Source of the DNA: Blepharisma stoltei ATCC 30299
Lineage: Eukaryota > Protista > Ciliophora
Length of the DNA: 64,000 nt
Assembly (NCBI GenBank): GCA_965603825.1
Contig: CBFDEM010000033.1
Location: 62,001-126,000, forward strand
Direction: 5' to 3'
Shown: positions 1 to 64,000 of the stretch, one piece after another
Position numbering within the stretch: the stretch's first letter is position 1
Layout of the letters: each line of letters opens with the position of its first letter
Program-made: the position numbers and the translations under genes
The notes under the pieces: model-generated
Told to the model about the DNA's origin: nothing
The model's database searches: none
What the model saw: the letters and a program-made list of their open reading frames with translations, nothing else

Positions 1-354
1 AAAGATGCAGACATAACTATGATATATCTTAATGATGATAGAATAGAAGACTGCTGGAGCAGTATGAATGCTAGGCCTGACCCAGATATTGAGGTAGAAG
101 GCTTTGATAGTTTAACAGAAAAATCAGTTAATGTTGTCGATGACTATAAGGTTTATACATGGATTAAAATGATGAATACAGGCGATGAAAAAGATATGGT
201 TCTATCACAAGGTGCTCAAGCTGGCATTATATGGGCATATGGGGCTGTTAATTCTGAAGGAAAACCTAAAAAGCATAAAGGAACAGATAGAGGATATCAT
301 GAAATTACACTTTCAGAAGACTTTAATGATGGAGAAATCGTTTCCTTAATCTAA
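1..354 (+). CDS. DOMON-domain protein, 5' end outside the window
   Basis: Frame is open from base 1 (KDADITM...). DOMON-like motifs DADI, D.WS...PD, NTGD..D, IIWAYG and H....RG. The exact 3' end is uncertain. Confidence 0.6.
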   Translation, partial: KDADITMIYLNDDRIEDCWSSMNARPDPDIEVEGFDSLTEKSVNVVDDYKVYTWIKMMNTGDEKDMVLSQGAQAGIIWAYGAVNSEGKPKKHKGTDRGYHEITLSEDFNDGEIVSLI

Positions 355-508
355 TTCAGTTTTATTTTTTGCTATTTAGTGAGTGATAAAATGCCATTTT
401 TGCTGTTTATATAAATATTTCTTATAATTTTTATGTTAAATTCAATATGCATTATTCCATTCTTATATTATTAGATATATTTTAGTGCAATACCAAAAAA
501 ATTCACGA

Positions 509-1453
509 TTATTTTTTACTTTGGCCGAAATTTTCACTTTTTTTCTCTTCTTTCACTTCTCTTTTTTTCGGTCCTATCAAGATCCAGTCAAAAATAAAAT
601 CCACCTCCCTGAATTCTTTATTATACAAATCCTTAAACAGTCTTTTGATATAAGCATAATCAGGTCTATCTTCGAATCCCAAAGATTTGCAATAGGTAAT
701 ATAAGTTTGGAATTCTATAGGAAACCCTCTGCATAAAGCTTCTGTGCTTGTCCCAACTTTTCTTTCTAATATTCTATCATATTTTTCCTTTTTATTAGAT
801 CCTGCTAATCCTTGTCAAGGTAAAGATCCTCTTAAAAAATACATAAAAACATATCCCAAGCCTTCTAAATCGTCTCTTCGTGACTGCTCAATGCCCATAT
901 GGGTATTTATCGATGCATATCTGGCAGTTCCAGTTAAATTTTTCCCTTCAACATATTGAATATGCTGGTTTGTCTTTGGGTCTCTGTATTTTTTCGCCAA
1001 TCCAAAATCAATTATGTGTAATAAATTGCATTTTCTGCCTAGTCCTATTAAAAAGTTGTCTGGCTTCACGTCTCTATGTAGGAAGTTTTTAGCGTGCATG
1101 TATTCAATACGCGAAATCATTTGTTCAGCAACCATTAAGGTTGTTTTGAGAGAAAAACGTCTTTGGCAATAATTAAATAAATCTTCAAGAGATGGGCCTA
1201 GTAAATCAATTATGAGGACATTAAATTCTCCTTCAACCCCAAACCAGTGGATTGCTGGAATTCCTGGGCCTCCCTGGATGATGCGATATATACGTGACTC
1301 ATATAATAATTGGGGATGGCGAGTTTTTACGTTTTCTAATTTTATCGCGACTTCTTCATTAGTTTGGATATTCGTCCCTAGATAAATTTCCCCGAAACTC
1401 CCGTTGCCTATTTTTCTTCCTAGCCTATATTTTCCACAGATTCGAATTTCCAT
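509..1453 (-). CDS. CK1: Casein kinase 1 (delta/epsilon-like), about 314 aa
   Basis: [36 protein letters not shown] and SRRDDLE. TGA at 815-817 sits at the conserved LPWQGL Trp. The frame continues through FEDRPDY and FDW to TAA at 509-511. Confidence 0.95.
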
Positions 1454-1869
1454 TATTTAAAAACTTATCAATTTTTAAGAATTGAAAAAGGAATTAAGCT
1501 TGATTATAATAAAAATAATTAATTGTTTAGATTTTAGCTGTCAAGATCCTAAACTGAGTAATTTTCGCGTCTTCATACTCAATATATTCAAAGCACTATT
1601 ATGAAGCTATCGAATTCATACTTTATAGCTTATTAAAATGCAATATGAATTGCTAATATAATGGGCTGAAATCATAAATTAAATAAATTATAATTTGTTA
1701 AACTTGTGCATCAGAACTGATTATATATTTCGATATTTTATTTATCCGAGCAAATTAACAAAAGCTATGCAGTTTAACTTTATTATTTTAATATAAAGAT
1801 CTTCTTCTATATTATTACTTGATTCTTTTATGTTAACTTTTATAATCTCAATATCTTTGTACTCGAGAT

Positions 1870-2330
1870 TGATTTATTAAAGAATTGAGTAATTTTCTTT
1901 TAAACTTCAATAATCCAAATCTCAGAAATTTTGCATCATATCAAAATATATGTTTTTGACTAGAATCTCCCCTATATCAGGCAAATTTAAACTATGCAGC
2001 TCCTCTATGCTTAATAAGTGAAAAAATTGCTTCTCCTCTTTTAGCTTCAACATAAGAACAGCTCTTCTCTCACAATTCTGGACTTATAACGAAATACACA
2101 ATCAATTTTACCTCAATAGGTATTCCTTGTAAGAAATCTGATACATAATGACACCAGCTCCAGACAAATATTCTCAGATATCACGCCTCTCTCGAATATC
2201 AATAAAATTTGTGGGTATTGGCTTATGCTAGCCTATTAAAGCAGTTATAGCAGCCAGCTTCAGGCCGAATTGAAGTCTTGAAAACTGTAAATATCTTAGA
2301 TCCACACTTAGATCAATCTCAATTCGTCTA
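1870..2330 (-). pseudogene. Degenerate duplicate of the 2636-3442 sequence
   Basis: Shares AITALIG.HKPIP, MYQISY and NLPDIG with the adjacent copy but has in-frame TAG/TAA. Boundaries are approximate. Confidence 0.55.
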
Positions 2331-2635
2331 AATCCAAAAAGGAAAGGTTTCTTCAAACCAGCGATAATAGATCCCTTGAGCACAAATTTATTATGCTTAA
2401 AATAGATTTTTATTGCTATATCTCCATGAGAAATTCTTGGTTTTTCGTTAGAATCTCTCTGTTTTTTTTATTTTAGGCCTTTATACGATAAAACTTGCCT
2501 TGTTCTGATTCTAGGCAGTTTTTAAATGATAATATGAAATCTTCAATTTAAAAATTTTATTTGACTTTCTGCCCATATTTATAGCTATTATCAATTAAAA
2601 TTAGACCCTTTATTTTTAATGGTATCAGCTTATTT

Positions 2636-3442
2636 TTTTAGCCTTCAATAATCCAGAACTCAGTGACTTTTGCATCAAAATCTATTTCTCCAAAGCTGTT
2701 TCTGATTTCAATGATCCCTCCTATATCAGGTAAATTTACGCTATACGACTCTATGCTTGATAGATGATAAAAAATTGCTTCATCTCTGCTGGCTTCTGCA
2801 TACGAGCAGGTTTTTCTGTTAATCTCTCACAATAGATTAACGAAATAAACAATCATCTTTCTTGGTAAGAAATTTGATACATAAGGACATCAGCCAGAGC
2901 TAATAGTTCTTTAACTTCGCAATTCTCGTCATTATCGGCAAAACTGCTAGGAATTGGCTTATGCAAACCTATTAAAGCAGTTATGGCTGATAGCAATTCA
3001 TCATAAAAGAACGTTGTATATTGTAAAGGCCTCAGTTCTAGTGTGAGATCCATACCAATTTGTCCAGAAAGCCAAAACTCAGATACTTCTTCATCATCTT
3101 CAAATAAGCGGTACCTAACAAGTGGAGCATTACAACCATATCAGTATTCTATATAGCTTTTTAGTGTTCATTTGGCTGGAGGAGGAGGAGGACGAGGAGG
3201 TACTTTATGGATTTCAATGATATCTCCTTTTGCTATTGCTTCAAAGCAATGATAATCAAGATATGCTTCTATTGGTTTTGAATTTGGCAAAAAGCCTTGT
3301 TCAGGAGGTCTTTTATGGACTTCTAAGATCTCTCCTCTTGGTATTACCTCAAAACAACGACTATTAAGACATTCTTCTATTTCTCATAAATTTGCAATAA
3401 GACTTCTTCAATGAGCAAGGTTTTTCTTTGCTTGCTATCCAT
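2636..3442 (-). pseudogene. Frameshifted hypothetical gene with an internal 26-aa repeat and a poly-Pro run
   Basis: ATG at 3442 meets TAG after 21 codons. A long frame (TGA=Trp) carries IEECLNSRCFEVIPRGEILEVHKRPP and IEAYLDYHCFEAIAKGDIIEIHKVPP. A further frameshift lies near 2770. Confidence 0.45.
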
Positions 3443-3846
3443 AAGTTTATTAAATTATAAAAATAAAATAAGCCCCCAATTTTAAGCTTACAATATCTCT
3501 TTTTGAGAGAAAGTTCAATGCCGAGCATGCGAACTTTGGGATTATTTTTTATATAAAAATACGAATAAATAATACTTTAATCTATTTTTTTCCATAACTA
3601 GCCTAGCTGCTTGCAGTTTATAAATTTTTGACTATAGAATTCAGGCCTTGATAGGCAAAAAGATTTTCGAATTTACCATATTTTAAAAAAAGTCAAGACT
3701 TAATAATAAACAATTTGGCTTCTTTAAAATTATCCTTGTTATATCTGTTTTAACTAGCAAATGGAGCACAAACAATAATTTATAGCAGATAATTTAAGAT
3801 TAAGCTATCCATAAATTTGATAATAAATAAGAAGATAATTAAATAC

Positions 3847-4284
3847 TTACAAGTACTCTTCTAATCTCTGATACCCATACTCAATCAATTGTTTCTCAAA
3901 CCCTAAATTTGGCTGGATAAAGTCTCTTTTGCTTTTAACAAACCCATAAGCTTCCTCATAAAAAATATTATGCTTAGCCATCAAGTATGCAATAACAATG
4001 GCTGGACTCCTTGAAACCCCTGCTACACAGTGCACTAAAACTTTTTCTCCTTTTAATATTTGTCTATTTATAAAATAAATAGCATCAGGCAGCTCATCAA
4101 TTAAATTCTCATCTTCCTCATCTCTAAGCCTTACATAGTAATACTTAATGCCTTTAAATCTTTTGTTATATGTCGGGTTGTCTAAGACTTGGACAATATT
4201 TTTTATCCCAGTTTTCCTGATTAATCTTTCATTATCAGCATCTTGTAAACTCCCTAGATATAAGCTAGTTTCTATTTCATGCAT
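3847..4284 (-). CDS. Small dual-specificity protein phosphatase
   Basis: LYLGS, D.E.ENL, VLVHCVAGVSRS (HCX5R), AYLM and IQPNLGF..QL. Confidence 0.92.
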   Translation of the reverse strand: MHEIETSLYLGSLQDADNERLIRKTGIKNIVQVLDNPTYNKRFKGIKYYYVRLRDEEDENLIDELPDAIYFINRQILKGEKVLVHCVAGVSRSPAIVIAYLMAKHNIFYEEAYGFVKSKRDFIQPNLGFEKQLIEYGYQRLEEYL

Positions 4285-4304
4285 GTTAAAAATATGGGTT
4301 ATTT

Positions 4305-4835
4305 TTATATTAAATTTAAACTTTCTTTATAAAGATCTTCCACGCATTTCTTATAGTCACTAAAACTTAAAGGGACTTTGCAGAAACTGAACAGGATCAT
4401 GTCAGTTTTCGGGACTATTGCTAGCGCTATTTGTGAGCTCGATATAGAATACTCCCTTGCTAGGAACTCTGTTTTAAGCTCGATATTTGAAAATTTCAGT
4501 GCTTCAAGCCCAGCATTCATGCAAGATGACAGCAAATTGCAGCCATGGGACAAAATTTGGAAATTTAGCATGATGGACAAGTATGGGTATTTTGATGTGT
4601 CAATAATTGAAGAAAAAAAGGTTTTTAAGATCTGCTCGTGAGAAGAAGTATCGATACTGAATAAGCAGTCTGAAAGGACTACGTCAATGATTGCAGATTG
4701 GAAGTCACTTTTTTGAGAGAAACGTGACTCATATGGGCCATAGACTGCTGCGATTATTTGAGTGTCATTGTAAGTGTATCTTGAATAGCCCATTGAAGGC
4801 CATGCTGAGTCTACTAAACTGCTTGGCTTGTTCAT
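4305..4835 (-). CDS. Exosome RNase PH-like subunit, Rrp46-like
   Basis: G.S.Y....TQIIAAVYGP, I.....YP and Q.LS.G.NLLS..MNA...AL follow the RNase PH pattern. Confidence 0.7.
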   Translation of the reverse strand: MNKPSSLVDSAWPSMGYSRYTYNDTQIIAAVYGPYESRFSQKSDFQSAIIDVVLSDCLFSIDTSSHEQILKTFFSSIIDTSKYPYLSIMLNFQILSHGCNLLSSCMNAGLEALKFSNIELKTEFLAREYSISSSQIALAIVPKTDMILFSFCKVPLSFSDYKKCVEDLYKESLNLI

Positions 4836-4984
4836 AATTATTTTAATATTTTATTGAAAATCTATAGGTGTAATATTTTATGTATTGCTTATTAAATGTG
4901 AGGCAGGCTTAGTATTTTACATTCTCAGCCCATTTATTTTAACATAATTATCACCTATTATATCATTGTTTTTACTAATAAAAG

Positions 4985-7009
4985 ATGAATCAAGAGCAGC
5001 TTGAAGAGTATGATGCTCTCCAACTGATATATCCAGATATCATTACAAAGATAAATGACACCTCTTTTGATATCACAATAGAGTCTGATTCTAATGAAGA
5101 ATTCCCATGCGGGGTCAAGCTTTCTATAGTCTTAACCCCTACATATCCTCAAAAGCCTCCAAAATACTCTTTAGTTTCTCTCTACAAGCTGGATGCAAGC
5201 GCTCTTTCATCTTTAACACAAATTGTCAAAGACATAGTAGACCGAGACTTAGGAAATCCTATGATGTTTGATATTATAGATGGAACTAGAGAATGACTAA
5301 ACAGCTATAAACTTGTCAGCGAAGCTGAACCCATTGAGAATCCTGCCAAACCGAAAGAAAAATCTAAAGAAAAATCAAAACCTAAAAGAAAATCCAAAGA
5401 CAAATCAAAGCCTGTCACAAGAAATGTTCAGGACTTAACCTGTATCAGTTTTAGTGACTTTGAAAGAAAAGAATACAGAAAAAACAGAAACAAAAAGAAA
5501 GCGCCTCCTAAGCCAAAACAAAAGCTAGGTTTTAAAATGCTAAAAATTGGAGCTGAGATAAAAGAAGTCAATGAAAATCAAGAAGTTGAAGAAGAAAAAA
5601 TTGTGACAAAAGCCAAAAGGACACCAAAAATAGTCACTGAAAAGCCAATTGATAAAGAAGCTTTAATTGTAAAATTGAAAGAAGCCTCAGAATTAGCTGA
5701 GCCAAGTGTAAAGCCAGCTGTTAATGTTTTATTTATAGGACATTTAGATTCAGGCAAATCTACTATTTGTGGGAATTTATTATTAATGACTGGGAATATT
5801 GATCAAAGAACTTTAGAAGCCTATGAACAAGAAGCAAAAGAATATGGCCGAGACGCCTGATGCCCCGCTTATATAATGGACCAAAACCCAGAAGAGAGAC
5901 AACGTGATCTTACCATTGAGGTCGGAAAAGCTTCTATTGAAACTTCTACCAAGCGGCTTTCTATTCTTGACGCCCCAGGCCACAAAGCATTTATCCCTAA
6001 TATGATAGAAGGTACCATTCATTCTGACTATGCTGTACTTGTGATTTCAGCCAGAATCCAAGAGTTTGAAAACGACTTCGACAAATCTGGGCAAACTCGA
6101 GAACATTCCTATATCGCAAAATGGCTAGGAATCAGCAAATTAATCATCCTTATCAATAAAATGGACGACCCATCTGTAAATTGGTCTCAGGAGCGCTTTT
6201 TCCAAATACAGTCTGCAATGTCACAATTTTTGATAGAAAAATGTAAATATGAGCCTGAAAATTTAAGCTGGATTCCGACTGCAGGGATTTCTGGACTAAA
6301 TATAGTGGAAAAAATAAATGGCTGGTATCAAGGCCCGACCCTTTATGAGAGCCTTGAAACTTTAAATGTACCTGAAAGGGCAAATGGGAATGCACTAAGG
6401 ATACCTATATTAGATAGGACAAAGGATCAAGGCATAACTGTTTTTGGCAGAATTGAAAGCGGGCAGGTGGTAAAAGGCTTAAAAGTGATGGTAATGCCTA
6501 TAAGAGCAAAAGGAGAAATCATTGATATTATTGACCCTGACGAAAATTACCTTATGTATGCAAATTCTGGGGAAATCGTAAAAATTAAGCTAAAGCTATC
6601 AGAAGAAATCAACGTCCAGCGTGGGTTTATTATATGTGATATCCATGACTACTCTAAATCTACAGACGAAATTGTTGGAGATGTGCAGCTTTTAGACCTT
6701 TTAGACGACAAACCTTTGATTTCTTCAGGCTACAGATGCTTAATTCATGCACGCGCTGCATTTGAAGAATGCGAAATTTCTGAAGTTATAGCCAAAATTG
6801 ACGAAAAAAAGGGAAAAAAGCTGAGAATTCCTTATGCATATTCTAATCAAAGGGTAATTATGAGAATAAGAATTGATGACGAGATAGCTGTCGAATTAAG
6901 CTCCAAAAATAACCAGATAGGAAAATTCATATTAAGGGATAGGGGCAAGACCATTGGGCTCGGAAAAGTTGTAGACGTAGAAGATACAGAAGCTGAAGAA
7001 GATAGGTAG
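4985..7009 (+). CDS. RWD-domain plus eRF3-like translational GTPase fusion, 674 aa
   Basis: Three track ORFs lie in one frame, separated only by TGA (5294-5296, 5858-5860). RWD motifs: EQLEEYDALQLIYP, YPQKPP, LGNPMMFDII...EWL. Lys-rich linker. G domain: GHLDSGKST, DAPGH, GQTREH, NKMDDPSVNWSQERF. C-terminal GKFILRD.GKTIG.GKV. Confidence 0.88.
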
Positions 7010-7023
7010 ATTATTTATTAAGT

Positions 7024-7740
7024 TTATCCTTGATTTATAGCTTTTTCCTTAGCAGCAAGCATTTCTTCCGCTTTTTTGATGATGCTGTCATGGATTTTCT
7101 GGACTTCTTTTTGTAAATTTTTTACGTCGTCTTCGCCTATGCTTGTGATATCTTTGATTTGGCTTAAAGCATGTGTACGACGATTCCTAATTGAGTTTTT
7201 AGTTTCTTCTAAATATTGTTTAGCTTGCTTTATCAGCTCATTTCTCATCTCTTTTGTAGGCTTTGGGATGGACACTGAAATAGTCCCAGAGCCTTCTTTT
7301 CTGCAATTGACATTCAAATTTGCTGCTTGTATAGCTGTAATTATAGCGTCTGTATTTGCAGCATCAAATGGCTTTATAGAAACCTCACTAGCATTTCTCA
7401 TAGCGACTTGGGCTAGATTTGACAAATTATCATGCTTAGAAGTCACATAAAGCTCATCAAAAATCCTAGGGTCGCCTCTAGAAAGGGTGACTCTTTGTAA
7501 GCATTCTTCGAAATGTTTTAATGGCTTCGCCATGTCTTTTTTTATAGGCTCAATGTCAAATTCTTCGTCAACTTCTTCGTCAGATTGATTTCTATTCTTT
7601 CCTTTGCCTTTCTTGTCATTGTCTTTTCCTTTCTTTTTGCTAGCGAAAAATCGGACTGGTTGATATGAAAGTGGCGGGAGTCTATGGAGGGGGTAAGAAA
7701 AGCTAAAAGTTCTAAAGAGTCGTGCTAAGCGGAATGCCAT
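7024..7740 (-). CDS. MRRF: Mitochondrial ribosome recycling factor
   Basis: Arg/Phe-rich presequence, NLAQV, IKPFD, AI..ANLN, IPKPTKEMR.EL.K, K.SIRN.R and EDD...LQKEVQKIHD. Confidence 0.88.
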   Translation of the reverse strand: MAFRLARLFRTFSFSYPLHRLPPLSYQPVRFFASKKKGKDNDKKGKGKNRNQSDEEVDEEFDIEPIKKDMAKPLKHFEECLQRVTLSRGDPRIFDELYVTSKHDNLSNLAQVAMRNASEVSIKPFDAANTDAIITAIQAANLNVNCRKEGSGTISVSIPKPTKEMRNELIKQAKQYLEETKNSIRNRRTHALSQIKDITSIGEDDVKNLQKEVQKIHDSIIKKAEEMLAAKEKAINQG

Positions 7741-7753
7741 TTATTAAGATAAA

Positions 7754-10045
7754 TTAGAGCTTTAAGCCTTTAAGTTTGCCTTCCTCTTGTCTTGTGCGAA
7801 TATATTTATTTGTATTCGCTAGATAAACTTTGATGTCTTGGCTTGCGTCACCTCCTAGTTTTTTCACTCCATTGTTGATGTTAGAAATCAAGTTGTTTAT
7901 TGAGTCAATTTCTATAGTCGGCACGTCTCTAAGTAGGAAACTGATATACTTATTCAAAGTGTCAATAAGCAGCATGACGCCTTCATTGGTACTTCCAATA
8001 TTCTCAGCACATTTTTCCGCCCTTTTGAGATAATGCAAAACTCTTTGGTCATTTCTGACGGCTTCAGTCCAAAATAGTTCAGTAGCTAGTAAAGCACCGC
8101 GGACTTCGGCAGTTTTTGTAGACTGCTTGTGGGCGTATTGGGCTGTATTGTGGACAAGGGTTTCTGAGTTTTCTTCTTCAAAGCAGTTTACGTAGGCTAA
8201 TGTTGATAATGCCAGGGTAATTGCGTTGGATTTTGCGGCGGCATCAGTAAGCTCGTCTTGGTATAAAATGAGGGCTTGAGATATGAATTCGTAAGCGATT
8301 TCTTCATGGGTCTTTTCTGGGTCGTGGTTGTGAATGCAAAGGGCACATTGTAAGCTTAACTTTAGGCCGAGTTCTGGGTCGACTTCTATGATTTTATTGA
8401 CAAGTTGTAGTAAAATCTTCAGAATGTGGTGAAAAGTGATTTCAGAGTCGTTGCTGTCAAGGTTAGGAACTAGCTTGATATATTTGAATAAAAGTGCTGG
8501 ATAAGTGTATTTAATTCTTCTGTTTCCTCCTTGTGAAAGTTTAGTTCTAAAAATGTGAAGGAGATGGAAATGGGTTTTCACATCAGGTCCTTTAATTAAG
8601 AAAATTATTTTTGCGACCCCTTGCTGCTCATCTTCAAACTCATAGGCTTCTGATTCTGTTGTATCATTAGCATCAACTAGCAATGAAGAAATATAGCTAA
8701 TTAATTTTTCAACGGTGTCCACGTCTGATAATTCTACCTTATTTGCGACCACAGCTTTGACTATTTTGAAGGCTACTTGTTTTCTTGATTGGAACTGCAA
8801 GTAGTTCATTAGTTTTGGATAGTTACTCATTGATAAGATCGCTAAGGATAAAGATTCTAATGGATGTGATAGCAGTTTCACTATCGTTTTCAATGATTCT
8901 TGATCAAGTCTTCCATCAGACTGATTTTTGTCAATTAAAGTGACGCAGGAATCCAAAATCAAATTGACATAATTAATGTTATCTGGATAACACCTTAATG
9001 ATAAACGTAAAAATGCTGCATTTAGCTCTAAAAACTTGGCAGTATCAGCTGGGTTGCTTTGTTCTTGGATTATTTTATCAATATAAGTTTTAACCAGGTC
9101 AAAAATATTAACCCTCTGGACTATCTCCAAATCTGCCTCTTTCGCAAAATCTGCAATTCTCGTTAACAAGTTGATGAAAATTCCTTTAATTTCTACAGCT
9201 GGCTGCAGCTGGGTGCAGGCTTCTAACAGAAGCTCAAGAGTATGCAGGTGATAGTCATCAGGGAAGGCTTGGATTATACAGTCCATTAAATACTGCTGAG
9301 AAATCGCGTCCTTGCTGGAAGTAACGATTTCTATGATTCTTGGCAAAACCACGCTTTGGTACAGCTCTAAATTGACGCCTTGTAGATTAGAAAGCCTGAC
9401 AATGTTTTCTCCGACAGTCACTTTTAAGTCGCTTCTTTCTTTTTCACGCTTGGTTTTGTCCCTGACAGTGCCTGTATGCTGCATTCTTACCCAAAGTCTG
9501 TTCATTTCTGAGAGATTTTGTAATAAGAAATCGACTGAATCAGTCACGTCGCCAGAATCTTCGTATTCTGAGCCTTTGTCAGGCAATTTGTCCTTGCAGA
9601 CTTTATTAAGATAATATCTTAAAAACAGCCCTCTCATAGGATGCTGGACTCCTTTAATCATTTCTATCAAGTCTTTCAGCACATCTTTTGCCGTCAGTTC
9701 TCTTGTTTTAATGTAAACGGACCCAGCTGCCACCAACAGGTACAATCTTGGCAAAATATTTGTAGTGTGCTGGATTTTTTCGTAAATTTCTGCAATTTTT
9801 CCAGTCCTACGGTGCTCTTCCATGAAATATGACTCAAGTCTGCTCATCTGGTCGAAAACCTGCATATATAGCTCAAAATACGCTTTTGGTGAGAGCAGAG
9901 AGGCTCGGAGTTCTGATATCATAATCGCTGCATGCTTAAGAACCTCTGGCATATTTGATGAATCTAGTGCTTTTTGCATTTGGAAAGCTTCTTGTTTAAC
10001 GATGGTGACTGATTCTTCAAGGTACTTTTCCTGCTCTTCGTCCAT
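7754..10045 (-). CDS. VPS35: Retromer cargo-recognition subunit Vps35
   Basis: ELR.SLLSPK.Y.ELYM, NILPRLYLL, GVQHPMRGLFLRYYL, EMNRLWVRMQH and QQYLMDCIIQAFPDDYHL. Confidence 0.97.
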   Translation of the reverse strand: MDEEQEKYLEESVTIVKQEAFQMQKALDSSNMPEVLKHAAIMISELRASLLSPKAYFELYMQVFDQMSRLESYFMEEHRRTGKIAEIYEKIQHTTNILPRLYLLVAAGSVYIKTRELTAKDVLKDLIEMIKGVQHPMRGLFLRYYLNKVCKDKLPDKGSEYEDSGDVTDSVDFLLQNLSEMNRLWVRMQHTGTVRDKTKREKERSDLKVTVGENIVRLSNLQGVNLELYQSVVLPRIIEIVTSSKDAISQQYLMDCIIQAFPDDYHLHTLELLLEACTQLQPAVEIKGIFINLLTRIADFAKEADLEIVQRVNIFDLVKTYIDKIIQEQSNPADTAKFLELNAAFLRLSLRCYPDNINYVNLILDSCVTLIDKNQSDGRLDQESLKTIVKLLSHPLESLSLAILSMSNYPKLMNYLQFQSRKQVAFKIVKAVVANKVELSDVDTVEKLISYISSLLVDANDTTESEAYEFEDEQQGVAKIIFLIKGPDVKTHFHLLHIFRTKLSQGGNRRIKYTYPALLFKYIKLVPNLDSNDSEITFHHILKILLQLVNKIIEVDPELGLKLSLQCALCIHNHDPEKTHEEIAYEFISQALILYQDELTDAAAKSNAITLALSTLAYVNCFEEENSETLVHNTAQYAHKQSTKTAEVRGALLATELFWTEAVRNDQRVLHYLKRAEKCAENIGSTNEGVMLLIDTLNKYISFLLRDVPTIEIDSINNLISNINNGVKKLGGDASQDIKVYLANTNKYIRTRQEEGKLKGLKL

Positions 10046-10232
10046 TATTTAATTGGGAATTTAGTGGAGAGAATATTTAGGCTTGTACAGAAAATGCAAA
10101 ATATGGGATCTTTGGCTGCTAAGTTTATTTCAGTTTATATGAGGAAGTAAGGATTATGATAGAAAGATATAAATTTTTGTAGGAAAATAAGGTCAAAATA
10201 TCTGATTAAAGTAAATAAAAAATAATCAATCT

Positions 10233-10735
10233 ATAATGATTATTTCCCTGAAAAACCACGACACTATTTTGCGATATGAATGCTGTTACCTGAAAATGGC
10301 TGAATACACAAAGCTAAATCCTAAAGATGTGAACGGCGCAAGGGAACTTTTCAGGTTAAGAGTAGGTTTTAACTGCACGAACTTGTGCAAATTTATAAGG
10401 CATCAGACGAAAAATACGATATGTGAACATTGCGACTGACAAATACAGGATGAAAAGCATTTAATAAAAGATTGTCCAAGGTTTAATAACGAAAGAACGA
10501 AATTACTAATGAATTTGAAGACATGCATAGATAGTGATGAAGATTTGAATTTGATGGATGTTGTGCTGGATTCTTGAAGATATGAAGAAAAAAAGAACAA
10601 GCTGGAATTGACAAGGAGTCAGGCTGACGAAATTGATGCTCATGCTAAGGAATTTATCAAGATAATTACGAAAAGCAAAAAATTAAGACGCCTTGGGCGT
10701 GATAAAACGTAAAATAAATAAAATAATGATTATTT
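10233..10735 (+). mobile_element. 5'-truncated non-LTR retrotransposon remnant (insert 10246-10722) with a 13-bp TSD
   Basis: ATAATGATTATTT is directly repeated at 10233-10245 and 10723-10735. The open frame (TGA=Trp) to TAA 10710-10712 encodes LFRLRVG and CEHCDWQIQDEKHLIKDCP, a C-terminal CCHC motif typical of LINE ORF2. Short TAAA-type tail. Confidence 0.85.
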
Positions 10736-10972
10736 TAGAATTAAGAAATAATTATGAAGAAACAAGATCAATAGAACTTTCAAATGTTTATTAAATATAT
10801 AAATGCTTTGGGATTTCTTGGTATATTTAAAAGCTTTTTTATTACTATTTTTTATTGTTTTAAGAAATATTTGTCAAAATATTAGCAAATTTTCGTTGTA
10901 CTCAAATTCCTTCTTAATATTCTATTAACTATAAATTTCAGCCCAAAACCAAGCTTATTAAACCATTTTAAA

Positions 10973-12943
10973 ATGAACGATAAAACTTGGAGAGTCAAGC
11001 TATATGAGCTTTCCAGTGAAGGCCAATGGGAAGATCTGGGAATCGGTGAAGCCAAAATATCAGACAATTTTTTTGAAATTTTCAGCGAGGATGACAACAC
11101 ATTTCTGCTTGGTTACCAAGTCGGTGATGAAGTTTACAGCAGACAGGACGACTCAATTATAACAATTTCTTACAATAATCATTGCACGTACGCTGTAAGT
11201 TTTCAAGACCCTGTTGGTGCCCAAATAACATGAGAAAATTTTTTATCTATACAAGGGCGGGATCCAAATATTCAGAAAATTCAAGCATTGCCACAGCCAA
11301 ATGAAGAGAATTTGACTGAAGTTATTGAGATTTTAAGCGATTTAAATGCTTCAAATCGGGCCAATAATACTCAAGCTATAATAAATGATGGGTTTATTAG
11401 AAAGCTTAGCCAAGAGTTCCAACTGTCAAAAAGCAAAGAAAACAAAGAAATTCTGGAAAAATTCTTTTTGGTATACAAAATCCTATTACAATTTTCAGAT
11501 AATTCTATATTAGAAGACCTTCTTTCTGATGAGAATTTTTTCTCATTTATTGGAGCAATGGACTATGACCCATCTGTAAAATGCACACAATATTTACAAA
11601 TGTTTAAAAATGACGTAAAGTTTATTAACCCACTCAATATAACTGACAAAGATTTTTTGGCTAAAATTCACGCTGCTTTTAGGCTAGGATTTTTAAAGGA
11701 GTCTCAGTCTTCTAGAGGGCTTGAAGAGTCAACTGTATATTTCTTGTCAAGTTACCAAATATATGAGTTTAATGAAATTATTAGCTGTTTTATAGACTCA
11801 GGAAATATACGAGCTAGTCTTATATTGAAACTCAAAGCAAAAGATTTTAATTCAGTTTTATTCTTTTATGAGCTTATAAATATTGCTAAATCAGCAAATA
11901 TTGCGATTAGATCAAAATTTTATGATACAATTGTAGCAGATGATATTTTAGAAATAATAGAAGAAAATTGAAGCAAAAATGAATGGACTGAGGAGCAAAA
12001 AATAAAGTTTAGAGGAATGGTTGCTGAATTTTTTTTAGGAATTATGCAAATATCACCTTTTATTATGAAACAGTTTTTCTATGAATCCTGCAAAAAGTCA
12101 CCTGATATCCCATTTCTTGCTGATTTCTGCAAAGAAATGATAAATTCTCCTGAAATTAGCTCATTGCAGCTCATAGGTGAATTTTTAAGAAATTTATTGG
12201 ACGGAGATGAAGATCAAAGCTCAAACTCCCTTTACGAAATTTTATATGACACTGTTTTATATGAATTCATCAAAAAGTTCTCAGCAGATGCAAACATCAT
12301 TACTTCTTCAAGAGACAATATTTTTGAAATTTTGTCTATACTAAGCCAATGCGTCCAAAGCCACAGCTGCCGAATCCGATATTTTTTAATTTTCCACGAA
12401 GTCATACAAAAAGTTGTAAGCCTCTTAGAAATCCCAGACAATCCTCTAAAAATTGCTATTTTAAGATTTTTCCGTACAGTTATAGAGAAAAATGACCAAT
12501 TCATAAATCGCTTTATTATCTCTCGGAACTGCTTTGCCAAAATTTTTCAAGTTTTTATAGATAATGGTGAAAAAGAAAACATGGTTTTTCATTCAATTTT
12601 GGCTTTATTTGAGTCTATAAGAAAAACAAATTCCCCTAGCCTAATAGAGCACGTCATAACAAAGCATGTAGAAAATATAGAAAACGTAAAGCTAAAGAGC
12701 TGCTTTGAGGACTTAATAAATGCTTTTGACAAGCAGAAAAGTCAAGGAATTTCATCTCCGAATAGTCTGAAACTAAATCCTACAGAACTTGCGAGTGATG
12801 AATCATTTTCAAGTCCTTTGGGCTTTGAAAGTGATGAAGAAAACGAAAAAGAATTCAAGCCGATGAAAAGAAAATGTGAAGGAAGCGAAGATGAGATTCA
12901 AAAAAGATTTAAAGGAGAAATCAGTGAAGAATTTATGATATAA
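10973..12943 (+). CDS. PPP4R3: PP4 regulatory subunit 3 (SMEK/Psy2), 656 aa
   Basis: EVH1-like RVKLYEL...GQWEDLG.G, Y.RQ..SII and SFQDP.G....W (TGA 11231-11233). SMK-1 region GAMDYDP and KIH..FRL.FLK. A second TGA at 11969-11971. One frame throughout. Confidence 0.9.
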
Positions 12944-13032
12944 ATAATGAAATTTCAGAAAAATAAATTTATTTTATAGTCATTAGATAGCTTCATTTAT
13001 AATTCCCAAACACTATTAATAATTTTACCAAA

Positions 13033-13251
13033 ATGTCTGCTATGGAAATTGAGACTCAGCCTTCACCCAAAAAAGAAGAAGCACAGCTAATCATTGAAGA
13101 AGACGAAGAATTTGAGGAGTTCGAACTTTATAAGAACCGAGAAGAAATAAATCAAGAGACCTTAAAAGAATGGGAAGAAGAATGGGAAGATGACGTAATA
13201 GAAGATGATTTTGCTGCCGCATTGAGAAATGAGTTGAAAAACCACAATTAA
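13033..13251 (+). CDS. SEM1: DSS1/Sem1 proteasome lid subunit
   Basis: EEDEEFEEF, WEEEWEDD..EDDF...LRNEL. Confidence 0.92.
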   Translation: MSAMEIETQPSPKKEEAQLIIEEDEEFEEFELYKNREEINQETLKEWEEEWEDDVIEDDFAAALRNELKNHN

Positions 13252-13593
13252 TTTTAACGATTATACAGCAAACGATTCATTTAAATACAATAAGGAAATA
13301 TAAGGAAATAAATTAGTAAATAATGCAGCCTTGATATTTAAGTAATTAAATTGTTACTGAGATATGATATTCCAGTGATAAAAATTTATGATAATTTCAG
13401 GATATCAATAAATTATAATTTTCTGATCCGTCGCTTTTAGACTTTTTTAATATCAAGTCGAATTAACATTTTAACAAGTCTTGCCGTATTTTTATAATAA
13501 AATATAGACAAAACCTCTTTACTTTATTTCCGCTGCTTATCAGTACCATTTATTATATTCCTTATCTTTTTCACATTTATTATATATCTAACT

Positions 13594-14637
13594 TTATATA
13601 GCCACTGCATGTGCAATATACTCAGAGGCTTCAGGGTTTATCTCCATCTCTTCATTAACAAACTCATCTCGAGTAAAAATTTCAATGTTTTCCATCCTAA
13701 ACCCGCTTTCTGTAAGCAGTTTTTCCACTTCTTCTAATGTTCTTACTCTCCCATTCAAAATAGTCCCTAAATGCATATCCATAACCCTGCTCCAAAAATA
13801 ATTCCTAGTATTTCTCCCTCCAAAAACATCAAACCACTTAAGTTTCCCTCCTACATTTAACGCCGACCTAATATTCGCCAGAACAGTTTTGACTTTATCA
13901 TTTTCCCAATCAATAAGTGCATGTTTTATTATGATACAATCATAGCCTGACGGGACATTTTCAAACATGTCTCCTTCTATAACAGAAATTCTGTCTTGCA
14001 AATTATGGTTTTCTATATTTCTCCTGCAAATAGGGACGACTTCAGGACGCTCTAAAACAGTTGCTATCATTTTAGGGTACTGGCTGGCAAAATGTATCAT
14101 AAAGCTACCATTACCTCCTGCGATCTCTAAGACACGCTCACAGTCACCAACTCCTATATCTTTTGACCCACTGTTTCAGACAGTTGTCATACTTTGCATT
14201 CCACCTTGAAATGTTTTTAAGAGCTCAGGGTTATTTTTAAAGCCTTCATAATAATGGCAGCCAAATCGCAGTTCTGGGCATGATTTTTCAGATTTGACCC
14301 ATTCTGGGAAGGAACATAAAATGTCATATTTAAAAGGCCAAAATAAATATTTTATTAGTCTTTTCAAGGACTCTTCTGTTAAGACAGCTGTGGTTGGACT
14401 GTTTGACCATTGATTTGTTTCTGGGTTAAAACTGAAATAGCCATCAACTTCTAGTGCCATAAGAAGACGATCGAGTTTATTGGGAAGAGCTGATGTCAGT
14501 TCTGCAAGTTCAGAAACAGTTTTTGGTTGCTGAAGAAGTGAGGGGAGGTTTAAGTCGAGAGCTGTATAGAGCATAATTCCAAAAAAAGGTGCATAAGCAG
14601 CCTTATAAATTTTTGATAATGCTTCTGTTTGTTCCAT
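13594..14637 (-). CDS. SAM-dependent small-molecule O-methyltransferase with dimerisation domain, 347 aa
   Basis: Two ORFs joined in frame by TGA at 14176-14178. LEIAGGNG, ERPEV, I..IEGDMFE.VP, KH.L.DW and G.VRT..E...LL..SGF. Confidence 0.88.
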
Positions 14638-14824
14638 TTATAATCGGACAAAAAATGACCAAGTGAAAAAAATGTCAGTTATAATGAAAAGTTGACTGAT
14701 TTTATTATTAAATTTTAAAAATATTTAGAATTTCATATTAATATGAAATTTTCTAATGCAATTAGCATAAATTATAATTTAGGTAGCATTTGTATGTGCT
14801 ACATACTCGATTTACATATTAATA

Positions 14825-15790
14825 TTGACCAATTCATCCCTCTACAAAATTTACAATAAACCCAGCTTCTGTAATTTATTTTTTGGCCTCTTCCAAAGAC
14901 CTCACAGTTCCATTGTAGCGGTCAACAAATGGATATTTCTGCTCCAAAAATACCAAGCTACTTAAGCTTTTCTCCGCTCCTTAAAGCTGCTCTAATATTG
15001 GAAAGAGCAATTTAGATTTCTCATCATCCTACCTAGTTAATTCATACTTAATAGTAGCACAATCATATCCTGTAGGGACAAATTTAAAACATTTCCTTTA
15101 TGATTCTTGAGAATTATGACTTTCTATGTTTTTCCTACAAAATAAGCATGAGCTCAGGGAACTCTAAAACAGTTGCAGCTATATTAGGTTATTGATTTTC
15201 AAGGTAAATCATCATGCTTTCATCTCCTCCTGCAAGCTCTAAAACAGTTGCAGCTATATTAGGTTATTGATTTTCAAGGTAAATCATCATGCTTTCATCT
15301 CCTCCTGCAAGCTCAAAAACCCCTTTCGCATTTTCCTACCCTATATCTTATAACTCTCTATTTCAAAGAGTAGTCATACTTACATTCTTTCTTGAAATAC
15401 CTTTAGCAAGCTTGGGCTGTTCTTAAAGCAATTTTAATTTTGGGGTCAAATCTCAGCTCAGAGCAATTTTATCACTTTTAATGAACTCTAGGTACGAGTA
15501 TAAATAGTCATATTTATTAGGCAACAATAATAATTTTGTGAATTTTTTCAACTGCTCGTCAATTAAAGCAGTTTTTGTTAGACTATTTGGCTATGGATTG
15601 CGCCTGATGTCACTTCGAGTGCCATCAGAAGATGTTCAAGCTTACTGGGAATTGCTGATGCTATTTCTCTAAGTTTTGAAACTGTTTTGGGTTCTGAAGA
15701 AGTGAAGGGAGATTTAAATCTAGAGCTGTATATAGCATTATTCCAAAGAAAGCGGCCTAATCTGCCTTATATATTTTTGATAACCCTTCT
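14825..15790 (-). pseudogene. Decayed paralogue of the adjacent O-methyltransferase
   Basis: Colinear similarity (FFGIMLYTALDLNLPSL, ELAGG, P.GYD) with stops, indels and an internal duplication. Boundaries are approximate. Confidence 0.8.
15162..15311. repeat. Perfect 75-bp tandem duplication, two copies
   Basis: CTCTAAAACAGTTGCAGC...CCTCCTGCAAG at 15162-15236 and 15237-15311. Confidence 0.92.
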
Positions 15791-16122
15791 AAAATGGATG
15801 TAAAACTGCCGAGGTAGCAAAACAGATAATTAAAACAGAGATGATTTTTGATAAATTATTCAATATAATTTACGTAAAATAAGTGAAAGGTTAATAAGCT
15901 AATATTAAAGTAGAAATTAAAGCTAAATTTACCCTGTATTGATGCAAAGAATTCAGTTATTTTTGGTTTTAGAAAAAAAAATTTCCAATTTTATATACAC
16001 TACAAATTTTATGGAAAATGTTGCCAATTTGTAAGCTAAAAGATTAAGATTTAATTGTTTTTTAATGGATTTTTAGTTAATTTTATCTTTTCTTGCATTT
16101 TAGAGACTTTCTAAAAAATCTG

Positions 16123-16695
16123 CTATATCATGTCTTCTTGTATTATGTCATCTCCAAGAATAGGAGTTTCTTCATGCTGTGCTTCTTGATTTAAAGCTTC
16201 GTAAATTGCAATTCCTATGATTCTGGCGTCATGAAGTACCCTGTCTTCATTAGGAAGTCAAGGGACTAGATATTTAAAATAGTTAAATCCAATCTCTTTC
16301 AGCCATTCTGTAAAAGCTTGGTAATATATATACTTTATTAAACGTTTATTAGCTCATTCTTCAGAAAATATTTTAGAAAGCATTTGCACTTCTACATTAT
16401 GCTCAATATCAATTGCACTAGAGTTTTCTGGTGATTTAAAACTCTCGCGAAGATTAGTAATAAGTTCTTTAATGTTCGGTACATACTTTAGCACATAAGA
16501 ATCATCGCTTACATAAGTCGGAACGTTATGCAACAAAGTAAAGTAATCTTCTATATAAGTACTTAAATCGTATACTTTTTCTTCACCTTCTGATAGATAT
16601 TTTATAGTAGGAGTTTCTATTGAGCTCTCTAAAATTAGCCTAGCTTGTATAAGCTTATCTCTGGTTTCTATAAATAATTCTTTTCCGCTTTTCAT
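16123..16695 (-). CDS. Hypothetical protein, 190 aa
   Basis: The track ORF extends through TGA codons to TAG at 16123-16125. No family recognised. Confidence 0.55.
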
Positions 16696-17399
16696 ATATT
16701 TTATCTAATTAAGTTAATGTATTAATTGTATTTTATCTAGTCTTGGAGCTCATCGTCTATTAATATACGATAATATACGATATCCTTCAGCATTAAAAAT
16801 TCTTTCCATGGCTCCTGCATCACCAAATACTGTGCCTCTAAAATTATTGGGCTCCAAGATTTCCTTTACAACATCGAGATGAGAAGTTTAAAAATAGAGC
16901 TAAAGCATCCTTCTCTATATTCAAAATATATTAAAGAAAGAACTATGCTTGTTTCCTTAGTAGGACCTTCAGAAGGGTTCGCTTTCTTTTACTTATAGGC
17001 AAATAGAAAATCATCAGGGTATTGCCATAATATATGATAGAAGTATGGCGTGGTTTACAGCAAGAACCTGAATTAATTAGAAAGTCTTTGTGGAGAAAAA
17101 GAATCTTTTTAAAAGACCTATCTTAAAGTTACAGATTATAAAGCTGCTGGAGTCTTGAAAGTAATACATTAAAGATAATGTCCAGAAACATATTAGATTT
17201 TACTAATTTGAGATGAAACTGTATATAACACTGAGTTCAAGCTCTAATTAGGCTCGAACCTTCAAGTATTTTCTCATATAATTTTTCACAACTTATTATT
17301 CTTTTTGCTTTAATTTTCAATTAATCATTTCTTAAATGATTATCTCTAAAGCTAAAATGAATTATTATTTTGATTAAAGATTTAAGGATTAAATTATTA

Positions 17400-18440
17400 T
17401 TAATCTTTAATACTTTCATCTGTGCTTGAAAAGTCTCCATCAGATTCCTCTTCTCTGATGCTAGACTCTTGTATTGCAAAATTCACAAATTCATTTAACC
17501 TGATCATCTTTTTATTGGAAAAATATTTTTCACAAATTGCTTTGGCTAAAGAATTATTCTCTGATAGCTCCTCTATTATTCCAAAATAGGGAGATTTTTT
17601 GCACAAAATTTTATAAGGATTTTCCATTCTGTCCTTTTCACCAATTTCAAGGATCCTCTCAAGGCAATTTAGTGAGGAGTTTATTAAAAATACAGACTCG
17701 CTGGTTAGATTTTCCAATAAAGAATCAAGGACTCCGAGCTCAATGATTTTTTCTATTTGCTCTTCAGACCCTACTTCAATAGTTTTGTCCAGAATAACAG
17801 CAATAGAAAATCTGTCAATTCAGTAGCTTGATTTTGCAGTCGTGATTAAATTTGTAAGCGTTTCTGAAGAAATGAGCTTTCCCAACGTAATTTCATTAGG
17901 ATAGTATACTTTGTATATAATATCAATTGCATTAGTTCTAATTTCTAAATTTTCGGAAATTATTAGTTTCGATAAAATTTCAATTGTGCCTGAAAAATAC
18001 AGGATAAGTCTTGCATCTTCATTACTCTCTGTAACTTCTTTTAAAAATTTAATTGAGGCCTCGGCTATTTCTTCTGATCCAATTGTGCATAGCTTAGAGA
18101 GGTCCTGAAGAAGTCCGTGGCTAATAAGAAAATTTATGGATTCGGGATATGCTTGTATGTGATTTAATAGAAGATCTATAGTATCTAAAATTAAATCTTC
18201 GTCGCAAAAGCTAAACATAATCTCAAATGATGGGAGAATTTGTGAGGCTGATAGGAAATTGGGGCTACTGCAAATAGTTAAAATTTCTGCGAAAGCTTTT
18301 AGCTTATGTTCTTTTATGTCAGATGCTTTTATTTGATTAATGAGGTTTTCTATGCTTTTTCATTGTAAATTAATGCTTTCAGGATGATTTTGGTAAAAAG
18401 TATCTCCCGCGTTTTTACCATAAGATTGAGAAGAGCCCAT
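17400..18440 (-). CDS. ARM-repeat (importin-alpha-like) protein, 346 aa, N-terminus MGSSQS
   Basis: One frame from ATG 18440 with TGA=Trp. Homologous to the N-terminal half of the 21601-23796 protein (LYFSG..E.L.KLI, AIDIIYKVYYPNE, ENP). Confidence 0.75.
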
Positions 18441-18525
18441 TTTTATTATCTGCTAATTACCTTCTAATAAATTTGAGCTCAAAATTAATATAAGTTTTCT
18501 ATTTATTTATTATTTATTTAGTTAA

Positions 18526-18900
18526 CTAAGCATAATTTTTCTTTGAATCTCATATCTGGTGTCCCATCTTTCTTTTTGCGTCCATATAAGTTTCCATTCG
18601 AGTCCCTTGTTGGGCTTTCTGTAAAACTGTCTGCCCAGCTAGGGTAGCTACTAGCATAAGGATAATCGGAATAAGTAGGAGATCTCGGGATTGAATATTG
18701 AATATAGCATGAAGGAAGGTAAGCATATGATGGTGTTGTAAAGGTCTGAGAGTAGGAATAAGTACTTTCTTTATATCTTCTGGAGATGAAGATGCTCTTC
18801 TGGTCTAAACATCAAATTGAATTCTTTATTTAAAGTAAACTCTATTTCCTCTCCTCCATCTACAGATTGCAAGCTTTCTCTAATTGATTCTTTAATCTGA
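18526..18900 (-). pseudogene. Internally deleted fragment of the long ARM gene family
   Basis: 18526-18800 matches the 3' end of 19137-20537 and is joined directly to a mid-gene segment (QSVDGGEEIEF). Confidence 0.75.
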
Positions 18901-19136
18901 CAAAGTTAAAATTTTTGTACTCTTGCAAGTGTGGATGATTCTGCAATGCCTGGCAGCATCTCTGAGTAATTTATATCTAGAAGATTAGGAAAGTCATATC
19001 TAAAAATTATAATTATAATTACGAACCCACAAGCGAGTTGTCTTCTAAAGGTGCAAATGTCAGCCATATATTAAATTTAATTAAATCTACTGGAACAGTG
19101 ATCCAAATTCCCAGTTCATGCTGTGATTTGGATGTG

Positions 19137-21324
19137 CTAAGCATAATTTTCTTTGAATCTCATATCTGGTGTCCCATCTTTCTTTTTGCGTCCATATAAG
19201 TTTCCGTTCGAGTCCCTTGTTGGGCTTCCTGTAAAACTCTCTTCCCAGCTAGGGGTGCTACTTGCATAAGGATAATCATAATAAGTAGAAGATATCGGGA
19301 TTGAAGATTGAATATAGCATGAAGGAAGGTAAGAATATGATGGTGTTGTATAGGTCTGAGGGTAGTAATAATTACTTTCTTGATATCTTTCTGGAGATGA
19401 AGATGCTGTATGTGGAGTTTTTGGAGAAGAATCTATATTCACCAAAGTTGTAGCTGAACTGGAGATCTTGCTAGTTTTCTGGGATTTAACCTCTTCCACT
19501 TGTTTTTCAACTTTTTCAGGAGTTTTTGGATTAGGAGAAGCTTCTAAAGCTGGCTTGTTAGAAATCACATTAGTTACTGTAGCATTTTCTGGTGCGATGC
19601 TAATTGAAGACGTTTGCTGTTGAATTAAAAATTTTTTGCTTTTTAAGCTCGGCTTAATTGCTACTGATGATTTTTCAATGGAGAATTTTTCCCTCTTTAA
19701 AGTTGGCTTAATATTTGTAGAAAACGTGGATTTTTCTAAGAAAAGTTCAATTTTAGGACATGGCTTGATTTCTATATAAAATAATGCTTCATCAACTGAA
19801 AGCTCACCCTTTGGATTTGGCTTTATTTCTATAGGGATTAGCTGATTTTCGCTTAAAAGAGTTTTATTCTCAGTCATTGTTTGAGCTTTTTCTGATAATT
19901 TTTCATCTGTAATTTTGATTGAAATTGAAGGCGACTCTGTTAGGGTACTTAAAGATATGTTGAATTTATGATTATTTGATGTCAGAGCAATATTTTTTGT
20001 AGTTTTATTGCTAGCTTCCCCTTTTTCTTCAAATTTTACAGTAGAATTCGGTGATTCAATGCATATAGAAATTGGCTTTAAAGTATTTGCTTCCTTTAAA
20101 CATATATAATTTTCTTCTTTATTTTTGATGGAACTATTAGAAGCATTTAAAAATGTTTTTTTATTGCCACTTCTTTTAAAATTGTTATTTAGTGAGGTTT
20201 CAAATTCATATTCCTCAGCATTTTTTTCGATAGAACATTCTGCTTCAATTTCTTCTGGCCTAAACATTAAATTGAATTCTTTATTAACAGTAAACTCTAC
20301 TTCCTCTCCTCCATCTACAGATTGCAAGCCTTCTCTAAGAGCCATTTTTTCGGATTTTCGTATCATTTCAAGATCTTCCATATAAATAGAACTCATTGCT
20401 TCTTCGTTTTTTAAGCACTGCTCGCAGATAGATTTCGCAAGAGAATTTTTTTCAGCTAATTGCTCTAAGTAAATAAAAAATTCAGAGTTTTTGCATGCTG
20501 CTACAAAAGGGTTTTCCGATTTATCTTTATTTCCCAAACCTTATCATATATGACAAGCACATTAATGAAGTATTTACAATAATAATTGAATGTTCTCCTA
20601 AAGATTCTAATAAAGAATCAATAATTTTAAGCTCGATAATTCTTTCCACTTCATCTGGCACGCTTTCTATAACTTTGCTTAATATTATTGCAATGGAATA
20701 GTTATTTATCCAACCTTTGGATTCATTAGTTTCTTTAGAAATGGATAATTTTTCATGTGAAAATAGCTTTCGAATAGCATCTTCATTTGGATAATAGACT
20801 TTATAAATAATGTCAATGGCTTTTGTGCTTATTAGTTTGTTTTCAGCCATTATTAACTTTGCAAGTGTTTCCTTTTTCCCTGAAAAGTACAAAAGAAATC
20901 TTGCTTGTTCACTAATTTCTATGATTTCTAGTAAAAAGCTGATAGCTGCTTTGATAATTTTTTCTGAGGACTTATTTCCGCACAATTTGAGTAAATCTAT
21001 AAGGACTCCATTATAAATCATTGCATTAATGGATTCATCATTATTTTGAAGCATAAGGCTTAGAACGTCGATTGCTTCAATAATTATTGGTTCATCATCA
21101 AAATTGATCATTTGTGCAATTGAAGGAAGGCTTATTTGCATTTTAGAGTTTTTGTAGACATTGAGGATTTCTTTAAAATATTGCTTTTTGAGGTCAAAGT
21201 CTTGGATTGATTCTCCTCGCTTATTTAAATAGTCAAGGTACTCAGATGGAGGCTGAAGCTTTTCTGAGGTTGTTTGGCTTGAGACTGTAGCTGACTGGCT
21301 ACCAAATGTCTTGATAGAAACCAT
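19137..21324 (-). pseudogene. Near-identical paralogue of 21601-23796 with one frameshift near 20530
   Basis: ORFs 20527-21324 and 19137-20537 together align to the 731-aa copy. A 2-nt loss at the junction gives GGG AAA TAA. Confidence 0.7.
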
Positions 21325-21600
21325 TAATATTATTATAAAGATTTTTATAATATGGAGATTTAATTTTATAGGAAATTAAGTATTTCTATGATTTTTAAGT
21401 CATTATAATTATTATTAGCTGGTAATCGCCCCTTTAACTTCTAAACTCTCAGTTTGTGTGCATTCCCTACTTTTAATTTTCGTATTTTCTGCTTCCACCT
21501 AATTGCTAAAGAGTTCATTTTTATTATCTACTAATTAGCTTCTAATAAAAATGAGCTCAAAATTAATATAAGTTTCCTTTTTATTTATGTATTTAGTTAA

Positions 21601-23796
21601 TTATCTGTAGTTTGCTTTGTATCTCATATCTGGAGTCCCATCTTTCTTTTTTGGCCTATACATGTTTCCATTCCATTCCCTTGTCGCGCTTCCTGTAAAG
21701 GTACTTGCCCAGCTCGGGGAGCTGCTAGTATAAGAATAATCGGAATAAGTAGAAGATCTCGAGATTGAAGATTGACTATAGGTTGAAGGAAGGTAAGAAT
21801 ATGATGGTGTTGTTGATGCTTGAGAGTAGGAATAAGTACTTTCTCTATATCTTTCAGGTGACGATGATGTTGTATTTGGAGTTTTTGGAGAAGAATCTAT
21901 ACTCGCCAGAGTTGTAGCTGAATTGGAGACTTTGCTGGTTTTAGGAGTTTTAACTTCTTCCACTTGCTTTTCAACTTTTTCAGGAGTTTTTGGATTAGGA
22001 GAGGCTTCTAAAGCTGGTTTGCTAGTAATTACATTAGTAACTTTATTCTTTGTTGGCTCGATGATAATTGAAGATGGCTGAATTTGAATTAAAAATTTTG
22101 TCCTTTTTAGGTTCGGCTTAATTGCTACTGATGATTGTGATTTTTCAATGCAGAATTTTTCCTTCTTTAAAACTGGTTTTATATTTATAGTAAAAGTGGA
22201 TTTTTCTAAGAAAAGTTCATTTTTAGGACATGGCTTGATTTCTATATAAAATAATGCTTCATCAACTGAAAGCTCACCCTTTGGATTTGGCTTTATTTCT
22301 ATAGGAATTGACTGATTTTCGCTTAAAAGAGTTTTATTCTCAGTCATTGTTTGAGCTTTTTCTGATAATTTTTCATCTGTAATTTTGATTGAAATTGAAG
22401 GCGACTCTGTTAGGGTACTTAAAGATATGTTGAATTTATGATTATTTGATGTCAGAGCAATATTTTTTGTAGTTTTATTGCTAGCTTCTCCTTTTTCTTC
22501 AAATTTTACGGTAGAATTCGGTGATTCAATGCATATAGAAATTGGCTTTAAAGTATTTGCTTCCTTGCAATCTTTGTCTTTATTATTTATGGAATTATTG
22601 GAGGTATTAAAAAGCGCTTTTTTATTATTATTTCTACCGAAATTGTTGTGCAGTGATGTTTCAAATTCAAATTCCTCAACATCTTTTTCATTAGAGCATT
22701 GTCCTTCGATGTCTTCTGGTCTAAACATCAAATTGAATTCTTTATTAACAGTAAACTCTACTTCCTCTCCTCCATCTACAGATTGCAAACTTTCTTTAAG
22801 TGCCATTTTTTCGGATTTTCGCATCATTTCAAGATCTTCCATATAAATAGAGCTCATTGCTTCTTCATTTTTTAAGCATTGCACACAGAGAGATTTTGCA
22901 AGAGAATTTCTTTCAGCTAATTGCTCTAAGTAATTAAAAAAATCAGAGCTTTTGCATGCTGCTACAAAAGGGTTTTCCGATTTATCTTTATTTTCTCCAG
23001 ACCTAATCATATGTGACAAGCACATTAATGAAGTATTTACAATGATAATTGAATGCTCTCCTAAAGATTCTAATAAAGAATCAATAATTTTCAGCTCGAT
23101 AATTCTTTCTACTTCATCTGGCACGCTTTCTATAACTTTGCTTAATATTATTGCAATGGAATAGTTATTTATCCAACCTTTGGATTCATTAGTTTCTTTA
23201 GAAATGGATAATTTTTCATATGAAAATAGCTTTCGAATAGCATCTTCATTTGGATAATAGACTTTATAAATAATGTCAATGGCTTTTGTGCTTATTAGTT
23301 TGTTTTCAGCCATTATTAACTTTGCAAGTGTTTCCTTTTTCCCTGAAAAGTACAAAAGAAATCTTGCTTGCTCGCTAATTTCTGTGATTTCTAGTAAAAA
23401 GCTGATAGCTGCTTTGATAATTTTTTCTGAGGACTTGTTTCCGCACAATTTGAGTAAATCTATAAGGACTCCATTATAAATCATTGCATTAATGGATTCA
23501 TCATTATTTTGAAGCATAAGGCTTAGGACGTCGACTGCTTCAATAATAATCGGTTCATCATCAAAAGTGATCATCTGGGCTATTGAAGGAAGAGCTTTAA
23601 GGCTGATCTGCATTTTAGAGGTTTTGTAGATGTTGAGGATTTCTTTAAAATATTGTTTTTTGAGGTCAAAATCTTGGATTGCTTCTGCTCGTTTATTTAA
23701 ATAGTCAAGGTACTCAGATGGAGGCTGAAGCTTTTCTGAGATTTTTTGGATTAAAATTGTAGCCTTGTCGCTGTCAAATGCCTGGATGGAAACCAT
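21601..23796 (-). CDS. ARM-repeat protein with a low-complexity C-terminal half ending KKKDGTPDMRYKAN, 731 aa
   Basis: Uninterrupted ORF. Importin-alpha-like helical N-terminus, degenerate ~19-aa repeats and a Ser/Thr/Tyr-rich tail. Confidence 0.75.
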   Translation of the reverse strand: MVSIQAFDSDKATILIQKISEKLQPPSEYLDYLNKRAEAIQDFDLKKQYFKEILNIYKTSKMQISLKALPSIAQMITFDDEPIIIEAVDVLSLMLQNNDESINAMIYNGVLIDLLKLCGNKSSEKIIKAAISFLLEITEISEQARFLLYFSGKKETLAKLIMAENKLISTKAIDIIYKVYYPNEDAIRKLFSYEKLSISKETNESKGWINNYSIAIILSKVIESVPDEVERIIELKIIDSLLESLGEHSIIIVNTSLMCLSHMIRSGENKDKSENPFVAACKSSDFFNYLEQLAERNSLAKSLCVQCLKNEEAMSSIYMEDLEMMRKSEKMALKESLQSVDGGEEVEFTVNKEFNLMFRPEDIEGQCSNEKDVEEFEFETSLHNNFGRNNNKKALFNTSNNSINNKDKDCKEANTLKPISICIESPNSTVKFEEKGEASNKTTKNIALTSNNHKFNISLSTLTESPSISIKITDEKLSEKAQTMTENKTLLSENQSIPIEIKPNPKGELSVDEALFYIEIKPCPKNELFLEKSTFTINIKPVLKKEKFCIEKSQSSVAIKPNLKRTKFLIQIQPSSIIIEPTKNKVTNVITSKPALEASPNPKTPEKVEKQVEEVKTPKTSKVSNSATTLASIDSSPKTPNTTSSSPERYRESTYSYSQASTTPSYSYLPSTYSQSSISRSSTYSDYSYTSSSPSWASTFTGSATREWNGNMYRPKKKDGTPDMRYKANYR

Positions 23797-24247
23797 TAAT
23801 ATTATTATGAAGATTTTATTAAATGGCGACTAAATTTATAGGAAAGTAAATATTGTTGTAATTTTAGTTATAATTAAGGGGATTTGATTTAACAATAAAT
23901 CTTATCCTTAAAATTATACAAATTGCCTAACTCTTAGTTTTGTTTTAAAAAGGACTGATTTTAATATTAATTTAAATGATTTTTAAGTAGACACCTAGGC
24001 TACATAAGAGTAATCTTAGTTTCCAATAAAAGCGTTCTAATTATACCAAAAATTAAAATTTTCAAATAAATTTTCCTGTCAGGCAGAATAATTTTTTTGA
24101 GATTATAATAACTATTAAATCTTATGATCTTTTATATTTTCCCGAATTTTCATTTCTTTGTAAAATTTTTTAATAACTGCTTTCAAAACACTAAAAATGT
24201 CAAAATTTACTGTCATATTAAATCGGTCATAAAAATTTCGCCTTAAA

Positions 24248-24844
24248 ATGATCGTGCATTTCCTCTTACCCCTCTTATTTTCCTTGGTTCTCTCTCAGAC
24301 TACAAAAATCCTCACCTTAGAAAATTCCATATTCACCTTTTCTCGAGAACTCATCGGAATCGGCTTTATTAAGCAGCTCCACACACAAATAATAATGAAA
24401 AACCCTACTGAAAAAGCCTCAATTACCTTAACTGAGTTTATCCCTTATAAATGGTGGATTGATAAAGAAGATATCCCAAAGTCCTTGAATCCAGAATTTA
24501 ATTCTTTAATAGACACTGAAAGCCCATCATCTGACTCAACAAACCATACATTTACAATTAACATTGAATTTTATGGGAAATATGAATTTTCATACCCAAT
24601 CCATATGAGATATGATGACCCTAGCTATGATGTTCTTTATAAAACGATCAGTCTTCCAGGTCCTCAAATACAATATAACCAAGGCCAAGTTTTTACAGTA
24701 AATGGCGAATTCCAGGCACAAGTCCCAGTAGGCCAAATCAAGCACATCCCAATTGTGGTTATGGGGACTATCCTATTCGAGCTTATAGTCGTCTGCGCTA
24801 TAATTTTCGCTGCCAACAAATTTACCCATCATATATCTAAATAA
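24248..24844 (+). CDS. PIG-X/PBN1-like GPI mannosyltransferase I subunit
   Basis: Signal peptide, G.GF, IDTE.P, PIHMRY..P, VPVG and a C-terminal TM helix. Confidence 0.75.
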   Translation: MIVHFLLPLLFSLVLSQTTKILTLENSIFTFSRELIGIGFIKQLHTQIIMKNPTEKASITLTEFIPYKWWIDKEDIPKSLNPEFNSLIDTESPSSDSTNHTFTINIEFYGKYEFSYPIHMRYDDPSYDVLYKTISLPGPQIQYNQGQVFTVNGEFQAQVPVGQIKHIPIVVMGTILFELIVVCAIIFAANKFTHHISK

Positions 24845-24861
24845 TCTCTATAAGAATTAAG

Positions 24862-25746
24862 TTAAAGCATAAATGGTAAATCGGCATTCTTTACCCCTTC
24901 TCCAATATAAACTCCTCCAAATACGTCAGAATTAGCCTTATGGAAGGCGAAATATCCAGGCCATAAGAAGCTTCTTAAAGTCGCAAGGTTCCCAGAGTGG
25001 TCCACTTGTAAGCTCCAAGTGCCTTTAGGCAGGTCTTTTTCAACAGGGTCTAGGAAATCATAAGTAAAAAGTGCATCGTCTCTATCGAGCTGCTCTCTTT
25101 TTTCTGGTAGCTGCACATTTCTGAAGTGAAAATACTTTTTAATGTCTCTGATGTCTTGTCTTGATAAGCCTTCGAAAGCTTTATTTCTAATTAGCTCGTG
25201 GCTTGGGGTCATTCTGAAAGAGCCTTCAGGGACGACAGAGCAGTCTTGTTCTATAGCTCTGACGACATAGGCAAGTCTGTCAAGCTCAGTGAAATTTTTC
25301 GCTGGGATTTTTTCTTCTTCAGTTGATGCTAAAGAATCTTTTTCATGCTCTTCTCCTTGCTCTTCTGCTCCTTCTTGCTGCTCTGGCTCAGGAGCTGGGA
25401 CTAGAATTTTATCATGCTCTCCACTGAAAAACGTATTGAATTTTTCAACGTGTTCTTTATCATTAGGATTAATAGCACTCAGCTCAGCAAATGTCCAATT
25501 CTGAGATGTGCACCAGAAAAATCGTTTGTTGGGAAATTCGTAGTGGCCTTTGTAGTTGAGCGCCATCGCTATGTAATAATCCTTCGTAACTCCCTTGATT
25601 TTTCCCCAGAATAAAACTTCTTCGAAGTCTTCTTGTTCGAAGATTTTGTAAAAGGAAAGTTGTAGATTCATGCGCTCTTCAAGATTGAGCGTGACACCTG
25701 TTGGCCAGAGATTTGATAGGTCTTGAGGAAACTTCTCTGAGAGCAT
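24862..25746 (-). CDS. RSPH9: Radial spoke head protein 9
   Basis: FWGKI.G...DYYIA, TELDRLAYVV..I...C.VVP.G, D.PKG.WS, LRS.LWPGY and YIG.G.KN.DLPFML. Confidence 0.93.
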   Translation of the reverse strand: MLSEKFPQDLSNLWPTGVTLNLEERMNLQLSFYKIFEQEDFEEVLFWGKIKGVTKDYYIAMALNYKGHYEFPNKRFFWCTSQNWTFAELSAINPNDKEHVEKFNTFFSGEHDKILVPAPEPEQQEGAEEQGEEHEKDSLASTEEEKIPAKNFTELDRLAYVVRAIEQDCSVVPEGSFRMTPSHELIRNKAFEGLSRQDIRDIKKYFHFRNVQLPEKREQLDRDDALFTYDFLDPVEKDLPKGTWSLQVDHSGNLATLRSFLWPGYFAFHKANSDVFGGVYIGEGVKNADLPFML

Positions 25747-26497
25747 TCTAAATTAATATGGAAAAATGGCATTTGAAAAATTTATTCTTTATGGGTAAAT
25801 TTTCAAAGAGAAGATTTGATCAAAATTAAATTAATAACGATTAAAAATTAACAGATAAATAAATTTAGAAATAAATAATTACGAAATTTATAATTATGCA
25901 CTTTTAAAATTGCTTCTGCTTAAGTCCTACATATACAAATATTTTTCATCATGCAGCATCGCTTTAAATATTTTTATGGAATTTTTCTTTTATTTTTATG
26001 TAAATTTATATCTTTTGTTCATATAAAAATTATTTACAAATGCTCGAATATTCGTATCTGCATTATAATTAGTTAATATTTTAAACTGAAAATAAATCAA
26101 TAAGCTTTCTTTTATTAATTGAGAAATATAAAAATTAATCTTTTAATGAACAGAAACATAATTGGAAATTTTCTGAATTATAAAATATGGTAAAAATAGC
26201 AAAGAAAAACTATATCAATTAATAAAATTTAGCATAAGTGCAACATTTCTAGGCCAAATTCATATATCTATTTCTTTATTTTAACTTAATTCTATTTTTC
26301 CAATCTTTTATTTTAATTATATATCTTCTAGTTATCCAAAAAAACTCAATATAATTAATCAGAAATTGCACATATCCTACAGATTTAAAATGTCGTCCCA
26401 TTCTGCTCAGTCCACAAATTTCTTTCTCATTTTAACAATTTTGGATCATCCAAATTAAAATATGGATTGAATATTAGACATAAATAACTAAAAAATA

Positions 26498-27217
26498 ATG
26501 ATGATCAGACGATTCTTTTCCTTCAAACTTCCAAAGCTACCGTTTGGGACAAGAGAATTAGCCCCAGTTTATGATGACAACACAATCTCATACCATTGGG
26601 GAAAACACCACCAGACCTATGTTGACAATTTAAATAGTGTCTTGCTTCATCCCTCCCCATCCCATGTCGGTGAAAGTATCCTTGGAAAACTAAACGAAGC
26701 CCTCGGTAAAGCTTCTCCTTCAATGCTGAAAGAAAAGCTCCAAAAACCAATGGAGCAAGCTGCAAGTGCCCCCGGGTCTCAGCCGCACCCACCTATTGAT
26801 GAAAAAGCTTCACATAAAGCAGATGACGCAATGAAGCAAGCCAAAGAAAAAATGCAGGATACAGTCAAAGACACTGAAGGACTCAAAGATAAAGTGCTTC
26901 ACAAGATAGATGAAGCCATGGGAGACTATTCACCTAATTTTCTTAAAGAACAAGTAAAACACTCTCAAGAAGAATCTCATAAATCTGAGTCTGATTTACC
27001 TTTATTAGAAATTATCCAAAATAGAGCTCAACAATCAATTCCATTTTTCACCCTTGATTTGTGGGAACATGCTTATTATTTGCAATACCAGAACAGAAGA
27101 CTGGAATATGTCCAAAAAATGTGGAGCATTGTGAATTGGAAAAGAATAGAAGAAATGTATGAACAATACGCGATAAATGAAAAACCGGTCCCTGTAGACC
27201 AACTTTTGGAAGCATAA
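26498..27217 (+). CDS. Atypical Fe/Mn superoxide dismutase-like protein, probably mitochondrial, lacking the central segment
   Basis: FKLPKLPF...LAP and [14 protein letters not shown] at the N-terminus; [17 protein letters not shown]....W..VNW at the C-terminus. No NH..FW or FGSGW region. Confidence 0.7.
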
Positions 27218-27255
27218 TTAAATATTTAATTAAAAAAGTAGATGATAAGAAATTT

Positions 27256-28842
27256 TTACTGTTTATTTTCTGATGTATCTTTGACTGAATTTTTTGGGAT
27301 TTCTGCTTCTTGCTTTGGAGCATTTTCGACTGTAGGGATTTCAACTTTAGGAGCATTTTCAACAGTAGGGATATCAGGTTTAGGCTTTTCTACTGTAGGG
27401 ATATCAGATTTAGGCTTTTCTACAGTAGGGATGTCAGGTTTAGGTGCAGCTGGAGCCTCACCATCTATAGGAATTTCTGCTTTGGGCTCTTCTCCGGCTG
27501 AGCTTTGTACTTCTGCAGCTTTTGTCACAACTGGCTCAGCTGGGACATCTTCTAGTCTCTTGAGAGTTGTCTCAATCCTATCATGATCTTCTACAAATAG
27601 CTGCTCATCTAATGCTTCTTCTAGCTTATCTTTAATAACTTTTCTTTCCTCATCAGTGATCTGTGAAATATTTGCAGCTTCTGTCTGCTCTAGTATTTTT
27701 GCTACAGTCTTTTTATCATAATGCAAAATTCTGTCCATAGACTCTTCAAAAATCATTTGTATTGCTTTTTCTACAACTTCTGCAGGCTCTTCGGCATGCT
27801 CTTCTATTTCTATTGTATCTTCAAAGTATTTGAAAATTTGGCTAAAAACCAAAATTTCATTTTTAACAGGACCTTTGGTTAGTGGATGTGTGGAATAATA
27901 AATCCATTCTTTAAGCTGTTTTCGCATTTTGGGCTCTGTGGTGTGCAGTGTGTCGATTCCTCGTTCACGGCAGCAGATTAGTAAAAGTTCTGGCTTCATT
28001 GTATCGATGTCTTCTGCTAAAAGGAGGATGTCTTCTTCCCTTAGGTTTCTTACTAAGCTGCGGAGCTGGTACATAACAATATTTCGCTGGATTTGTCTAA
28101 ATGGAAAAATCTTAGGGTCATAAATTCTTGGAATATTTATCCCTGCGTAGCCTAGAAGCTTTGATGTTGGGGCAAGCAAAATCTTACTGACCGTATTAAA
28201 ACCGGTTCAAGGCTCCATCCCTAGGAATCTACAAGTCGCCTTGAGCAGGTCTGTGTCCATATTCCCAAAGTTCAGAGTTTTGTTGAAAATTTCATAACTT
28301 TTGGTCAAATCATCTATTTTGATCCCTTGAGGTTTAGTTCTTAGTTTTTCAAGAAAATTGGCATATTGTGGATTTTGAAGTGCTTTCATCCTTTCTAACA
28401 TATAGATATGCAGCTTGTTAGCATGCGTACTTCTTGCTTCAATCATTGTTTTTCAAACTTCATCTCTTTTGGTTTTTCCTAGGAATGCTGATGGTATCAT
28501 ATTCGGAAAGATGTAAAGGAAAAACGGAAGAGTGAACTCAGCGAATGGTATCACAATGAAAAAGCTGAAAGGTATCATTTTCAGTAGGTCAGAAGTCGTC
28601 GCAGACATGTTTTTCATTTCCTCAAAGGTGCAGTTGTCTTCATAAAAAGTAGTGCGGTATTTGGTTTTTACCATGAACTTTCCGTCATGATAAAGAAGTT
28701 TGCAACCGTGCCAGACTTTTTTGCACTCTTTTTTAATTATCTCCCAGTACCTAGAAACTCTGCTTGGGCCTTCAGAGAAATGCCGCACGCTTCTCGTGTG
28801 TCTTGAAGCATATAGAAGACCTTTAGATTGAAGTCTAAACAT
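27256..28842 (-). CDS. LETM1/Mdm38 mitochondrial inner-membrane protein, 528 aa
   Basis: W.G.KLL, DLLKMIPFSFFIVIPFAEFTLP....FPNMIPS.F, ED.LL and C.ERG. Three ORFs joined in frame by TGA (28453-28455, 28207-28209). Confidence 0.9.
27311..27480 (-). repeat. Coding 30-bp tandem repeat (PKxxIPTVEx, about 5 degenerate copies)
   Basis: PKPDIPTVEK, PKSDIPTVEK, PKPDIPTVEN and PKVEIPTVEN in the LETM1 tail. Confidence 0.85.
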
Positions 28843-29151
28843 AATAAATATGTTGGCTTTATCAGCAAATATTAGGGGTTAATTAAATGATTCAAAAATA
28901 CTGATAAACTTGAGAAGTTTGCTTAGTATTTTACTGATGGTTGGGAGTGGGGTATAAGTGTGAATAAGGTTTTTTGTATAAAAAAGAAGGAATTTACAAA
29001 AAATTCAGCCCAATTATATTTCTTATATCAGTAAAATTTAAATTATTAAGCTTAGTTTTAAGATTAATAAATCATTATTATGTAGTAAACACCATAAATA
29101 TTATGAATAGACAGAAAATAATGCTAATTACTTCTGCAGTTTCATATTAAT

Positions 29152-30828
29152 ATGCTGATTTCTAAAAACTCAAGGACATCAATCCACATAGCCCAAGTCG
29201 AACTATTTATAACCTGCCGAGACCTAGAAGATCTTCACACCTTTGGAAAATCTCATCCTTTAGCAGAGCTCTTTATAAAACATTCATCAGATGGCGAATG
29301 GATAAAGCATGGCCAAACAGAAATGATTGATGACACTCAAAATCCAGAATTTTTGACGAGTTTTGTATTAAGTTTTTCATTTGAAGAACAGACTTATATA
29401 AAAATCAAGATAAATGACATTCATCATTCAAGGCATGGACACCCTGAAATTCATGATGATGATCTTATAGGGATTTTTGAATGCAATTTAGGACAGCTTG
29501 TGGCTTCGCCAGGAAAACAGGTCATGAAGGACCTTGTAAGAGACCATCACAATCATCATAGGCATGATAATTTAGGAGCAATAATATTAAGAGTAGAAGA
29601 AATCAAAGAAAATAACGATCACGTTACAATTCAATTCGCATGTGAAAAACTAGATGACGTTTCTAGCACTTTTGGCCATCTGACTCCACTTTTTTATTTA
29701 GGAAAGCATATGAGCAACGGAGCAGTCCAGAAATTCTATAAGAGTGAAGTAAGAAATAGAAACGGGGAATGAAAACCGGTGGAAAAAACAATTCATGAAT
29801 ATTGTAACGGTGATTTGCATAGAGAGCTTTTATTAGAAGTTTATGATTATCATCGTAGTGGGAATCATAAATTTATTGGATCTGCTACATTTGCATTATA
29901 TAATATTTTGCATAGGCAAACCCAAGAACTTATATTATTAAACCCTCATGGCAATTCTCACAAGAGCCATGGGAAAATTATTATTGAAAAATTTCAAAGG
30001 ATAAAAATTCCAAGTTTTCTTGAATATATAGCAGGTGGCTTAAAAATTTCATTAAATATTGCAATAGATTTTACAAGCTCAAATGGGGACCCTAGAAACC
30101 CAAATTCTTTACATTACAGCGACCCATATGGCTACAACCATTATGAATCTGCTTTATTTGGAATTTCCGAAATTTTATTAAATTATGACTCAGATCAACT
30201 AATTCCAATATACGGTTTTGGAGGCGAAATTGATGGAGAAGTAAACCACTGTTTCCCCCTAACTTTTGATGCCGGAAATCCTAGCGTTCAAGGCTTAGAT
30301 GGTATTATGAACGCCTACAAAAATGCATTATCCCAAATAGTTCTTAGTGGCCCTACACTTTTTGGACCAATAGTCAGTGAAATTGTGATGGAGGCTGAAA
30401 GAATTTACGAAACTCAGACTTGCCAAAGATATGATGTTTTGCTTATTTTAACTGATGGAGACCCTTATGATATGCAAGAAACGATTGATTGGATTGTCAG
30501 AGGGTCGTTTTGTCCTTTGTCCATTATTATTGTTGGGATTGGTAGCGAATATTTTGAAAATGTAGCAATTTTAGGGACTGATGATAAAGAGCCACTGATA
30601 GATAGTGATGGGAGACAGGAGGAAAGGGATATTGTGAAATTTATTCATTATAGAGAAGTTGACCATTCTCCTGCTGCTTTATGCCAAGAAATTCTTAGCA
30701 AATTGCCTGGTGAGGTTGTAAAATACTTTAGTAAAAGAGGCATTTTACCTAATCGTCCTGAAATTGTTTCTCCAGCCTCTAGCAGTCATCATTTAAAAAA
30801 CCACCACTTATATAAAGTCGACAAATAA
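29152..30828 (+). CDS. Copine (C2A-C2B-vWA), 558 aa
   Basis: GQTE.I....NPEF, CNGD..R, AIDFTSSNG.P..P.SLHY, YDSD....YGFG, LSGPT.F and LILTDG. TGA at 29770-29772 read as Trp. Confidence 0.93.
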
Positions 30829-31050
30829 GGCATTAATTATTAAGCATTTAATAATTTATATGTCTATTAATTATAAAAAAAGGGATTTTAATGGTAGGCT
30901 AAGCGTTAAATCTCTCTTTTTCAGTTTCTTTGACGCTATTTTTCAATATTTCGTCCTTATTCATCTCAATCTTTTAATATAAGTTTCACTGCTAAATATC
31001 ATTTATAAAAAACCTTAGTGACGATTACAATTACTAAAATTTGTATATAA

Positions 31051-32664
31051 ATGGAGAGTAATCAGCCCGACCAAGGCGAAGAGATGGAAATGGTTATGGA
31101 CATGGTCGGATTCGGTGGTCCAGAAGAGGAAGCTCCAGTTATGTCCTTTAACATGTTAGATCCTGGAGGCGGAGAAGAAGAAGTCCCAGTCCGAAAATCC
31201 CCATATCAATTCGATCTATTTGTGATCGGTGGTGGATCAGGAGGCTTATCATGTGCCAAGGAAGCTGCCACATTAGGCGCAAAAGTAGCACTGGCTGACT
31301 TTGTGCCACCTACACCAATCGGCACTACTTGGGGACTAGGAGGGACATGCGTGAATGTTGGTTGTATCCCAAAAAAGCTTATGCATTTTGCCGGAATCTT
31401 TGGAGACTACCAAGGCGACCAAAGAGAATGCGGATGGGAACTGCCAACAAATGTTCCTCATAACTGGGAAAGAATGGTAGCTAATGTACAAAAACACATA
31501 CAAGTACTCAATTGGGGATACCGAGTCCAATTAATTGATAAAGAAATTACTTATTTCAATCATTATGCAAGCTTTGTAGATAGTCACACAGTAGCACTGC
31601 ATGATAAAACAGGGAAATTCGTGAAAAACGTCACAAGTGAAAATTTTGTTGTAGCGGTAGGATTGCGACCTTCTTATGGAGGGTACCCTGGTGCAGAAGA
31701 ATGCTGCTTTACAAGCGATGATTTGTTTTCAATGAAGAGTGTGCGTGATAACATTCTTTGTATCGGAGCATCCTATATCAGCTTAGAGTGCGCCGGATTT
31801 TTGCATTCGTTAGGAAAACATGTCACTATTATGGTCAGGTCTATTTTGCTTAGAGGGTTTGACCAAGAGGTCGCTGAAAAAATAGGCAGCTTCATGGAAG
31901 GCTTAGGCATGGTCTTCATAAAAGGTGCAGTCCCTATCCAATTTTCCAAGACTGAAGATGGGAAAGTAAGGGTAGAATACGAACAAAATGGAGAACAAAA
32001 AGTCGAAATTTATGGAGCAGTCTTTTTAGCAATTGGCCGTATCGCACTTACAAAGGGAATTAAGCCCGAAAATGCAGGAATAGTTATAAACCCCAGAAAT
32101 AACAAAATCATTGTAGATGAAGCAGATAGGTCAAGTGTACCTAATATTTTTTCTATAGGTGACGTATCAGATGGAAGACCTGAGCTTACCCCGTCTGCAA
32201 TTCAAGCAGGAAGCTATTTAGCCAAAAGGCTTTTTGGAGGTTCTACACATATAATGGACTATGTAAACGTCCCTACAACAGTTTTCACACCAATTGAGTA
32301 TGGCTGCTGTGGACTTAGTGAAGAGAAAGCTATCGAAATTTATGGAGACGAAAACGTAGAAGTATACCATTCAATGTTCAAGCCCCTGGAGTGGAATTAT
32401 TTAGAGTCAAGAGAAGGGAAATATTGCTACGGCAAAATAGTGACAAACAAGCTTGAAAATGAAAAAGTTATAGGACTACACTATTTAGGACCTAACGCAG
32501 GAGAAGTTTTACAAGGCTTCGCAGCTGCTATGAAATGTGGACTTACAAAAGAAATCCTTGACCAAACAGTTGGCATTCATCCAACCTGTGCAGAAGAACT
32601 GACAAAAATAGACGTCACCAAGCGGTCAGGAAGAACTGCCGCAAAGACCGGATGCTGAGGCTAG
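31051..32664 (+). CDS. TXNRD: High-Mr selenoprotein thioredoxin reductase, C-terminus Gly-Cys-Sec-Gly
   Basis: GGGSGG, GGTCVNVGCIPKK, GASYISLEC and GIHPT.AE. Ends GGA TGC TGA GGC TAG (32650-32664), with a SECIS immediately downstream. Confidence 0.95.
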
Positions 32665-32682
32665 ATCAAAAGATTGATCACA

Positions 32683-32740
32683 AAAAAGCATGTGACGACA
32701 TTTTTCAAACCTCATAGAGGAATTAATGTCTGAGCTTTTT
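32683..32740 (+). promoter_or_regulatory. Eukaryotic SECIS element, type II
   Basis: Helix I AAAAAG/CTTTTT. Core GTGA (32692-32695) facing TGAG (32731-32734). Helix II GACATT/AATGTC. Unpaired AAA at 32707-32709. Apical mini-stem CCTC-ATA-GAGG. Confidence 0.88.
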
Positions 32741-32764
32741 ATAATAATAAATCAATTTTAATAA

Positions 32765-33481
32765 ATGTCGAAAACTAAGTTATATTCACAGCTTAATGGG
32801 TATGCAAGTATCATGCAGACTTTAAAAGAACTGGAAACTGATGGGCACTATGACGCAATTTTCAGCTGCTTGTCTAAAGTATATGAAAATAAGCCAAGTA
32901 GCCAGAAAGAAAGCTTTAAAGAAAACTTAAAGGTGATCATTGAAAACATGATTAACGTCATCTGGAGCCAGTCCATAGAGCTGACGACCGCAAACAGCTT
33001 GAACTCACCTTTTACATCTCCTTATAACTCCTACGAAAAGCTAGAACAGCCAAAACTAGCAACCATTGACCTGAATAATTCCCCGACAGCTGAAAAGAAA
33101 CCTATAAAAATTTCCTCTTATAAGCCAATGAGTTCAGGTGAATATGATCTAGGCAAATACAGGCTCTCATACGCGAATTTAAAAAAAAAGAAAAACGAAA
33201 GCAGCATTTTCAGCTCACTGAAAGGGGAAGATTTAGCCTTGCTTTCAGATTTTTCTTATCCATCAGGCGCAGCCACATTTAATAGAGAAAGAAGAAGGCT
33301 AAATGAGATTAGAGAAATCAGCCCTGGCCCTGGGTCTTATGAAACTGACCCAGAATATTTAAGAAAAAAATCCCCTAAAGCTGTTATCCCCCACGGTGGC
33401 AAAAGAATTGATTTTGCTAAAGCAGACACCCCTGGGCCTCTTGACTATTACCCTCTAAGACACTATTTATCCAAATATTAG
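32765..33481 (+). CDS. Protein with PGPG.Y (SHIPPO/ODF3-like) motifs
   Basis: ISPGPGSY and TPGPLDY motifs, typical of microtubule-associated ciliary proteins. Confidence 0.65.
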   Translation: MSKTKLYSQLNGYASIMQTLKELETDGHYDAIFSCLSKVYENKPSSQKESFKENLKVIIENMINVIWSQSIELTTANSLNSPFTSPYNSYEKLEQPKLATIDLNNSPTAEKKPIKISSYKPMSSGEYDLGKYRLSYANLKKKKNESSIFSSLKGEDLALLSDFSYPSGAATFNRERRRLNEIREISPGPGSYETDPEYLRKKSPKAVIPHGGKRIDFAKADTPGPLDYYPLRHYLSKY

Positions 33482-33498
33482 CATAATTAATTTCTATA

Positions 33499-34968
33499 AT
33501 GAAAATTCTAATTGTTAATGGATTCGGTACAAGTGTCCGTTCTTTTGGGTATTTCAGTGAGTTTGAAACCACCATAAAAGACGTAAAAAATATATAGGGG
33601 TTTATATTGTGCAGTGAAAATTATTCCTCTCTGAAATTCATAACCAAAGACAAGCGTGATTTATGTGACTTTATTTACCATCCTGAGCTAGGTTTTGATA
33701 ATCATCAAGCAATTTCAAATTTTGACTCTTTATCGCTTATTTTTATAGGGATTGAAGCTGATATTAGGCCATGAGAAGCCAAATGTAAACAAGTTTTAGC
33801 ACTTTTAAGCCTTATAAGGAAAACCAATAAACCATGTTTTTTAGAAGGAATGGGCGCTGCTTGTTTTGCCTATACTCTAGCGACAGAGCCTATATGACAA
33901 AATGATAGAGAAAGCACTATAATAAACAGATCAGGCAGCCCGCTAAAGTATATAGAAGAAGTCAACGTTGACAGCTTTTCAGCTTATAAAAATAAACAAT
34001 GGGTGCTTGATAATATCACAGGAGATATCTATGAAGCTTGCCTTGTAAATGATAATCAGGGAGAAAAAAAGCTGAGAAGCATTGTAAATTCTGGGATGAA
34101 ATTAAATAAAAAACTCCACAAAATGGTTAACGCTAGAAACTTGACACTAAATAATTTATATGATGAAAACCCAGACTCTGAAAAAATTTTGAAGTGTAAA
34201 ATAACTTATGAAGGAAAATTGCATTGGCTTGCTAAAAGATTAAGCGTAGGGTATATATAGAGATATGAGTTTTCTGTTTTATATAAAAATAATTGGGATT
34301 TATATGAAGATCTGCAAATTGGGCAAGAAAATAAGCTTGAAATTATTGGGAAAGCAGGGAAAATCCCACTAATTGTGGCCAAGAAAAATGTTTCTGGGGT
34401 GCTATTTTATGTATTAAAAGACTACCCAGAGACTGTGCAGATTTTGTTTTCGTTTATAGAGAAATTTGTAAAAAAAGAAAGCCAGTTTTTGCAGGTACAA
34501 AATGTGCTGTTTCAAAAGCCGGCATTGATGAACCCGAAGTTTTTCCTTGGGCATAATCCAATAAAACTAAATAAAAACCAGTACTTAGACTCAAGAGCCC
34601 GGCCAGTTTTTCCTAAGCAAATCCCATTTTTAGAGAAGTCACATAATATTTTAAGAATTTTAAGAGATAGAATTAATTTTTATACTGAAGACCCCATAAA
34701 AGATAGAAACGACAAAACACTAGAAACAGAAACCGAAAAAGAAAAGAAAAAAATAAAAATCATAGCAAAACGATACAATTCAGTCTCAAGGCTAGAGTCC
34801 AGGAATTTCAGGCCCAGCACGCACTCGCTAACTAAAGATGGAAAATCAGAAAAATGGGTGCAATTTGTAAAAATCCCTAAAAATCGGTCATTTACGATTG
34901 AAAAAGTGCAGTCTCCTCCTAAGCACTCATATCATATAAAGCTCAATGCAACATTTTCGCATTCTTAA
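33499..34968 (+). CDS. Hypothetical protein, about 479 aa with two 15-nt introns; possible degenerate class I glutamine amidotransferase-like fold
   Basis: ATG 33499 (MKILIVNGF). The frame stays open after removing introns 33583-33597 and 34246-34260 and reading TGA as Trp. The fold call is tentative. Confidence 0.65.
33583..33597 (+). other. 15-nt spliceosomal intron
   Basis: GTAAAAAATATATAG. Removal deletes an in-frame TAG and keeps the frame. Confidence 0.8.
34246..34260 (+). other. 15-nt spliceosomal intron
   Basis: GTAGGGTATATATAG. Removal deletes an in-frame TAG. Confidence 0.8.
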
Positions 34969-34987
34969 TTTGTGTAATTATGTCATT

Positions 34988-36613
34988 TTATATAGGATTT
35001 AGCATACTCGGCCTAAAAACTTGTTGCCGCAAGTATCTTTCAGCTTGATTTAAATATGCAGCTGAATTCGGCTTGTTTTTTCTTTCTCTTGTCAATGGTT
35101 TTAACCTTTGTCGGTAAACGTTTCCCAAAAATGCTTTTTCAGCACTTCTTGTAGGCTGTCTTTTTGCTTTATCGAGTTCTCCACAGACCAGAAGATTCAT
35201 GGTCCTTTCTTCTTCAAAATAAGGCATATAAACAAATGATAATTCGCTAGGAAAAATCCTTTCAAAATCCCCTAATCTTTGTAGCTCATTATTAGTTTCT
35301 TTTAATACATAAATTTCTTCTTGAGACAGCTCAAATTGAGTATTCGCTGAAATTGTTGAAGAATTCCAGGCAGGCTTCCTTACTGGCTTACTTTTTTTTG
35401 CGTTTTTTTGCTTCGCTGGGATTCCTACTAAATTAAAAAGATCTGCTATAAGCTTTCCTTTAATTCGCAAATCTAAAGGAGAGTCTGTATTAAGAGAGGG
35501 AGAAAGGTTGACTTCTAATAGCCAGGGTGTATAAGAATCGTCAATTAAAATATCAAAACCAAGCAGCTCAAAACAGTTTTGCCGATACGGGACAAACATT
35601 TTCATGCTTGCATAGTTTTTTGATTCGTTAGAAATTATGGTTTTTACCACAATATCTTTGATTTTGCTTCAGATTAAGCTGAAATCTTGGTTATGGGATT
35701 TAAAATATTCCCTTAGAGCCGTAAGGGTTCATTTGTGACCTTGTCCATCTTGGTCTACACTTACAAAGTTCGGGGAAAATTTATTGACTGAATAATTAGT
35801 TAGGTGGACAAATCGGTTATCTATTTGGCCTCTTCTGTATTTTTCAGTAGCAAACCTGACGAGCCCTTCTTTGTATATGTATATTCGCAAAGGGTCGAGA
35901 CTTGTGACGGCGACGTAAATTCTTAAATCAAATTTCAGCTCATTGATTAATAAAGGATTATCAATATACCGGCAAGCCACATAACTTTGTCCAGAAGGTA
36001 GCTCAGCTGGCTTATTCGTCAAATAAATTCCTTTCCCTTGTGATTTAGCTGACGGCTTTATAATCCACATAACCCCAGGGTCCTCCAGCATCTGCTGCTC
36101 CAACGCATAAGTTTCATTAGGCAGCACATAGGTTTCAGGGATAAACCCAAACTGGTCAATTCCATGCAGAGCCTGCATTTTTGCGATATTTTTAAATAAG
36201 CAGTCTTTTTTGGTAATTTCAAAGCTCCGAGGAAAATGATTGATTTTCTGCCACCTGGCTAAGCCTGTATATACATTGCTGCGCATATTTTTGTTACCTC
36301 AGAGGATTCTTCATTCAGATTTGTGCTCTCTGAGGCCGTTTTCTTCGCAGGTTCTGCGAATAAGAGAAACGTCTCCCATACATTTGTAGTAGTAGCCAGG
36401 AGTTGTAGCGGTAAAACGCTTACGAGGACCGGTGAAAGGAGTAAATAGAAGATATTTGCCATTTATGGTAGGAAGATGCAGGATTTGTTGGGCTTCGGAG
36501 GAGGAAGAGTCATTTTCTTTGTTTTCTGGAGGCTTTGAGTAGAGATTTAGGAGGTTTTGATGCATTTTGGGGAAAACCATAAGGTCAAACTGAAATGGGA
36601 CGTTAATTGACAT
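34988..36613 (-). CDS. Tubulin polyglutamylase (TTLL4/5-like), 541 aa
   Basis: QKINHFP....T.KD.L, WI.KP, KFDLRIYV, GLVRFATE.Y, HLTNYSVNK, CFELLGFDILID and PWLLEVNLSPSL. ORFs are joined by TGA at conserved Trp sites. Confidence 0.93.
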
Positions 36614-36984
36614 TTTTATAAAGCTTTATAGTTATAGCTTACTTTAAATTTTTCATATTTATGCTTTTCTGAGGGTTTTCTATCTTAGAAATAACACCAA
36701 ATAAAGCTTACGATAAAAAATTGTGATTTATTTATAAACAATATTATGTAAATTAATTTTTTGCTTAATTTTCCCAAATAATTTTTAATTTTTATGAAAG
36801 AAGATTTAGGGCCACATCAAAGACTCCTCTTAAAATTTGTTCGCCAATTTTGAAAATGTATATGAAACTGACTTAATTCCTATAATTCCTCTGTTGATTC
36901 TCTAATCAAATCACAAAAAATATTAATTATGAAACCCTCCCTATCCACATATTTGTTTGCCTATATGTTGGTGAATTTTCTAAA

Positions 36985-38733
36985 ATGGTCTCAAATATAA
37001 TGTTGAAATTAATCGTAGTCCTTTCTCTAAGCTGTTTCATCATAAACGCCAAGCTTACTGATAAAACTCCGATCGAGGCAAACCACCATACCAGCCTGAT
37101 CTCTCAAGGCTACACCCTTGGCAAGACTCAAATGGGTGATATTAGCTACACTAAGATGGTGTCCCACACTGAAAAGCACTCGATTGTTTACTTCAAAGAC
37201 TGGAACACCCTTAGCACTCAGCTGATCCAAAGATTCACCGACAGAATTGCTAGCGGCCAGCGTTTTGAGTACAATCTAGAAGCCATCAATTGTGAATGGG
37301 GCGAAGGTCCTGATTATTGGAGATTCCTCCCAGCCTTCAAAGGAGCTGCCTTTGTAAACGGCCCCGCAGTAACCTTTACCAACCACTGTTTCCAACAGGG
37401 TAGCGCTCAGATTACTAACAGCTCCAGCACTTCAATTACATTGACACTTAATGTTGCCCAAGCTTCAAGCTTCGACTGCTACGATACTTTCCTTATTGCT
37501 ATCTTAGATCAATATCACATTGATAAGGTAGAATTCCACGGAAAAGTTTCAGTTACCTTCAATAATCTTACACCAAACGACCTTTATGATATCACCCAAA
37601 ACGGTGTCAGAGTTTTCACCTTCTGCGACGACATTTCAACCCTCATTGAAGATGTCGCTATGACCGCCGAACTCTTCTCAGGAGGCTTCACAACTGATAA
37701 ATGGCTTCCTGTTGTTGGATCCCACGTCACCTGGTGGATGGAAAGATCAAATATACAGTTCTTACAACAAGCCATTAACTATACAATGATCAGAAGACCA
37801 AATACAGCTCAGACATTACAGAAAGAACAAATTGCCTCAGGATCATTCTTGGCTGTAACAAGACTAGACGGGCTTGATGAAATTATCATGTGGGGATGTG
37901 GAAGCAGAGTTGGACACAGCACAGTTGCAGTCTGGGTCGAACTTAATGGAGTCAGAGATCTATACATTATGGAGAGCCAAGCTGGATGGTACTGGCCTAG
38001 AACTGGAATCCAGATGAACCAATTCGACCAATGGGTCAAATGGGCTAATGATGCAAGCTTCAACGTTGTTGTCCTGCCTCTTAAAGCTGAAATACAAGCT
38101 CTTTTCAATGAAACTTCAGCTTATGAATGGTTTAAGACTGTAGAAGGCATGCCTTATGGTTTCCACAATTTCGCCTTCGGCTGGATCGACACCCCTACCC
38201 AAAACTTCCCAGCAATGCTCAATTCTAATTTCTTAATGCCAGCAATCCAGACTGTCTACAAGATCATGCCAGACGCGATCAACAGTGTCTTCTTACTTTC
38301 CTTAAACAAGCATGCTGGCACTGTAAACCTTACCCTCCCTGAACTTGAAGTTGCTGCAGGTGCCCAAAACATGACTTTACTTGAGCTTGCTGCAGTTGTC
38401 GAACAAGAAGGGTGGATGTACCCAGATGGTTACGCCTACGTCTGCTCCAGCTTTGTGCTCGGCCTTTATAAGCGTGCAGGCATTCTTGGTAACTTGGTTC
38501 TCCAAGCTACTGAATTCACCCCAAGAGATGTGTACTCCCTAAACATTTTCGATCCAAACCCTCAAATTCCTCAGAACTGCAAGGACCAAGACCCTGATAT
38601 TCCTTATTGCCAGCTGATCGGAAAGTATAGAGTCAACCTTGGAAGTGATTACGCAAGCATTGCACCTTATAGTAATATGGATCAGACCTGTCCATCAATT
38701 GCTCCTACCTTCTATAGGCCAGATGGATGCTAA
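36985..38733 (+). CDS. Secreted protein, probable permuted papain-like (NlpC/P60-type) hydrolase
   Basis: Signal peptide. His motif (GHSTVA) precedes the Cys motif (YVCSSFV...YK.AG), followed by EFTP.D.Y. Confidence 0.6.
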   Translation: MVSNIMLKLIVVLSLSCFIINAKLTDKTPIEANHHTSLISQGYTLGKTQMGDISYTKMVSHTEKHSIVYFKDWNTLSTQLIQRFTDRIASGQRFEYNLEAINCEWGEGPDYWRFLPAFKGAAFVNGPAVTFTNHCFQQGSAQITNSSSTSITLTLNVAQASSFDCYDTFLIAILDQYHIDKVEFHGKVSVTFNNLTPNDLYDITQNGVRVFTFCDDISTLIEDVAMTAELFSGGFTTDKWLPVVGSHVTWWMERSNIQFLQQAINYTMIRRPNTAQTLQKEQIASGSFLAVTRLDGLDEIIMWGCGSRVGHSTVAVWVELNGVRDLYIMESQAGWYWPRTGIQMNQFDQWVKWANDASFNVVVLPLKAEIQALFNETSAYEWFKTVEGMPYGFHNFAFGWIDTPTQNFPAMLNSNFLMPAIQTVYKIMPDAINSVFLLSLNKHAGTVNLTLPELEVAAGAQNMTLLELAAVVEQEGWMYPDGYAYVCSSFVLGLYKRAGILGNLVLQATEFTPRDVYSLNIFDPNPQIPQNCKDQDPDIPYCQLIGKYRVNLGSDYASIAPYSNMDQTCPSIAPTFYRPDGC

Positions 38734-38784
38734 TAAGCTAATAATCATTCGATAAACTTAAAGTATCTTAAATAAAGTAAAAAT

Positions 38785-39375
38785 ATGAAGCTTGGATACG
38801 CAGTTTTGATAGTCGGAGCTCTGGCGTCTGAGTGCAAGCCACCGACAGATTGCAGTACGTACTGCAGAGTACAGTATAATGGGAAGAAAAATTATTATAA
38901 TCTGACTGATGGAGACTGTTATGAAGTTTTAAAATGTAGCTATGGTGAATTCTTAGATATATCAAGCAATAAATGCATATTAGCAAGCCAAGACTTTCCA
39001 GAAATTGAGAGAGCCTCTACAAGCTCTAGCAGCAATAATGAGACTGTTGTAGAAGATAAACCTATCATCTGTGATCATGGAACTTTTAAAAACAGTCAAT
39101 GTGTGTGTGATGAAGGTTACACTACAAGCGCATCCCAAAATGCTAGTGATTATTATGTACATCAGTGTAACGTATTGTCTAGTAGCTCTAGTGGAGATGA
39201 TGGATATTCTACAGGCAACAATGGTGAACTTTATCTGTCTCAGCAGGCAGACGATACCATTAACAATATCCCGCTTACCTTTGTTGAAAAACTTGCCATA
39301 CTAGCTGGAATCAGCTTTACCTTCTGTATCAGCACTTTTATTATCAGAAAAAAACTAAGGAGAAAATATTTATAA
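38785..39375 (+). CDS. Type I membrane protein with Cys-rich/EGF-like ectodomain
   Basis: Signal peptide, C.HG.....CVC..GY, and a C-terminal TM followed by RKK. Confidence 0.75.
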   Translation: MKLGYAVLIVGALASECKPPTDCSTYCRVQYNGKKNYYNLTDGDCYEVLKCSYGEFLDISSNKCILASQDFPEIERASTSSSSNNETVVEDKPIICDHGTFKNSQCVCDEGYTTSASQNASDYYVHQCNVLSSSSSGDDGYSTGNNGELYLSQQADDTINNIPLTFVEKLAILAGISFTFCISTFIIRKKLRRKYL

Positions 39376-39426
39376 TTCCTATAAGATAATCTGACAGTGA
39401 AAAAATAAAAATTATTCAATAATTCT

Positions 39427-39993
39427 TTATATTAAGAATCCTATAATCCATAGCCAAATTGCCACAAATGCTAGCCTAGCTTCTATTTTCCATTCATTAT
39501 TATAGCAAAAATCTCCCTCAACAATCACGATTGTATAATTCTCAAAGAAAGTAGGTTTCACCTCATTGAAGAATTCATAAGCATTTTTCCATTCTAAGCT
39601 TGGGATAACTGTTTGAGGATTCGATCTCCAATAGGTGTACATCCCACAATTATCATATGATGTCGTAGGTTTATCCAAACTATCTCCCCAGACACTTCGT
39701 GCATAACCCGAGCACAGAAGTATAGTCATATTATCTTGAAAAGTATATTGGCCTTGGGAAGGGTGGCAGCCGAAACAAAAATAATCCTCCATGTTGTCGT
39801 ATTCGCGCTGGCATTGTGAAGGAAATAGGCTACTATAGGAACTTTGGATAGCTTGGTCATGAGCTGATACACAGCAAGCCTCTCCGTTTTGTCTGTAGCA
39901 TTTGACTAGCGATGGATTTGGGTCTCCAGCTTCTGAACCTGGAAGTAGTGTGCAGTTCTGTGCGTAAGCACCCAGAAGGAGCAGGAAAAACAT
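39427..39993 (-). CDS. Folate-receptor-family Cys-rich surface protein
   Basis: Signal peptide, C.......CC, C..........C..C.P, LC..Y...VW and a hydrophobic C-terminus. Confidence 0.7.
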   Translation of the reverse strand: MFFLLLLGAYAQNCTLLPGSEAGDPNPSLVKCYRQNGEACCVSAHDQAIQSSYSSLFPSQCQREYDNMEDYFCFGCHPSQGQYTFQDNMTILLCSGYARSVWGDSLDKPTTSYDNCGMYTYWRSNPQTVIPSLEWKNAYEFFNEVKPTFFENYTIVIVEGDFCYNNEWKIEARLAFVAIWLWIIGFLI

Positions 39994-40248
39994 TTTAATG
40001 CTTTATAAAAATTGGTGGGATGATAAATTAATGAACTATGGTTACTGGAAATGTAATTTAAATTTAAAGGGCAGGGAAACGTAAAATTAATAAATTTAAG
40101 GCTGTTAGGGATAATTACAAGAATTTTAGATAGTTATATCTGAATTTAAATAGTTTTTATCTATTAGAGATCTTTTATCTTATAAAAAAAATTTTTAAGA
40201 TAAATTTATCTCATGTATTTGCAAAGCAAGTTATTAGTTTAAAATATC

Positions 40249-40815
40249 TTATATTAAAAACCTCATAAGCCAGCCCAACATACAAAAAATCAGCACATCT
40301 GCTTTAATCTCCCAAGAGCTATTAAAACAATTGTGCTCTCTTATTACTATTGTATAATTTTCAAAGTATGGAGGTTTTACCTCCTCAAAGAACGCATAAC
40401 CATCTTTCCACTCCAAACTGGGCATCACTGTAGTGGGGTTTGCCCTCCAATACGTGTACATCCCACAGTTATCATAATGGCTTGAAGGCTTAGTCAATTT
40501 CTCTCCTCATATGCTTTCAGCATAGTCTTTGCACATGTAAATTGTTTGATTACTTTCAAATGTATATTTACCTTGTGACGGGTGGCAGCCAAAGCAGAAA
40601 TAATCTTCCATGTTGTCATATTCACGCTGACATTGGGTAGGGAAGGCTTCAGTATATACGCTCTGTATGTTTTGGTCATGGGCGGAAACACAGCAAGCAT
40701 CTCCGTTTTGTCGATAGCACTTGACTAGGGATGGATTGGGATCAATTGATTCGGAGTCAGGCAGAAGTGTGCATTTTTGGCCGAATGCAACACTTACAAG
40801 TAAGACTAGAAACAT
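40249..40815 (-). CDS. Tandem paralogue of the folate-receptor-like protein, 188 aa
   Basis: Two ORFs joined by TGA at 40507-40509, aligned to a TGG Trp in the neighbouring copy. Confidence 0.75.
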
Positions 40816-41179
40816 ATTTTATAAAGCCAGTTTAAATAAAAATTCTGAAATCAGCATATGTGGAGAAAATTTTATGAATTTCTTGATAATGAAGAGCAGT
40901 TATAAATAATAAAATTATATAAATTAAATACAAGTATCTGGAGTATTATAATACTGGCTTTATATATAAATGATAACAGAATTTTATTGATAAAGAAATC
41001 TCTATAATTAAAATTCAAATTATCCTTATCACTTTATAAATCGTATACAAAAAATCTTAAAACCTAAAACTGATAATAGCGACATGTGTGCTAATTTCCC
41101 AAGAGTTGCCATAATACTTTGCATATTTTAAAAATTCTCCAGTGGGTTAAGGCACTCTATGCTACTAATCAGATTTAAT

Positions 41180-41642
41180 TTGTGTGTGCTCAAAAATTGC
41201 ATAGCAAGCTGATAATTATTTTAAAATCTTTTAAACCCTTCAAAACACTCATATATATATTTCCACTCCAAACTTGACATCACTATAACGGGATTTGCCC
41301 TCCATACGTGTTAATCCCGCAGCTATCATAGTGATCTGAGGATTCAGTCAATTTATGTCCTCATGCTCTTTCTGCAAAGTCTTTACATATGCAATTTTTT
41401 CAAATGTATATTTGCCTTGTGACGGAGTTGGCAGTCAAAGCAGAAATAATCTTCCATTTCGTGGCATTGGGTAGGAAAAGTTGAGGAGTATATGCTCTAG
41501 ATAGTTTGGTCATGGGCGGAAATAAAGCAGGCATCTCCGTTTTGACGGTAGTATTTGACTAGTAATGGATTGGGATTTATTTATTCAGAGAAAAGTGTGC
41601 ATTTTTGGCGGAATGCAACGTTTACACATAAGACTAGTGCAT
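41180..41642 (-). pseudogene. Third, decayed folate-receptor-like copy
   Basis: Retains YRQNGDA, SAHDQ and EDYFCF but carries indels. Boundaries are approximate. Confidence 0.75.
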
Positions 41643-41801
41643 ATTTTTATAAGCAGCTTTGATCAGCTTGAATAGAAATGAAATTAGTTAGAATGAAAAT
41701 AAGATTTTAGAAACTATTAGAGCGCGATAAAAATGCAATTGAATAGGATTTTGGCAGTTATAGGGATATAAAACCATAAAACTGGCCTTTTTTAATATAA
41801 A

Positions 41802-43010
41802 ATGTTAGCAGATATCAGCAGCAAAGTAATTTATGTAATCGGCACAACAGCTGTTGGGAAAAGTAAGCTTGCTATGGATATTGCAAAGCATTTCAACGGA
41901 GAAATAGTGTCAGCTGATTCTATGCAAATATATAAAAAAGCTTCTTTAATGACAGCTAAACCTTCAATTCAAGATATGCTAGAAATTCCACATCATCTAG
42001 TCGATTTTGTCCCAATTTCAGAAAAACAGTTCACTGTCTGTGAATATCAAAATCTTGCTTTAAATGCAATTCAAGAAATCCAAAAACGAGGCAGACTCCC
42101 AGTTGTGGTAGGTGGTACAATGTATTATGTGGAATCTCTGCTATATGATCGGCCTTTTATCAAAGAAAATTATGACTTAGATTCTTTTGAGAACGATACA
42201 ACTGAAGAGCTGTATAGAAAACTTGAAGAAGCTGACCCTGAACACGCAAAAAAGCTTGCCCCTCAAGATCGAAGGAGAATCCGGAATGCTTTAAATTATA
42301 TTTTTTCGTCAGGAAAATTGTATAGTGAAAAAAACACAGTATCAAAAATTAGATTTCCAGAATCAATAATTATTTGGCTTAAATGTGATAAAAAAATACT
42401 CGAACAAAGAGCAAGGGCAAGAATTGAATCAATGATAAAAGAAGGAGGGACACAAGAAATCATTGAAATTTTAAACGAATGCGCCACCAATGACTACACA
42501 AGAGGAGTTCTCCAGTCTATCGGCTATAAAGAATTCGAGCCTTTATTAACTGAAGGTGAAAATTCTCTGCCAAAATGCATTGACAATTTATTATTAGCGA
42601 CCCTTCAATACTCCAAAAAGCAGCTAAAATGGATAAAAAATCGATTCCAGCCTTATTTGAATATGAATATAATAGATACTACAAGTTTCAGCAATTGGGA
42701 AGAAATTACACAGCAAGGGATTGAAATAGTTCAAAGCTCTCAAGGTATAGGCAATAAGGAAATAATTTTAGACAAAAAAGAGTCTTTTTGGTGTGAAGCC
42801 TGCAATGTCAAGATTTTTGGGAGCGAAAAATATGAAATTCATTTACAGACGAGGAAACATAGAAATAACACAAGAAAAGAAACAGAGGATGATGAAGAGA
42901 TTAGGGTTTGCGATATTTGTAATAAAAGTGCAAAAGGATTGAGACAGTGGGAGTTTCATATAAATTCAAAAAAACATAAAAGAGAGGTAAAGAAAAATCA
43001 TTGTGAATAA
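41802..43010 (+). CDS. TRIT1: tRNA dimethylallyltransferase (TRIT1/Mod5/MiaA family) with two C-terminal C2H2 zinc fingers
   Basis: G.TAVGKS.LA, EIVSADSMQIYK, TAKP, PHHLVD, VVGGTMYY, QSIGYKEF and Y.K.Q.KW. Fingers CEAC..H......H and CDIC..H.NSKKH. Confidence 0.93.
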   Translation: MLADISSKVIYVIGTTAVGKSKLAMDIAKHFNGEIVSADSMQIYKKASLMTAKPSIQDMLEIPHHLVDFVPISEKQFTVCEYQNLALNAIQEIQKRGRLPVVVGGTMYYVESLLYDRPFIKENYDLDSFENDTTEELYRKLEEADPEHAKKLAPQDRRRIRNALNYIFSSGKLYSEKNTVSKIRFPESIIIWLKCDKKILEQRARARIESMIKEGGTQEIIEILNECATNDYTRGVLQSIGYKEFEPLLTEGENSLPKCIDNLLLATLQYSKKQLKWIKNRFQPYLNMNIIDTTSFSNWEEITQQGIEIVQSSQGIGNKEIILDKKESFWCEACNVKIFGSEKYEIHLQTRKHRNNTRKETEDDEEIRVCDICNKSAKGLRQWEFHINSKKHKREVKKNHCE

Positions 43011-43163
43011 GATAAGAAATTATATAAAAGAGGGATTTAGCAATAAAAGAGGAATAATAAAGGATAGGGATTATGCAATAAATTATTAGAAATTATGAGT
43101 GCTATAAATTTTTATTTATAAAATAATTTAAGAACAAATTTCTATCTAATAAACATTTATAAA

Positions 43164-43541
43164 ATGAAATTTATGATAATAGTTTTTCTGTTTGCGATTT
43201 CTTTTATAAGTGGAGAAGTCTATAACCTTGACGAATCATCAGAAGTTTCTATATCAAAAGAAGGGTCTTTGCAGATGTCAATCAGTTCAAATCCAACAAC
43301 AGGATATTATTGGTATATAGATGAATCAACATTAGGTGTCGTCACAACAGATAATTTAGATGGGGATTATATATCAAGCCAAAGCCATCTACTAGGAGCT
43401 GGAGGGTCGCAAATATTTACTTTATATTGCACTGACTTATGTGTAGAAGGAGAAAATACTTCTGTCAAGCTGGAATATATGAGATCTTGGGAAAAAGAGC
43501 CGATTGAGATTGTTGATGTTACTGTTTATATAGTTTCTTAG
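43164..43541 (+). CDS. Chagasin-family (I42) cysteine peptidase inhibitor
   Basis: Signal peptide, NPTTGY.W, GAGG and Y.RSWE loops. Confidence 0.88.
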   Translation: MKFMIIVFLFAISFISGEVYNLDESSEVSISKEGSLQMSISSNPTTGYYWYIDESTLGVVTTDNLDGDYISSQSHLLGAGGSQIFTLYCTDLCVEGENTSVKLEYMRSWEKEPIEIVDVTVYIVS

Positions 43542-43778
43542 ACTTTAGGCTTTTATTAATTGGCACAAATTATACTATTAAAATAGAAGATATTTTATAA
43601 TTAAATAAAATAATATTAAAATAAAAAATCATCAGTGGCTTATATGGTTGATTTTAAGGCAAAATAATTATGAATATTGATTTTAGTCTTTTAGAAATCA
43701 TATCCTTTATCATTTCTGCCAATTCTGAAGATATTTTTAATTTTCTGTTTAATGCAAATCCATTAAATAAATAAAATC

Positions 43779-44147
43779 ATGATTTTTCTGATATTCTTTA
43801 TCCTCGTTCTGGTTAACGGGCAAGTTTATAGTTTAGACGAAGTCTCAGAAGTGTCTATACACAAAGATGGCTTCGTTAAGGTATCAAAAAGCTCCAATCC
43901 AACAACAGGATTCAGCTGGTTCATAAATCCTTCATCTTTAGAAGTGGTCTTTACTAATGACTTAGATGGAGATTATATTCAAGATCGTAGCAATTTATTG
44001 GGTGTTGGAGGGATACAAGTTTTTACCCTTTTTTGTTCAGATTTGTGCAGAACACGTAATCAGACCAGCATCATTTTAGAATACAAGCAGCCGTGGGTGA
44101 ATATTCCAGTAGACACTGTTGAGGTGCTAGTCAATATTAAATCATAA
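43779..44147 (+). CDS. Chagasin-family (I42) inhibitor, tandem paralogue
   Basis: NPTTGF.W, GVGG and YKQPW. Confidence 0.85.
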   Translation: MIFLIFFILVLVNGQVYSLDEVSEVSIHKDGFVKVSKSSNPTTGFSWFINPSSLEVVFTNDLDGDYIQDRSNLLGVGGIQVFTLFCSDLCRTRNQTSIILEYKQPWVNIPVDTVEVLVNIKS

Positions 44148-44393
44148 TGATAATTTAAAAAACAATATTCTTGGAAATTCTAAATATCATGCATGCATAG
44201 CTTCCTTGTTCAATATTTTCAATAATTTTTTTCGATTTCTGATAAGCTTCAAAAATTTTGTCTTGATTTATGATACTTTTAATTCAAAAATTCACAAAAT
44301 ACCAATAAGCCACCAACTAAATTTCTTGATGTTGCAAAATACCTTCAAAGACTTCAAACAGTAGTTATTTAAGATATATTCTTAATAATATAA

Positions 44394-46628
44394 ATGGATT
44401 CAGACAAACCTCTTATATTAGTTGATATAGATGATTCCGGCAAGTGCTCTCTAAACGCCGAAGCCCTTGATTTAATCCGAAATATCCAAGAGCAAGTCTG
44501 TGTAATTTCAGTAGCTGGGCTTTATCGTACAGGAAAATCTTATCTCTTAAATCGACTTATGGGTACTCAGCATGGTTTTGAAATTGGTCCAAGCGTAAAT
44601 CCCTGCACAAAAGGGATCTGGATTTGGGGAAAATGCCCATTTGTGTCTAGCAATAAGAGGCTGATTTTAATTGACACAGAAGGGCTTCGATCTTATCAAA
44701 GAGAAGAAACAATTGATATGACGATTTTTTCATTATCTTTGCTATTGAGCTCTACGTTTATCTATAATTCAATGGGTGCAATTGATGAGCAGGCTATTGA
44801 AGATTTATCGTTGGTTTGCAAGCTGACCCAATATATTCATGTAAAATCTCAATCGGGGCAGACTACAGCTGAATCATATGCACAATATTTCCCAAAGTTC
44901 ATATGGGCATTGAGAGATTTCTCATTACAGTTAGTAGATAATGAAGGAAATTCAATAACTTCTAATGAATATTTAGAAAATTGTTTAGAGCTTTTGCCTG
45001 GCCAAACTGACGAAATTAAGCAGAAAAACGAAATCCGAAAAATTTTGACGAGTTTTTTCAAAGAAAGAGAATGTTTTACATTTATTAGGCCTGTAAATAA
45101 TGAAAAAAAATTAAGGAATATTCAAGAAGTGCCTTATGAAGAGCTTAGAGAAGAATTCAAAACGCAAATGAGTGAGTTTATAGCAAGAGTCCAAGAAACT
45201 ACAAGGGTAAAAATGATCGATGGAGTCGCAGTCAATGGCAAATTATTAGCCTCTATGCTAGAAATATACGTAGACGCTATAAACCAAAACGCAGTTCCTA
45301 CAATATCAACTGCATGGGAAAGGACACTTGATAACCAAATTAAAGAAGGCTATAAACGGGCTTATGAAAATTATAAAAATTGTATAAAAAGTAAGCTAAA
45401 ATCACAAATTCCTATGGAAGAGGTAAAACTTAAAGAAATTGAAGGGGAGATTAGAAAAAGCTCCTTTGGGATTATAGACGCAGTCCCAATTATAGTATCT
45501 TTAAAAGAAGAAGTAAATAAGCAGAAAAAAAAACTTGAAGAAAAATTTAATAGTATGTTGGAAACTTTATTAGACGAAAATTTCAGTGAGTCAAAAATCC
45601 AGGCTACAGCCCACTTAAAAACACTTTTTGATGAATTAGAAGAAAAAATGGCGAATTCAGAAAAATTCAATTGGCTGCCTGAGGAGTTTTCGAATATATA
45701 TGAAAATGCTATACAAGATATACCAGGAAGTGGAGCTATCCATGCAATCGCAGAAGCATATTCAAAAGAAGGATCAAGAATTGTCCAAAAATTAATTTCA
45801 CAATTAAATAGAATCCATAGAAGTGAGATTAAAGAAGCAAGAAATGAGCTAGATGAAGAAAGAAAAAGAACCAAAATTTTATCTGATAATTATGAAAATC
45901 AAAAAAAAGATTTAATGGAAAGACTGGATTTAGAACGAAAACACTCCAGGGAGCAAAAAAAAGTGTTAGAAAATGCGTTAGAAGACGCAAGAATTGCTAT
46001 ATCTGGGAATAGTCAAGAGTTTGGGCAAATTCAGAGTAAGCTGAGGGAAGAAAATATGGACTTGAGGAACGAAATTAATGCATTGAAAAATAAAATTGTG
46101 GATAAAAGGCATGGAGTTAAAGAAGCAAATGCAGCAGAAATTCAGACACTTAGGGAAATTTTAAATGAATTTGAGCAGATGAAACAACAGAAAATCCAGT
46201 TGGAGCAGCAGTTAGATTATGAAATGAAAATAACTCGTAAGCCCTAATTAGAAACTGAGAAGTCAGCCCAGAAGCAGCTTTTAGAAGCCAAAAGGATGAG
46301 TGACCAAGCTTTAATGAAGCTTAAAAAAAGCTACGAATTAGAACTTCAGAGCTTAAAAGATGACAAAATCGCCTTAGAAATGAAATTAAAAGACCTTGCC
46401 AGAGAGCTAACCCAGCGAGATATGCAAATCAAGCTGATAAAAGAAAAAATGCGAGGCAGAGAAAACGACCAAAAACTTAGACTGGAGCACTCAGATCTCC
46501 TTATCAGTGTCAGCGATTTAATTCTTAAATTCTTACAGAGGCTAGAAACCGGCAAAGGTGGAGACTTACGAGAAGAAATCGATTTACTCCAAGAAAGAGC
46601 ATCAAGGCTTTCTGCTCCAAGATATTAG
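44394..46628 (+). CDS. Guanylate-binding protein (GBP/atlastin superfamily) with a long coiled coil, one intron
   Basis: GLYRTGKSYLLN, CTKGIWIW, DTEG and LRDF.L. Removing intron 46237-46251 joins the 46296-46628 ORF in frame. Confidence 0.92.
46237..46251 (+). other. 15-nt spliceosomal intron
   Basis: GTAAGCCCTAATTAG, containing in-frame TAA. Confidence 0.85.
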
Positions 46629-46696
46629 GTCTAGCAAATTTTGATATTATCATTATTAGCTAATTAAATGTGAGTTATATAAATCTAGATAAATTA

Positions 46697-49858
<3,162 letters not shown>

Positions 49859-49919
49859 TTACATATGAAACTTAATAGACTAAGTATAAAAATATCAGTG
49901 AATATTATGTGAATTTATT

Positions 49920-50420
49920 TTAAATGTACAGAAAATATAAAGAGACAGACAAAATAAAGGAAAAACTGCACTTTTTCATATATTCGTAAGTGGAATTCAA
50001 AGTATCACAAGGGTTATCTTGAATGTAGCACACACTTTGAAAAAAATCACAGAGATTATTGCAAGGCAAATAAGTATTATTTCCATCGCAAGAAGGAAAA
50101 TTTGCTTTACACATAATTTCTTTATATATTTTTACACATTCAGAATTCCGTGTGAAAACAATTTGAACTTTACCGTCTATTTCTTCTGTGAGCCTCTTTT
50201 CTAGACTTGCTATATAAGCATCCCTTATTGCTGAATCTTTAGCTGAGACATTCCATTCCGGCCAATTATCGTAGGACAAAGGGATGCAAACTTGGTCTCC
50301 GACCTTGTTGCTGCAAAAATCAAGGGGTAAAGTTGAGGAAGACACACATTTGCCTTTGGCTAAGGTAGATAACTGGCATGACTCTGTTGTGATAAAGAGG
50401 CTGAAAATGAGAGTAATCAT
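49920..50420 (-). CDS. Cys-rich surface protein with a Frizzled-CRD-like domain
   Basis: Signal peptide, C.......C...FP.C......PC...C......C and a hydrophobic C-terminus. Confidence 0.6.
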   Translation of the reverse strand: MITLIFSLFITTESCQLSTLAKGKCVSSSTLPLDFCSNKVGDQVCIPLSYDNWPEWNVSAKDSAIRDAYIASLEKRLTEEIDGKVQIVFTRNSECVKIYKEIMCKANFPSCDGNNTYLPCNNLCDFFQSVCYIQDNPCDTLNSTYEYMKKCSFSFILSVSLYFLYI

Positions 50421-50570
50421 ATTAAAATAATATGAAATCTAAAAAGTTAAGTAATAGAAAAATAAGGCAAAATTTAAGATCATATTTTATTGATTTTATA
50501 TAGCATCGTGGCAAAATTTATATGTGATGGAAAAATGGTCCTTTAAAGAAAATTCATAAATAAAAGTAAA

Positions 50571-50795
50571 ATGGGATGCAGCGCTTTATGCAAAGTGAAT
50601 GTGAAGTTCATAGAATCTGAAGGAGAAACCACCTCGCGCAATGTATCAAATAATCAATTACTTCGATCCGACGAAACGAATAGGCCGGTAGTAAAAGAAT
50701 CAAATAACACATTAAACTTCGATGCGGATGGCAAAGTTTACAAGATCAAAGTGTCATTTGTGGGGACTCCTAATTCATCACGAGTTTTGCCATAA
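50571..50795 (+). CDS. Small hypothetical protein with MGC N-terminus (possible lipidation)
   Basis: ATG follows an A-rich leader and composition is coding-like. No family recognised. Confidence 0.4.
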   Translation: MGCSALCKVNVKFIESEGETTSRNVSNNQLLRSDETNRPVVKESNNTLNFDADGKVYKIKVSFVGTPNSSRVLP

Positions 50796-52161
50796 TTTGG
50801 TACATCTATTTTATATAGATTAACGTTGTTATATTGGTTTATGCAACTTCATAAATTAAGGCTAATTTTTACTTATAAGAGTAATTAATCGCAAACTTTT
50901 AAGAAGGCGAGAAAAAGCAAGTTCAATAGAAAAAAAATTACCTTAATGATGACTATATTTTACAACAATTCTTTAAGGAGAGGCTGGTTTAGGCTATAAT
51001 TATTTAGAGAGAAGATCAAAAGCTGGCACGATTTGGTTCCGCTTAGGAAGTATTAATTAAATTTGATGGAAAATGTCAGTGCAAAACATTCCCTTTTGCA
51101 TTTTCAGCGATATTAAATTAGGCAACTTAAAAATAGCTCTGGTGAAGTTATAAAATAGAAATAACAACATTATAAAATTTAGATAAAAATAAACAAAACT
51201 GAGGGATTCCTAATCTTGGCAAACTCCACAATAAAAAATCCTTAATTTTTTAACTAAAATTGACTTAAAATAAGTTTTCAATTTATATTTTAATTTCTAA
51301 AATATACTCTTTGCAAATTTATTTAAAGGTCAAAAAATCCAGTATTTTAGCAAGGAACATAAAGAAGCCAGACTCTTCATTTTACTTTATAAAAGGACTG
51401 AGATATTGATCCCTTTACGTACAGAATAGCTTTGATCCAATTAATATTGACCTGGAGCTTTTAATAGTAGCTATTTGTACTTCACATGTGATTTATGAAA
51501 AGGCTAAGATCAAGCAAAATGGACAATAAAGCCAAGTGGCTAATAAAGAAGATTTTATTTCTTTATTTATGGAATAGTAGAATATTATAATTGAGTTTTG
51601 ATTAAAGAAACTCTAAAAATATTAGGGGAAATCCAATTTATCTATTTTATAATTTAGGCCAACTCATCCCAGTTTAAGAAATGCTTCTTGATATTTATAA
51701 TAAGCAAAATCTGCTCTGAAGACATAAAAATCTAAGTAAAGAAAACCTATTCTGTATTCACATTGCAAAATTCCGTCAACTAATTAAGGTTAATCCAATA
51801 AATGAGCGGTTTTCAGCGAGTTGATTTACAAAACCATAAATTCATAATAAATATTTTATCTTCTCTTTTATGAAAGTATAAATTTTCCTTAACGAAATAA
51901 TTCTGAAGCTTTTTATGCCTAGCTTGTTACTTGGCATTATATTAGGTAAAATCTATACCAAGAAAATATTTTAACAATTAATGAATTTTGTGATTTAACT
52001 TTTTAAGCTAAATAAATGGAACTTATTTAAAGATTAAGATTTCAAGAATTTATCAAGATTTTAGTATTAACTTTTCATCAAAATCTTTTTTTAATTTTAC
52101 TTTTATAAAATTAATTGACCAGAAGAAAATATAAACCTTTTTAAATCCATTCCAAATAGAT

Positions 52162-55100
52162 TTATGATTCAATTGGCATTTCCATCCTTCGTGATATAGT
52201 CTCAAAATGTTCTTTTGAGCGCGGAGAACTTACCATATATGATAATTGTGCTGAGCTTCTCATCCGCATTGTCATATTAATAAAGCTGCTATCTGCTAAA
52301 GCAAACCTAAATAGGTCTTTAATTTTTTTGCCAGGCTTTCTGACTAAAAATGAAGGCGGGAGCTTATGCTTAACAATCAGCCCACAAATCATTATAAAAG
52401 CGAGTCCTCCCATCTGAATCCCTACTCATATAGAAAAATCAGCATCATTTGATATCATATATAATAAACTTAGCCCACTGTTTCAGATTACACAAAAAAT
52501 TAAGCAATTGTAAAGCAAATTGGCTCTGTCAAAATTAAAACTTTTTCTATATAAAATAAAACCAAGATAGGAGAGCATCAATGCGAAATAAATAGAGCCA
52601 TGAAGAATCTCATTGATAATTCTAAGAGTTTTATCAATCGAAATAAGTGCGATTTGTAGCCCACTTTTAATCATTAAGTTAGCAGGATCAGCTTTGATGT
52701 TTAAATTTTCTTGGCATTCTTGCCAGAGAGGCCTCATAAGTATTGCTAAGCATAAAAACCCACACAATAAGAGAATCGTAGGAATCATTATTCCTAAATG
52801 CTCAGGATTTCAGCATGATAAATAGCAATCATAATTTAAATAAGCGCAAGTTAAATCAGAGTCTATCGAAAAATCGCACTCCGTTATACTTAATAATATT
52901 GAAGCTATCGGCTGAAAAAGAACGTTGCTTACTAGCGTCAAAGTTCCATCAAATCCTAAAAAATATCCACAAATTCAATAGACTTTAGTGTTTTCGCATT
53001 TTTTATCAACTCTTAAATATACAATAATATTCATTAAAATTCAAACCCCAGAAACCCCAACTGCTGCATAAAAACACAATCAAAATATGAACCCTTCAAA
53101 AATTATGAAATTCTGTATACTTAATGAGCCAACCCCACAGACTTGATCAAGAAAAGAATTAAATGCTTTAAATGATGGGCCAATTCCTTGGTATTGAAGC
53201 ATTTCAATAAAAATCATAGAGAGCATTAAATAATCAAGACCTGTAAGAAATTTTTTTGTTTGAATCATCTCAATATCATAAGAAAAAAATTTTCTTCACA
53301 TTAAAACCGCAAAAGAAATAGAAACCACAGATATAAATATACAAATACCCATAGTAATCAGTCTACTCCCTGTTGACACCTGAATATTAATTTTTCTAAA
53401 TGGGCAGTCAAGGCTGCTTTTCATATCTTTTGGGGCTACATTTCCTTTTGGCCATACAATTTTTCGATATAACTTAAAATAAGTTTCTGTAAAAGGTGCA
53501 AAAGATCCAATGTCAACTGTTTTTCATTTATTTGTAGAATTATCATAGTAAACATTATATAGGCTATAAGTGTTCAAAATTCGATCATTAGATCCAGCTT
53601 CAATTTTTACAGTCCCAGAGCAGCCTTTAAATTTTACATTTCTCAAAGCTCAATTAAGTGCTGTATTATCTTCATAATTTGCTCCATTATTAATTAGCAT
53701 GTTTACTGCATCTCAAATAGCCCACACAGCGTCATAATGAAGACATCTGACTCTATCCCCATAACCTGGATAAGCCAGATTAAACTCCTTTTGAAGATTT
53801 TGCCCAAAATCTCCTACTCATTCAGAAAAAAATAAAAATAAAATTCCATTCAAAAGTTCTGAGGTTTTTTGGACATTTAATATAGGAGTGATATATAAAA
53901 AATCACTACCACTTAGACAGCTTATTAAAAAAATGGCATCTCCTCTTCTAACCCCTAGATCATACATACTTTCTAATACAAAAAAATATATTGGCTCAGC
54001 TACAAATATAAAAAATATATTGCAGTTTTGATCAATTGCGTTTTGAAAATTAAGTCTATAATCTTCAAGTTGTGTAGAATTATAAGAAAAAGGAATTTTC
54101 CGATATTTTTCATCATTTAAAATTTTGATTTTTTTGGATTCTGACTGCTCAACAAAAGTATTGTAAATTCCTGTATCATAGGCATCGTCAGCGTAAAGGA
54201 CTACACAACTTTTTCAGCCCATTATATTCATATACATAATTCATGTTTTGCTGATATAGTCAGTGCCTGCTACCATTCTAGTGAAACTTGGAAATTCTGC
54301 GATATCAGACAATTGCTTAGCTGAATTACCTCCTTGTATGACAGGGATCGTTATATTGAGCTCTTTAAAAAGTTTTAATGTAGCTATAGTTATTGATGAC
54401 AGTACTGGCCCAATAAATGCAATTCCCATATTATTTTTATTGTCTAAAAAGCATTTTTTTGCAAATTCGTAATTTCATGAACTTGATCCACAATTTATTT
54501 GTCCATATAAATTTAAAATAAAATTTGGAAGAATTTGCTTTGATTGGTTAATTTTGGAAACTGCAAAATAGGTGCCTTGATGGAATAGTGTGTTAACAAA
54601 ATTTTTAGGGTAGCCTGGAGGATTAACATCTCCTGCATTAGCTGATATAGAGATAACTACTGAGTTTGAAGTCGGCTTGATTGCTGAATTCCCTGGATAT
54701 TGAATTTCTCCAGAAATATTCAATTTTCCATTAGAAAATTCTCCTACCTTTGACACATTTCTAGCATTTTTATTCAAAACTGTAAAATTGCATGACTTCA
54801 ACTGATAAATAGTGTCAAATAATTTCAATTTTGCCCCTTTTACATCAATATTTAGCATGAAATTTACTTTGTCTACAAAAAAGTTTAGACTGTTGATATA
54901 TGATTCTTTTTCAGTCTTTAAGTCAATATCAATACTTTTAACAATACTTAAAGACCCATCAATAATTCCATTATTCAAACATGTATGGCCCAGAACTATT
55001 GAGTATCCAGCTCTGTCCATATTAAACTTTAACAAGCTATTTTGTATTTTTATACAATTTTCTGGGCTTCCTATTATAATTATAGTAGGAATCCCGAATG

Positions 55101-55659
55101 GTTTTACCACTCTTGAAATTATCCCATTAATGGAATTTTGGCTCGAATTCTCAAGAACTGATACATCAGTTATTTGGTATCCATTATTTCTCATAATATC
55201 ATTGATCAAAAGACTATTTTTTTCATTAAACTCCCAAATAATTATTCCTTTTTGAATTTCCAAATATGATAAAAATCCGTCATAGGCACTTTTTAAGCAT
55301 GATAATGATGGCTTGAGATTTATAAGAAAAGGAGTTTCTGTATATGCAAAAGGGCTGATTTCTGTATAAATAACATAAGATCTTGTGCTTAAAGCATATT
55401 TTTGAAGCTCATGGCTAAACTGGAGATTGTAAGTCTCATCGATAATTATAATTGATGGATTTTCTTTTTTTAATAAATTAAATTCAGCTTCATTTTGTAT
55501 GATCTTTCATTCTAGCAGAAGATTATTTGTATTTAATGCGAGAAATGATTCAGATCAGGACTTGATTTTTTGAGGAGTTTGTGAACTAAAGCATAGAAAA
55601 AATGTGACGCTGTTTACTAAAACAATCAAGGCTAAAAATTTTGTGATTAGCAAAGCCAT
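52162..55659 (-). CDS. Large membrane receptor with periplasmic-binding-protein (ANF/Venus-flytrap) ectodomain and multi-TM region, about 1165 aa
   Basis: All five minus-strand track ORFs share one frame with ATG 55659 and end in TGA, except the last. Signal peptide, FIGP.LSS, LSD...FP.F.R, YDAVWA and F.GCSG.V. The frame was spot-checked, not read codon by codon. Confidence 0.75.
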
Positions 55660-57186
55660 TTAATTTAAATTTACTGAATGCTGAATATTTTTATAATACA
55701 AATCAATCATAAAACAAAAAAATTTAGTTCTTCAAAATTTATGAAAAGCTATGGAATATCTGATTTTTTAAAATTAATTATAAAATAATTAATTGACTTT
55801 AATTTGTATTTTGGATTATAATTGGTTATCCAAAATCAAAGAAATTACCATTAGTCCACATTTTTTTGATTTTCAAGATTTTCTTCATTAGAAATATACA
55901 TCATTCTGTGTGAATTTATTCTAAAACCATCATTACGAAAATAGATTGAAAATCTATTGTAAATAAATAATTGTTCTTGATCTCTGTTTCAAAAATGTAC
56001 CCCATAAGCGAATTCTGAATAGCTTTATATGCTTTTTCCTTTTGTTTTTAATTAAAATGGTTTTCTCATGAAGCAAAGTTGCGCATAATTGTAATAAAGA
56101 TTCCTAAATTTGTTTGCATTATCATACATATCAGTAGCCTGAATTTATTATCATATAAGCTGAGCTTAAAATACTATTTCATAATCATATTGAAAGTCCC
56201 TATTTCGTAATGGAGTGTTGTGGGATTGCAGGCCATGAATGTTAGGCCTAAATCCACTATTTCTTGGCGGAGTGTGCCCTTTGATCCCAAAATGATAATC
56301 AATTTCCAATCTGCAAGCACTGAAGAAGTTTAGGCCAACTCTGACATATCCTTGCAACTGAAGAGACGTTCTTTCTCTTTTATCCTATATTAAAGTCACC
56401 CCGAGAAAAAACTCAGCGTATAGGCAGGTATGTTGCCCTACCTCATATTGGGCATTTTTAGGCTGTGCGTAAATTGTAAAAAAGATGAAATTAACATCCC
56501 TAGAATTAAAGTAAGAGGGCTTTTGATTATAACGGACTATCATCACATCCTAAAATATTGCTCGACATAGATAAGGGCAATGCGAAGACAGATAGTTTGC
56601 ATCAGGCCATTTTATTAGATAATTTTTGTAATATTCATGTCGCTGTACGTCTTGTAATTATCAGTAAATAGTTCAATATAAAATTTTATTTTAGATGGAA
56701 TATGAGGGCTTGAGTATGAAAGCTTTCTGATAATAAAAACCTGTCAAAGATTCATCTCACATAACAATCTGATACTTTTATACTTTTTTTATTGAAATTT
56801 GAGAGCACATCCTCCATATGCAATTAATTACTTTTTAAAATTGAGAGCTAATATATAAAATAATATAATGCTGTGTCTTTTATCCTTTTAAGGTACGATT
56901 GAATGGCCTTAGATAGAAAGGATAAATAATTTTTATTTTATAGCATTCTTATTTTAGAAAATTAATTAGAAGAAGCAAATCTCATAATCACATCTTTATA
57001 CTTTTTTATAATTATATTAATTTTTTAATTAAATCTCTTGTGAAGCAGTCTATCAACTTTAAATACACCATTGCTGCTTCTGTTATGATTGCATTTTAAT
57101 AAATCTTTTTCGCCCTTTATTGAAAACTCTCATTTAAAGATTCGAAGATCCTTGTTTCAGTTTCAAGGATCATTTATATATTTAAT

Positions 57187-60100
57187 TTACCTTTCATTTA
57201 CCTCTGTCATAAAATTGCCAAGCAATGCATTTTCAACTTGATGCTCTCCTTCGCTGCTATACCACTCAATATTGAGATAATCTCCATAATCTGGAGTTCC
57301 ACTGCAAAAACTGCCTTCAAGTATTAAAATTTCTGCATTATAACTTTCTGGATTTATTCTTCTTCTTAATAGATGTGCAATTTGGTTCACAAAAACGATC
57401 TTTAAAAAACACTTAGATAATTCTGATTTTTTGAATAATGCTGGAGATAATAAAATTGTACCTCCAAAAACAGTTATCCCACCATTTTCTCTCCTGACTG
57501 GAAATTTATAAATTTCATATGTTAAAGAGGTGAGGGCTTCTTTATTAAATCCTAAAAGCAAAAATGCTGATACAGAAACGTTTGAATATAAAATCTTGCG
57601 CAAATTTTATACAATCTTATTAGATATTCTTTTAGGCGGTCCCTCCAATATGACCATTGCAGCATAGTTTAGATCGTTTAAAATCATTTCTAGTTTATCA
57701 GTATTTAATTCGCAATAAAAGATGCATGAAATTTCTGTAGCAAGCAGCTGTCTAATTGCAAAATGACGATTTTCGTCGAAAATCGAATTAAAAATAAAAC
57801 TTCCTAGCAAATCTTCAAATACCTTGGCTTGGATAGTCAAATAATTGCCTAAGCTTCTAAAATTAGCATTTTTCGCGACAAGGTCATTCATCTGGCTTAT
57901 CATTCTCTCAATTCCTCTATTAACCAATAATGAAATCAAATATTTTGCTATTGTTTTACTAGTTTTACAATCTTCCGAGTTTATTTCACCAAGATTAAAA
58001 TTACTGAGCTCATCATTTGTAAATTGTTCTATTTTTTGTTTTAAACTTGCCTTAATTTCATCAAATGTGAGTTCTTTTAAACAAGATGAAATCGTTTTAA
58101 GAGTATCTATAATAAATTTAGGGATAGGACTAGATTCTTTGTTCGTCCAGCTTAAATTATGTTCTGAAATTTCGCAAAAATGTTAATGCCATATATATAT
58201 GATGAAATTCATTTTTCAAAACTATCATAGCTAATTGAAGCAATTTTTTTATAATAAATTTTTGTTAACATTTGGTTTATATAGTTGTGTAAGCCAGGAA
58301 TAAATTTATAGCTTATCTCTAAAATTGATATAAGCTTATTTATGTCTAAATTATCCATATATTTAAAAATATTTGACATGAACCGAGCAATATAAGTAAA
58401 CACAAGCGCTCTTATATTTTCTATTTTTAATTTGGCTTGACTTAAAAGTATGTATTTGAGCAGCTCTATTAAATTTTCGATCCAGTTTTCGCAACAGTTT
58501 GGATCATGGCTCTCTAATGTCAATTTATAAAAATACTTGTCTAAGAATTTTGAATTATAATTCCAGTTTCAAGGTGAGTATCTGCCAGATTTTTCAGTAT
58601 TATCTTATATTTTTCATCATGTCAAAAGTTTTCAATTTTTATTTTTTCATCAAGATTTTCTAAAATTGATGGCTGAAAAAATTTTCTATGATGGCTAATG
58701 TAAATAGTTATTAATTTGAGGACATAAGCAACCCTGAGTTGATACGCTCTGTTAGAAAAAGAGTCAAAGTATGTCAAATAATGGGTTGTAAACAGTTCCA
58801 AAAAGTTGTTGTCAACTGAAAACACTTTTAGGATCAGCTTTTGATTAGATAAAGGAAACAAATCAGATAATCTTTCTATAAATAAATCCTTTTTAAATTC
58901 ACAGTTATCTATTATTGCTCTTAAATTCATAATAAGATCAAGCGTGCACCTTGTTTTAACATTGTTAAAAGCGTTGTCAATATATTTCCCATAGTTGATT
59001 GTGGCTTCATCTCTATTGGCTTTATTATCATTTAGCAAAGAAATCCAATACAAAACAAATGATGCTATTTCCTTATCTGCTAGACCAATAAATCCTTCAA
59101 TTTTGCACCTAACTATATCTGCTATGCATGCATATTTTGTAATAAAATTTTGATAGCGATCTTTATTCCTTAAAACTAGCACCCAAAGTAAGCAAAATTC
59201 TTCAAATTTATGAATCGGTAGGCTGTCTCATTTTTCAAAACTTGTTTTGACTATGTCGCATTCATTTAATTTTAAAATTAAATAATCAATTTCACAATTT
59301 AGGAGCTTAAGCTTATTTTTGCAAATTATCTCTAAAATCATATTGCTGTAAGGTGCCCAGGTGCATTCAAACCATTTGAGTAAATGATTAAATGATAAAG
59401 ACATTTCTTTTATATCGTTATAGGTTATACATTTTATAATTTCTAGAAGATTTCAATGCTCATTTGCTTATTTATGGTTTGAGTGGGATTTAGGCTAGTT
59501 TCTTTTTCAATAATCACATTGACTGTTTTCTTCAAGCAATTATTTATAATCTTTGAATTAGTGGTATAAAACTCAGATTCAGAGAGATCCAGCTCCTTTA
59601 TAGATAATTTCAAGTTATCTAAATTTTGTAAGTTTTTTAGTGTTTTTATTTTAATTAAATCAGTGTCAGCACTCAAAGTCAAGTTGGGAATATTTTTGCT
59701 TGTGCTCTCTATTAATTCATCTTGAGAAATTACGGAAACTGTTAAATCGGGCTCATTCAATTTCAAGTTTAAATTGTGTTCAGCCTGAAATATAAAATTA
59801 TGATCTGTTTCATTTAGAATGCTTGATAGCTTGGCACCTAAGTCGTTAATAGCATCTACGTAAATATTCGGTAAGACTTCTTCAGATTGATTTTCTCTTT
59901 TCAGAGGAGTATTGAGACTTTTTGAAAGACTTCCATAAATTTCATAGGGAACTTTTATGAGCTCAGCCAAGTAATTTCTTGTGAATTCGCCATAAATATC
60001 AATCGGATTATTTTCGGCTTCGAAATCATCAGTCACGCAGCTTTTCCAAACAAGAAAAAGGGCATAATTGATTGTAATATTTAATTTATAAAAAACTTCC

Positions 60101-60417
60101 ATTTCATTTTGTGATGGTACGTGATCTAGATATAATCCTACAATGTCGCAATCAGGAATCGCTCTTGAAATACCGCTTATTTTTTCCTCTGTCTTCTTAT
60201 AATCGATTTCTTTTCCTTCAGGATTATTTGAATAAATTGCTTCAAATGAGATATCTATCTTAAAGACATCATTTATTTCATGTCCCATCAAAATTCCAAG
60301 CTTGGGCTGATGGAGATCGCTGTATTGAACCATATAATAAGCTATATTGGCAAGTGCTGAAGGGTGAATTTGCACTTTGGGGATGAACGTGAATATTGGC
60401 TTGTGTGTTTCCTGCAT
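57187..60417 (-). pseudogene. Disrupted large gene: MPN/JAB-like N-terminus, helical middle, degenerate zincin-like C-terminus
   Basis: Consecutive minus ORFs with frame changes near 59455, 58550 and 58180, and an in-frame TAA at 57607-57609. VQIHP..L..I, GILMG and IVG.Y at the start; NQIAHLLRR near the end. Confidence 0.5.
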
Positions 60418-60683
60418 TTTTAGTTTATTTTAATAGCCCCATATTAAGTTTCTGTATCAACCCCCCTTCAAATTAATAAAAACTCAATATCATTAATATG
60501 CTTTTCCCTTGTTTACTAAATTAATGTAAAATTTACTAAAATTTGATACGAACCAATTTTAGGAATGATTAGTTTTTATAATTGTTAAGTCAAGCTTAAT
60601 ACTCATTAAAAAAGATATTTTCTAATTTTAAAATGAATAAACCACTCATATTTTTATTTATAACACAGATAATAAATTTACTA

Positions 60684-63600
60684 TTAAATTGAAGATAAAC
60701 CTATTCTCTCATTGCTATCATCACCTTTATCATAAGAAATATATAGCATACGAGGTGAATCTTCAGCATCAATCGGGAAAACTGCATTTACCCTTATAAA
60801 TTCTTGCTCACTGCTATAGATGCGCCTAAATCTCTGTTCAAAACTCATCGCCATTGAGCTTTTACTCCAAAAACTATCCCCCATTAACGAAAATCTGAAT
60901 AGCTCAACTATACTTTTGCCTTCTTTTTTTATTAGCATATTCTTCTTTAATCTTGTATCTACGAACAAACTGCACATGATTATCCCAAAAATTCCTAAAA
61001 ATTGCGTAGCAGTTCATATATAAGGATGTCCATTATTCATTACCATATAAGCCAAGCTTAAAGTGCTATTCCATATAACACATACTATTAAAGAGACTTG
61101 TAGTAAACTTGCACGGTCATAATTAAAACTTTTTCGGATCGATATGAAAATTACAAAACAAATCATAATAAACAAATAAATAGAGCAATGGACAATTTGA
61201 TTAGTCTTTTTGAGTGTTTCATATACAGCTATAAGGGATATTTGGACTGCAGCTTTAATTGCCATGCATGATGGGTCTTCTTTTATATTTAAATCAAATT
61301 GATTTTCTTGCCATAAGGGTCTTATTTTAATTGAAATTGCTATGTATATGAAAACTATAAATATTGTTTCAGCTAAAATTGTAACATGTTGTGATTTTCA
61401 GCATGAAAAATGACAGTCGTAATTAAAATAAGAATCAGTTAAATTTGGTCCTGATCCATGATCACATTGTGTAATTCTTGATAGCATTGTTAACACAGGC
61501 TGAAAAAGAATGCCGTTCATCAAAGGACCCATAATTTCCTCAATTGCAGCAGTAACTTCGAATATTAGGAGATAAGAAGGAGCAAGGTGACGTTTGACCA
61601 ATTTGTCAAGCGAGTTTTCTTAACCGATCAAGCGAGAGAAAGGAGTCTAAAATAGGATAAACCACTGATAAGGGAAGGTCATTGGTGTATATAGGCACTT
61701 GCCATACCTCAATTCAACTAGAAACCAAAAGATACAAGTACCTTCGGTTGCGTAAAAAAAAGTTCAAAATAAATCATCTTTAAGCTCTAAAAGAGTATCC
61801 AAATTATAAGAAACTAATAAGCTTGCATCATAATAAAATATATTAAAAGCTTCAAATGATGGCCCTATTCCTTTAAACTGTAGAGATTCTATAAAAATAA
61901 CTGACATCATTCAAAGGTCGGGATCTGTAAAATATTTTTGTTCACTGATATTTTCTAATTTATAAGAAAATTTTCCTCTAATCATGAAAAATGCAAATAA
62001 AATACAAAAAATCACTGTAATGGTACAAATAGCAATTGAAATTAGTTTGCTTTTGAAAGAAACCCTAACATTTTTTTCCTTAAATGGGCATTTGAAATCA
62101 TTAAAAGTCGAAGGAGCGGAATTTCCTGGCCATACAGTTGGATTAGTAAACTGAAAATAAGTTCCTGAATATGGAGAAAAATGGCCAACTTCTGTAGTTT
62201 CTCATTTATTTGTAGAATTATTATAATAATTGTTGTAGAGACTATAAACAGTTAATCGTCTATCATTTGAGCCGCTTTCAATAGTAACGACTCCTGAGCA
62301 GCCTATAAAGCGGACACTTTTAATAGCTGAGTTCATTAATTGATGGTCTTCATAGTTTTTTCCTGAATTTAATAGCATTTGAGCTGCTTCTGCAATAGCC
62401 CAAACTGCATCATAATGAACACATCTTATTCTGTTTCCATTGCTAGGGTATAATAGATCAAATTCAGCCTTTAGCTTATTACCCAGAGTTCCAGTCCATT
62501 CTGGAATAAATAAAAAAAGGTTCCATAAAAAAGTTCTTGAATTTTGTCAGTGTTGTATCCATAGGCTTTGAAAAAAATATCACTACCAGTTAAGGCGTTT
62601 AATAAAAATAAGGCATCTCCTCTTCTCATTCCCATATCATAAAAGCTATCAAAAGTATATATATATGATGGATCAGCCATAAAAAGGAAAAATATATTGC
62701 AATTTTGATCAATTGCATCTTGAAAATTTTTTCTATAAGTTTCTAATTGAGAAGTATTATAAGTAAAAGGAATTTTCCTATATTCCTCTTTATTAAGAAT
62801 TTTGATACCTTGAGCCTCTGCAGACTCAAGAAAAAGTTGATAGACTCCTACATCGTATGCGTCATCTGCATAAAAGACAACGCAGCTTGTCCAGCCCATA
62901 ACTTTCATATACATAACCCATGTTTTCCCCATATATTCTGAGTTTGTCGAAACTCTTGTATATGTCGGAAAAATCGTAGAATTTGTTAAAGGAGTTGCTG
63001 AATTAACTCCGCTGGCCATAGGTATAGACATATTCATATTCTTAAATAAGTTCAAGGTATTAATAGAAATTGATAAAAGATAGGAAGCCAAATATGCCAC
63101 GCCCATCTCATTTTTATTTTCTAAATAGCAAGATTTTGCGTAATTATAGATCCAGACGCTCGCTCCACAATTTATTTGGTCATTTAATTTGAAAATAAAA
63201 TTTTGTAGGACTTCTTTTGATTCATTGATTTTTTTAATAGCAAAATAAGAACCTTCATGGTTTAAGCCATTAACTGGATTTGGTGAATAGCCTGGAGGAT
63301 TGGAGCTGCCGACATTCCCTGATATTCAAATGCTTATTTTAGATGCTGGAATATTTGTAGATCCTCCTGGGTATGTAATATTTTCGGTGATTTCAAGAGC
63401 TTCATTTGATATTTTTCCTACTGAATAGAAGCTGCTGTTTTGTTGGTTAATTATAGTAAAATCCCACTCAAATGATTTTTTTAATTCTTGAAAACTATTC
63501 CAAAGCTGAAATTTGGTAGATATCTGGTTCCCATAACCATTTTCCAGTTTTTTTAAAACAAAAGCTAAGCTATTGGAATATGATTCTTCTTCTGTAACTG

Positions 63601-64000
63601 AATAAATGTCATTGCTCGGCAAAATTAATAAAGATCCATCAATTACTGAGTTATTTAAACATGAATGCCCTAATATTATCAGATATCCGGAAATAATCAT
63701 ATTATAGAAAATTAAGCTGCTTTGAATTTTTTTACAATTTTCTGAGTCAGCTAAAATTAATATGTAAGCGATACCTGATGGTTTTAGATCTTTTGATATA
63801 ATATTATTGATTGATTCTTGGTCTAAGTCACATGAAATTGCAATTGAAAATAAATTTAACTGTAAACGAGTATCAAAAAATCGAACTAGGAATTCTTTTC
63901 TTCAGTAAAAACTCATACAATGGCTAATTTTTGTATATCGAGATAATGTATTAATTTTTCATAAGCATTTTTTATTGTTTGCAATGATGGCTGAGTCGTA
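60684..64000 (-). CDS. Paralogue of the Venus-flytrap multi-TM receptor, 5' end outside the window, one apparent frameshift
   Basis: Colinear similarity to 52162-55659 (NCG.S, FQ.AIDQNCNIF, YDAVWA, QIALI, RKSFN.DRA). The frame changes at an A7 run near 62512-62518. Confidence 0.7.

Follow-up and report, generated by a model that had tools for sequence, protein, structure and literature searches.

A chimeric RWD-eRF3 gene in Blepharisma stoltei suggests that translation termination may be connected with ribosome-collision sensing

One locus of the ciliate Blepharisma stoltei appears to join an RWD domain to a GTPase resembling the termination factor eRF3. Is this truly one gene, where do its parts come from, and what might a protein built in this way do?

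One chimeric gene read with UGA as tryptophan

The locus occupies positions 4985-7009 of the forward strand of the window, the whole stretch of 64,000 nucleotides that was analysed; on contig C33 these are positions 66,985-69,009. The open reading frame listing gives there a single frame of 674 codons, which the standard code would interrupt with two internal stops, TGA at 5294 and at 5858, before the terminator TAG at 7007. The UGA=Trp code of B. stoltei has been published, and UGA appears to be read unambiguously as Trp in Blepharisma. Within the window, coverage by long open reading frames rose from 19.6 to 36.1 kb once TGA was treated as sense and only TAA and TAG as stops. A preliminary description had proposed a single frame encoding an RWD domain, a Lys-rich linker and a three-domain eRF3-type GTPase; the frame, the Pfam matches and the alignment of both TGA codons with Trp all agree with it. 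The motif strings that it quoted are all present, namely RTLEAYEQEAKE, W(TGA)CPAYIMDQNPEER, NKMDDPSVNWSQER, GKFILRD, RDLTIE and IEGTIHSD. The features of the gene are as follows.

4985-7009, forward strand: complete coding sequence of the RWD-eRF3 chimera, 674 codons plus TAG, with Trp encoded by TGA at 5294 and 5858
4991-5302, forward strand: RWD domain of the DFRP2/RWDD1/Gir2 type; Pfam match over aa 3-101, last helix extending to REWLN (aa 102-106), YPxxPP at aa 54-59
5294-5296, forward strand: in-frame TGA, Trp104, matching the Trp conserved in the C-terminal helix of RWD (REWLN in DFRP2 paralogues)
5318-5443, forward strand: lineage-specific Lys/Pro/Ser-rich linker, aa ~112-153, core PAKPKEKSKEKSKPKRKSKDKSKP; its own frame is open and the others are closed
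5444-5713, forward strand: middle (M) region from the eRF3 parent; ISFSDFE, KLGFK and EKPIDK are common to B. stoltei and Stentor eRF3
5714-6307, forward strand: GTPase (G) domain, from the Pfam match and alignment to eRF3 homologues
5738-5761, forward strand: P-loop GHLDSGKS, in the G domain
5858-5860, forward strand: in-frame TGA, Trp292, a conserved eRF3 Trp (RDSWW in eRF3a/b)
5903-5920, forward strand: switch I, RDLTIE, with an invariant Gly changed to Asp308
5969-5983, forward strand: DAPGH, in the G domain
6005-6028, forward strand: IEGTIHSD, in the G domain
6068-6082, forward strand: ENDFD, with an invariant Gly changed to Asp364
6155-6166, forward strand: NKMD, in the G domain
6431-6637, forward strand: domain 2 (beta-barrel), placed by full-length alignment to eRF3 structures; GTP_EFTU_D2 scores 26.2 bits, under the cut-off of 30.3
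6701-6979, forward strand: domain 3 (eRF1-binding C domain), GTP_EFTU_D3 / GTP-eEF1A_C, containing GKFILRD
6920-6940, forward strand: GKFILRD, with Phe and the second Arg kept, the first Arg changed to Lys and Thr to Ile

The boundaries of the gene are tight. Two in-frame TAA codons precede the ATG at 4985, and the start of the protein is homologous to that of DFRP2 (MNDEQLEEY vs MNQEQLEEY). Upstream, a minus-strand gene (4305-4835) diverges across a gap of 149 bp, while an RRF-like gene on the minus strand (7024-7740) converges on the 3' end with only 14 bp between them. In the linker region, TAA and TAG are absent from the coding frame vs 10 and 7 occurrences in the two other frames; shuffling reproduced such an open frame with P = 3e-4 for the linker and in 0/20,000 trials for the whole frame. 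It is highly improbable that the gene is an artefact, adjacent RWD and eRF3-paralogue genes having been joined by mis-assembly or the TGA at 5294 misread as sense. This reading has in its favour that the first TGA sits exactly where the RWD domain ends, but DFRP2 proteins have the conserved Trp of REWLN at that codon, in an organism whose UGA appears to mean nothing but Trp, and 140 further codons stay open behind it at the probability just given. The eRF3-derived part, which starts at aa 154, would moreover have no start codon of its own, its first Met coming no earlier than aa 186, and the junction DNA occurs a single time in the 64-contig assembly. Mis-assembly is rejected on the statistics of the open linker frame together with this unique junction. 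The open frame, the TGA codons on conserved Trp positions, the unique junction and the tight boundaries establish one intact chimeric gene.

Both parents are encoded in the same genome

The RWD domain gives a clear Pfam match over aa 3-101 (E 6.6e-19, 68.6 bits, cut-off 22.8). Up to residue ~110, the chimera is about 60% identical (59%) to a DFRP2/RWDD1/Gir2 gene of B. stoltei, L012, located 86 kb away, and its RWD domain shares 59-61% identity with DFRP2 of the Blepharisma type. L012 combines RWD with DFRP_C (29.9 bits); in aa 105-291 of the chimera no Pfam match to DFRP_C was found, and the columns of the DFRP_C region are missing from its alignment. In an exhaustive search of 1.84 billion representatives, the closest relatives of the domain were all RWD + DFRP_C proteins of the DFRP2 type, and its best PDB match was RWDD1 (2EBM, E 3e-8). 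All nine RWD columns invariant in eight DFRP2 proteins are kept (9/9), and the Tyr of the YP motif aligns with Y74 of yeast Gcn2, whose mutation disrupts Gcn1 binding. By homology, then, the first ~110 residues are a duplicate of the cell's DFRP2/RWDD1/Gir2 gene that kept the RWD domain and lost the DRG-binding DFRP_C, the domain through which DFRP2 proteins bind DRG2/Rbg2 and stabilise it. The earlier RWD assignment is strengthened by the identity to L012, the nearest relatives and the 2EBM match, and can be narrowed to the DFRP2/RWDD1/Gir2 type. An AU test on the timing of the RWD duplication relative to the species of SRR24908292 gave p = 0.34.

The second parent is eRF3. The GTP_EFTU Pfam match is split by the second TGA (33 + 103 bits), and among solved relatives the GTPase part scores best with eRF3a (279 bits vs 199 for HBS1L and 196 for eEF1A). 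The tree places it as sister to B. stoltei eRF3a and eRF3b together (support 99/95), within a heterotrich eRF3 clade (100/99), with the HBS1-like L008 and eEF1A outside. An HBS1 identity was considered and rejected: the HBS1L match lies 80 bits below that of eRF3, and the true HBS1 is a separate gene (L008 at C48, 401 bits to HBS1L). The specialised eRF3 paralogue of the preliminary description thus nests within eRF3 in the eRF3/HBS1 tree that it had called for, canonical eRF3a/b being encoded elsewhere. The N-termini of these two carry a PAM2-like segment, LNANAASFEFNFNASEFVPSF, and a Q/N/Y-rich tract, where the chimera has its RWD domain. Residues 154 onward are, judging from alignment and tree, an eRF3 duplicate without the PAM2/Q-N-rich, PABP-binding N-terminus.

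The chimera resembles eRF3 (GSPT1/Sup35) in its M region, G domain and domains 2 and 3. The G1, G3 and G4 motifs (GHLDSGKS, DAPGH, NKMD) are intact, and the switch-I Thr and the catalytic His are kept. In S. pombe eRF3, the Phe and the second Arg of GRFTLRD are required for eRF1 binding; both are retained in GKFILRD (F648 and R651), beside the substitutions R647K and T649I. The chimera differs from eRF3 in carrying an RWD domain and a Lys-rich linker instead of the PABP-binding N-terminus, which is typical of eRF3, not universal, and in having diverged much further: its terminal branch is 1.06 vs ~0.2 for eRF3a/b, about five times longer. Conservation was scored in an alignment of the chimera with 108 other sequences, 107 database eRF3 homologues and the paralogue L004. 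Four positions invariant in the 108 others are changed, G308D (switch I), A347S, G364D and L377I, as are the near-invariant Q346H and R647K. Among highly conserved eRF3 columns, 87/105 are kept and 18/105 changed, compared with 1-2 changed in eRF3a/b; the retained share is 83% vs about 60% identity overall. The changes at invariant and near-invariant positions could weaken GTPase or ribosome function.

The linker between the two modules has no counterpart in the alignments of DFRP2 or eRF3. It contains a 30-nt tandem repeat (x2.1, at 5348-5409), and the segment aa 105-245 is strongly basic (net charge +15). Rather than a tether, it may just as well be a segment for nuclear localisation or for RNA binding.

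The genome separately encodes two canonical eRF3, HBS1, Pelota, three eRF1 paralogues, GCN1 (C25:196,910-203,689) and GCN2. GCN1 was found through GCN1 families other than Gcn1_N; the Gcn1_N and HBS1_N Pfam profiles matched nothing in the genome in searches that lacked a positive control, so these nulls are uninformative. Two of the three Blepharisma eRF1 paralogues are divergent and weakly expressed. Neither RWD nor eRF3 is listed in the supplement to the genome paper. Since housekeeping eRF3a/b and HBS1 exist separately, the chimeric copy is free to specialise, and the presence of a dedicated HBS1 with Pelota makes delivery of Pelota by the chimera less necessary.

Distribution, age and selection

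The databases were queried with the three protein pieces delimited by the two TGA codons. No other protein combining RWD with a translational GTPase was found in these searches, and none is mentioned in the two main family surveys, in line with the initial impression of an unfamiliar architecture. From the eRF3 side (matches of 210-668 and 348-1106 aa), PF05773 was absent from the best 120 matches of each search. From the RWD side, the exhaustive search of the same representatives returned 32 matches, 0/32 with a GTPase; the long ones were S28 peptidase + RWD + DFRP_C proteins, GCN2-like kinase fragments and bacterial repeat proteins. Two metagenome scans gave no match, the ESM Atlas yielded RWD-only clusters, and the Blepharisma proteins that the database takes from transcriptomes included no orthologue of the chimera. 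The 377-aa fragment following the TGA was also without an exact match. The databases appear to lack the window's own proteins, the window's VPS35 not being matched at 100%, and the absence of the chimera itself is therefore uninformative. Through that VPS35 we reached a contig of a related species (SRR24908292), on which VPS35-RRF is followed by alpha-amylase; in this genome fragment, no homologue of the chimera stands at the syntenic VPS35-RRF position.

Substitution patterns speak to the age of the gene. The GTPase part shows pS of 0.72-0.74 (saturated) and pN of 0.24, and the RWD part pS of 0.68 and pN of 0.26. Saturated synonymous sites together with a pN of 0.24 point to an old gene under purifying selection, and the saturation of dS rules out a recent chimera. 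It is improbable that the gene is an evolutionary by-product, a functionless duplicate scarcely or not expressed and drifting to loss. The long branch, the changes at invariant eRF3 positions, the vacant syntenic site in the related species and the lack of any orthologous fragment among database proteins would all suit such a fate. However, pN is only 0.24 although synonymous sites are saturated, the 674-codon frame is intact despite the AT-rich genome, and highly conserved columns are kept well above overall identity; a neutral copy that old would be full of stops. Judged from these substitution patterns, the chimera is an intact and selectively maintained gene.

Possible functions of the fusion

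The fusion suggests, without proving it, that termination factors are connected to the sensing of collided ribosomes, for which GCN1 is the sensor. In yeast, Gir2 needs no more than its RWD domain to bind Gcn1 and cannot bind it without that domain; on collided ribosomes Gir2 connects Gcn1 to Rbg2, which lies in the factor region of the A site on the leading ribosome. By homology with such proteins, the chimera is predicted to bind GCN1 and eRF1 and to be active as a GTPase. The best explanation as a whole, plausible and put forward tentatively, is that of a GCN1-tethered eRF3 paralogue loading eRF1 on stalled or collided ribosomes. The RWD domain would dock on the C-terminal region of GCN1 at such ribosomes, next to the P-stalk and the factor-binding site of the leading ribosome, and on its basic tether of ~140 residues the eRF3 module could reach the A site and deliver eRF1 there, possibly in the form of one of the two divergent paralogues. 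Once the eRF3 module hydrolyses GTP, peptide release or rescue would follow, and the RWD domain would at the same time be a competitor of GCN2 for GCN1. The scheme would amount to a covalent Gir2-Rbg2 arrangement in which a termination GTPase replaces DRG2. Several observations count against it. In the yeast Gcn1-disome the leading ribosome carries an A-site tRNA, which is no substrate for eRF1-eRF3; the altered invariant positions, the vacant syntenic site in the related species, the lack of an orthologue among database proteins and the other roles conceivable for the linker also weigh on that side.

The chimera might instead be mainly a regulator of the GCN2 pathway, its RWD domain competing with GCN2 for GCN1 like Gir2 or IMPACT; the eRF3 module would do no more than bring the protein to the factor-binding site, or detect eRF1 or a stop codon there, and termination-paused ribosomes would thereby be kept from triggering the integrated stress response. 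This is possible but unlikely. Overexpression of Gir2/DFRP2, the type to which the RWD domain belongs, blocks Gcn2 activation through competition for Gcn1, GCN1 and GCN2 are both encoded, and altered invariant G-domain residues fit a less important catalytic cycle. A pure competitor, however, would not need the catalytic His, P-loop, NKxD and eRF1-binding residues that are under purifying selection, and a standalone DFRP2 is already in the cell for that role. We also consider it unlikely that the gene encodes a functional eRF3 paralogue whose RWD domain, a UBC-like fold, recruits a partner other than GCN1, such as an E2/E3, the SUMO machinery or a ciliate-specific factor, or whose Lys-rich segment directs it to the nucleus or to RNA for a moonlighting or termination-linked role that has nothing to do with collisions. 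RWD domains of other proteins do bind non-GCN1 partners, as in the case of RWDD3 and Ubc9, the linker region is strongly basic, and eRF3, Hbs1 and Ski7 are known to exchange their N-terminal domains for interactions specific to a lineage. The RWD domain nevertheless derives from DFRP2/Gir2, a class with documented GCN1 binding, and has kept every column invariant in the eight DFRP2 proteins, including the Tyr aligned to Gcn2 Y74.

A broader proposal, which we hold to be quite unlikely, is an undescribed GCN1-coupled branch of termination or rescue, in which the chimera and a divergent eRF1 paralogue would act on collided ribosomes only, releasing or rescuing them while silencing GCN2. Within that proposal, the collided ribosomes might for example be those held up at UGA or at slow stop codons; UGA would there be decoded by near-cognate tRNA-Trp(CCA) in competition with eRF1. 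Nothing links the chimera to the UGA handling raised in the preliminary description. If such a branch exists, a direct functional link between GCN1 and eRF1-eRF3 would be predicted, and might exist non-covalently elsewhere.

For the preferred GCN1-tethered eRF3 paralogue, the nearest known parallel would be Gir2-Rbg2 (DFRP2/RWDD1-DRG2) on the Gcn1-bound disome. Both have an RWD domain of the same subfamily, potentially holding GCN1, a flexible linker and a GTPase of the ribosomal A-site factor region. In the chimera, however, the link is covalent and lacks DFRP_C, and the GTPase is of the eRF3-type translational class, an eRF1 carrier, whereas DRG is Obg-type and works with an occupied A site. 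The history of the gene recalls Hbs1 and Ski7, where a duplicated termination-family GTPase had its N domain replaced for a new partner and its rate accelerated after duplication; but the chimera descends from eRF3 rather than Hbs1, carries a recognisable globular fold, the RWD, as its N domain, and keeps the GRFTLRD-type motif lost in Ski7. In mammals, the RWD domains of RNF14 and RNF25 bind GCN1. GCN1-RNF14/RNF25, acting on factors trapped in the A site, likewise connects GCN1 and an RWD-bearing effector to eRF1/eEF1A, but the RWD-bearing protein of that system is an E3 ligase, which marks the trapped factor for degradation, while in the chimera the RWD domain lies within the delivery GTPase.

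Gene fusions are classic predictors of functional coupling, and this one supports an emerging link between GCN1 and A-site factors, seen in Rbg2-Gir2 and in the action of RNF14 on eRF1 and eEF1A. It also illustrates cleanly how a new gene can arise: both of its parents are identifiable in one genome, and a short tandem repeat built part of the new linker. The fusion further gives experiments a natural point of entry into a cell whose eRF1 apparently still competes with a near-cognate tRNA for UGA. What sets eRF3, Hbs1 and Ski7 apart in their roles is the N-terminal domain, which attaches to PABP, to the 40S subunit on its mRNA-entry side, or to the exosome. An RWD domain of the GCN1-binding type would be a fourth kind of N-terminus in this family, aiming the termination machinery at collided ribosomes.

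Reading frame and domain composition of the fusion gene

The RWD-eRF3 fusion gene (hereafter the chimera) occupies window positions 4985-7009 on the plus strand, where standard translation yields a 674-codon frame broken by two TGA stops, at 5294 and 5858, and ended by TAG. UGA is published as a tryptophan codon in Blepharisma; the first TGA aligns with the Trp of the REWLN helix in RWD paralogues and the second with a Trp of the eRF3 motif RDSWW. Two in-frame TAA codons lie upstream of the ATG, and the ATG itself corresponds to where the paralogous RWD gene starts. The 141 codons between the RWD and the G domain contain no TAA or TAG, compared to 10 and 7 in the other two frames (shuffling P = 3e-4), and the eRF3-derived part begins at aa 154 (ISFSDFE), well 5' of the first internal methionine (aa 186). 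The junction DNA is single copy in the B. stoltei assembly searched (41.46 Mb, 64 contigs), except that 91 nt match the paralogous RWD gene at 77%. The neighbouring genes are:

divergent gene, 149-bp gap to the chimera
7024-7740 (-), RRF-like gene (ribosome recycling factor), convergent, 14-bp gap to the chimera
7754-10045 (-), VPS35, with a 90%-identical paralogue at C62:82766-85054

Given the 14-bp convergent spacing, the 3' ends of the chimera and the RRF-like gene must overlap or be extremely short. The RRF-like product carries a probable organellar presequence.

For protein searches the translation was divided at the TGAs into three pieces; its joined form served only in local scripts. 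Pfam assigned aa 3-101 to an RWD (E 6.6e-19) and identified a GTP_EFTU domain interrupted by the second TGA and domain 3, while domain 2 matched slightly below its cut-off. Against solved structures, the GTPase scored higher with eRF3a (279 bits) than with HBS1L (199) or eEF1A (196). The preliminary description of an RWD fused to a divergent eRF3-type GTPase was confirmed, and every motif string that it quoted was found in the translation. Residues ~112-153 form a new Lys-rich segment containing a 30-nt tandem repeat (window 5348-5409, 2.1 copies, 84% match), which codes for part of the KPKEKSKEKSKPKRKSK linker. Local tandem duplication seems to have lengthened this linker.

Two resident parent genes

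The chimera RWD is 59% identical to the product of another gene of the same genome:

L012, C33:153,3xx (-), 202 aa, RWD + DFRP_C, same contig as the chimera and 86 kb away

By this domain pair, L012 is the DFRP2/RWDD1/Gir2 orthologue. When 1.84 billion representatives were searched exhaustively, the nearest relatives of the chimera RWD were all DFRP2-type proteins, and its best PDB match was human RWDD1. It keeps all nine columns invariant across eight DFRP2 proteins, and both Pfam and alignment to DFRP2 proteins indicate that the chimera is without DFRP_C. An RPN6 - DFRP2 - Methyltransf_16 block is common to B. stoltei (C33:151860-155168) and a related species (L027, a contig of Logan SRR24908292). 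Going by this conserved synteny, the parent gene L012 is the stable copy of the pair and the chimera is derived.

From aa 154 the chimera aligns with two canonical genes, eRF3a (L002) and eRF3b (L003). The N-termini of both are PAM2-like and Q/N/Y-rich, both carry the IGGASQAD and GRFTLRD motifs, and their switch-I-region motif reads RGKTVE and KGITVE, respectively. The genome therefore holds canonical eRF3 elsewhere, as the preliminary description had proposed to check, and the eRF3-paralogue identity that it had assigned was borne out by a 40-taxon ML tree, in which the chimera GTPase is sister to eRF3a+b (support 99/95). All three group with Stentor within a heterotrich eRF3 clade (100/99), and the terminal branch of the chimera is 1.06 vs ~0.2 for the canonical pair. 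Judged from these comparisons, the chimera is a composite of two resident genes, one DFRP2-type and one eRF3.

Among 105 columns at least 93% conserved in an alignment of eRF3 homologues, the chimera deviates at 18 and the canonical pair at 1-2; the majority of these changes are conservative. Altered residues include the invariant positions G308D (switch I), A347S, G364D and L377I and the near-invariant Q346H and R647K. The P-loop, DAPGH and NKMD are unaltered, and the Phe and second Arg of GRFTLRD, published as needed for eRF1 binding in S. pombe, are retained. Synonymous sites have reached saturation (pS 0.72-0.74 against eRF3a/b; 0.68 between the chimera RWD and DFRP2), with pN at 0.24-0.26 across these comparisons. 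Saturated pS, low pN and kept motifs mark it as an old, constrained and specialised gene rather than a decaying copy.

Distribution and genomic context

No RWD Pfam domain was present in the 120 best eRF3 homologues of either length range searched, and no GTPase among the relatives of the chimera RWD in the exhaustive search. Two metagenome scans returned no hits, ESM Atlas neighbours being RWD-only. The window's own proteins seem masked in the databases searched, where the chimera's own absence is uninformative.

The chimera sits at a synteny break, immediately beyond the RRF gene. In the SRR24908292 species an alpha-amylase gene comes next after the VPS35-RRF block; no chimera homologue was found on that one contig, nor in the paralogous VPS35 region of B. 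stoltei. Each B. stoltei VPS35 copy shares 82% identity with the only one seen in the related species, and the two are 90% identical to each other; the VPS35 duplication is therefore recent. Flanking gene content differs between the two. The RWD tree is compatible with either order of the RWD duplication and the split from the SRR24908292 species.

A possible role on stalled ribosomes

Genes of the relevant pathways are encoded elsewhere in the genome, GCN2 and a true HBS1 (L008, 401 bits to HBS1L) among them:

C44:507218-508339 (+), L004, third eRF3-type gene, 549 aa, outside the window, 46% identical to the chimera
C11, C37 and C28, eRF1 paralogues L014, L015 and L016, three copies
C33:205403, Pelota (L017), single
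C25:196,910-203,689, GCN1, domains GNC1_N, HEAT_EF3_N, HEAT_EF3_GNC1 and HEAT_GCN1

L004 (433 bits to eRF3a vs 287 to HBS1L) keeps GRFTLRD, has an unrelated acidic N-terminus (MGDEEIPDCWEDLD...) and falls in a separate ciliate clade with environmental sequences P0015, P0016 and P0025. MMETSP data hold a transcript fragment 97.6% identical to L004 and cut at a TGA. One eRF1 paralogue has the canonical NIKS and two have TSIKS; in L016 the GGQ context is divergent too (GGQSSTRY). This paralogy was noted previously (bioRxiv 10.1101/2023.10.09.561518), two of the copies being reported as weakly transcribed, with functional divergence suggested. Towards its C-terminus the GCN1 candidate aligns with residues 1862-2438 of PDB chain 8i9x_LR (2898 residues, with 14 further entries; E 4.6e-34). 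That chain behaves as a GCN1 homologue, and its label 'Ribosomal protein L19' looks wrong.

The yeast Gir2 RWD is both required for Gcn1 binding and enough to support it alone. In the published Gcn1-bound disome, it links the C-terminal region of Gcn1, adjoining the P-stalk, to Rbg2 in the A-site factor region on the leading ribosome. The chimera resembles Gir2-Rbg2 in having an RWD of the same kind and a GTPase of a type binding that same ribosomal site, here joined by a basic tether of ~140 residues. Its RWD would dock on GCN1 at stalled or collided ribosomes, where the tethered GTPase would deliver eRF1 or one of its paralogues; as a side effect, the chimera may compete with GCN2. We infer that such GCN1-tethered delivery is the best reading of the gene. 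Among the main objections are that the A site is occupied in the yeast disome and that the switch-I Gly is altered in the chimera. Nothing in this analysis connects the gene to UGA decoding, a link raised in the preliminary description.

In two broad surveys of this GTPase family the N domains are described as variable and RWD is never mentioned, and papers covering both Blepharisma and eRF3 make no mention of an RWD-eRF3 fusion. The eRF3-family GTPase itself is known; what is new here is an eRF3 paralogue with a recognisable N-terminal targeting domain, the RWD.

Follow-up and report, generated by a model that had tools for sequence, protein, structure and literature searches.

UGA was found to stand for tryptophan (Trp), stop and selenocysteine (Sec) in Condylostoma and Parduczia, with thioredoxin reductase (TrxR) as an example (Swart et al., 2016, Cell; PMC4967479). 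The principle of a Trp/Sec duality of UGA, exemplified by TrxR, has therefore been known since 2016. The TrxR alignment of that study (Fig. S2E) includes the Blepharisma japonicum MMETSP1395 orthologue, whose identity to the protein considered here is 97%, and the distance from UGA to SECIS in the Condylostoma and Parduczia genes lies far under the mammalian minimum of 51-111 nt (PMC4967479, Fig. 6 legend).

In Euplotes crassus, the SECIS and the position of the UGA choose between Cys and Sec in TR1 and TR2, as followed by 75Se labelling (Turanov et al., 2013, NAR; PMC3737529). The use of UGA for both Cys and Sec in Euplotes is credited in that paper to Turanov et al. (2009, Science), and the SECIS of mammalian TXNRD1 is described there as allowing Sec insertion only in the C-terminal region (PMC3737529). 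Blastocrithidia selenoproteins, e.g., SelTryp, combine UGA as Trp with SECIS-directed Sec, and the authors of that work regard ciliates and a dinoflagellate as earlier documented examples of the Trp/Sec dual role (mBio, 2025; PMC12153298). For Blepharisma, a tRNA-Trp(CCA) with a 4-bp anticodon stem was described as the decoder of UGA, and the tRNA-Sec of B. stoltei was shown, in a 2023 preprint (bioRxiv 10.1101/2023.10.09.561518).

The locus described here lies in a 64-kb stretch of the B. stoltei genome (contig 33, positions 62001-126000), referred to below as the window; genome-wide searches covered the 41.46-Mb assembly of 64 contigs. In this macronuclear genome, where UGA normally means Trp, the single high-Mr TrxR very probably recodes its penultimate UGA (32656-58) to Sec, which would give the enzyme a Gly-Cys-Sec-Gly tail.

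The TrxR gene and the code of its surroundings

The features that define the gene and the code around it are as follows.

31051-32664, plus strand: coding sequence of a high-Mr (animal-type) thioredoxin reductase, 537 sense codons and TAG, without introns
32656-32658, plus strand: UGA codon where the G-C-U-G redox tail has its selenocysteine, with TGA retained in 12 of the 12 orthologous genes read
32662-32664, plus strand: UAG stop codon of TrxR
34988-36625, minus strand: TTLL gene, a neighbour of TrxR about 2.3 kb downstream, with four in-frame TGA codons aligned with Trp

Translation confirmed the tail that a sequence-only reading of this DNA had proposed: the reading frame ends with GGA (32650), TGC, TGA (32656-58), GGC and TAG (32662-64). 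The protein scores 651.1 bits against the NCBIfam model TIGR01438 (TGR/TrxR), above the curated cut-off of 475.85, and contains Pyr_redox_2, Pyr_redox and Pyr_redox_dim domains, an N-terminal redox centre (GGTCVNVGC) and a tail of the form KTGC-TGA-G-stop. Among solved structures, rat TrxR1 (1H6V, E 5e-175) is closest to it, and the alignment extends to the final GC preceding the Sec-Gly of the rat enzyme, in agreement with the earlier identification of GCUG as the redox tail of an animal-type TrxR. High-Mr TrxR is single-copy in the genome; the next paralogues show 27-38% identity, and their matches end before the C-terminal tail.

Among the homologues listed, 120 of 120 were called as ending in GC. 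The nearest protein (97% identity) shares a 90%-identity cluster with the B. japonicum MMETSP1395 protein P0272 and with the public record of the B. stoltei TrxR itself, P0271, which ends in GCWG. The gene is real and expressed, and its record is an annotation error: the sequence should read GCUG, the tryptophan being shown wrongly.

The Blepharisma-type nuclear code (UGA = Trp, UAR = stop) is found in the window and in the genome, as the sequence-only reading had stated. Open reading frames across the 64-kb window grow longer once TGA is taken as sense, and the stops of its long frames are TAA or TAG in 35 of 35 cases. When the TTLL protein was used as a BLAST query with its TGA codons entered as X, codons 109, 299, 319 and 105 aligned with W in 106/127, 133/142, 70/138 and 37/125 homologues, respectively, and the TGG codons of the same gene behaved in the same way. 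Overall, TGA makes up 29% of the Trp codons in the window. Comparison of the TTLL gene with that of a syntenic relative, L059, whose TrxR is 76% identical, revealed one Trp site with TGG in the window and TGA in L059, and another with TGA in both. Among the TrxR relatives, UGA as Trp is demonstrated for L059 alone, the relatives of 59-71% identity having been compared over 4.5-kb loci.

Six identical tRNA-Trp(CCA) genes occur in the genome, in which an A/C mismatch at the 27-43 pair (A27/C43) leaves an anticodon stem of 4 bp. A genome pattern scan of limited sensitivity revealed no UCA-anticodon tRNA of the ordinary kind; one candidate it returned was rejected as a tRNA-like gene with an oversized loop.

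TrxR contains five Trp codons, all of them TGG, and no in-frame TGA besides 32656-58. The count had been given correctly before, but it fails as a signal of TGA avoidance in selenoprotein genes, given that five TGG out of five have a probability of 0.17 at a TGA share of 29%; pooling three selenoprotein genes (7 TGG, 0 TGA) brings the value to about 0.08 (0.7^7).

The hairpin downstream of the stop codon

The untranslated region of TrxR contains the following elements, all on the plus strand.

32664-32679: putative spacer hairpin between the stop and the SECIS, GAUCAA/UUGAUC, z = -2.1
32665-32765: TrxR 3'UTR, 101 nt, up to the end of the transcript contigs, with a poly(A) site near 32762-32765
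32683-32740: SECIS element of form-2 shape, identified by covariance-model match and covariation
32683-32689 paired with 32734-32740: SECIS helix 1
32690-32696: 5' internal loop of the SECIS, AUGUGAC
32697-32702 paired with 32725-32730: SECIS helix 2
32707-32709: AAA of the SECIS, 11 nt beyond the core UGA
32710-32720: SECIS mini-stem CCUC/GAGG of 4 bp, from energy prediction only
32731-32733: 3' UGA of the SECIS
32746-32751: AAUAAA hexamer, inside the 3'UTR

The hairpin begins 18 nt after the stop codon, where it had been placed, and 34 nt (against a proposed value of about 33) separate the Sec UGA from the SECIS core UGA, or 37 nt if counted between the first bases of the two. This spacing falls below the minimum reported for mammals, also as claimed. 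The element had been called a canonical type II SECIS; the form-2 shape stands, whereas the word canonical does not, with GUGA on the 5' strand opposite GA, a G variant of the usual AUGA, and no Rfam match. The core has the K-turn form of eukaryotic SECIS elements, (A/G)UGA opposite GA between two helices, and the AAA, 11 nt from the core, fits the usual unpaired apical AA(A) at about 10-13 nt. Folding of the single sequence is unremarkable (z only about -1.7 to -2.2). The Rfam SECIS models gave no match in the window at the gathering score, nor in 400 nt at E<=10. Over the whole genome, Rfam SECIS_1 yielded one weak match, which was rejected as a SECIS on account of its location within or beside a protein phosphatase-like reading frame.

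Eleven orthologous TrxR genes with 59-97% identity, most of them from metagenome or Logan contigs, supplied 3' ends for comparison. The genes end in GGN TGY TGA GGN TAR in 12 of 12 cases, and a downstream hairpin of the same architecture follows in every orthologue except the transcript contig L035, which ends 28 nt past the stop. The common plan consists of helix 1, a 5' NN-GUGA-N opposite a 3' N-GA, helix 2 and an apical AAA; GUGA and GA are invariant in 14 of 14 aligned elements, and AAA occurs in the apical region of each orthologue. A covariance model, R1, was built from four distant orthologues, leaving out the Blepharisma-type sequences, i.e., the window, L059 and L034, a transcript contig of B. 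japonicum type. Searched against the 64-kb window, R1 found a single match, at 32682-32742 (31.9 bits, E 2e-5), and it also recovered the SECIS of two further B. stoltei selenoprotein genes, one HMG-box/SelW-like and the other a GPx. A genome-wide search with a second model, R2, picked up the TrxR element and, weakly, that of HMG-SelW; 150 of about 33,000 candidates were scored in this search, which is not a selenoproteome census.

Pairing is maintained by changes on both sides of the stems. In the 14 elements, 93.7% of the pair cells hold standard pairs and both-side changes are seen in 16 of 16 modelled pairs. The true structure reaches a covariation score of 0.664; shifting the partners by one to three columns lowers it to 0.07-0.16, and none of 500 shuffles matched the observed value. 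The alignment was fitted to the model, used in place of a MAFFT alignment that by itself misaligned the 3' arms of the hairpin, and these counts are thus biased towards pairing, although the margin is large. Because the covariance model finds the hairpin and its pairs covary, the hairpin at 32683-32740 is judged, in spite of its weak fold z-score, a genuine though not canonical SECIS, and SBP2 binding and Sec insertion are predicted for it. The spacing from UGA to SECIS core is 37-59 nt across all orthologues read, with the window at the lower end (37 nt); since it is common to every one of them, the short spacing characterizes the whole clade rather than being an adaptation peculiar to Blepharisma.

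One outcome that had been named as counting against Sec insertion was a poly(A) site upstream of the hairpin. Three sequencing runs of this organism, and one of a relative with 93.5% identity, gave gene-sized contigs that end at 32765, past the end of the hairpin at 32740, and one of these contigs carries a loose A8 tail; therefore, the 3'UTR spans 32665-32765 and the whole SECIS lies inside it. The runs, labelled "RNA? (a guess)", are taken to be RNA from the gene-sized contigs and the A tail. The contigs of the next gene are separate and start at 32769-32779. Against L034, the window differs at 3 of 101 positions of the 3'UTR versus 16.4% of third codon positions (P = 2e-5), and the sole helix change in the SECIS turns an A-U pair into G-U. 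Judged from this comparison, the 3'UTR of TrxR is under purifying selection.

The small hairpin in the spacer is identical in B. japonicum, and in L059, the closest outgroup, 3 of its 6 pairs are broken. A hairpin can form at this site in most orthologues, with weak z-scores. As a conserved element the spacer hairpin was rejected, on these scores and on the half-broken stem, and it remains a weak lead.

Selenocysteine machinery and the decoding of the penultimate UGA

Genes for tRNA-Sec, EFSec, SBP2 and SepSecS, together with a UGA-reading tRNA-Trp, had been proposed as objects to search for, and all of them were located in the genome, as were those for PSTK and SPS. The Sec-related genes are listed here.

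C30:34444-34529: tRNA-Sec(UCA), 75.6 bits, called SeC by ARAGORN
contig 40: SepSecS, 423 bits
contig 13: selenophosphate synthetase (SPS/SelD), 214-215 bits, with Cys at the Sec/Cys site
contig 14: eEFSec, E 1.7e-132 to human eEFSec (5IZK)
contig 53: SBP2, short (306 aa), L7Ae domain matched to human SECISBP2, E 1.2e-20
contig 5: PSTK, divergent, matching archaeal PSTK over its full length (E 2e-8), with TIGR03574 as best NCBIfam match
contig 35: HMG-box/SelW-like selenoprotein gene with a CGSU motif, SECIS matched by R1
contig 62: GPx selenoprotein gene with UGA at the catalytic position, SECIS matched by R1

As predicted from these matches, in which PSTK scores under the NCBIfam cut-offs and SBP2 is recognized through its L7Ae domain only, the Sec pathway is complete in the genome, comprising tRNA-Sec(UCA), PSTK, SepSecS, SPS, eEFSec and SBP2.

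In one alternative the TrxR UGA is read as Trp, the genome's default, so that the enzyme would end in GCWG, as in the public record P0271, and the hairpin would be an incidental or unrelated structure of the 3'UTR, in line with its failure to match Rfam. This reading is scarcely credible. Were the codon Trp, TGG would be expected in some relatives, while TGA is present in all twelve (naive P = 5e-7, the lineages not being independent). The UGA occupies the Sec site of a conserved GCUG tail, the SECIS covaries, and a full Sec machinery, along with GPx and SelW-like genes containing UGA, would be purposeless. Because TGA is kept in 12 of 12 TrxR genes, whereas a TTLL Trp site alternates between TGA and TGG, the codon is taken as Sec rather than Trp. 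On the combined evidence, the penultimate UGA of TrxR is almost certainly selenocysteine in spite of the tryptophan meaning of UGA elsewhere in the genome, and the product would very probably carry selenium at its GCUG tail.

How the two meanings are kept apart can be outlined in terms of known components. SBP2 would bind the K-turn core of the SECIS and recruit eEFSec-GTP-Sec-tRNA(Sec), and the tRNA-Sec, whose UCA anticodon is fully cognate, would enter the A site once the ribosome meets the TrxR UGA. There it would outcompete the 4-bp-stem tRNA-Trp(CCA), which must tolerate a C-A wobble mismatch in reading UGA, and perhaps also an eRF1 that reads UGA weakly. This near-cognate tRNA-Trp is likely the sense competitor of Sec-tRNA. 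Messengers lacking a SECIS would recruit no eEFSec, so that Sec-tRNA would go unused there and UGA would be left to Trp. Failure of recoding would produce either GCWG or a protein truncated by two residues, both of which should be devoid of thioredoxin-reducing activity. The sequence-only reading had implied a mechanism for choosing Sec over Trp; none that is new appears to be needed, since SECIS, SBP2, eEFSec and a cognate UCA tRNA would suffice in principle and the duality has been published.

It had also been suggested that Sec-tRNA competes with a Trp-inserting tRNA instead of a release factor. The tRNA-Trp part of this statement is in line with the six tRNA-Trp(CCA) genes, but "instead of" goes too far. 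In vitro work on B. japonicum eRF1, as cited in a preprint, points to weak recognition of UGA, and UGA is depleted 25-30 codons before stops in B. stoltei (bioRxiv 10.1101/2023.10.09.561518). The TGA codons of the window are distributed in the same sense: of 49 TGAs, none but that of TrxR comes within 26 codons of a stop, whereas about 3.0 of the 48 others would be expected there (P = 0.048). From these three observations it follows that eRF1, and hence termination, may still be competing at the TrxR UGA, which is codon -2. A stronger version holds that near the 3' end of the mRNA eRF1 reads this UGA mainly as stop, the main product ending in GC and Sec being inserted in a minority of events. 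That is very unlikely, given that a Gly codon and an in-frame TAR stop immediately follow the UGA in all orthologues and that the 3'UTR and the SECIS are strongly constrained. Moreover, mammalian TrxR lacking Sec-Gly is inactive towards thioredoxin. Insertion of Sec at 32656-58 is the reading preferred over both termination and Trp.

Geometry might contribute to this outcome. While the UGA occupies the A site, most of the 16-nt spacer hairpin would lie within the mRNA channel of the ribosome and the SECIS just outside it. The 101-nt 3'UTR could be regarded as a compact module for C-terminal Sec insertion, made up of a spacer hairpin that starts at the last base of the stop, a GUGA-core SECIS about 25 nt past the UGA and, after about another 25 nt, a poly(A) site. 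In such a module the codon itself would have no role in telling Sec from Trp; the geometry would limit eEFSec to the UGA immediately upstream, its short reach would keep Sec apart from Trp and residual eRF1 in ciliates with UGA as Trp, and the spacer hairpin would play the part of a Sec redefinition element. This extension is improbable as a whole.

Comparison with known dual-meaning UGA systems

The TrxR gene of Blepharisma offers a clean natural case of one codon with two amino acid meanings in one cell, in which the competitor of Sec-tRNA would be mainly a near-cognate sense tRNA and not a release factor alone. Because Blepharisma is culturable and its genome is finished, it could serve to measure the partitioning among Sec, Trp and stop at a defined UGA. 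In practical terms, the GCWG record needs to be changed to GCUG, the Rfam SECIS models miss the GUGA cores of this clade, and a spacing of 37-59 nt, well under the mammalian minimum, is conserved among relatives.

The closest described cases are the TrxR genes of Condylostoma magnum and Parduczia sp., which encode the same enzyme with a penultimate Sec UGA in a code where UGA is also Trp, and which likewise have a short distance to the SECIS. They differ in that UGA serves there as a stop as well ("triality"), whereas Blepharisma stops are UAA and UAG and UGA is otherwise seen only as Trp. Neither the Blepharisma case nor the structure of its SECIS is spelled out in that work (PMC4967479).

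TR1 and TR2 of Euplotes crassus are also ciliate TrxR genes with a C-terminal Sec UGA, in a genome where UGA means a standard amino acid elsewhere. The competitor in Euplotes is Cys, delivered by a cognate tRNA-Cys(UCA), whereas in Blepharisma it would be Trp, delivered by the near-cognate tRNA-Trp(CCA). The stop codon and the SECIS core are 124-138 nt apart in Euplotes versus about 28 nt in Blepharisma TrxR, and the Euplotes TR genes contain UGA codons for Cys, while the Blepharisma gene has no UGA for Trp.

Blastocrithidia resembles Blepharisma in reading UGA as Trp through a tRNA-Trp(CCA) with a 4-bp stem, with Sec at positions directed by a SECIS. It is, however, a trypanosomatid, its selenoproteins belong to other families, and there a single mRNA carries UGA in both meanings.

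Mammalian TXNRD1 (rat 1H6V, human 2J3N) shares about 50-56% identity with the Blepharisma enzyme as well as the CVNVGC and HPTCAE motifs and the GCUG tail. In contrast, the core of its SECIS is AUGA, the distance from the stop to this element is about 220 nt, and eRF1 is the only competitor for its UGA.

The TrxR record and the genes 3' of TrxR

The public protein record of the window TrxR (P0271; NCBI/UniRef, 537 aa) does not differ from the translation of the window gene but ends in ...TGCWG, and thus the Sec codon at window positions 32656-32658 has been annotated as Trp. The poly(A) site of TrxR falls at the same position as the first ATG of the next open reading frame:

window 32765-33481: next ORF, first ATG at 32765; its protein is without a Pfam match

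Contigs covering this ORF begin at 32769-32779, and its true start may therefore be the in-frame ATG at 32813. Comparison of window 31051-36625 with L059, a 33.6-kb Logan contig from a relative in which UGA also means Trp, revealed that the order of genes 3' of TrxR is kept, with three small plus-strand ORFs followed by TTLL on the minus strand. In L059, the TTLL and Fe-SOD genes were broken into fragments by a standard-code gene caller.

Predicted Sec codons in other genes

In another relative (L038), a glutaredoxin (Grx)-domain gene lies just downstream of TrxR (TrxR 71% identical):

L038:3202-3510: Grx-domain gene, 102 aa
L038:3542-3594: SECIS of the Grx gene, 66 bits, separate from that of TrxR

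The 3' end of this gene reads TGC-TGA-GGN-TAG, as in TrxR, and its stop is followed by the same GGCC hairpin as in TrxR, plus the SECIS. It looks like a free-standing Grx with a TrxR-type Sec tail module.

Two further selenoprotein genes were predicted in the B. stoltei genome:

contig C35, about 719,466-720,250 (L046:1549-2295), minus strand: HMG-box protein carrying a fused SelW/SelH-like domain; motif CGS-UGA-G
contig C62, about 663,039-663,362 (L054): GPx with TGA at the catalytic position (VNVACE-UGA-GLT)

A GUGA-core SECIS begins about 10 nt past the stop of the former and immediately 3' of the stop of the latter. The C62 gene is the one with a catalytic TGA among about eight GPx genes in the genome; the others contain no TGA inside the GPx-domain match and thus no Sec there.

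tRNA-like genes and selenophosphate synthetase

A family of tRNA-like genes occurs on contigs C33 and C42:

C33:56559-56630 (L058:1060-1131), minus strand: tRNA-like gene, 5.4 kb before the window
C42, L090:1489-1563 and L090:1631-1702: tRNA-like genes

Its members have the acceptor stem UCAGAG(A/G) in common and good D and T arms, with abnormal anticodon arms. The anticodon loop of the C33 gene has 8 nt and contains UCCA, and that on C42 includes UUCAG. A "tRNA-like molecule with possible UCA anticodon" was described in a 2023 preprint (bioRxiv 10.1101/2023.10.09.561518), and the C42 copy may be that molecule.

The genome also encodes selenophosphate synthetase:

C13, L007:1453-2517: selenophosphate synthetase, Cys in GCSCKVPQ

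The enzyme being of the Cys type, the Sec pathway of B. stoltei is independent of its own product, whereas animal SPS2 carries Sec at this site.
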